Origin: Erysipelotrichaceae bacterium
GTDB taxonomy: Bacteria > Bacillota_I > Bacilli_A > Erysipelotrichales > Erysipelotrichaceae
NCBI GenBank assembly: GCA_963676105.1
Contig: OY781039.1
Span: 1,890,001-1,922,000 of the forward strand
Reading direction: 5' to 3'
Length of the DNA stretch: 32,000 nt
Within the stretch, counting starts at the first letter, position 1, and every line of letters starts with the position of its first letter. Shown in pieces: positions 1 through 32,000 of the stretch. The translations under genes were made by a program, and so were the position numbers. The notes under the pieces are model-generated. The model did not search any database. It was not told where the DNA came from and saw nothing but the letters and a program-made list of their open reading frames with translations.

Positions 1-1
1 A

Positions 2-235
2 TCACTATCTCGTTCGTTCTTTGGTCGCTTAGTTCCTAAAGAAAATTCCAATGAGTACTTTGGCTTCTTTAATATCTTTGGTAAGTATGCTGATTTATTA
101 GGCCCAATTCTTATGGCAATATCTGGTTTTGTCTTTAAACAATCTAAATACGCCATTCTCTTCTTAGTTGTCTTCTTTATCATCGGTTATGTTTTATTAG
201 ATAAAGTCGATAAATTGATGACTCAAAATGCATAA
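2..235 (+). CDS. MFS-type transporter, C-terminal fragment (5' end lies outside the window)
   Basis: Frame 2 is open from the window edge to TAA at 233-235. Translation: SLSRSFFGRLVPKENSNEYFGFFNIFGKYADLLGPILMAISGFVFKQSKYAILFLVVFFIIGYVLLDKVDKLMTQNA. It has two hydrophobic helices and an FFGRxVPK..EYFGFFN pattern that I recall from UMF1/Atg22-like MFS permeases. Not searched. Confidence 0.55.
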   Translation, partial: SLSRSFFGRLVPKENSNEYFGFFNIFGKYADLLGPILMAISGFVFKQSKYAILFLVVFFIIGYVLLDKVDKLMTQNA

Positions 236-258
236 AAGCCTCAGTGAGGCTTTTTATT
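236..258. terminator. Bidirectional intrinsic terminator between the MFS gene (+) and the response regulator gene (-)
   Basis: Stem GCCTC (238-242) / GAGGC (246-250) with a 3-nt loop. It is flanked by an A-run on the 5' side and a T-run on the 3' side, so either strand reads as a hairpin followed by a U-tract. Confidence 0.6.
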
Positions 259-1258
259 TTGCGATAAGGTATTTTTCACTTACGTTTTTTACATAATATT
301 TTTTAAGAATATTATTGTAGTGTTCAATGCTATCCATATCCACTAAAAAGGGTTTGAAATCAAATATGGCAGTTTTGAGTTTCTCAAACTGTTTTTCTTC
401 TTCTAAGAGTTCAACATATTTTCGATAGCATTCAATGATTCTATCTTCTGCAGAAATATAATATCGGATGACCCACTCATTAGACATGTTTGTTAATAAG
501 CCTTTACTATAAATATGGATCATGTCTTCACAATTCTCTAAAGTGCATGTTTGTGTAGGGTAAGTAATAAATTTCTTATAATCTATTTCAACATTGTTTA
601 GTTCTAATTGGTAGCCATCTTCAGTTGTTACGATATGGATATAATCTTTTAAAGGTCTTAAGTCTTTTCGTAATTGATAAATTTGTGTTTGAAGATGAAT
701 GATCGCTTTTTTCATTTCCAAATCCGAATATAAATCATCAATTAACTGATCACGACTTGAGAAAAAATCATGGAGGACTAAATGAGCTAGAATTTCTTTA
801 GATTTATTACGTCTAAAATGAACATTTCTATAACCGTTTTTTACTTCCATATGTCCAAATAATTTAATTTTTACATCACCAGTAATTTTTAAGACAGGTT
901 TATCTAATTTACGAGCGATTTTCGTGATACATAATTTAATTCTTTTTGGATCTATTGGTTTTAAGATATAATCCATCGCTTGGATTTCAAATGCTTCAGC
1001 CGCATAGTTGTTAAAGCTGGTAATAAAAACGATAGGTAGATGTGGATTGGCTTCCAAGAGTTTATGGGCTAGATACAGTCCATCATAAACAGGCATTGAA
1101 ATATCTAAAAAGGCTGCATCTACTTTTATATTTTTTATGTCTTCTAGAACTGAAACAGGATCATGATAACTAACGACTTCATCCTTTGTGATCGACTTTA
1201 CAACGCTGACAAGTTCAGCTAATGTTGCCTTTTCATCTTCTACGATTAGTATTCTCAT
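254..1258 (-). CDS. Two-component response regulator: N-terminal receiver plus a SARP-like winged-helix/BTAD-like C-terminal region
   Basis: The N-terminus is a canonical REC domain: MRILIVEDE, DAAFLDISMPVYDG (acceptor Asp), FITSF, DYILKP (Lys). The C-terminal 200 aa follow the SARP pattern: KIKLFGHMEVKNG..FRRNKSKEILAHLVL..SRDQLIDDLY..LQTQIYQLRKDL..GYQLELNNVEIDYKKF, then IYSKGLL..NEWV..R. The start overlaps the kinase stop by 4 nt (ATGA). Confidence 0.8.
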   Translation of the reverse strand: MRILIVEDEKATLAELVSVVKSITKDEVVSYHDPVSVLEDIKNIKVDAAFLDISMPVYDGLYLAHKLLEANPHLPIVFITSFNNYAAEAFEIQAMDYILKPIDPKRIKLCITKIARKLDKPVLKITGDVKIKLFGHMEVKNGYRNVHFRRNKSKEILAHLVLHDFFSSRDQLIDDLYSDLEMKKAIIHLQTQIYQLRKDLRPLKDYIHIVTTEDGYQLELNNVEIDYKKFITYPTQTCTLENCEDMIHIYSKGLLTNMSNEWVIRYYISAEDRIIECYRKYVELLEEEKQFEKLKTAIFDFKPFLVDMDSIEHYNNILKKYYVKNVSEKYLIAK

Positions 1259-2616
1259 TTTATTTCCCCCTTATTTATTCTAAAATAAACACGTGTCCCT
1301 TCATTTTCACTACTTTCAATCTGTAGTGTTGTCCCATAAAATGCTTTTAGTCTTGCGTTGATATTTGATAAACCAAAATGTTCTTTTGAATTAAACTCAC
1401 AAAGTTGTTTAACTTTGTCTGCTTTCATCCCAATACCATTGTCAATGACTTCAAATAGATAAGCTGTTTGTTCATTAATGATATTTAAATGAACACTTCC
1501 ACCGTAGCGTTTCTTTGAAATACCATGTTGTATCGCATTTTCGACAAGTGGTTGCAAAGTAAGAATTGGAATATCAATTGTAATATTTTCGTCAATATTA
1601 TATTCAATGTTCAAACGATCTGAATAACGAGATTTTTCGATTGAAAGATAAGCTTTAATTAATTCTAATTCTTCCTTAAGTGTAATCATGCCTTCTTTAG
1701 GTATATTGTCGAAACTCTTTCTTAAAAACACTGATAAATCTTGAATGTTTTCTTTTGCGATTTCAGGATTTGTAGAGATATTGGATGAGATAACACTTAA
1801 GGCATTAAATAGAAAATGTGGTTTAATCTGACTCTGACGAACTAACATAGCTGATTCAGAAGCATTCAATCGAATATGACTTAACCGTTTAAACCGTTCA
1901 ATTCTTGAGAATAGTTCTTTTTTATTTGAGGATGAACTAATCACATCATCTGCTCCTAAATAGAAAGCGATATTTCTTTCTTCATCGTTTGAAACAATCA
2001 TAATGATATCTAAGGTTCCATTGGGAAATACTTGGCGAATACTTTCAAGAAGTTTTAACCCATGTTGATTATGGGTGTCACTATTGATAATAATAAGATC
2101 AAAACTAGCGCATTGATCAATGATATGATCAATATCTAATTGAGTTATTTTTTCCGCAATGTATTCTTTTTGTTTAAAAATTTGAGTCATTTCGTTATTT
2201 TTTAATGAATCATCAATTATACCGATGTGAAGTTTTAATGAATGATAGCCACTATCTTTTGGAAGTGCATTCGGAATAAATATTGTTTTTATATTGTTTG
2301 TGATCAAATAAATTTGAATCGTCATGTCAGCAATTATAATTCCGGGGACAAACCATCGTTCGAGCTCAATATTATTCATCAGCAAAACGGTAATATTTAT
2401 AATAAACAGTAATAACTGTAAGGCTGTAAAATACTGATAATACAGAAGGAACATCCAAAGACTAAAGATGCTTGTATTGATTAAAATGATTGTAGATAAT
2501 CGAAGATCTTCGAAGAAAACAATAAGAATAATAACAATTAAAGCATGAAAATAAACCACTGTATAAGAGGAAATTAAGTTTTTGAATGATTTTAGAAAAC
2601 TTGCTTTATTGTTCAT
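1255..2616 (-). CDS. Membrane-anchored sensor histidine kinase, LytS/YehU-type (His_kinase + HATPase_c), with an internal receiver-like domain
   Basis: Residues 1-110 are very hydrophobic (about 4 TM segments). Residues 128-245 look like a REC fold (IGIIDDS, FDLIIINSD, IIMIVSNDEE, GADDVISS). QIKPHFLFNALSVI is the PF06580-type phospho-His box. LVENAIQHG, DNGIGM and GLSN are the N, G1 and G2 boxes of the GHKL ATPase. Confidence 0.85.
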   Translation of the reverse strand: MNNKASFLKSFKNLISSYTVVYFHALIVIILIVFFEDLRLSTIILINTSIFSLWMFLLYYQYFTALQLLLFIINITVLLMNNIELERWFVPGIIIADMTIQIYLITNNIKTIFIPNALPKDSGYHSLKLHIGIIDDSLKNNEMTQIFKQKEYIAEKITQLDIDHIIDQCASFDLIIINSDTHNQHGLKLLESIRQVFPNGTLDIIMIVSNDEERNIAFYLGADDVISSSSNKKELFSRIERFKRLSHIRLNASESAMLVRQSQIKPHFLFNALSVISSNISTNPEIAKENIQDLSVFLRKSFDNIPKEGMITLKEELELIKAYLSIEKSRYSDRLNIEYNIDENITIDIPILTLQPLVENAIQHGISKKRYGGSVHLNIINEQTAYLFEVIDNGIGMKADKVKQLCEFNSKEHFGLSNINARLKAFYGTTLQIESSENEGTRVYFRINKGEIK

Positions 2617-2708
2617 TTTTACTCCATAATAAGTTTGTGATATATATACTTGATTTACATATTTTGTTTTTAATTATTTATTCGGTCGTTTTTGTACGCT
2701 TTATTGGG

Positions 2709-3365
2709 ATGAAAAAGCGAAGTCGTAATACACGTATTTTATTGTGGGGGGCGGCGTTTGAAATAATTGGAATTACCTTTGATTTATTTCTATTAAGTAA
2801 TGAAGCATATGTTTTGTATGAATCACGACAATTTTGGTTAACTTGTTTAATGTTGTTTTATATGGTAACCCCAATACCAATCTATATATTAAGTTTATAT
2901 GTGAAATCATATTTATCTCCACAAGAGGATTTAAAATCATATGCTTACAAACTAGCGATACCTATCTATGTCATTTTTGGATTAAGTATTGTTTCGTACT
3001 TTAGACCAATTATGTTTGATGTTGATCCAAACTCTTATGAATTATTAAGAGGACCCGCTTTTGTTGTTTTATATTCTGTCGAATTATTATATTTATTTAT
3101 TTCGCTAATTATGTATTATCGTAATCGTCATAAGATGTTAATTAGAGACTTTAAAATTTTAGGTACAATCATGACACCTACCGTAATCGGTGCTTTGCTA
3201 CAACTCGTTGATTATGGTGTCTATGCGATTTATACTGGCGTAACATTTTCATTAGTGTTTGCGATTATCTATCTTGAATTATTAAATACTCAAAATTTTA
3301 TCTTCGAGCAGCTTGATCATACTATTAAATCAAACAAGAAAAAATCAAATATTTGGACAAATTAG
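2709..3365 (+). CDS. Polytopic membrane protein of unknown function, divergent from the kinase gene
   Basis: The ORF track starts at 2586, which would overlap the kinase start on the opposite strand. The internal ATG at 2709 (MKKRSRNTRILLWGAAFEIIG...) gives a basic N-terminus followed by about 6 hydrophobic segments. I recognised no family motif. Confidence 0.55.
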   Translation: MKKRSRNTRILLWGAAFEIIGITFDLFLLSNEAYVLYESRQFWLTCLMLFYMVTPIPIYILSLYVKSYLSPQEDLKSYAYKLAIPIYVIFGLSIVSYFRPIMFDVDPNSYELLRGPAFVVLYSVELLYLFISLIMYYRNRHKMLIRDFKILGTIMTPTVIGALLQLVDYGVYAIYTGVTFSLVFAIIYLELLNTQNFIFEQLDHTIKSNKKKSNIWTN

Positions 3366-3934
3366 TGCCCCATATGGATTTTACCGTTTATAATTGCACC
3401 TTCAACAATCGACATTTGTTGTGCTTTTATATTACCACTTACGCTTGCATTTTGTTTAAGTTCTAAAGTTCCAAATGATTCGATATCACCTTCAATAGTG
3501 CCGTCTACTTCCATATCTAATCCAACGAGATTACCTTTCACTAAACTACTGCCATGAATGCTTATTTTTCCATCACAGGTTATTGAACCTAAAATTTCAC
3601 TAGAGTTGATTCTGCAATTTCGTGCAGTAATATCACCTAGTATTTTTGTGTTGCTAACCACCGTAACATCACTGGTGCATTGAATATTACCCTCAATCAA
3701 ACCACCACATTCAAGTTCTGATTGTGAGTTTATATCTCCAATCACATGAATGGTTGAGGATAGTTTTGAAGGTTTGTTTTCGATAACGCTGTATGTTTTT
3801 TCACTATGAACTAATTGATCGATAACTTCTTCAACACTTTCATCCTTAAAATCATCTAATTTTTCTAAATCAGACCAAAATTGGTTTTTTTCTACTTCTT
3901 CTTTTTTATTCCAATTTAAGCTTAAGTTTTTCAT
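3362..3934 (-). CDS. Bactofilin (polymer-forming cytoskeletal protein, DUF583/CcmA family) with an acidic N-terminal extension
   Basis: The C-terminal 130 aa are the repetitive beta-helix pattern typical of bactofilins: VIGDINSQSELECGGLIEGNIQCTSDVTVVSNTKILGDITARNCRINSSEILGSITCDGKISIHGSSLVKGNLVG..VDGTIEGDIES..LELKQNASVSGNIKAQQMSIVEGAIINGKI. An AGGAGG SD precedes the ATG. Confidence 0.8.
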   Translation of the reverse strand: MKNLSLNWNKKEEVEKNQFWSDLEKLDDFKDESVEEVIDQLVHSEKTYSVIENKPSKLSSTIHVIGDINSQSELECGGLIEGNIQCTSDVTVVSNTKILGDITARNCRINSSEILGSITCDGKISIHGSSLVKGNLVGLDMEVDGTIEGDIESFGTLELKQNASVSGNIKAQQMSIVEGAIINGKIHMGH

Positions 3935-4004
3935 GACTGACCTCCTGTACCACCTAATAAATGAATATTAGCATTAGAGTCCTTACAAAAAACTTACAAA
4001 AAAA

Positions 4005-4469
4005 TTAGTGATTTATTATTAAAACTTTAAATTTTTCACTGATTACTAACATTTCTTCGCTAAACTGATAGTTTAATCGAATCGCTTCTTCCGTAAAAAA
4101 TTTGCGATGGTTTCTTCGCCATGATTCTAGGTTATCATCTTCACCTTCTAGTTTTGCAAACTCCCAGCTTACTTCATTAAAAGGAAGGATTTTTATATCA
4201 ATTGTTTTAATAATCGCAACTGGTTCTTCTTCATAATTAACAACCATACTATAATCACCTACATGTGGTTGATCTGCTTCAGTTTCGTAGGCGAGAACCG
4301 ATGAAGCAGTTGCAGTTTTTTGACCTTTTAATACTAATTCTGTTAATTCATCAATTAGTTCTTTTGTATATCCAAAACTAAAACATTCTTTACATTTTGT
4401 GTTTGAGTCAAGCTTTAATGTTTGTGTACATTTTTTCCAAAATGCTTCTTGCTTATCTGTCATTTTCAT
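4005..4469 (-). CDS. ASCH domain protein
   Basis: Pattern FWKKC..FSFG..ELIDELTELVLKGQKTATASS..YE.E..P.VGDYSMVVNYEEEPVAIIKTIDIKILPFNEV..FAKLEGEDDNLESWRRNHRKFF matches my recollection of the ASCH (PF04266) family layout. Confidence 0.7.
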   Translation of the reverse strand: MKMTDKQEAFWKKCTQTLKLDSNTKCKECFSFGYTKELIDELTELVLKGQKTATASSVLAYETEADQPHVGDYSMVVNYEEEPVAIIKTIDIKILPFNEVSWEFAKLEGEDDNLESWRRNHRKFFTEEAIRLNYQFSEEMLVISEKFKVLIINH

Positions 4470-4507
4470 AATCCTACTTTAACATGTGGCTATGTTATAA
4501 TGTTCGC

Positions 4508-5431
4508 ATGAATTTAAAACGTGCAATTTTACTCAGTTTGTTAACTGTATTGATATTAAGTAGCTGTGCTCAAGAAGAAATTATTCCTGAGGATATTCAC
4601 CAAGAAATAAGTCTTGATTTTACGAGTCACGAGTTTACAATTGCGGGCTTACCAAGTTATGTAAAGGAAGAGAATGTTTATCGTGTTGAAAGTGAGGAAG
4701 AAGTTGCGCTTTTAGCCTTTATTCATAGTCTTGATGAAACCTTGGATTTTAATTATATTTCAGATAATGAATTAGATATTGATCGTATCTACGCTTTCTT
4801 AGAGACCTTATTAACATATTCTTTTAATCTAAGTTCATCTCAATTATCCTATACCCAAAATGACGAAGTGGTATTAACGCTTTATCAATTACATGTGCAA
4901 CCTGTTTTCGCTGAGTGGACATTAGTCGATAACTACGCTGATGATATAAGTGGTGATGCGAACTTAGATGGTGAAACCATTTTAGAAAAAATAGAATGGG
5001 CTCATGATGTGATTGTTTTAAACACAAAATATGATGAAACTGTTTTACAACTTGATTTAACAAAACCTACAACACATTTATCTTTTGACTCTTTAGGTGT
5101 GTTTTTAGATAATACAGCAGTTTGTTCAGGTTATGCACGTGCTTTTAGCGCTTTAAGCTATTCTATGGATATTCCAAGTTTAATTGTATCTTCAGAATCA
5201 ATGATGCATGCGTGGAATTTAGTTTATGATGGCGATGAATGGTTATTTATTGATACTACTTGGGATGATCCAATTCCAGATAAAGAAGGCCGTGTGTTAT
5301 ACACCTACTTCTTACTAGACGAGAGAGACTTCATTTCTGATGGGAAACATGAATTTGATAAAAGCAGCAATGCGACTTTAAGTGCCGATGAATACATTGC
5401 TTTTGCGAATTATGTCTTCTTTAATGAATGA
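4508..5431 (+). CDS. Lipoprotein with a transglutaminase-like (Cys-His-Asp) domain
   Basis: From ATG 4508 the N-terminus is MNLKRAILLSLLTVLILSSC, a signal peptide with a lipobox Cys. The C-terminus carries CSGYARAF...MHAWNLVYDGDEWLFIDTTWDDP, the transglutaminase-core C/H/D arrangement. The track start at 4484 would place the TGtTATAAT promoter element inside the CDS. Confidence 0.75.
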   Translation: MNLKRAILLSLLTVLILSSCAQEEIIPEDIHQEISLDFTSHEFTIAGLPSYVKEENVYRVESEEEVALLAFIHSLDETLDFNYISDNELDIDRIYAFLETLLTYSFNLSSSQLSYTQNDEVVLTLYQLHVQPVFAEWTLVDNYADDISGDANLDGETILEKIEWAHDVIVLNTKYDETVLQLDLTKPTTHLSFDSLGVFLDNTAVCSGYARAFSALSYSMDIPSLIVSSESMMHAWNLVYDGDEWLFIDTTWDDPIPDKEGRVLYTYFLLDERDFISDGKHEFDKSSNATLSADEYIAFANYVFFNE

Positions 5432-5460
5432 TGTAAAGTTATGAAAATTTATGAAAACGC

Positions 5461-5488
5461 TTGCATTTTGTATTCATAGGTCTACAAT
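5461..5488 (+). promoter_or_regulatory. Candidate sigma-A promoter for the leader/ankyrin/EF-G-paralog transcript
   Basis: TTGCAT (5461-5466), a 16-nt spacer, then TACAAT (5483-5488). Confidence 0.4.
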
Positions 5489-5511
5489 AGAATTAACAAG
5501 AATTTAGAAAG

Positions 5512-5648
5512 AAGGTCCACATTATGTTAGGGGTCAAAAAGACAAACGATCCACTTCATTTAGCGCACCACGAGGATGCGCTCTTAACTTGTGGAATTCT
5601 GAATTTAAATCGTATTTTAAAGATGGGCTAGGTATGTCCATCTTTTTT
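5512..5648 (+). promoter_or_regulatory. Candidate leader-peptide attenuator: 35-codon ORF (5524-5631), internal hairpin, and an intrinsic terminator
   Basis: AAGG (5512-5515) sits 8 nt before ATG 5524. The ORF reads MLGVKKTNDPLHLAHHEDALLTCGILNLNRILKMG and stops at TAG 5629-5631. Hairpin 1 is AGCGCA 5562-5567 / TGCGCT 5577-5582. The terminator stem is 5619-5628 / 5636-5645 (8 Watson-Crick pairs, 1 G-U, 1 C-G), with the T-run ending at 5648. The leader stop codon lies in the terminator loop. Confidence 0.4.
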
Positions 5649-5682
5649 GTACGCTGTTTGAGAAATGAGGAGGAAAACACAA

Positions 5683-6351
5683 ATGGATCAAACAAATCAA
5701 CTATTCTGGGATGCTGCAGCAGCAGGTGATTTCCAGAAAGTCGTCGCAGCTGTTAATCAAGGTGCTGACGTTAATATTAGAAATGGTGAAGCTAGAACAG
5801 CCTTAATGCGTAGTTCTAAGCGTGGCCATGAAAAAGTCGTACGTTATCTTTTAGATAAAGGTGCAGATGTTAATGCCCGTGATAATAATGGGAAAACAGC
5901 TCTGATGGGAGCCGCAAAAAAAGGACATACACTTATTGTTAAAATGTTCTTAGATATTGATGTGGATGTTAATGCACAAGATGTAAGAGGACGTACAGCA
6001 CTCATGCGTGCAAGTCTACTGGGACATGATGAAGTGGTTGATATGCTTGTATCAGCTGGAGCACAAGTAGATATAGCTGATGAAATGGGACGTACCGCAT
6101 TAATGGAAGCATGTAATGCGTTTAGATTTGAAGTGATTAAACATTTAGTAAGTGCAGAAGCAGATGTTAATGTACAAGATTCAAATGGCGTAACGGCGCT
6201 AATGAGAGCTGCTTATACTGGCTACTCACAAATGGTTGAGTATTTATTAGATCATAATGCAAATAAAGAACTTGTAGATGCAGACGGTAATAAAGCCATC
6301 CATTATGTAAGACAAGATTGTTTAGCGGAATTGAAACCGGTATTGAAGTGA
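5683..6351 (+). CDS. Ankyrin-repeat protein (about 6 ANK repeats)
   Basis: The unit G.TALM.A...GH..VV..L...GADVN.. recurs about every 33 aa, for example GEARTALMRSSKRGHEKVVRYLLDKGADVNARD, NGKTALMGAAKKGHTLIVKMFL, RGRTALMRASLLGHDEVVDMLVSAGAQV. I prefer the ATG at 5683 because the track start at 5665 (ATGAGGAGG) is itself the AGGAGG SD. Confidence 0.85.
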   Translation: MDQTNQLFWDAAAAGDFQKVVAAVNQGADVNIRNGEARTALMRSSKRGHEKVVRYLLDKGADVNARDNNGKTALMGAAKKGHTLIVKMFLDIDVDVNAQDVRGRTALMRASLLGHDEVVDMLVSAGAQVDIADEMGRTALMEACNAFRFEVIKHLVSAEADVNVQDSNGVTALMRAAYTGYSQMVEYLLDHNANKELVDADGNKAIHYVRQDCLAELKPVLK

Positions 6352-6361
6352 GGAATGATAG

Positions 6362-8443
6362 ATGAAAGATTATGCAGCACAAGATGTTAAAAATATTGTT
6401 TTATTAGGTCACTCAGGTAGTGGTAAAACAACCTTAGTTGAATCGATGTTACATTTTACCAATGCGTCTGATCGCTTAGGTAAAAATGCCGATGGGACCT
6501 CTGTTTTAGATTATGATCCAGAAGAAGCAAAAAGAGGCGTTTCAGTCTTTACCAGTTTAGCGCCAGTAGAATGGAAAGATCATAAACTTAATTTTATTGA
6601 TACACCAGGGTATTTTGATTATGCGCAAGAAATGGTCGCAGGTTTAGCGGTTGCAGATAATGCGCTCGTTGTAGTTGATGGTCGTGATGGAGTACAAACA
6701 GGTACCATTCGCAGTTTTAAAGCCGCCAATGAAAAGAAATATCCTATCTTATTCTTTATTAATAAACTCGATGAAGAAAATTCTTCTTTCGAAAAAGTAT
6801 TAAGTCAACTTAGAGAACAATTTGGTAAATCAGTTATTCCATTTGAAATGCCAATTATGGAAAATGGGGCAATAATTGGCTCTATTAATATCCTTAAAGA
6901 TAAAGCATGGTATATAAGTGATCCTGAAACTCCACAAGATGTCCCAGAAAATTTAAAAGCACATGTCGATGAGTATGTTGAAATGATTAAAGAAGCTGTC
7001 GCGATGGAGAGCGAAGAGCTGATGGAAAAATACTTTAGTGGCGAAGAATTTACAGATACAGAACTTCTACAAGGTGTCCGTATTGGAGTAAGAAATGGTG
7101 ATATTCATCCGGTTTACTCTGGTAGTGCAACTCAGTCAGTAGGTATTCGTCGTTTAATGGATTTAATTAGTGCTTACTTCCCATCCTATGGAGAACTAGG
7201 AGTTATTAAGGCTAAAAACTTAAAGGGAGAAGAAGTTGAACTTCATACCAATGAAGAAGAAATTTTCTCAGCTCAAATATACAAAACTATTGTAGATCCG
7301 TTTGTTGGTCGAATTTCGCTCTTAAAAGTGATGAGTGGAACATTGACATCTGATACACATGTCTATAATTCGAATAAAGAAGAATCTGAAAAAATCTCTC
7401 AAATCTTTATTATTAAAGGTAAACACCAAATCGCAGTTGGAAAACTCTTTACTGGCGATTTAGGTGCAATTGTTAAACTTCAACATTCACATACTGGTGA
7501 TACCCTAGCAACTAAAGAAAATCCAGTTATTTTCGAAAAAATTGAGTTCCCAGTTGGAAATCTAGCGATGAGTATTTGGCCAGTTTCCAAAAATGATGAA
7601 GATAAAATGAGTGGTGCCCTACAACGTATTGAAGAGGAAGATCCATCATGTACTGTTGTGAAGAATGCTGAAACCAATGAAGAAATTGTTTATGGTTTAG
7701 GTGATCAACACTTAGATGTCATTGTGTCTCGCTTGAAAAATAAATATAAAGTAGAGGTTGAACTGAAAGAACCTCGTATCCCTTATCGAGAAACCATTCG
7801 TGGAACAGTTACCGTTGAAGGAAAACACAAAAAACAATCAGGTGGCGCAGGTCAATTTGGGGATGTCTTTATTACTTTTGAACCTTGTGATGATGAAGAC
7901 ATGGTCTTTGAAGAAAAAATCTTCGGTGGTGCAGTTCCTCGCCAATACTTCCCGGCTGTTGAAGCAGGACTACGAGAAGCAATGGTTAAAGGGGTATTAG
8001 CTGGCTATAAAGTAGTCGGTGTTAAATGTACTTTGGTTGATGGGAAATATCATGATGTTGATTCAAAAGAAATTGCCTTCAAAATGGCTGCGAAGAAAGC
8101 GTATCGTGCAGGGATGCCTCAAGCAAAACCAGTTCTTCTTGAACCGATTGTAAAAGCTGAAGTTACAGTTCCAGAAGAATTTACGGGAACAGTTATTGGA
8201 GATTTCAATAAACGACGAGGTATCATCCTTGGTATGGACTTCAACGACGATGGTGATCAAGTAGTCTCTGCAGAAGTGCCTATGAGTGAAATGATGCGTT
8301 ATTCAACAGAACTTAGATCATTTACTCAAGGGGTTGGAATCTATACACAAGTCTTTGAAAGATACGATGTATGTCCACCAAATATTGCCGATCGAGTGGT
8401 TAAAGAATCTAATCACAAAGTTGACGACGAAGACGACGATTAA
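6362..8443 (+). CDS. EF-G paralog (EFG-II-like translational GTPase) with Tyr in place of the catalytic His
   Basis: It has EF-G length (693 aa) and domain order. G1 is GHSGSGKTT, switch I is EEAKRGVS, G3 is DTPGYFDY (normally DTPGHxDF), G4 is NKLD, G5 is SGSA. Domain IV has DGKYHDVDSKEIAFKMA. The C-terminal tail VDDEDDD is acidic. The gene starts 10 nt after the ankyrin gene stop. Confidence 0.9.
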   Translation: MKDYAAQDVKNIVLLGHSGSGKTTLVESMLHFTNASDRLGKNADGTSVLDYDPEEAKRGVSVFTSLAPVEWKDHKLNFIDTPGYFDYAQEMVAGLAVADNALVVVDGRDGVQTGTIRSFKAANEKKYPILFFINKLDEENSSFEKVLSQLREQFGKSVIPFEMPIMENGAIIGSINILKDKAWYISDPETPQDVPENLKAHVDEYVEMIKEAVAMESEELMEKYFSGEEFTDTELLQGVRIGVRNGDIHPVYSGSATQSVGIRRLMDLISAYFPSYGELGVIKAKNLKGEEVELHTNEEEIFSAQIYKTIVDPFVGRISLLKVMSGTLTSDTHVYNSNKEESEKISQIFIIKGKHQIAVGKLFTGDLGAIVKLQHSHTGDTLATKENPVIFEKIEFPVGNLAMSIWPVSKNDEDKMSGALQRIEEEDPSCTVVKNAETNEEIVYGLGDQHLDVIVSRLKNKYKVEVELKEPRIPYRETIRGTVTVEGKHKKQSGGAGQFGDVFITFEPCDDEDMVFEEKIFGGAVPRQYFPAVEAGLREAMVKGVLAGYKVVGVKCTLVDGKYHDVDSKEIAFKMAAKKAYRAGMPQAKPVLLEPIVKAEVTVPEEFTGTVIGDFNKRRGIILGMDFNDDGDQVVSAEVPMSEMMRYSTELRSFTQGVGIYTQVFERYDVCPPNIADRVVKESNHKVDDEDDD

Positions 8444-8451
8444 AATGAGAG

Positions 8452-8482
8452 AGCATGTATCACACATACATGCTTTTTTTTG
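8452..8482 (+). terminator. Intrinsic terminator after the EF-G paralog
   Basis: Nine-bp stem AGCATGTAT (8452-8460) / ATACATGCT (8466-8474), loop CACAC, followed by a T-run of at least 8. Confidence 0.8.
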
Positions 8483-8513
8483 TATAATAAGAGACATAGA
8501 CGGTGAGAAAATT

Positions 8514-8993
8514 ATGAATTTAGATAACAAAACAACATGTATTGAACTCTTAGAAAAAAGAGGTGTAAGTGTAGAAGACATTGCCCATTGTGCGATGCAT
8601 CTACAAAAGAAATATCATCCTGAGATTACCTTAGAAGAAAGTATAGAAATTGCCTACAGTGTTATTGAAAAGCGTGAAGTGCAACATGCGATACTAACCG
8701 GTATTCAACTTGATATCTTAGCTGATTCTAATCACGAAATGGTTGGTAATTTAAAAGAAATCTTGAAAACTGACGAAGGCTTATATGGGATAGATGAAGT
8801 GTTAGCCTATGGTATCTGTAATCTTTATGGATCCATCGCCTTAACCAACTATGGCTTTATTGATAAAGAAAAACCATGTATTATTGGTAAACTAAATGAT
8901 GATAAAAATCAGTGCAATTGTTTCTTGGATGACATCGTTGGAGCGATTGCGGCAGCGGTTGCGTCCAAAATCGCCCATACACATAATAGTTAG
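8514..8993 (+). CDS. PgpA-family protein (YutG-like, phosphatidylglycerophosphatase A family)
   Basis: From ATG 8514 the sequence is MNLDNKTTCIELLEKRGVSVEDIAHCAMHLQKKYHPEITLEESIEIAYSVIEKREVQHAILTGIQLD...DEGLYGIDEVLAYGICNLYGSIALTNYGFIDKEKP...FLDDIVGAIAAAVASKIAH. This closely parallels my recollection of B. subtilis YutG. The track start at 8334 lies inside the preceding gene and upstream of its terminator. Confidence 0.75.
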   Translation: MNLDNKTTCIELLEKRGVSVEDIAHCAMHLQKKYHPEITLEESIEIAYSVIEKREVQHAILTGIQLDILADSNHEMVGNLKEILKTDEGLYGIDEVLAYGICNLYGSIALTNYGFIDKEKPCIIGKLNDDKNQCNCFLDDIVGAIAAAVASKIAHTHNS

Positions 8994-9007
8994 GAGACAC
9001 TTTATAT

Positions 9008-9448
9008 ATGAAAAAATTAATCACAAGCATTTTACTTATTAGTCTTTTATTAACAGGTTGTGCTGAAAAAGGAATTACAGAAGTAAAACCAAGTGCGATA
9101 TTGAACCAATTTGAACAGGAAGAAAGTTTTATTGTTTATTTAGGTTTATCTTATTGTTCAGCATGTAAGATTTTTAGATCTGTGATTGAGTCATCAATGA
9201 AAACAGAAGATTTTGATGTGCTTTATTTAGAATATGATGTCTTAATGGAAAACGATGCCGATGCAGCTGATTTAGAAACATTGATAGCTGATTATTTAGA
9301 TCAATATGAAACTTTTGCCTACACATTCCCTGTTTTATATGTTGTAGATAGAGGTGAAATCATTGATCAATTCTCACTTCAACAAACGGATACAGAAACG
9401 GAGTTTATTGATCGTTTAAAAGCCGATGGAGTCTTATTGAGTGAATAA
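9008..9448 (+). CDS. Thioredoxin-fold lipoprotein (CxxC)
   Basis: It has a signal peptide with lipobox LLLTGC, and a CSAC motif within FIVYLGLSYCSACKIF, which is the thioredoxin-like beta-strand/CxxC/helix context. An AGGAGA SD is present. Confidence 0.6.
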   Translation: MKKLITSILLISLLLTGCAEKGITEVKPSAILNQFEQEESFIVYLGLSYCSACKIFRSVIESSMKTEDFDVLYLEYDVLMENDADAADLETLIADYLDQYETFAYTFPVLYVVDRGEIIDQFSLQQTDTETEFIDRLKADGVLLSE

Positions 9449-10232
9449 GAAACAAGAAGTTTCAATTATCACAAGACAGACATTAAGAGATGGATTTTTA
9501 GCATGCGGACTTCATAAAGGCGATATCGTCGAGGTGCATGCTTCTTTAAAAGCAATTGGTTATTTAGTGGGTGGGCCACAAATCGTTATTGATGCATTAG
9601 TAGATGTGATTGGAATCGAAGGGACAATTGTCATGGCTGCACAAGCTTATGATAATTCTGAACCAGCGTTCTTTGAAAACCCTCCAATTCCTGTGCAAGA
9701 TTATGATCGCTTTAGAAAAAGTCGACCAGCATATCGAGGCAAACTTGAAAATATTCGACCAATGGGTGAATTAGCAAGAGCACTACTCAGTCGCCCAAAT
9801 AGTTATTTATCAGATCATCCGCGCGATGCCTTTATCGCTATGGGTAAATACGCTAAATGGATCACACAAAATCATCCTTTATCATCTGAGCTAGGACCAG
9901 ATTCTCCTTTAGGTAAAATGTTGGAGTTAAAATCTAAAATTTTATTAATTGGGGTAGATTATGACAATGCCACAGGCATGCATTTAGGTGAACACTTAAG
10001 TGGTAAACGAGAACATATTCTACAAGGTGCACGTATTGTGATTCATGGCGAAAGTCATTGGGTTAAGTTTAATGCGACAGATTATGATTCGAATGTATTT
10101 GTAGAACCTGGAAAAAGACTAGAAGAAAAAGGGCTTGTAAAATTTGGACAAATTGGCTCCGCTAAGGTAAAGTTATATACATTAGAAGCTGCGACAGAAG
10201 TTACGAAAGCTTACTTTGAGGAGGTCTTATGA
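9441..10232 (+). CDS. Aminoglycoside N3-acetyltransferase family protein (AAC(3)/YokD-like, Antibiotic_NAT)
   Basis: Family-typical N-terminus: ..LRDGFLACGLHKGDIVEVHASLKAIGYLVGGPQIVIDALVDVIGIEGTIVMAAQ. Later motifs are LLIGVDYDNATGMHLGEH. The start is GTG and overlaps the upstream stop by 8 nt. Confidence 0.75.
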   Translation: MNKKQEVSIITRQTLRDGFLACGLHKGDIVEVHASLKAIGYLVGGPQIVIDALVDVIGIEGTIVMAAQAYDNSEPAFFENPPIPVQDYDRFRKSRPAYRGKLENIRPMGELARALLSRPNSYLSDHPRDAFIAMGKYAKWITQNHPLSSELGPDSPLGKMLELKSKILLIGVDYDNATGMHLGEHLSGKREHILQGARIVIHGESHWVKFNATDYDSNVFVEPGKRLEEKGLVKFGQIGSAKVKLYTLEAATEVTKAYFEEVL

Positions 10233-10690
10233 AGGGTGTATTAAGAGTTATTAAAAGTTATGTAGAAGTAGAAGTTAAAGATGGAGCAGTTGTTGGCTGC
10301 GAATTTTGTGATGCGAGTGATGTGGATTTAAAAGATGATCCACTACTTATCGAATTACAAAAACAGTTTGACGAATATACGCATTTTACACGACATGCGT
10401 TCGATGTTCCACTTCATGTTGAAGGAACAGAGTTTCAACAAAAGGTATGGGATGCACTATGTACGATCCCATTTGGTGAAGTGAGAACTTATAAACAAAT
10501 TGCGGAACAAATCGGTGAACCAAAAGCGTTTAGAGCAGTTGGTGGTGCCTGTAATAAAAATCCAATTGGTGTCATTATCCCATGTCATAGAGTTGTGGGT
10601 TCAAATGGTAAACTCACAGGCTACGCGGGTGGCTTAGAACTTAAACAATTCTTACTCAATCACGAAGATACGATTAACAAGCATGCATAA
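10229..10690 (+). CDS. ogt: Methylated-DNA--protein-cysteine methyltransferase
   Basis: The active-site motif IPCHRVVG is preceded by TEFQQKVWDALCTIPFGEVRTYKQIAEQIG.PKAFRAVGGACNKNP, which is canonical for the MGMT/Ogt C-terminal domain. The start overlaps the upstream gene as ATGA. Confidence 0.9.
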   Translation: MKGVLRVIKSYVEVEVKDGAVVGCEFCDASDVDLKDDPLLIELQKQFDEYTHFTRHAFDVPLHVEGTEFQQKVWDALCTIPFGEVRTYKQIAEQIGEPKAFRAVGGACNKNPIGVIIPCHRVVGSNGKLTGYAGGLELKQFLLNHEDTINKHA

Positions 10691-10701
10691 TGCTTGTTTT
10701 T
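10676..10701 (+). terminator. Intrinsic terminator overlapping the ogt stop codon
   Basis: Stem AACAAGCAT (10676-10684) / ATGCTTGTT (10690-10698), 5-nt loop, then a T-run. Confidence 0.6.
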
Positions 10702-10729
10702 AATTGTGTGCAATTTAAAATATAAATAG

Positions 10730-11425
10730 ATGAAAAATAAACTTAAAAAAACACTAATAACAGTATGCGTATTAATTCTGCTTTTAGGACTTGCTTTTAT
10801 TATCTACGTAAATGATTATTATCGTGCAGATTCAATAGCGACTGGCTATCTAGAAAATGATTCAACACTTGTGATTGAGGATGATTTTATATTGCTTCCA
10901 AGCGATAGTGATACTGCCTTTATCTTTTATCCAGGTGGAAAAGTTGAAGTAAGTGCATATTTACCGATATTAGAAAAAATTAGAACTGAGACTAAAATGA
11001 ATATTTACTTAGTCGAGATGCCTTTTAATCTAGCGGTTTTTAACATTAATGCAGCAAATTCAATCATTCAATCTAATGAAACGATCAAGACATGGATTAT
11101 TGGAGGTCATTCTTTAGGTGGGGCTATGGCGAGCCAATATGCATCAAAAAATCCTGAGTCAGTTGACGCCTTAATTCTAATGGGAGCTTACATTTATGGT
11201 GATTATCCAGTGGAGAATACATTAACAATTTATGGATCTTTAAATACATCGGTTGCAGATAAACTTGAATATGATACAAATGTTGTCGTAATCGAGGGTG
11301 GTAATCATGCCCAATTTGGTAACTATGGTGAACAAGATGGTGACGAGAGCGCTACTATTTCACGTGATAATCAACAAGCTGAAACTGTGAAAGCTATCTC
11401 ACATTTCTTGGAGGATTTCAAATGA
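10730..11425 (+). CDS. Membrane-anchored alpha/beta hydrolase
   Basis: It has an N-terminal TM anchor (LITVCVLILLLGLAFIIYV), the nucleophile elbow GHSLGG, and a late GGNH motif. Confidence 0.7.
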   Translation: MKNKLKKTLITVCVLILLLGLAFIIYVNDYYRADSIATGYLENDSTLVIEDDFILLPSDSDTAFIFYPGGKVEVSAYLPILEKIRTETKMNIYLVEMPFNLAVFNINAANSIIQSNETIKTWIIGGHSLGGAMASQYASKNPESVDALILMGAYIYGDYPVENTLTIYGSLNTSVADKLEYDTNVVVIEGGNHAQFGNYGEQDGDESATISRDNQQAETVKAISHFLEDFK

Positions 11426-11940
11426 ACGGGAAAATAATTTTAAATATTGCGATGAGTTTAGATGGATATATCGCTAGAGAAGATGATACGTATGATTGGA
11501 TTGTTGGGCATGGTGATAAAAAACTGAACACAGAAAATACATTTGATTATGTTGAATGGTTGAATTCGATTGATGTAGTGGCTATGGGGAAGCGCTGTTT
11601 TGACTTGAACATGCATCAAGAATTTAAGGACAAAGAAATTTTGATTGCGACACATTCCAAACAAACTAATCACGCTAATATATATTTTACAAATGATTTA
11701 ATTAATAGATTAACGATGGAAAAGAATAAAGGTAAAAACATCTATCTTTTTGGTGGTGGAAAAGTCATCGAAGATTTAATCAAAAAAGAGTTAATAGACG
11801 AGTATATTATTGGGATTGTTCCAAGTATATTAGGTGAGGGTATTCCATTGTTTTATCCACATAAAAATGCCACATCTTTAAAGTTGATTGAAAACTATAT
11901 TGATAATGGCATTGTTATTATGAAATATGTTAAAGCTTAG
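11422..11940 (+). CDS. Dihydrofolate reductase family protein (RibD C-terminal domain type)
   Basis: The N-terminus KIILNIAMSLDGYIAREDDTYDWI, plus ..IYLFGGGKVIEDLIKKELIDEYIIGIVPSILGEGIPLF, is typical of the RibD_C/YwjB family. The start overlaps the upstream gene as ATGA. Confidence 0.75.
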   Translation: MNGKIILNIAMSLDGYIAREDDTYDWIVGHGDKKLNTENTFDYVEWLNSIDVVAMGKRCFDLNMHQEFKDKEILIATHSKQTNHANIYFTNDLINRLTMEKNKGKNIYLFGGGKVIEDLIKKELIDEYIIGIVPSILGEGIPLFYPHKNATSLKLIENYIDNGIVIMKYVKA

Positions 11941-12407
11941 AAACTGGTGTTTAAAATCAGTTTTTTTATTATTGCCTCAAAAAACTCTTGAAGTTCATTG
12001 TCAAATCGATTGTGAATTGGTGAGTCAAGATCGAGTACACCAATGAGTTTATTATCGACAACTATTGGGACAACAAGTTCTGAATTTGAGGCACTATCGC
12101 ATGCAATGTGTCCGGGAAATTCGTGAACATCTTTAATGTTTAATGTTGTTCTTTCAATCGCAGCTGTACCACATACACCTTTTCCCATTTTGATTCGTGT
12201 ACATGCACTTAATCCTTGAAAAGGTCCAAGGACTAATTCCTTATCCTTATATATATAGAAGCCAGCCCAATTTAAATCTTCAATGTTGTGATAGATTAAA
12301 GCTGATAAATTTGCGCAATTCGCAATTAGATCTGTTTCGTCTTCAAGTAGTGCTTCAGCTTGTTTTAAAAGCAGTTCTGTGTCATTTGTTTTTGTGTGAT
12401 CAAACAT
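11937..12407 (-). CDS. msrC: Free methionine-(R)-sulfoxide reductase (GAF domain, YebR/MsrC family)
   Basis: NWAGFYIY..ELVLGPFQGLSACTRIKMGKGVCGTAA...DVHEFPGHIACDSASNSELVVPIVVDNKLIGVLDLDS matches, almost motif for motif, my recollection of E. coli YebR. Confidence 0.85.
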   Translation of the reverse strand: MFDHTKTNDTELLLKQAEALLEDETDLIANCANLSALIYHNIEDLNWAGFYIYKDKELVLGPFQGLSACTRIKMGKGVCGTAAIERTTLNIKDVHEFPGHIACDSASNSELVVPIVVDNKLIGVLDLDSPIHNRFDNELQEFFEAIIKKLILNTSF

Positions 12408-12444
12408 AAACTTATCCTAGCACAATTATGTTAAAATAAATACC

Positions 12445-12520
12445 GTGAACAGGGGTGCCCTTAGCGGCTGAGAAAAACCCTCATCACCTGATCTAGTTAA
12501 GACTAGCGTAGGGAGCTCAC
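12445..12520 (+). promoter_or_regulatory. TPP (THI-box) riboswitch aptamer
   Basis: The conserved elements are present in the correct order: AGGGGTGCCC...GGCTGAGA...ACCC...CACCTGATCTAGTTAAGACTAGCGTAGGGA. The P1 stem is GTGA..TCAC. An extended -10 TGtTAAAAT lies upstream at 12429-12437, and a thiamine transporter gene lies downstream. Confidence 0.85.
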
Positions 12521-12528
12521 TTGCTCTT

Positions 12529-12560
12529 TACCTTCTTACGTTTACGGGAGGTATTTTTTT
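12529..12560 (+). terminator. TPP riboswitch expression platform: a hairpin that sequesters the SD and is followed by a U-run
   Basis: TACCTTC (12529-12535) pairs with GGAGGTA (12547-12553, one G-U pair). This buries the thiT SD GGGAGG (12546-12551). Seven T's (12554-12560) run directly into ATG 12561. Confidence 0.6.
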
Positions 12561-13070
12561 ATGAAAAGATCGGTTGTTTTTGAAAGTGTACAAATGGCAT
12601 TGTACGCAGCATTGTTTATCGTGTTAGATTATTTATCTAACCAAATTGGCATCTTTAGAATGCCGCAAGGTGGAACGATTGGTTTAAGTACTTTAGTTCT
12701 ACTGATTGCTTCATATCAATTAGGATGGAAAAAAGGTGTAGTAGTTGCTTTAGTGACCATTCCACTACAAGGAATGTTTGCGCCGTATTATTCAGTTGAT
12801 ATTCTAGACTTCTTCTTTGAGTATATCTTAGCTTTTGGTGTTTATGGTTTGGCAAGTCTATTTCCAAATATCAAAAAACCATTACCTATTTTCACCGGTG
12901 TTATTATTGTGAATCTTGTAAGGTTAGCGATTCACACATATGCAGGCGTCGTTTATTGGGGAGCAACATGGTCAGGTTCATTTACTTATAATGCGTGGTA
13001 TATGATACCAACATTAATTGTTGGAGTCTTACTAGTTCCACCAATTTTAAAAAGACTACCAAAATATTAA
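12561..13070 (+). CDS. thiT: Thiamine transporter ThiT (ECF S-component)
   Basis: It is a 169-aa six-helix membrane protein with the MPQGGTIGLS motif typical of ThiT/YuaJ, and it sits directly behind a TPP riboswitch. Confidence 0.8.
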   Translation: MKRSVVFESVQMALYAALFIVLDYLSNQIGIFRMPQGGTIGLSTLVLLIASYQLGWKKGVVVALVTIPLQGMFAPYYSVDILDFFFEYILAFGVYGLASLFPNIKKPLPIFTGVIIVNLVRLAIHTYAGVVYWGATWSGSFTYNAWYMIPTLIVGVLLVPPILKRLPKY

Positions 13071-13082
13071 TGTATACATAAT

Positions 13083-13109
13083 AAGGATAGGCAACTATCC
13101 TTTTGTTTT
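13083..13109 (+). terminator. Intrinsic terminator after thiT
   Basis: Stem AAGGATAG (13083-13090) / CTATCCTT (13095-13102), loop GCAA, then TTGTTTT. Confidence 0.65.
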
Positions 13110-13159
13110 AACTGCTAAAAATTTGTATAATATACAAGCACGTGTAAAAGGAGATATGC

Positions 13160-13690
13160 ATGAAATTAGAAGTTGGCCAAAATGTTATCATTCAAAGTTT
13201 CAAGCATGATGGTAGCCTACACCGTTCCTGGTTATACAGTACTGTGCTCGATGTATTTGATGATTATGTTGTGGTATACAACAACAAAACTTGGGTTATT
13301 GAGTCAGATGGAAGACGTTGGTTTACAAGAGAACCAGCAATATGTTTCTTTTATACCAATAAATGGTATAACGTCATTTCAATGATTCGTAAGAATGGAA
13401 TTTTCTATTATTGTAATATCGCATCACCAAGTTTATATGATGGTGAAGCAATAAAGAATATTGATTATGATTTAGATGTTAAAGTCTTTCCGGATGATAA
13501 ATATATTATTCTTGATGAGGATGAATATATCGATCATGGACGCAAGATGGAATATCCAAATGAATTGAAAGAAGTCCTAGAATCACAGATGTCACAGCTG
13601 ATAGAAATGATCAAAGTTAAAGAAGGTCCATTTGATTTAGATGTGATACAGAAATATCACGAGAAATACATTAATATAAGTAAAAGGTAA
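13160..13690 (+). CDS. ntdP: Nucleoside tri/diphosphate phosphatase (DUF402, Ntdp/YgaC family)
   Basis: IQSFKHDGSLHRSW...ESDGRRWFTREPAICFF..KWYNVISMIRKNGIFYYCNIASP...IDYDLDVKVFPDDKYIILDEDEY closely parallels my recollection of S. aureus SA1684. Confidence 0.8.
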   Translation: MKLEVGQNVIIQSFKHDGSLHRSWLYSTVLDVFDDYVVVYNNKTWVIESDGRRWFTREPAICFFYTNKWYNVISMIRKNGIFYYCNIASPSLYDGEAIKNIDYDLDVKVFPDDKYIILDEDEYIDHGRKMEYPNELKEVLESQMSQLIEMIKVKEGPFDLDVIQKYHEKYINISKR

Positions 13691-13752
13691 AGCGGCTTTA
13701 AGAATTAATGAAAGCGCTTTACAAAACTTATGAAAAAAAGTTTAAAAAAGCG

Positions 13753-13781
13753 TTGACACAGTGTTGACGCTTTGATATTAT
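13753..13781 (+). promoter_or_regulatory. rrn operon 1 promoter
   Basis: Consensus TTGACA (13753-13758), a 17-nt spacer, then TATTAT (13776-13781), with A-rich UP-like sequence upstream. Confidence 0.7.
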
Positions 13782-13936
13782 TAGTAGGCACTCGTTGAGA
13801 AACAAACGGCTTAAAGGGCTGAGGAAATGAGACAACGAAGAGCGCTGTTCTTTGAAAACTAAATAGGAAACAACGTCAATTTCAATCAATAATTGAAATC
13901 AAATCTCAGGGATGAGATTTAAATCTAAGAGCATAT

Positions 13937-15457
<1,521 letters not shown>

Positions 15458-15740
15458 AAGGAGAAAGAATTTTTTTAAACAAAAACCTAACGTTGGTTTC
15501 CTATTTAGTTTTGAGAGTACAGCTCTCAGAAGTGGTTCTTTGAAAACCGAATAACAGATATGAAAAGACATGATCTTTCTGAATAGTTGAAAAATTATTA
15601 GAAAAATTAAGATTTTTACATTACGAGAAACAAAAAACAATTTTTGAAAACAGAATTGTTTTAGTTAAAAACAAAACAGTAATCAAGCAATCAAAGTATA
15701 TTATTTATACGTGAACACACATATAAAAAAATTTAAACGT

Positions 15741-18636
<2,896 letters not shown>

Positions 18637-18735
18637 CCCATAACTAATATAAAAACATCAATTATTTTCAGAAAGAGAATAGCCCTTTAATCAAATATAT
18701 CTATTATTCGGTTTTGAGAGAATCAACTCTCATGA

Positions 18736-18849
18736 TCTGGTGACGATAGCGTAGTGGTCACACCTGTTCCCATCCCGAACACAGAAGTTAAGCACTACAG
18801 CGGTGACAATAGCATGGCTTGCCCATGTGAAGATAACACGTTGCCGGTT
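18736..18849 (+). rRNA. rrf: 5S rRNA, operon 1
   Basis: TCTGGTGACGATAGCGTAGTGGTCACACCTGTTCCCATCCCGAACACAGAAGTTAAGC... ends in ...CGTTGCCGG, which closes helix I. Confidence 0.9.
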
Positions 18850-18854
18850 ACATT

Positions 18855-18881
18855 AAGCTCCTTTATAGGAGCTTTTTGTTT
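18855..18881 (+). terminator. rrn operon 1 terminator
   Basis: Stem AAGCTCCT (18855-18862) / AGGAGCTT (18867-18874), loop TTAT, then TTTGTTT. Confidence 0.75.
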
Positions 18882-19186
18882 GGTTAAAACTATTGTATTA
18901 ATTTTTCAATAGGTTTATTATTAGATTACTCTCACTCTTTAGAAAGGATCTAAAAGTCTGACAGTAGATAATTTCTTTATATGATTTAAAAAAGTTCCTT
19001 TAATGTCCAATGTGGACAGGACAAGCAAATAAAACATGTAAAGTTCTTAATCTCTTAAAAATTCTTTTAATGACCCATTACTTCTGTAATTGAGAGATCA
19101 AAACCCTTAAAAAAGCATGGTTTTATGTACTAATTCAGCTGATTTATCAATAAATAAAAAAAGCTTAAATAAAGTGAAAAAAATCG

Positions 19187-19215
19187 TTGACAGGTGCTAG
19201 GGTGTTTGATATTAT
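19187..19215 (+). promoter_or_regulatory. rrn operon 2 promoter
   Basis: TTGACA (19187-19192), a 17-nt spacer, then TATTAT (19210-19215). The hexamers and spacing match operon 1, but the first 12 nt of the spacer differ (GGTGCTAGGGTG here, CAGTGTTGACGC in operon 1). Confidence 0.7.
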
Positions 19216-19370
19216 TAGTAGGCACTCGTTGAGAAACAAACGGCTTAAAGGGCTGAGGAAATGAGACAACGAAGAGCGCTGTTCTTTGAAAACTAAATAG
19301 GAAACAACGTCAATTTCAATCAATAATTGAAATCAAATCTCAGGGATGAGATTTAAATCTAAGAGCATAT

Positions 19371-20891
<1,521 letters not shown>

Positions 20892-21174
20892 AAGGAGAAA
20901 GAATTTTTTTAAACAAAAACCTAACGTTGGTTTCCTATTTAGTTTTGAGAGTACAGCTCTCAGAAGTGGTTCTTTGAAAACCGAATAACAGATATGAAAA
21001 GACATGATCTTTCTGAATAGTTGAAAAATTATTAGAAAAATTAAGATTTTTACATTACGAGAAACAAAAAACAATTTTTGAAAACAGAATTGTTTTAGTT
21101 AAAAACAAAACAGTAATCAAGCAATCAAAGTATATTATTTATACGTGAACACACATATAAAAAAATTTAAACGT

Positions 21175-24070
<2,896 letters not shown>

Positions 24071-24169
24071 CCCATAACTAATATAAAAACATCAATTATT
24101 TTCAGAAAGAGAATAGCCCTTTAATCAAATATATCTATTATTCGGTTTTGAGAGAATCAACTCTCATGA

Positions 24170-24283
24170 TCTGGTGACGATAGCGTAGTGGTCACACCTG
24201 TTCCCATCCCGAACACAGAAGTTAAGCACTACAGCGGTGACAATAGCATGGCTTGCCCATGTGAAGATAACACGTTGCCGGTT
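24170..24283 (+). rRNA. rrf: 5S rRNA, operon 2
   Basis: Same sequence as operon 1 shifted by 5434 bp. Confidence 0.9.
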
Positions 24284-24288
24284 ACATT

Positions 24289-24315
24289 AAGCTCCTTTAT
24301 AGGAGCTTTTTGTTT
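24289..24315 (+). terminator. rrn operon 2 terminator
   Basis: Same AAGCTCCT/AGGAGCTT hairpin and T-run as operon 1. Confidence 0.75.
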
Positions 24316-24357
24316 GGCTTTTTATTCGATATGTTATAATTTTTAGACAGGAAAACT

Positions 24358-24801
24358 ATGAAAATAACAACACACTCAGCACTTGAAACACAAGAAATTG
24401 CACGTAAAATTGCGATCCATTCTTTTAATGGATTAACCTTATTGTTAAGCGGAGATTTAGGTGCGGGAAAAACAACTTTTACACAAGGCTTAGCCCTTGG
24501 ATTGCATATTCATAAAACCGTATCTTCTCCTACTTTTACAATTATGAAAAATTATGAAGGTGACTTTAAACTTAACCATATTGATGCTTATCGACTAGAG
24601 GGTTTACATCAAGATTTAGGTTTTGAGGAACTGATTGGTAAAGATGGAATTACAGTTATAGAGTGGCCAGATTATATAGAAGATTTATGGCCAAATCATT
24701 TTATTAAAATTGATTTTAAATATATCGATGAAGAAATTCGTGAATTAGTGTTTACAGTTTCTGGTGATAAAGAGAAAGAAATTGTGGAGCATTTATTATG
24801 A
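24358..24801 (+). CDS. tsaE: tRNA t6A37 biosynthesis ATPase TsaE
   Basis: It has the P-loop GDLGAGKTTFTQG, SPTFTIM, H.D.YRL and the WPD motif typical of YjeE/TsaE. An extended -10 TGtTATAAT lies upstream at 24332-24340. Confidence 0.9.
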   Translation: MKITTHSALETQEIARKIAIHSFNGLTLLLSGDLGAGKTTFTQGLALGLHIHKTVSSPTFTIMKNYEGDFKLNHIDAYRLEGLHQDLGFEELIGKDGITVIEWPDYIEDLWPNHFIKIDFKYIDEEIRELVFTVSGDKEKEIVEHLL

Positions 24802-25400
24802 TTACATTAGGGTTAGATACATCTTTTCATTTTCTTAGTTTAGTTTTAATGAAAGATGATATTGTTATAGCTTCACTTCAAAAAGAAGCTTTAAGACAAC
24901 AATCAGAAACTATATTAACTGAACTTGATGATTTGTTTAAATCGGTCGACCTAAAACCATCGGATTTAAATCAAATTGTTTTAACAAAAGGACCAGGTTC
25001 ATATACAGGCTTAAGAATTGCGATGAGTATTGCGAAGATTATTGGATCTATTTCAAATACCAAAGTCTACACCATTTCATCTTTACAACTCTTGGCAGGT
25101 ATAAAAGAGAATGTCTCAATACTAATTGATGCGAGAGCTGATCGGGTTTATTTCGCGCGATATGATAAAGGTATTGCCTTAATTGAAGATGGCATTTATA
25201 CATTAGAAGAAGCAAAATCATTTATTCAAGATAACGATATTGTTTATGGCCATTTAAATTTATTAGGTCAAGAAGACAAATGGCCAAATTATATTAATCA
25301 TTATCTTCAACTAAGAGATTTTTGGGAAGCAGTTGATGATTTAGATCATTTAAGTCCTTCTTATTTTAAAGAACACGATGCATATAAGAAAAAAGTTTAA
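24798..25400 (+). CDS. tsaB: tRNA t6A37 biosynthesis protein TsaB
   Basis: LGLDTS at the N-terminus and GPGSYTGLRIAMSIAK, the YeaZ/TsaB signature. The start overlaps tsaE as ATGA. Confidence 0.85.
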   Translation: MITLGLDTSFHFLSLVLMKDDIVIASLQKEALRQQSETILTELDDLFKSVDLKPSDLNQIVLTKGPGSYTGLRIAMSIAKIIGSISNTKVYTISSLQLLAGIKENVSILIDARADRVYFARYDKGIALIEDGIYTLEEAKSFIQDNDIVYGHLNLLGQEDKWPNYINHYLQLRDFWEAVDDLDHLSPSYFKEHDAYKKKV

Positions 25401-25572
25401 ATGTGAAAAGTTTAAACTTTTTATTTTATTAATTTGAATCTAAAGTACTTTAATTAAAAAAATATTCTCATTTCCTTATATAAGGCTGTCGTTGGCCGTA
25501 ATTAGTTTACTTTTTGTATAGAATACTTTAAAATCAATATTGGTTTAAAAATAGATAAAAACAAGGAGGCAT

Positions 25573-27234
25573 ATGATGAAATTATCACCATTACAACTAG
25601 CTCGTTACGAGTATACACCTAAGCTTCCTGGGATGCTTAGAAATGGCATCGCAGAAATCGGCGTAAAAGAAGGATTAGAAACACAAAGTGTAGCTGATCA
25701 AGAAAAAATTAAAGCACTCTTTCCTAACACTTACGGTAAGAAAGAAATTACTTTTGAAAAAGGAACAAATACTTCTGTAGCGAAAAAACAGGTTGTCGGC
25801 GTTATCCTTTCAGGTGGACAAGCACCTGGTGGTCACAATGTTATTTGTGGTTTATATGATGCATTAAAAGCAACGAATAAAGACAATGTTCTTTATGGCT
25901 TTAAAAATGGTCCTATTGGATTAATTGAAGATAATAAATTAGAATTCACTGATGAATATATTAATGAATATAGAAATACTGGTGGATTTGATATCATCGG
26001 TTCTGGTCGTACAAAACTCGAAACTAACGAACAATTTGCAGTAGCGGCTGAAGTATGTAAGAAACATGGTATTAATGCGATCGTTATCATTGGTGGTGAT
26101 GATTCAAATACTAATGCAGCAGTATTAGCTGAATACTTTGCGGCTAATAACACTGGTATTCAAGTTATTGGTTGTCCAAAAACAATCGATGGTGACTTAA
26201 AAAATGAAGACATCGAAATTTCATTTGGTTTTGATACAGCAACTAAAACATATAGTGAATTAATCGGAAACATCCAACGTGATGCGAACTCTGCTAAAAA
26301 ATACTGGCACTTCATTAAAGTTATGGGTCGTTCAGCATCTCACGTAGCTTTGGAATGTGCTTTAGAAACACAACCTAACATCTGCTTAATTTCAGAAGAA
26401 GTTGCGGCTAAGAAAATGTCATTATCTCAAATTGCTGATTATATTGCAGATTCAGTTGAAGCTCGTGCAGCTAAAGGAATGAACTTCGGTGTTGCGGTCA
26501 TTCCTGAAGGTGTTGTTGAATTTGTTCCTGAATTCTCAGTGCTTATTGGCGAAATCAATGAATTATTAGCTGGAAGCAAAGCTGATGATTTCAATGCTTT
26601 AACTTCATGGTCAGATAAATATGCATTCATTGAAAAAGGTTTGACTAAAGAATCTATGGATGTGTTTGCGATTCTTCCACAAACTATCCAACAACAATTA
26701 TTCCTTGAAAGAGATCCACATGGAAACGTTCAAGTTTCATTGATCGAATCTGAAAAATTATTCTCAGCAATGGTTGCTGATAAATTAGCTGCACGTAAAG
26801 CTGCTGGAACATACACCGGGAAATTTGGTGCACTACATCACTTCTTCGGTTATGAAGGTCGTTGTGCATTCCCATCAAACTTTGATGCAGATTACACATA
26901 CTCAATTGGGTATAACGCAACAATGCTCATTCAATATGGTTTCACAGGTTATTTATCAAAAGTATCTAACTTATCTAAACCAGCGAATGAATGGGTTGCA
27001 GGTGGTATGCCAATCACTAAGATGATGAACATGGAAAGACGTCATGGTCATGACAAACCTGTTATTAAGAAAGCTTTAGTTGAATTAGATGGTAAACCAT
27101 TCAAATTCTTCGCAGCTAACAGAGAGAAATGGGCTGTTGAAACTGCCTATGTTTACCCAGGTGCAATTCAATACTATGGTCCTGAAGCAGTTTGTGATCT
27201 AACGACTAGAACATTAGCTTTGGAGCAAGAATAA
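25573..27234 (+). CDS. pfp: Diphosphate--fructose-6-phosphate 1-phosphotransferase (PPi-dependent phosphofructokinase, long form)
   Basis: GGDDS and PKTIDGD are present. The Asp and Lys at these positions are the established PPi-versus-ATP discriminators. Other motifs are MGR.ASH and the 550-aa long-form architecture. The SD is a strong AAGGAGG. The true start may be 25573 or 25576. Confidence 0.9.
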
Positions 27235-27255
27235 ATATTAAATTTTAATTAAATG

Positions 27256-27290
27256 AAAAGAAGCGGAAAATATTTCTCGCTTCTTTTTTA
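27256..27290 (+). terminator. Intrinsic terminator after pfp
   Basis: Stem GAAGCG (27260-27265) / CGCTTC (27278-27283), extendable, followed by TTTTTT. Confidence 0.7.
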
Positions 27291-27370
27291 CAGTGTTTAT
27301 CGATTGATTTAAATGAAGGTAAATGGCAAAATGATAGTAGTATTTTACAAATGCTTTCAAGGAGGAAAAA

Positions 27371-27838
27371 ATGATTAGAAATATGCAGATTGATGACATA
27401 GATCATGTGTTTAATCTAGAAACTAAAGTTTTTTCCCATCCTTGGAGAAAAATGGACTTTTTATATGAATTAAAAGAGAATCCATTCTCAACAATTTGGG
27501 TCTTAGAAAAAGAGAATGTAATTGTTGCATACTTAGGATTTTGGCATGATGAGAATTTACTTCAAATTACTACCTTAGCGGTTGATGAAGATTTCCAGGG
27601 AAATGGTTATGCGAAAACATTGATGAAACATTTATTTGAATTTGCCCATGATCAAAAAATAGATGCGATTAGTTTGGAAGTAAGAGAGTCAAATGTTAGA
27701 GCTATTGGACTCTATGAACATTTTAATTTTAAAAAAGCAGCCGTTCGGTCTAATTATTATTCTCAACCAGACGAAGATGGTATCTTAATGGTCTGCAATA
27801 TGAAAGGAGATCTTATTCATGAAAATACTAGCCGTTGA
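27371..27838 (+). CDS. rimI: Ribosomal-protein-alanine N-acetyltransferase RimI (GNAT)
   Basis: It has the GNAT core ITTLAVDEDFQGNGYAKTLMKHL, sits immediately before tsaD, and has an AGGAGG SD. Confidence 0.8.
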   Translation: MIRNMQIDDIDHVFNLETKVFSHPWRKMDFLYELKENPFSTIWVLEKENVIVAYLGFWHDENLLQITTLAVDEDFQGNGYAKTLMKHLFEFAHDQKIDAISLEVRESNVRAIGLYEHFNFKKAAVRSNYYSQPDEDGILMVCNMKGDLIHENTSR

Positions 27839-28811
27839 AACATCCTGTGATGAAACTGCCATTTCAATTATCGAAGATGGTTCAAAAGTACTAAGTAATA
27901 CGGTTTCCTCGCAAATTGATACGCATAAATTATTTGGGGGCGTGGTACCTGAAGTTGCGAGTCGTATACATATTGAAAATATTAGTATTGTGTTAAATGA
28001 AGCATTAGCAGCTGCCAACTGTACTTTAGAAGATATAGATGCGATAGCATTTACACAGGGACCTGGTTTAGTCGGTTCTTTACATGTTGGAATTATGGCG
28101 GCCAAGACTTTGGCATGGTATACTCAGAAGCCACTTATTCCGATTCATCATATTACAGGTCACATTTATGCCAATCGTTTTGTGGATGAAATTGAATATC
28201 CAATGTTGGCTTTGGTGGTATCAGGAGGACATACTGAACTTGTTTATATTAAAGAAGAGTTTAATTTTGAAATTTTAGGTTCTACACAAGATGATGCAGT
28301 AGGTGAAGCCTATGATAAAGTAGCTCGTGCCATTGGTTTGGGTTATCCCGGTGGTCCTAAAATAGATAAGTTAGCTAAAGAAGGCAAGAAACATTATCCT
28401 TTACCAAAAGTTAAAACTCAAAAAGAACTAGATTTTTCTTTTAGTGGTTTAAAATCAGCTGTACTACAGACACTAAAGCGTCACGAAAAAGAAGGTATTG
28501 TTGAAGCTGATTTAGCCTATGATTTTCAAGAAGCAGTCATGCGTGAACTTATGAGTAAAACGCGTTTAGCTCTAGATAAAGTTGAAGTTAAACACCTAGT
28601 ATTAGGTGGTGGTGTTGCGGCAAACTCACGACTAAGAGAACTCATATTAGAGTTAAAAAATGATTATCCAGATTTAAAGATTACGATACCTCCAATGTGG
28701 TGTTGTACAGACAATGCAGCGATGATTGGTGCCGTAGCTGAGATTGCATATCGACATGGTGTTAGAGGTGGATTAGACGTTAGTGCAGACCCATCTTTAA
28801 ACTACTCGTGA
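27819..28811 (+). CDS. tsaD: tRNA N6-adenosine threonylcarbamoyltransferase TsaD
   Basis: MKILAVETSCDETA, GPGLVGSLHVG, HH..GH and GGGVAANS..R are canonical Kae1/TsaD motifs. The start overlaps the rimI 3' end by 20 nt. An AAGGAG SD is present. Confidence 0.93.
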   Translation: MKILAVETSCDETAISIIEDGSKVLSNTVSSQIDTHKLFGGVVPEVASRIHIENISIVLNEALAAANCTLEDIDAIAFTQGPGLVGSLHVGIMAAKTLAWYTQKPLIPIHHITGHIYANRFVDEIEYPMLALVVSGGHTELVYIKEEFNFEILGSTQDDAVGEAYDKVARAIGLGYPGGPKIDKLAKEGKKHYPLPKVKTQKELDFSFSGLKSAVLQTLKRHEKEGIVEADLAYDFQEAVMRELMSKTRLALDKVEVKHLVLGGGVAANSRLRELILELKNDYPDLKITIPPMWCCTDNAAMIGAVAEIAYRHGVRGGLDVSADPSLNYS

Positions 28812-28826
28812 AATTTTAATTCATTG

Positions 28827-28854
28827 TTCACAATTCACTTGTGTATGTTATAAT
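28827..28854 (+). promoter_or_regulatory. rex promoter with extended -10
   Basis: TTCACA (28827-28832), a 16-nt spacer, then TGtTATAAT (28846-28854). The inverted repeat CACAA-N5-TTGTG (28829-28843) overlaps the -35 and the spacer. Confidence 0.5.
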
Positions 28855-28873
28855 TTTAACAAGTAGGTGAATT

Positions 28874-29497
28874 ATGGAAAAAAGAACAAATGTGCCAAAG
28901 GCAACTTTACAACGTTTCCCCATTTATTTAAAGGCTTTAAGAAAGCTTGAGAAGCTTGGGGTACAACGTATTATGTCACGTGAATTATCAGAGTTCGTTA
29001 ATATAGAACCAACAACAATTCGTCGTGATTTTTCATTCTTAGGATCTCTAGGTAAGCAAGGTTATGGTTATGATGTTAACTCGCTTATCGAGATTTTTGA
29101 TGGTGAATTGGGTGGAAATTTCCACGAGAAACTTATTATCGTAGGGGCTGGTAACTTAGGTAAAGCGCTTATGAATTACAATCGATGGAACCACGTTGTT
29201 GGGGAAATCGTATGTGCATTTGATATTGCACCAGAAAAAGCGGGTGAAGTTTATCAAATCCCTGTATATCCTTTAGATCAAATTCGTGAGAAGATGCCTG
29301 AAGGTTGTCGTATTGCGATTTTAACGATTTCAAGTGATATACAAGAAACTGTCGACTTACTCATAGAACTAGGTATCAGAGGGATTGTGGACTTTACACA
29401 TGAACACATACAAGTGCCTAAAGAAGTGAGTGTTAAACAAGTTGACGTCGTATCAATGATTCAGGAGTTAGTGTTTGAAACAAACAGTATTAAATGA
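28874..29497 (+). CDS. rex: Redox-sensing transcriptional repressor Rex
   Basis: The N-terminal winged helix is [60 protein letters not shown], and the Rossmann motif is [12 protein letters not shown]. Confidence 0.9.
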
Positions 29498-30882
29498 TTA
29501 TGAACTTATTAATGACAGCAAGAGAATTATACGAAATCGCGGTTGACCATGAGTCTTTGGAGGCTGATGGTTTAGATTTAGTCCAAGTACAAGGTTGGGT
29601 AAGAACAAACCGTAACAATAATAATGTAGGCTTCATCGAACTCAATGATGGAAGTTATTTTAGAAATGTACAAGTAGTATATAGTAGTGATTTAGAAAAT
29701 TTTAATGAAATTTCTCATTACTTGACAGGTACCGCTTTAACAATCAGTGGTAAAGTAAAATTTACACCTGAAATGAAACAACCTTTTGAAATTGAACTTA
29801 AAGAAGTTGTTTTAGAAGGAGCATGTGATCCAGACTATCCACTTCAAAAGAAACGTCATAGTTTCGAATACTTAAGAGAAATCGGACATCTTCGTCCACG
29901 TACAAATACTTTCAATGCGGTTTTTAGAGTACGTTCTGTTTTAAGTATGGCGATTCATGAATTTTTCCAAGACCAAGGTTTTGTTTATGTGCACGCACCA
30001 ATTATTACTGGTAATGATGCAGAAGGTGCAGGTGAAGTATTCACCGTTACTACTCGTAAAGATGATAAATATGAGAAAGATTTCTTTGGTAAGAAATCTA
30101 GCTTAACCGTATCTGGGCAACTACAAGCTGAAGCTTATGCATTAGCGTTTAGAGATGTTTATACATTTGGTCCAACCTTTAGAGCTGAAAATTCTAATAC
30201 TCCAAGACATGCTTCAGAGTTCTGGATGATTGAACCTGAGATTGCCTTTGCGGATTTAGACGATGATATGAACCTCATTGAAGATATGGTTAAATACTGT
30301 ATTGATTATGTTTTAGAAAATGCACCAGAAGAAATGAAGTTCTTTAATGAACGTATTGATAAAACATTAATGGAACGCTTAAACTTAGTCATGCATTCAG
30401 ACTTTAAACGTATGACCTATACTGAAGCGATTGAAATTTTAAAGAATTCAGGTGAAAACTTTGAATTCCCTGTTGAATGGGGAACAGATCTTCAATCTGA
30501 ACATGAACGTTATCTATCAGAAAAAGTCGTTAAGGGACCTGTTTTCTTAATTGATTATCCCAAAGATATTAAAGCGTTTTATATGCGTACAAACGAAGAT
30601 GGTAAAACGGTTGCGGCCTGTGACTTGTTAGTTCCTTCGATTGGTGAACTTGTTGGTGGCTCTCAACGTGAAGAACGTTTAGATGTCCTTGAAGCACGCA
30701 TGGCGGAAATGGGTGTTGAAGCCGAAGGTCTTCAATGGTATTTAGATCTTAGACGTTATGGTGGATGCAAACATGCTGGGTTCGGCCTTGGATTTGAACG
30801 TTTCCTTATGTACATAACAGGTATAACTAATATTAGAGATGTTATTCCATTTGCTAGAACACCTAAGAATCTTTTATACTAG
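29494..30882 (+). CDS. asnS: Asparagine--tRNA ligase
   Basis: It is a class IIb synthetase: OB-fold N-terminus VQGWVRTNR, motif 2 [21 protein letters not shown], and motif 3 [12 protein letters not shown]. The start is ambiguous (ATG at 29494, 29500 or 29512), and none has a clear SD. Confidence 0.88.
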
Positions 30883-30888
30883 TATCTG

Positions 30889-32000
30889 ATGTATAATCCA
30901 CAACTTAGAGAAGTTAAAAAAAGAAAATCAAATTTTCCTTGGGTCATATTTTCCCTTGGATTTTTTGTTGTGTCGGCGATTGGATTCTACTTTGCCTATC
31001 CTTATTTAAATGGGTCTGATGATGATGTAACTGACACCCCATTTACAATTTGTACATACGATATTTCACAGACACAAAATACAATCGAAGAACTATCATA
31101 CACAGATATTATTGAAATGAATGATTATCTTTTATATGGTGAAACCTTAAATTTATATGCAAACACATATCATCTTGGTGAAAACGATTATTTCATCGGT
31201 AAAACAGTTGTTTTAAAGAATGTTTGTGATGGTTATGAATGGGTTTATATGCTGGAATCTTATGTTGATAATCAAATTCCTTTAGAACTTTTACCAAATG
31301 GGTTTTATGAGGTTTATATCGTTGATAATCTCATTCAAAAAAGACTTGTTTCAAGTAATGAAATTGATGAAATTTTTTATCCTGTAAATCGTGATGGAAC
31401 AGCTAAAACAATAGAGTTATTAGCTCAAAAAGATTTGAGTTCAACAGATGAGAGAACAATTGAATTAAATCAAAATTATCTCTATATCAATGTTAAAGAT
31501 AGTGAACCTGAAGAACGTGTTGAAGTATACGACATTGTCTTAGATGGTGCACATTCAACCTATGTTGGAAATTCAGTTGAAAAAGGTCGTTCTGCTTTTA
31601 ATATGATTGAAGCCAATGAAACAGTTAGAATGGCAATTCTAGTTCAAGAAGAATTAGAGGTTGCAGGCTTAAAAGTTTATATGACACGAGATGATAGTGA
31701 AGATGTGATTGATCTATATGGTGAAGATGGTCGTTTATATAATGCCTATCAATCAAATGCGAAATACTATGTTGAATTTAATATGATCTTTAGTAATCTA
31801 GAAGAAAGAAATGGCGCAATTATGAGCTATTCACGCTTTAGTTCAAACCGTTTTGCGACAACTGTCTTTAAATCTTATATAAATGCCGGAATTATATCTG
31901 CTTATGGTAATGAATCTAGCACTAATATTGCGGGTGTTAAAGCTGCAAGTTTGTATGAAGGTTATGATTCGATTCCTGTTATTCGAGAAAGTGGTGGTCG
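30889..32000 (+). CDS. Membrane-anchored protein with a C-terminal Amidase_3-like (N-acetylmuramoyl-L-alanine amidase-like) domain, 3' end truncated by the window
   Basis: It is absent from the ORF track because it runs off the window. My hand translation from ATG 30889 is open to the end. It begins MYNPQLREVKKRKSNFPWVIFSLGFFVVSAIGFYFAY (TM anchor). Later it reads YDIVLDGAHS...EANETVRMAILVQEELEVAGLKVYMTRDDSEDVIDLYGEDGRLYNAYQSNAKYYVEFNM...GAIMSY...IPVIRESGG, which follows the Amidase_3 layout. Confidence 0.55.
   Translation, partial: MYNPQLREVKKRKSNFPWVIFSLGFFVVSAIGFYFAYPYLNGSDDDVTDTPFTICTYDISQTQNTIEELSYTDIIEMNDYLLYGETLNLYANTYHLGENDYFIGKTVVLKNVCDGYEWVYMLESYVDNQIPLELLPNGFYEVYIVDNLIQKRLVSSNEIDEIFYPVNRDGTAKTIELLAQKDLSSTDERTIELNQNYLYINVKDSEPEERVEVYDIVLDGAHSTYVGNSVEKGRSAFNMIEANETVRMAILVQEELEVAGLKVYMTRDDSEDVIDLYGEDGRLYNAYQSNAKYYVEFNMIFSNLEERNGAIMSYSRFSSNRFATTVFKSYINAGIISAYGNESSTNIAGVKAASLYEGYDSIPVIRESGG

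Follow-up and report, generated by a model that had tools for sequence, protein, structure and literature searches.

A leader open reading frame ending at an intrinsic terminator is conserved upstream of an ankyrin/EF-G2-like operon of Erysipelotrichales and may act as a ribosome-dependent attenuator

What controls an operon coding for an ankyrin-repeat protein and a paralog of EF-G is the question raised by the DNA preceding these two genes in an Erysipelotrichaceae bacterium (contig OY781039.1). The window, i.e. the whole stretch of DNA analysed, comprises 32,000 nt. An earlier note, made from the sequence of the window, had described a plausible promoter and a leader ORF ending inside an intrinsic terminator in the gap before the ankyrin gene (ank). 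Direct reading of the sequence located all of its elements and confirmed their coordinates. The features of the leader and of the operon are the following:

5439..5460, + strand: conserved sequence with a TTATGAAAA direct repeat, then ...AACGC, just 5' of the -35 box
5461..5488, + strand: sigma-A type promoter (TTGCAT 5461-5466, 16-nt spacer, TACAAT 5483-5488)
5506..5516, + strand: extended Shine-Dalgarno sequence of the leader ORF, AGAAAGAAGGT, with AAGG at 5512-5515
5524..5631, + strand: leader ORF (ATG 5524, 35 sense codons, TAG 5629-5631)
5562..5582, + strand: hairpin in the middle of the ORF, AGCGCA/TGCGCT
5619..5648, + strand: intrinsic terminator (candidate attenuator) with a 10-bp stem, a 7-nt loop and a U-run
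5657..5662, + strand: GTTTGA between the terminator and the ribosome-binding site of ank, conserved in the clade that shares an AAGATGG terminator
5683..6351, + strand: ank, ankyrin-repeat protein of 222 aa (Pfam Ank_2, 8e-45), putatively the first regulated gene
6362..8443, + strand: EF-G2-like paralog of 693 aa (NCBIfam NF009381), putatively the second regulated gene
8452..8482, + strand: terminator at the end of the operon, AGCATGTAT-CACAC-ATACATGCT then T8, 8 nt past the EF-G stop codon

The leader ORF of the window codes for the peptide MLGVKKTNDPLHLAHHEDALLTCGILNLNRILKMG, with histidines at H12, H15 and H16. The 5' arm of the leader terminator, AAAGATGGGC, occupies positions 5619-5628 and the 3' arm, GTCCATCTTT, positions 5636-5645, with the T-run reaching 5648 and an energy of -12.4 kcal/mol. 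The loop between the arms (TAGGTAT, 5629-5635) contains the stop codon of the leader ORF. The T-run is separated by 34 nt from the ATG of ank at 5683, the ribosome-binding site of which is AGGAGG (5668-5673). This hairpin was overlooked by a simple terminator scan, in our opinion because its A-U pairs use up part of the T-run that is counted as tail, and energies were therefore calculated separately. It is the sole terminator from the stop codon of the upstream gene (5429-5431) through the leader, and no further copies of its hairpin pattern are present in the window. The window alone is not decisive on the layout, since 8% of its shuffles also gave an ORF of 20 or more codons that was led by a Shine-Dalgarno sequence and ended at the terminator.

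The second gene of the operon scores 873 bits with NF009381 (cutoff 583) and 628 bits with the canonical EF-G model TIGR00484, which is below the cutoff of 659. With the tet_protect model it reaches 305 bits, below the cutoff of 775, and thus it is not a Tet protection protein. Its switch II reads DTPGYFDY, with the His replaced by Tyr, and the top PDB matches of its G domain are 7uvp and 1wdt. ank adjoins an EF-G paralog in about 50 loci, and the module has been conserved among Erysipelotrichales of gut and rumen. Nothing relevant was found in the literature on an ankyrin plus EF-G operon or on an attenuator in an EF-G leader.

The comparison set consisted of 50 related ank/EF-G loci of the Erysipelotrichales, representing 24 distinct lineages. 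Longicatena caecimuris DSM 29481 (L019), Amedibacillus dolichus DSM 3991 (L020), Copranaerobaculum intestinale (L018) and Catenisphaera adipataccumulans (L035) are carriers that have been cultured. The earlier note had named conservation of the layout upstream of orthologs as a check on its proposal, and the layout is conserved: an ORF of 20-37 codons that follows a Shine-Dalgarno-like sequence and ends at the terminator or within its 5' half, before ank, is present in 48 of the 50 loci. Counted by lineage, it occurs in 24 of 24, against 2.3 expected (about 10% of shuffles per lineage), and the product of the per-lineage shuffle probabilities is about 2e-25. Nearly all lineages have a promoter of the form TTGCA[AT]-16-TA[CA]AAT 26-55 nt 5' of the start codon of the leader, and in the window transcription presumably starts from its counterpart at 5461-5488. 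The sequence 'atgaaa[at]cgc' adjoins the -35 hexamer in many lineages. The direct repeat at 5439..5460 is nearly identical in locus L040, where EF-G is just 61% identical; this segment is possibly an UP element or an operator. Relative to the start of the stem, the first base of the leader stop codon has its mode at -1 (22 of 48 loci) and ranges from -11 to +15, and the stop precedes the 3' arm in 48 of 48 scored loci. In six loci, e.g. L014, L029, L042, L060 and L062, the stop is 5-11 nt 5' of the stem, and a terminating ribosome would there occlude the terminator only marginally. In locus L033 the leader ORF extends through the terminator. EF-G paralogs that lack ank have no obvious leader of this kind in the Clostridium loci L045-L049 or in the Desulfoscipio/Sporotomaculum loci L051, L052, L054 and L061. 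Locus L065 is a canonical fusA, 3' of rpsG.

The terminator hairpin is conserved as well, and its stem covaries. A hairpin with a T-run was found in 50 of 50 loci (-6.7 to -20 kcal/mol), in L011 by eye only, and in 49 loci it lies 24-55 nt 5' of ank; in L011 the script chose another hairpin. In the core 9 bp of the stem 90% of cells are paired and changes on both sides are seen in 8 of the 9 pairs, a level of covariation that none of 500 shuffles reached, with slid controls at 42-66%. A T-run also precedes the stem in about 60% of lineages.

These observations are best accommodated by a transcription attenuator in which the ribosome directly occludes the terminator, a reading to which we assign a probability of about two in three. 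The conserved promoter would fire and yield a leader RNA of about 155 nt bearing its own Shine-Dalgarno sequence and short ORF, the stop of which would fall within the terminator (5' arm or loop) or on its 5' edge, about 35 nt 5' of the ank start. With the first ribosome at the stop or on the codons just before it while the polymerase makes the 3' arm and the U-run, the 5' arm would stay single-stranded, no hairpin would form, and the polymerase would proceed into ank and the EF-G2-like gene. If the ribosome were absent or late, the hairpin would form and transcription would stop near 5646-5649. That transcription ends at the hairpin, that the ORF is translated and that occlusion sets read-through are inferred. 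Under this occlusion model the switch would report how closely translation trails transcription on the leader.

The contact between ribosome and terminator was explored by partition folding with a masked ribosome in 30 lineages. With the ribosome at almost any upstream position the terminator pairs kept a probability of about 0.7-0.98, apart from occasional dips in a few lineages; it fell to about 0 only once the footprint reached the 5' arm. A ribosome masked on the last codons removed the terminator in 30 of 30 lineages, partially (to about 0.4) in L062. The suggestion of the earlier note that a ribosome finishing the leader would occupy the terminator stem is supported, the part covered being the 5' arm. 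Apart from direct overlap, no stall position abolished the terminator consistently across the 30 lineages. Duplexes of the upstream leader with the 5' arm were scored with RNAduplex in 17 lineages, and in 16 of them the best one was no better than in shuffles (p = 0.24-0.95). By these two tests the leader contains no antiterminator.

These results bear on the rather unlikely alternative that the element is an attenuator with alternative hairpins, of the trp/his, erm, ABCF or bmrCD type, in which a stalled ribosome would free an antiterminator for the 5' arm; the stall would occur inside the ORF and be caused by a drug, an arrest peptide or an uncharged tRNA such as that for His. The arrangement of a leader ORF and a terminator before the gene of a ribosome-binding GTPase does resemble antibiotic-responsive leaders, and equilibrium folding would tend to miss an antiterminator that is kinetically trapped but less stable than the terminator. 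The window also offers the three His codons within five positions and the mid-ORF hairpin, both pointed out in the earlier note. The His codons are present as described but are not conserved: H15 is replaced by L in L001, the closest relative, and they are absent in other clades, so sensing of His starvation was rejected. The mid-ORF hairpin likewise exists at 5562-5582 (8 bp with one bulge by RNAfold, -11.0 kcal/mol), but it is not significant against shuffles in the window (p = 0.11), is only weakly enriched over the 24 lineages (Fisher combined p = 8e-4, median p 0.21) and varies in position; it is neither universal nor in contact with the terminator. It is possibly an RNA polymerase pause hairpin, though weakly supported as such. 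The pairings TCCACA/TGTGGA, which the earlier note had offered as alternatives, lie outside the terminator and lack conservation.

The leader peptide itself is not under selection. Its dN/dS is 0.3-1.4, whereas ank has values of 0.01-0.13 in these genome pairs. An estimate of dS for ank was obtained in 13 of 17 pairs, and in all of these the leader has the lower dS. Together, the higher dN/dS and the low dS indicate that nucleotides and frame are constrained and that the peptide is not. Peptides of different clades cannot be aligned with each other and have neither a common motif nor a conserved arrest motif, which with a dN/dS near 1 also speaks against a stall dictated by the peptide. The best explanation is that the signal is carried neither by the peptide sequence nor by particular codons.

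It is accordingly very unlikely that the small ORF is a functional micropeptide gene, the first of the operon, with the hairpin as an intercistronic partial terminator or RNA stabiliser. Such a gene would account for the retention of the ORF and its Shine-Dalgarno sequence in every lineage, for the annotation of some of the ORFs as hypothetical proteins by gene callers, and for the likeness of peptides within clades, e.g. VFLVT..TEV.VF.CECF.NDF and MGVFNTIV..FIVT. Besides the dN/dS values and the failure of alignment between clades, it is contradicted by the frame of the ORF, which shifts relative to the terminator among close relatives (the window and L002; L029, L032 and L034), the stop itself staying in place.

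The greater conservation of synonymous sites in the leader than in ank would also be expected of a functional RNA, and the whole leader of the window folds with a z of -3.06. These values could suit a structured leader that is not translated (a riboswitch, or an RNA binding a protein or a tRNA), with the terminator as its expression platform and the ORF incidental, but such a leader is highly improbable. The body of the ORF shows no more structure than its shuffled versions (mean z = -0.3), there is no antiterminator, and it would be left unexplained why all 24 lineages retain an ORF with a Shine-Dalgarno sequence. Rfam 15 returned no family for the window, the top match in the leader being ncr952 with 15.5 bits against a cutoff of 100 bits, and nothing over the leader in eight other diverse loci. 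That nothing here is regulatory, the hairpin simply serving the transglutaminase-like gene upstream as its terminator and the ORF being a product of chance, is hardly credible: the lack of another terminator after the upstream gene and the 8% of window shuffles with such an ORF would allow it, but the comparative data contradict it, as the ORF is kept across lineages and the hairpin lies 3' of a conserved promoter and accompanies ank where the upstream gene differs, the transglutaminase-like gene being found in closer relatives only.

Among known systems, the pyrL leader of E. coli pyrBI is alike in that a leader ORF overlaps an intrinsic terminator, an antiterminator is not needed, and read-through is set by the coupling of transcription and translation, as is proposed for the ank leader. 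The pyrL ORF continues through and past its terminator, whereas the ORF described here goes no further than the 5' arm or the loop in 48 of 48 scored loci. The T-rich sequence before the ank-leader terminator of many lineages recalls the UTP-sensitive pause region of pyrL. The phylum, here Bacillota, and the regulated function are different, and there is no sequence relationship. As summarised in a passage of PMC5021804 that cites Roland 1988, the pyrBI attenuator is suppressed by tight coupling, the closely following ribosome blocking the hairpin.

The logic of tet(M), invoked in the earlier note, fits in so far as no antiterminator is involved; the layout differs. Both are Gram-positive leader ORFs overlapping a terminator directly 5' of a gene for a ribosome-binding GTPase of the EF-G family, which here is the EF-G2-like paralog. 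In the Tn916-type tet(M) leader (L067) the ORF (469-585) crosses the whole terminator (522-569, 22 bp), and its stop lies 13 nt past the hairpin and 15 nt 5' of tet(M), whereas the 48 scored ank-leader ORFs stop before the 3' arm, a difference of layout and not of principle. No peptide similarity to the tet(M) leader was found. The Tn916 tet(M) leader is orf12, annotated as 'tetracycline resistance determinant leader peptide' (WP_001791010.1). For tet(M) it was proposed that faster translation of the leader leads to read-through, and the role of the peptide is disputed, as a start-codon mutant was without effect and no toeprint was obtained (bioRxiv 10.1101/2021.03.24.436905). The dispute over this nearest precedent counts against the occlusion reading of the ank leader. 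Li et al. (2015, NAR; PMC4824070) reported that a terminator a few bases past a stop codon is almost fully repressed by the terminating ribosome under coupling. Their geometry is that of the ank leader, in a synthetic reporter series in E. coli and not in a natural element.

Drug-responsive leaders (erm, msrD/mef, lmo0919, hflXr, yxjB) also have a short ORF led by a Shine-Dalgarno sequence and a terminator 5' of a gene acting on the ribosome. They act by a stalled ribosome and an alternative hairpin. The analogy to erm and cat leaders drawn in the earlier note fails on this point, since no alternative hairpin is detectable in the ank leader, which also lacks a conserved arrest motif. In the yxjB leader, pausing at T-rich sites synchronises polymerase and ribosome (PMC6851288). 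On the best reading, the ank leader belongs with the occlusion type (pyrBI and the tet(M) model) and not with the erm/trp type.

As to what the occlusion switch would respond to, the preferred guess is a change in the relative speed of polymerase and ribosome, through pausing at the T-run before the stem, NTP supply or global translation capacity. In Bacillus subtilis the polymerase reportedly outruns the ribosomes, in which case occlusion would need a pause of the polymerase. It is also not obvious why a back-up translation factor should be governed by a sensor that goes off when translation slows, and this weighs against the occlusion model. Because the stop is conserved exactly at the 5' edge of the terminator, the occluding ribosome might be a terminating or post-termination one and not an elongating one; the leader would then gauge stop-codon dwell (release and EF-G/RRF-dependent recycling), or pace with the polymerase, and feed it back to the EF-G2-type factor and its ankyrin partner. 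This more specific version is rather unlikely. If true, it would constitute an autoregulatory loop in gut Erysipelotrichales, from the performance of translation factors or the energy (NTP) state to an alternative translocase or recycling factor.

An occlusion attenuator would provide a cis-regulatory handle on an uncharacterised module of an ankyrin-repeat protein and an EF-G2-like paralog, the latter lacking the catalytic His of switch II. The alternative factor should be needed whenever the attenuator is relieved, so finding the inducer would be a direct way to learn what the module does. It would also add a natural Gram-positive case to terminator occlusion without an antiterminator, a class that rests mainly on pyrBI and the disputed tet(M), and it raises the question of how such a switch works in a phylum in which the polymerase is thought to outrun the ribosomes. 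With regard to the GTTTGA sequence at 5657..5662, long-range pairing with upstream TCAAAC-like sequences was considered and dropped, as it was inconsistent across lineages (by eye only). The TGA of this sequence is in the frame of the leader ORF in five of the six lineages inspected by eye.

The leader upstream of the ankyrin-repeat gene (ank) and the EF-G paralog gene was re-read in the window, where promoter, Shine-Dalgarno sequence, ORF, mid-ORF hairpin and terminator all lie where the earlier note had placed them. The features of the region are as follows.

4484-5431, transglutaminase-like gene, upstream of the leader
5461-5488, + strand, promoter: TTGCAT (5461-5466), 16 nt, TACAAT (5483-5488)
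Ending 8 nt before ATG 5524, + strand, extended Shine-Dalgarno sequence of the leader ORF: AGAAAGAAGGT
5524-5631, + strand, leader ORF of 35 codons, ATG 5524 to TAG 5629-5631: MLGVKKTNDPLHLAHHEDALLTCGILNLNRILKMG
5562-5582, + strand, mid-ORF hairpin AGCGCA/TGCGCT (RNAfold: 8 bp, one bulge, -11.0 kcal/mol)
5619-5648, + strand, terminator (-12.4 kcal/mol): 5' arm AAAGATGGGC (5619-5628), loop TAGGTAT, 3' arm GTCCATCTTT (5636-5645), Ts to 5648
5668-5673 and 5683, + strand, RBS AGGAGG and start codon ATG of ank, preferred over the mechanically listed ATG 5665
5683-6351, ank, downstream of the leader
6362-8443, gene for an EF-G family protein of 693 aa, 10 nt after ank
8452-8482, operon terminator AGCATGTAT-CACAC-ATACATGCT plus T8, a strong hairpin closing the two-gene ank/EF-G operon

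The leader stop codon is located inside the terminator loop TAGGTAT in the window. ATG 5665 was not taken as the ank start because it lies inside the RBS region. The entire leader of the window folds more strongly than 200 of 200 shuffles (z = -3.06). A consensus terminator scan of the window called no terminator at the leader hairpin, we think because A-U base pairs of the hairpin consume part of the T-run that is counted as tail. Over the leader, Rfam gave no family for the window, nor for eight diverse related loci. A slippery-heptamer-like U_UUA_AAG stands in the leader frame at 5616-5622, immediately 5' of the hairpin, in the window and its relative L001 only; not conserved in other loci, it is probably a coincidence. 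At the far end of the operon, a promoter-like site (8459-8488) overlaps the operon terminator, and ATG 8515, rather than the mechanically listed TTG 8334, is the probable start of the PgpA-domain gene.

A scan with the EF-G protein, limited to a single genome for each species, yielded 66 loci, the closest relative being an Erysipelotrichaceae MAG with 93% EF-G identity. The ank gene is directly upstream of the EF-G gene in about 50 Erysipelotrichales loci, whose EF-G identities reach as low as about 53%. The homologs from Clostridium, Desulfoscipio and Sporotomaculum (44-47% identity) are without ank, and no comparable leader was found at their loci; a further locus (L065) is the canonical fusA after rpsG, at 35% identity. 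The 320 nt upstream of ank were taken from 50 loci and judged by eye, then by script. Promoter (TTGCA[AT]-16-TA[CA]AAT), Shine-Dalgarno sequence, ORF and hairpin with T-run are all four present in nearly every one. The related ORFs are 20-37 codons long (median 31), and the hairpin with T-run lies 24-55 nt 5' of the ank start in 47 of the 48 loci whose ORF was scored, with L038 and L039 at 109-111 nt. The conservation that the earlier note proposed to test holds for ORF and terminator, the strict layout being found in 48/50 loci; the mid-ORF hairpin is weak or absent in many lineages. The two near misses are L011, where the flank is short and the script chose the wrong hairpin (its ORF, MHLLL...EVLRWV, ends in the loop), and L033, where the ORF continues through the terminator. 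In 24 lineages chosen so that the leader peptides are mostly not alignable with one another, an ORF of 20 or more codons, led by a Shine-Dalgarno sequence, ends at the terminator in all 24, with 2.3 expected when the 170 nt upstream are dinucleotide-shuffled (6-18% per lineage). Multiplied together, the per-lineage probabilities give about 2e-25, a figure that overstates independence owing to shared ancestry. Even with this reservation, the leader frame has outlived a divergence that erased the peptide sequence. Some of these ORFs, at L019 and in relatives of L017/L038, are already deposited, only as unnamed 'hypothetical protein' entries of 30-40 aa, for example TCU52319.1 (Longicatena caecimuris) and EHO83396.1 (Eubacterium sp. 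3_1_31). Their occurrence on hundreds of contigs shows the element to be common in gut samples. In L002, several kb 3' of the EF-G gene, positions 9734-9809 carry a TPP riboswitch (Rfam RF00059, 54.4 bits) that is unrelated to the leader.

The stop codon is held close to the terminator. Counted from the first paired base of the stem, its first base is at -1 in 22 of 48 loci, where the stem begins with the AA of UAA; it is at +8 to +15, in the 5' arm or loop, in 19 (the window among them), at -2 to -11 in seven, and in or past the 3' arm in none. The frame relative to the terminator differs among relatives, ending as ..ILKMG* in the loop in the window and as ..NDF* at the stem edge in L002 and L005, with stops at -9, -1 and +9 in L029, L034 and L032, respectively; many loci are MAGs, so that a frame difference may now and then be an assembly error. 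In all frame-shifted cases compared, translation still ends at the terminator. Over 17 within-clade genome pairs the leader has a dN/dS of 0.28-1.38 versus 0.01-0.13 for ank in the same pairs, the latter indicating strong purifying selection on ank, and leader dS is below ank dS in 13/13 pairs with estimable ank dS (0.04 and 0.61, respectively, for the window against L001). These values suggest that selection acts on the nucleotides and the open frame, not on the amino-acid sequence. The His cluster emphasized in the earlier note is lost in L001, which has PLHLALHEDA, and is missing from other clades.

The terminator helix was examined in 34 distinct aligned segments, counting a 9-bp core. Ninety percent of the core cells are paired, and two-sided changes occur at 8/9 core pairs (at one of them, for example, 14 sequences have A-U in place of G-C). 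The observed pairing and covariation values were reached by 0/500 shuffles, and registers slid by 1-3 columns gave a pairing of just 42-66%. By these counts the helix is real and under selection. Between terminator and ank RBS, GTTTGA (5657-5662) is kept in the clade with the AAGATGG terminator; its TGA is in the leader frame in the window, L002, L005, L009 and L014 (where the leader frame is shifted) and out of frame in L008. It may serve as a back-up stop when ribosomes read through, or be there by chance.

The simplest model accounting for all the conserved parts is direct occlusion. A ribosome at the last codons or the stop codon would keep the 5' arm single-stranded while the polymerase makes the 3' arm and U-run; with no ribosome there, the hairpin would form and the transcript would end at about 150 nt. 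The quantity sensed would be the distance from the polymerase to the first ribosome. Two experimental results serve as precedents. In E. coli, the ribosome all but abolishes termination at a terminator placed a few bp past a stop codon (PMC4824070), and formation of the pyrBI attenuator is prevented by tight coupling across pyrL, according to PMC5021804, citing Roland et al. 1988.

Attenuation by an alternative hairpin was considered as well, and an antiterminator was looked for by masked folding and by duplex search; none is conserved. For 30 lineages the nascent RNA up to the stem end was folded with each codon in turn occupied by a ribosome, whose footprint (-12 to +14 from the first base of the P site, an approximate size) was kept unpaired. 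The mean pair probability of the terminator is about 0.7-0.98 for nearly all upstream ribosome positions, with sporadic dips in some lineages, and approaches 0 for the last 3-7 codons only, where the footprint covers the 5' arm; equilibrium folding of this kind may miss kinetically trapped structures. Duplexes between upstream leader and 5' arm were no better than in shuffled leaders in 16/17 lineages (p = 0.24-0.95), the exception being L027 (p = 0.01). The structure of the ORF body is ordinary (mean z = -0.3). A compact mid-ORF hairpin is enriched across lineages (Fisher p = 8e-4), at a variable 3-67 nt 5' of the stem, and is not significant in the window (p = 0.11); it may be a pause hairpin in some lineages and is not a basis for the mechanism.

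The 'Tet(M)-style layout' of the earlier note is right in principle, since the ORF overlaps a terminator and there is no antiterminator, and wrong on the position of the stop codon. In the Tn916-type tet(M) upstream region (L067), the annotated leader ORF (469-585) traverses a 22-bp terminator (~522-569; fold z = -7.2) and stops 13 nt past it, 15 nt 5' of tet(M), whereas the window ORF stops in the terminator loop. No similarity was found between the two leader peptides. In the original tet(M) model, as recounted in bioRxiv 10.1101/2021.03.24.436905, the ribosome is slowed by rare codons and catches up when tetracycline raises the level of charged tRNA. The same source questions this model, since the leader RBS gave no toeprint and mutating the start codon left the MIC as it was. 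The analogy to erm and cat, also drawn in the earlier note, does not fit: those leaders depend on alternative pairings, and no conserved antiterminator occurs in the leaders compared. Leader-ORF transcription attenuators are a known class, to which the ank/EF-G leader is a predicted addition. It is distinctive in that the stop codon is consistently at the 5' edge of the terminator and the target is an uncharacterised EF-G2-like/ankyrin module; a literature search found no paper on the operon or its leader.

Under direct occlusion, a polymerase pause at about 5622-5626, proposed by likeness to NusG-dependent pauses, would let the ribosome catch up. In B. subtilis such pauses occur a few nt 3' of T-rich non-template tracts, and in the yxjB leader they synchronise ribosome and polymerase (PMC6851288). 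Four to six Ts abut the 5' side of the stem in about 60% of lineages (5615-5618 in the window), a candidate NusG-type pause motif. They could equally stem from a frequent Phe-UAA (UUU-UAA) leader ending; TTT is the final sense codon in 16/48 loci.

The EF-G paralog fits the NCBIfam subfamily NF009381 (873 bits, cutoff 583), falls short of the canonical EF-G equivalog TIGR00484 (628 bits, cutoff 659) and far short of the Tet protection models. Its G1 motif is GHSGSGKT (residues about 15-24) and its switch II DTPGYFDY (about 79-87). Canonical EF-G has DTPGHVDF in switch II, so that the catalytic His is replaced by Tyr in the paralog. The top PDB matches of the G domain are 7uvp (deposited as TetQ; DCPGSDDF), presumably the Bacteroides EF-G2, and the Thermus EF-G homolog 1wdt (DAPGYGDF). 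A 'G' instead of 'A' at the start of G1 is described as a signature of EF-G2 (PMC12172202). The G domain of the paralog is of EF-G2 type. The gene adjoins ank with a spacing of 10-16 nt in about 50 Erysipelotrichales genomes, which suggests a dedicated protein pair.

Conservation at the promoter extends past the hexamers. The sequence 'atgaaa[at]cgc' adjoins the -35 box, the direct repeat TTATGAAAA (5439-5447, 5450-5458) is common to the window and the distant L040, and 'GTATA' follows about 5 nt 3' of the -10 box in most lineages. The extended region (5439-5495) might act as an UP element or as an operator and so add a second layer of control.

What the first reader, a model, noticed from the sequence alone, without database searches (positions are those of the whole stretch)
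5683..8443. Ankyrin-repeat protein encoded in a tight two-gene unit with an EF-G paralog
A 222-aa protein made almost entirely of ANK repeats is uncommon in free-living Bacillota. It ends 10 nt before the start of a 693-aa EF-G paralog. There is no intervening terminator, each gene has its own SD, and a single strong terminator follows at 8452-8482. ANK repeats are protein-protein interaction scaffolds. An ANK partner for a translational GTPase could be a chaperone, inhibitor or ribosome-targeting adaptor. I know of no described system like this. Together with the leader attenuator, it resembles a stress- or antibiotic-responsive ribosome-associated module.
Basis: partly seen in the sequence, partly recalled or inferred. 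Interest (0 to 1): 0.7.

Follow-up and report, generated by a model that had tools for sequence, protein, structure and literature searches.

The report
Ankyrin partner gene for EF-G2
One group of gut and environmental bacteria (Erysipelotrichia) always encodes a small ankyrin-repeat protein directly in front of a spare, probably GTPase-deficient copy of the ribosome-moving factor EF-G, which suggests an undescribed helper protein for this alternative translation factor.

Summary
Window 5683-6351 encodes a 222-aa ankyrin-repeat (ANK) protein. Ten nucleotides later, 6362-8443 encodes a 693-aa EF-G paralog of the EFG II/EF-G2 type. Its catalytic switch-II histidine is replaced by tyrosine (DTPGY).

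The pairing is not a local accident:
- Searching from the EF-G paralog, 31 of 31 evaluable species genomes in one monophyletic clade (named members are Erysipelotrichia) have the ANK gene directly upstream. None of 46 relatives outside the clade do.
- Searching from ANK, 79 of 79 metagenome loci have EF-G2 7-24 nt downstream (83 nt in one).
- Flanking genes are not conserved.

ANK evolves about as slowly as EF-G2 (dN/dS about 0.1). Its concave groove carries 11 invariant or nearly invariant basic residues.

The unit also has a conserved control region. A cre (CcpA) box overlaps the promoter. A short uORF ends at or inside the 5' half of an intrinsic terminator.

Best reading: an operon predicted to be relieved by carbon starvation and gated by translation. 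It makes a GTPase-deficient alternative elongation factor together with a dedicated ANK partner.

I found no paper describing this pairing. Antibiotic responsiveness is not supported.

The parts
5452..5465 (+). cre-like box TGAAAACGCTTGCA (predicted CcpA operator), overlapping the -35 box
   Evidence: It has 1 mismatch to the cre consensus TGWAANCGNTNWCA (the consensus is used in PMC5263246 and PMC10269683). On its own it is not significant in the window (4 matches vs 2.9 expected). It is conserved, however: 49 of 91 distinct orthologous upstream regions carry a match with at most 1 mismatch, against 1.75 of 91 in shuffles and 0 of 46 ANK-less EF-G2 loci.
5461..5488 (+). Inferred promoter: -35 TTGCAT (5461-5466), 16-nt spacer, -10 TACAAT (5483-5488)
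   Evidence: Read from the sequence. The CTTGCA...TACAAT arrangement recurs in orthologous leaders. It was not reported by the consensus scan because the -35 box matches only 3 of 6 positions, so the promoter is inferred from conservation only.
5507..5631 (+). Leader uORF: Shine-Dalgarno GAAAGAAGG (5507-5515), ATG at 5524, 35 codons, stop TAG at 5629-5631 in the loop of the leader terminator
   Evidence: A Shine-Dalgarno-preceded uORF of 13-41 codons ends between -4 and +12 nt of the 5' foot of the terminator stem in 24 of 33 genome loci and 42 of 57 distinct metagenome leaders. This is seen in 0 of 46 ANK-less loci. The peptide sequence is poorly conserved.
5619..5649 (+). Leader intrinsic terminator (attenuator): AAAGATGGGC / loop TAGGTAT / GTCCATCTTT followed by a T-run
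   Evidence: It folds in the minimum-free-energy and centroid structures and scores -11.5 kcal/mol. A terminator is present in 30 of 33 genome leaders and 49 of 57 metagenome leaders. The RNAalifold consensus has 8 pairs, and 6 of them show compensatory changes. In footprint-masked folding it is lost only when a ribosome's P site is in the last 1-4 uORF codons, with rare exceptions (66 leaders).
5655..5661 (+). Conserved TGTTTGA motif between the attenuator and the ANK Shine-Dalgarno (function unknown)
   Evidence: It is a conserved block in the 47-leader alignment A3. TTTGA lies within 45 nt of the ANK ATG in 24 of 57 metagenome leaders.
5667..6351 (+). ANK gene: Shine-Dalgarno GAGGAGG (5667-5673), CDS 5683-6351, 222 aa, seven helix-pair ankyrin units, cytoplasmic (no signal peptide visible)
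   Evidence: - Fold: Pfam ANK families; model with pLDDT 73.6.
- Conservation: 33 gap-free orthologues at 50-86% identity; dN/dS 0.12 against the closest relative.
- Binding face: concave-groove positions 5, 10, 13 and 14 of the repeats have mean conservation 0.85, against 0.67 on the convex face. R38, R43, K46, R47, K71, K79, K80, R104, R109, R137 and R175 are invariant or nearly so.
6350..8443 (+). EF-G2-type paralog: Shine-Dalgarno GAGGA (6350-6354) overlapping the ANK stop codon, CDS 6362-8443, 693 aa
   Evidence: - Architecture: five EF-G domains, collinear with T. thermophilus EF-G without large indels.
- Family scores: NF009381 873 bits; below the TIGR00484 cutoff.
- G-domain motifs: G1 GHSGSGKT, G2 RGVSV, switch II DTPGY.
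- Domain IV tip: GGAGQFG and YHDVDS are retained.
- Selection: dN/dS 0.07.
8452..8482 (+). Operon terminator: AGCATGTAT / CACAC / ATACATGCT followed by T8
   Evidence: The next gene (PgpA, ATG at 8514) is preceded by a promoter-like site at 8459-8488.

Best explanation
This is a self-contained operon of the order cre-promoter, uORF/terminator attenuator, ANK, EF-G2, terminator. It is specific to one bacterial clade (Erysipelotrichia).

EF-G2 is an alternative elongation factor G that has lost the catalytic histidine. It is therefore expected to bind the ribosome and translocate with little or no GTP hydrolysis, like the EF-G2 proteins of Bacteroides and Mycobacterium.

ANK is its dedicated, co-translated partner. 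I propose that ANK's invariant basic concave groove binds the strongly acidic EF-G2, most likely on the G domain. By doing so it would control when EF-G2 engages or leaves the ribosome.

Expression is predicted to be repressed by CcpA at the cre box when good sugars are present. It is further gated by an attenuator that lets RNA polymerase pass only if a ribosome occupies the last codons of the uORF as the terminator is transcribed.

Shown here:
- the gene pair and its strict two-way linkage;
- purifying selection on both genes;
- the conserved ANK groove;
- loss of the catalytic histidine;
- conservation of the cre box, uORF and terminator, and their geometry.

Inferred:
- co-transcription and translational coupling;
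- GTPase deficiency;
- CcpA control;
- physical ANK-EF-G2 binding and its consequence.
For: Linkage:
- From the EF-G2 side, a scan of one genome per species found ANK immediately upstream (gap -1 to 28 nt) in all 31 evaluable loci of one clade and in 0 of 46 loci outside it.
- The ANK+ EF-G2 sequences are monophyletic in a neighbour-joining tree.
- From the ANK side, 79 of 79 metagenome loci with downstream DNA have EF-G2 (DTPGY or DTPGF) 7-24 nt after ANK, and 83 nt in one.
- Flanking genes are shared by at most 23 of 113 loci.
- A generic ANK protein with 38% identity sits in an unrelated context.

Selection:
- dN/dS is 0.12 for ANK and 0.07 for EF-G2, with similar dN.
- The ANK alignment is essentially gap-free.
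- The usual ANK target-binding positions are more conserved than the framework, and they form a basic stripe.
- EF-G2 has a net charge of about -23. Six of the 7 positions that are conserved acidic only in the ANK+ clade lie in the G domain.

EF-G2 biology:
- The H-to-Y change is the one seen in M. smegmatis EF-G2. The H88Y mutation nearly abolishes the GTPase of MsmEF-G1 (bioRxiv 10.64898/2026.05.25.727771).
- B. thetaiotaomicron EF-G2 has Ser at this position and enables GTP-independent translation (PMC10294740).
- E. coli H92A EF-G stays on the ribosome for about 20 s (PMC12775393), which gives a rationale for a turnover or gating partner.

Regulation:
- cre enrichment is 49/91 against 1.75/91 in shuffles and 0/46 in ANK-less loci.
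- The uORF-terminator architecture is seen in 66 of 90 leaders and in 0 of 46 controls.
- Folding shows occlusion only, with no antiterminator.
- Bacteroides fusA2 is induced 238-fold by carbon limitation and silenced by glucose.
Against: - No direct evidence of binding.
- EF-G2 relatives in Clostridia, Bacteroides and Mycobacterium function or persist without ANK.
- EF-G2 of the ANK+ clade has no insertion or clustered clade-specific patch. The 13 clade-specific residues are scattered.
- ANK was gained once, so the many loci are not independent events.
- A conserved basic groove would suit rRNA or another acidic protein equally well.
- T. thermophilus EF-G2 is reported to keep GTPase activity (cited), so histidine loss does not always mean a dead GTPase.
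- The window's cre box alone is not significant.
- The promoter is inferred, not scored.
- The direction of attenuator control is unknown.
Confidence: 0.55

Rival explanations
1. ANK works in the same pathway but not by binding EF-G2. Its basic groove would bind the ribosome (rRNA, or the acidic L7/L12 stalk) or another translation component. This would prepare or mark ribosomes for EF-G2, or protect idle ribosomes during starvation.
For: - The ANK groove has 11 conserved Arg/Lys residues, although the whole protein is slightly acidic (pI about 6.3).
- No ANK-specific patch or insertion is seen on EF-G2.
- Co-expression alone would explain the linkage.
Against: - A strict gene order with a 7-24 nt gap, and the EF-G2 Shine-Dalgarno overlapping the ANK stop codon, is more typical of subunits or partners made in fixed proportion.
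- The conserved acidic residues gained in the ANK+ clade lie mostly in the EF-G2 G domain (6 of 7).
- ANK never occurs without EF-G2 in 79 of 79 loci.
Confidence: 0.2
2. The pair is an antibiotic-resistance or ribosome-protection module induced by drug-stalled ribosomes. EF-G2 would displace a drug as Tet(M)/Tet(O) do, or ANK would shield EF-G from fusidic acid as FusB does.
For: - A leader uORF plus terminator is the classic layout of inducible resistance genes.
- Some uORFs carry V-F-x-V motifs that resemble, from memory, the IFVI arrest motif of ErmCL.
- An AAC(3)-family acetyltransferase gene lies 1 kb downstream in the window.
Against: - The Tet ribosomal-protection model scores 305 bits against a cutoff of 775.
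- The family is chromosomal, vertically inherited and clade-wide, and is not on mobile elements.
- A ribosome stalled early or mid-uORF does not open the terminator in 66 leaders.
- The window's own uORF lacks the V-F-x-V motif.
- The AAC(3) neighbour is present in only 2 of 113 loci.
- The conserved promoter element is a cre box.
Confidence: 0.08
3. The adjacency is inherited synteny with no functional coupling. ANK would have an unrelated cellular target and merely share a transcript with EF-G2.
For: ANK has a single evolutionary origin in one clade. ANK repeats are generic interaction modules.
Against: - Surrounding genes have been reshuffled while the pair, its spacing and its leader have been kept across lineages whose proteins have diverged to about 50% identity.
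- There is no case of either gene alone within the clade.
- Both genes are under comparably strong purifying selection.
Confidence: 0.07

Closest known systems
Bacteroides thetaiotaomicron EF-G2 (fusA2, BT2167; PDB 7uvp/8dmf)
   Same: - It is a second EF-G with the full five-domain architecture that has lost the switch-II histidine (DCPGS there, DTPGY here) and has Ser in G2.
- It supports GTP-independent translation, is induced by carbon limitation and is silenced by glucose (PMC10294740).
- The present operon carries a conserved catabolite-responsive box.
   Different: - The present protein scores 584 bits against a cutoff of 1000 on the Bacteroides EF-G2 model, and is closer in sequence to canonical EF-G.
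- Its regulator would be CcpA/cre rather than Cur (BT4338).
- No ANK partner or uORF attenuator is described for Bacteroides fusA2 in the papers read.
Mycobacterium smegmatis EF-G2 (PDB 9k0z/9k10)
   Same: - It has the same His-to-Tyr replacement of the catalytic residue.
- It has minimal ribosome-dependent GTPase activity, is non-essential and is described as a stress-specific factor (bioRxiv 10.64898/2026.05.25.727771).
   Different: - It is only distantly related (413 bits, matched in two stretches).
- Its domain IV loops are reported as displaced, whereas the domain IV tip motifs are retained here.
- No accessory protein is described for it.
FusB/FusC-type proteins of Staphylococcus (small proteins that bind EF-G and promote its release from the ribosome; from my own knowledge)
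   Same: It is the precedent for a small dedicated bacterial protein that binds EF-G and changes its residence on the ribosome. This is the role proposed here for ANK.
   Different: - The fold is unrelated. The ANK protein matches only ankyrin families.
- FusB acts on the canonical EF-G, is often horizontally acquired and confers fusidic-acid resistance.
- Binding by ANK has not been demonstrated.
Coupling-dependent leader attenuators (E. coli pyrBI and pyrE leaders; from my own knowledge), and leader-peptide attenuators of resistance genes (erm, vmlR, lmo0919)
   Same: A promoter-proximal translated uORF lies ahead of an intrinsic terminator, and the position of the leading ribosome decides read-through. 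As in pyrBI and pyrE, the ribosome itself must cover the terminator's 5' arm.
   Different: - No alternative antiterminator or anti-antiterminator pairing exists, unlike the trp, erm and vmlR types.
- No match to any Rfam family was found.
- The stop codon is placed exactly at the stem foot (TTT TAA GATGG), and the stem sequence itself is conserved.
- The sensed signal is unknown.
Clostridia sub-subgroup of EFG II (Margus, Remm and Tenson 2011, PMC3150367)
   Same: It shares the G2 pattern RxxS(I/V), the G1 motif GHxxxGKT, conserved G3-G5 motifs and low divergence from EFG I. The relatives without ANK fetched here are mostly Clostridia.
   Different: The Erysipelotrichia branch has acquired ANK, the uORF attenuator and the cre box, all of which are absent from the 46 other loci.

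Membership tests
EFG II / EF-G2 subfamily of elongation factor G | Full EF-G architecture: G domain with G' insert, and domains II, III, IV and V | tested here: met
   Pfam finds GTP_EFTU, EF-G_D2, EFG_III, EFG_IV and EFG_C, all above their cutoffs. The protein is collinear with T. thermophilus EF-G over residues 3-681.
EFG II / EF-G2 subfamily of elongation factor G | G2 motif RGITI relaxed, with Ser in place of Thr (RxxSI in the Clostridia subgroup); G1 begins with Gly rather than Ala | tested here: met
   The protein has RGVSV and GHSGSGKT. The criteria come from PMC3150367 and PMC12172202.
EFG II / EF-G2 subfamily of elongation factor G | Loss of the catalytic switch-II histidine, as in characterised EF-G2 proteins | tested here: met
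   The window protein has DTPGY. Of the 80 fetched relatives, 75 read D[TAS]PG[Y/F/D/L/S] and none showed His; in the other 5 the motif was not found by the scan. MsmEF-G2 has Tyr and B. thetaiotaomicron EF-G2 has Ser.
EFG II / EF-G2 subfamily of elongation factor G | A second copy beside a canonical fusA, located outside the str operon | not testable with these tools
   The gene is not next to rpsL, rpsG or tuf in the window. The rest of the genome could not be searched. Margus 2011 states that a single EF-G is always of type EFG I.
EFG II / EF-G2 subfamily of elongation factor G | Little or no ribosome-stimulated GTP hydrolysis | not testable with these tools
   This is inferred from the H-to-Y change. 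T. thermophilus EF-G2 is reported to be active, so it is not certain.
NCBIfam equivalogs 'EF-G2' (NF009377) and 'EFG2_Bacteroid' (NF058620) | Score above the curated cutoff | tested here: not met
   The scores are 579 against a cutoff of 890, and 584 against 1000. The best passing model is the EF-G subfamily model NF009381 (873 against 583).
Canonical EF-G (TIGR00484 equivalog) | Score above the curated cutoff; catalytic histidine present | tested here: not met
   The score is 628.1 against a cutoff of 659.4, and the histidine is replaced by Tyr.
Tet(M)/Tet(O)-type ribosomal protection proteins | Score above the NF012153 cutoff | tested here: not met
   The score is 305 against a cutoff of 775.
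Ankyrin-repeat proteins | Tandem 33-residue helix-turn-helix repeats matching the Pfam ANK models | tested here: met
   Ank_2 scores 151.8 bits and Ank scores 136.2 bits with 5 stretches. The model has seven helix pairs. The 33-residue register was confirmed.
FusB-type EF-G-binding proteins | Sequence or fold relationship to FusB/FusC | tested here: not met
   The Pfam and NCBIfam scans of the ANK protein return only ankyrin-type matches. The resemblance is functional and hypothetical only.
Leader-peptide transcription attenuators | Shine-Dalgarno-preceded uORF between the promoter and an intrinsic terminator that precedes the first structural gene | tested here: met
   In the window the uORF is at 5524-5631 and the terminator at 5619-5649. 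The layout is conserved in 66 of 90 leaders and absent from 46 controls.
Leader-peptide transcription attenuators | Mutually exclusive antiterminator structure (trp, erm or vmlR type) | tested here: not met
   No conserved alternative pairing was found. The terminator is lost only by direct ribosome occlusion.
Leader-peptide transcription attenuators | Regulated read-through in vivo | not testable with these tools
   No expression data are available.
CcpA/cre regulon (carbon catabolite control in Bacillota) | A cre consensus at or near the promoter | tested here: met
   The window site at 5452-5465 has 1 mismatch. Matches are found in 49 of 91 orthologous regions, against 1.75 expected and 0 of 46 controls.
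CcpA/cre regulon (carbon catabolite control in Bacillota) | CcpA binding and glucose-dependent repression | not testable with these tools
   This is inferred only.
Anti-phage defence systems with ANK proteins (MzaA, PDC-M72, PADLOC 'Ankyrin') | Full-length match and the associated system genes | tested here: not met
   The matches cover only repeat segments of much longer profiles. The neighbours are ordinary chromosomal genes.

The most novel reading that the evidence does not exclude
ANK is a new kind of trans-acting turnover or gating factor for a translational GTPase that no longer hydrolyses GTP. By binding the G domain of EF-G2, it would do in trans what GTP hydrolysis does for canonical EF-G: it would time factor release from, or admission to, the ribosome. 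This would make hydrolysis-free translocation multi-turnover during carbon starvation. The operon would be tuned by a previously undescribed ribosome-occlusion attenuator that reports how closely ribosomes follow RNA polymerase.
Probability: 0.2. Interest if true: 0.85.

Novelty: new variant of a known kind. Interest (0 to 1): 0.68.

Why it matters
EF-G2-type paralogs are widespread, but they have been characterised in only a few species. How a factor without GTPase activity cycles on and off the ribosome is an open mechanistic question.

A strictly co-inherited partner protein gives that question a handle. It can be tested with two purified proteins and ribosomes.

Erysipelotrichia are common gut bacteria. 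A starvation-linked alternative translation module in this group would parallel the colonisation role shown for Bacteroides EF-G2.

It would also be the first bacterial case I could find of an ankyrin-repeat protein dedicated to a translation factor.

The conserved uORF-at-terminator leader is a compact candidate for a new class of coupling-sensing attenuator.

Tried and rejected
- EF-G2 model: the model built from the 16-sequence alignment was poor (pLDDT 61). I therefore ran no fold search on it, because matches would be meaningless.
- ANK homologue searches: protein-database searches with ANK, as a single sequence and as a profile, were swamped by generic ankyrin proteins and returned almost no true orthologues. 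The DNA-level scans were used instead.
- Window proteins in the collections: the exact ANK protein of the window is not in the protein collection.
- Leader RNA: Rfam found nothing in the leader or in eight ANK-less loci. A search for a conserved antiterminator found none.
- Docking site on EF-G2: a search for a clade-specific insertion or patch gave 13 scattered residues. The only hint is a set of extra conserved acidic residues in the G domain.
- Defence-system membership was rejected.
- Tet-like ribosomal protection was rejected.
- Alternative partner in ANK-less relatives: the ORFs upstream of EF-G2 in L030 and L031 look spurious, so there is no alternative partner gene there.
- Literature: six searches combining ankyrin with EF-G, paralog, Erysipelotrichaceae or Erysipelothrix found nothing relevant. 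Han et al. 2023 (EMBO J) is not held and was cited only through other papers.

Full report
**1. The observation**

- The ankyrin ORF runs from the ATG at 5683 to the TGA at 6349-6351 (222 aa). An upstream in-frame ATG at 5665 is not the start, because every orthologue begins MDQ(T)N at the position equivalent to 5683.
- Pfam assigns the protein almost entirely to ankyrin families (Ank_2 at 8e-45, Ank at 8e-41 with five stretches). A single-sequence AlphaFold2 model gives seven helix pairs (pLDDT 73.6).
- Ten nucleotides after the stop codon, the ATG at 6362 opens a 693-aa protein with all five EF-G domains. Its GAGGA Shine-Dalgarno (6350-6354) overlaps the ankyrin stop codon.
- No terminator-like site lies within the pair. 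One strong site follows it (stem 8452-8474 plus T8).

**2. What the GTPase is**

It is not the housekeeping EF-G.
- It falls below the TIGR00484 equivalog cutoff (628 vs 659 bits) and far below the Tet ribosomal-protection cutoff (305 vs 775). Its best passing model is the EF-G subfamily model NF009381 (873 bits).
- It carries the diagnostic marks of the EFG II/EF-G2 lineage defined by Margus et al.: G1 as GHxxxGKT and G2 as RGVSV, with Ser replacing Thr (PMC3150367; PMC12172202).
- The catalytic histidine of switch II is tyrosine (DTPGY). Of the 80 relatives fetched from species genomes, 75 read D[TAS]PG[Y/F/D/L/S] and none showed histidine; in the other 5 the motif was not found by the scan.
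- The same His-to-Tyr change is present in M. smegmatis EF-G2. When introduced into MsmEF-G1 (H88Y), it nearly abolishes ribosome-dependent GTPase activity (bioRxiv 10.64898/2026.05.25.727771).
- B. thetaiotaomicron EF-G2 has Ser at this position (PDB 7uvp alignment) and enables GTP-independent translation (PMC10294740).
- An E. coli H92A EF-G still translocates but stays on the ribosome for about 20 s (PMC12775393).
- The domain IV tip motifs are retained (GGAGQFG, YHDVDS). The protein is collinear with T. thermophilus EF-G, so it can probably still reach the A site.
- GTPase deficiency is an inference. T. thermophilus EF-G2 is reported to be active.

**3. Is ANK a conserved neighbour?**

From EF-G2:
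- A scan of one genome per species with an alignment of EF-G2 relatives returned 80 loci.
- tblastn with the ANK protein found a full-length, collinear orthologue (50-70% identity) ending -1 to 28 nt before EF-G2 in 31 of them. These include Holdemania, Amedibacillus, Breznakia, Anaerorhabdus, Solobacterium, Faecalitalea, Absicoccus, Floccifex, Longicatena, Merdibacter and unnamed Erysipelotrichaceae, Erysipelotrichales and Erysipelotrichia.
- None was found in the 46 evaluable loci from Clostridia and other lineages. Three loci had too little upstream DNA to judge.
- In a neighbour-joining tree the ANK+ EF-G2 proteins form one clade with no ANK-less member inside. ANK was therefore gained once and has never been lost among the sampled descendants.

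From ANK:
- A metagenome scan with the 33-sequence ANK alignment returned 80 loci (58-77% identity).
- All 79 with downstream DNA carry EF-G2 (DTPGY, or DTPGF in one) 7-24 nt after ANK (83 nt in one).

Controls:
- The genes that flank the pair in the window are found in at most 23 of 113 loci.
- A generic ANK protein of 38% identity lies in an unrelated context.
- Two orthologues returned by the protein search both sit in front of an EF-G2 gene.

**4. Selection on ANK**
- The 33 orthologues align essentially without gaps, with a mean column identity of 71%.
- Against the closest relative, dN/dS is 0.12 for ANK and 0.07 for EF-G2. dN values are similar in more distant pairs.
- In the 33-residue repeat register, the positions that usually vary and contact targets in ankyrin proteins (5, 10, 13, 14) are the most conserved here. 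Their mean conservation is 0.85, against 0.77 for framework positions and 0.67 for the convex face.
- These positions include eleven invariant or nearly invariant basic residues (R38, R43, K46, R47, K71, K79, K80, R104, R109, R137, R175), although the whole protein is slightly acidic.
- EF-G2 of the ANK+ clade has a net charge near -23.
- I found no insertion or clustered clade-specific patch on EF-G2. The 13 clade-specific positions are scattered.
- However, six of the seven positions that are conserved acidic only in the ANK+ clade lie in the G domain. This is a lead, not a result.

**5. The control region**

The leader belongs to the unit and is as conserved as the genes.

The attenuator:
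- In the window, a Shine-Dalgarno-preceded 35-codon uORF (5524-5631) ends with its stop codon in the loop of an intrinsic terminator (5619-5649).
- A terminator lies within 90 nt of the ANK start in 30 of 33 genome loci and 49 of 57 distinct metagenome leaders.
- A uORF of 13-41 codons ends between -4 and +12 nt of the stem's 5' foot in 24 of 33 and 42 of 57 leaders. Most often the arrangement is TTT TAA GATGG, with the stop codon at the foot.
- The 46 ANK-less EF-G2 loci give 3 terminator-like sites and 0 uORF-terminator arrangements.
- The uORF peptides are poorly conserved. The terminator is the only consensus structure (8 pairs, 6 with compensatory changes).
- No conserved antiterminator exists.
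- I folded 66 leaders with a ribosome footprint masked at successive codons. The terminator persists unless the P site is in the last 1-4 codons, with rare exceptions.
- The element is therefore a direct-occlusion attenuator. Read-through requires a ribosome at the end of the uORF while the terminator is being transcribed. The closest analogues I know are the E. coli pyrBI and pyrE leaders (own knowledge).
- The physiological signal that shifts this balance cannot be read from sequence.
- Rfam has no match.

The cre box:
- I also noticed that the sequence over the -35 box, TGAAAACGCTTGCA (5452-5465), fits the catabolite-responsive element consensus TGWAANCGNTNWCA with one mismatch.
- One such site is not significant in the window.
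- However, 49 of 91 distinct orthologous upstream regions have one. It usually lies over the -35 or -10 box, or as a perfect palindrome further upstream. The expectation from shuffles is 1.75 of 91, and 0 of 46 ANK-less loci have one.
- This predicts CcpA-mediated glucose repression. It parallels the 238-fold carbon-limitation induction and glucose silencing of Bacteroides fusA2.

**6. Interpretation**

The well-supported statement is that ANK and EF-G2 form an obligately linked, co-regulated and selectively maintained unit in one clade.

The step to 'ANK binds EF-G2 and controls its ribosome cycle' is inference. It rests on:
- operon architecture;
- equal evolutionary constraint on the two genes;
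- a conserved charged binding face on ANK, opposite in charge to EF-G2;
- the known kinetic problem of histidine-less EF-G.

FusB-type proteins show that small EF-G-binding proteins that alter ribosome residence exist in bacteria (own knowledge). ANK is unrelated to them.

Alternatives:
- ANK may act on the ribosome instead of on EF-G2.
- A drug-resistance role is disfavoured by the Tet score, the vertical chromosomal inheritance, the attenuator geometry and the cre box.
- Mere synteny is disfavoured by reshuffled flanks and the absence of single-gene cases.

**7. Novelty**

EF-G2 itself is a known kind. The ankyrin partner, the attenuator and the cre control were not found in any paper searched. 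They are also absent from the EF-G2 systems described in Bacteroides, Mycobacterium and Thermus in the papers read. I therefore rate this a new variant of a known kind, with a minority chance that ANK represents a new type of regulator of a translational GTPase.

**8. Limits**
- The organism was not identified. The protein hits indicate an Erysipelotrichia genome of about 1.96 Mb.
- The presence of a canonical fusA elsewhere in the genome could not be checked.
- The many loci descend from a single acquisition.
- No expression or interaction data exist.

Noticed in passing
window 5452-5465 (and orthologous promoters in L001-L162): A catabolite-responsive element (cre, the CcpA operator) overlaps the -35 box of the operon promoter. 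It is conserved in 49 of 91 orthologous upstream regions, against 1.75 expected and 0 of 46 ANK-less loci. This predicts glucose repression of the ANK-EF-G2 operon.
   Followed up: yes
window 5655-5661; alignment A3: A conserved TGTTTGA motif lies 10-20 nt upstream of the ANK Shine-Dalgarno, between the leader terminator and the gene. Its role is unexplained.
   Followed up: no
window 5619-5649; leaders of L003-L162: The terminator arms are conserved in primary sequence (TTTTAAGATGG ... GTCCATCTTTTTT), not only in pairing, across species whose proteins are only 55-60% identical. The uORF most often ends TTT TAA exactly at the stem foot. This suggests sequence-specific recognition or a constraint from the stop-codon context.
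   Followed up: partly
uORFs in L009, L010, L014, L017, L085, L124, L129, L135 and others: Many leader peptides share loose motifs: V-F-x-V(Q) near codons 7-11, L-F-G-G-V about 12 codons before the end, and a terminal Phe. The window's own uORF lacks the first motif. It is unclear whether the constraint acts on the peptide or on the RNA.
   Followed up: partly
window 6362-8443, residues D3, D8, D109, E144, E162, D232, E300: Seven positions are conserved acidic only in EF-G2 proteins that have an ANK neighbour, and six of them lie in the G domain. This is a possible docking surface for the basic groove of ANK.
   Followed up: partly
L006 (Holdemania filiformis DSM 12042), about 257 nt upstream of ANK: The conserved terminator TTTTAAGATGG...CCATCTTT is present, but it lies about 250 nt further from ANK than in other species. 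The leader there contains an extra segment.
   Followed up: no
L030 3535-4000; L031 1-580: The closest EF-G2 relatives without ANK have 450-650 nt of apparently ORF-free DNA upstream of EF-G2. It has no Rfam match and may be a different, undescribed leader.
   Followed up: partly
window 13937-18849 and 19371-24283: Two tandem rRNA operons (16S-23S-5S) have identical Rfam scores and lengths. They lie about 5.5 kb downstream of the EF-G2 operon on the same strand.
   Followed up: no
window 12441-12531: A TPP riboswitch (65 bits, above the gathering score) lies immediately upstream of the ORF at 12561-13070.
   Followed up: no
window 9008-10690: A run of overlapping genes lies downstream of PgpA: an unassigned 146-aa protein with a lipoprotein-like N-terminus, an AAC(3)-family aminoglycoside N-acetyltransferase (9441-10232) and an MGMT-type methyltransferase (10229-10690). 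These are shared with only 1-3 of 113 related loci, so they are not part of the module.
   Followed up: partly
window 5683-6351: The exact ANK protein (222 or 228 aa) is absent from the 15-billion-sequence protein collection, although the adjacent EF-G2 is present. Profile searches also recover almost no orthologues. This family is easy to miss in protein-level resources because generic ankyrin repeats swamp the search.
   Followed up: partly
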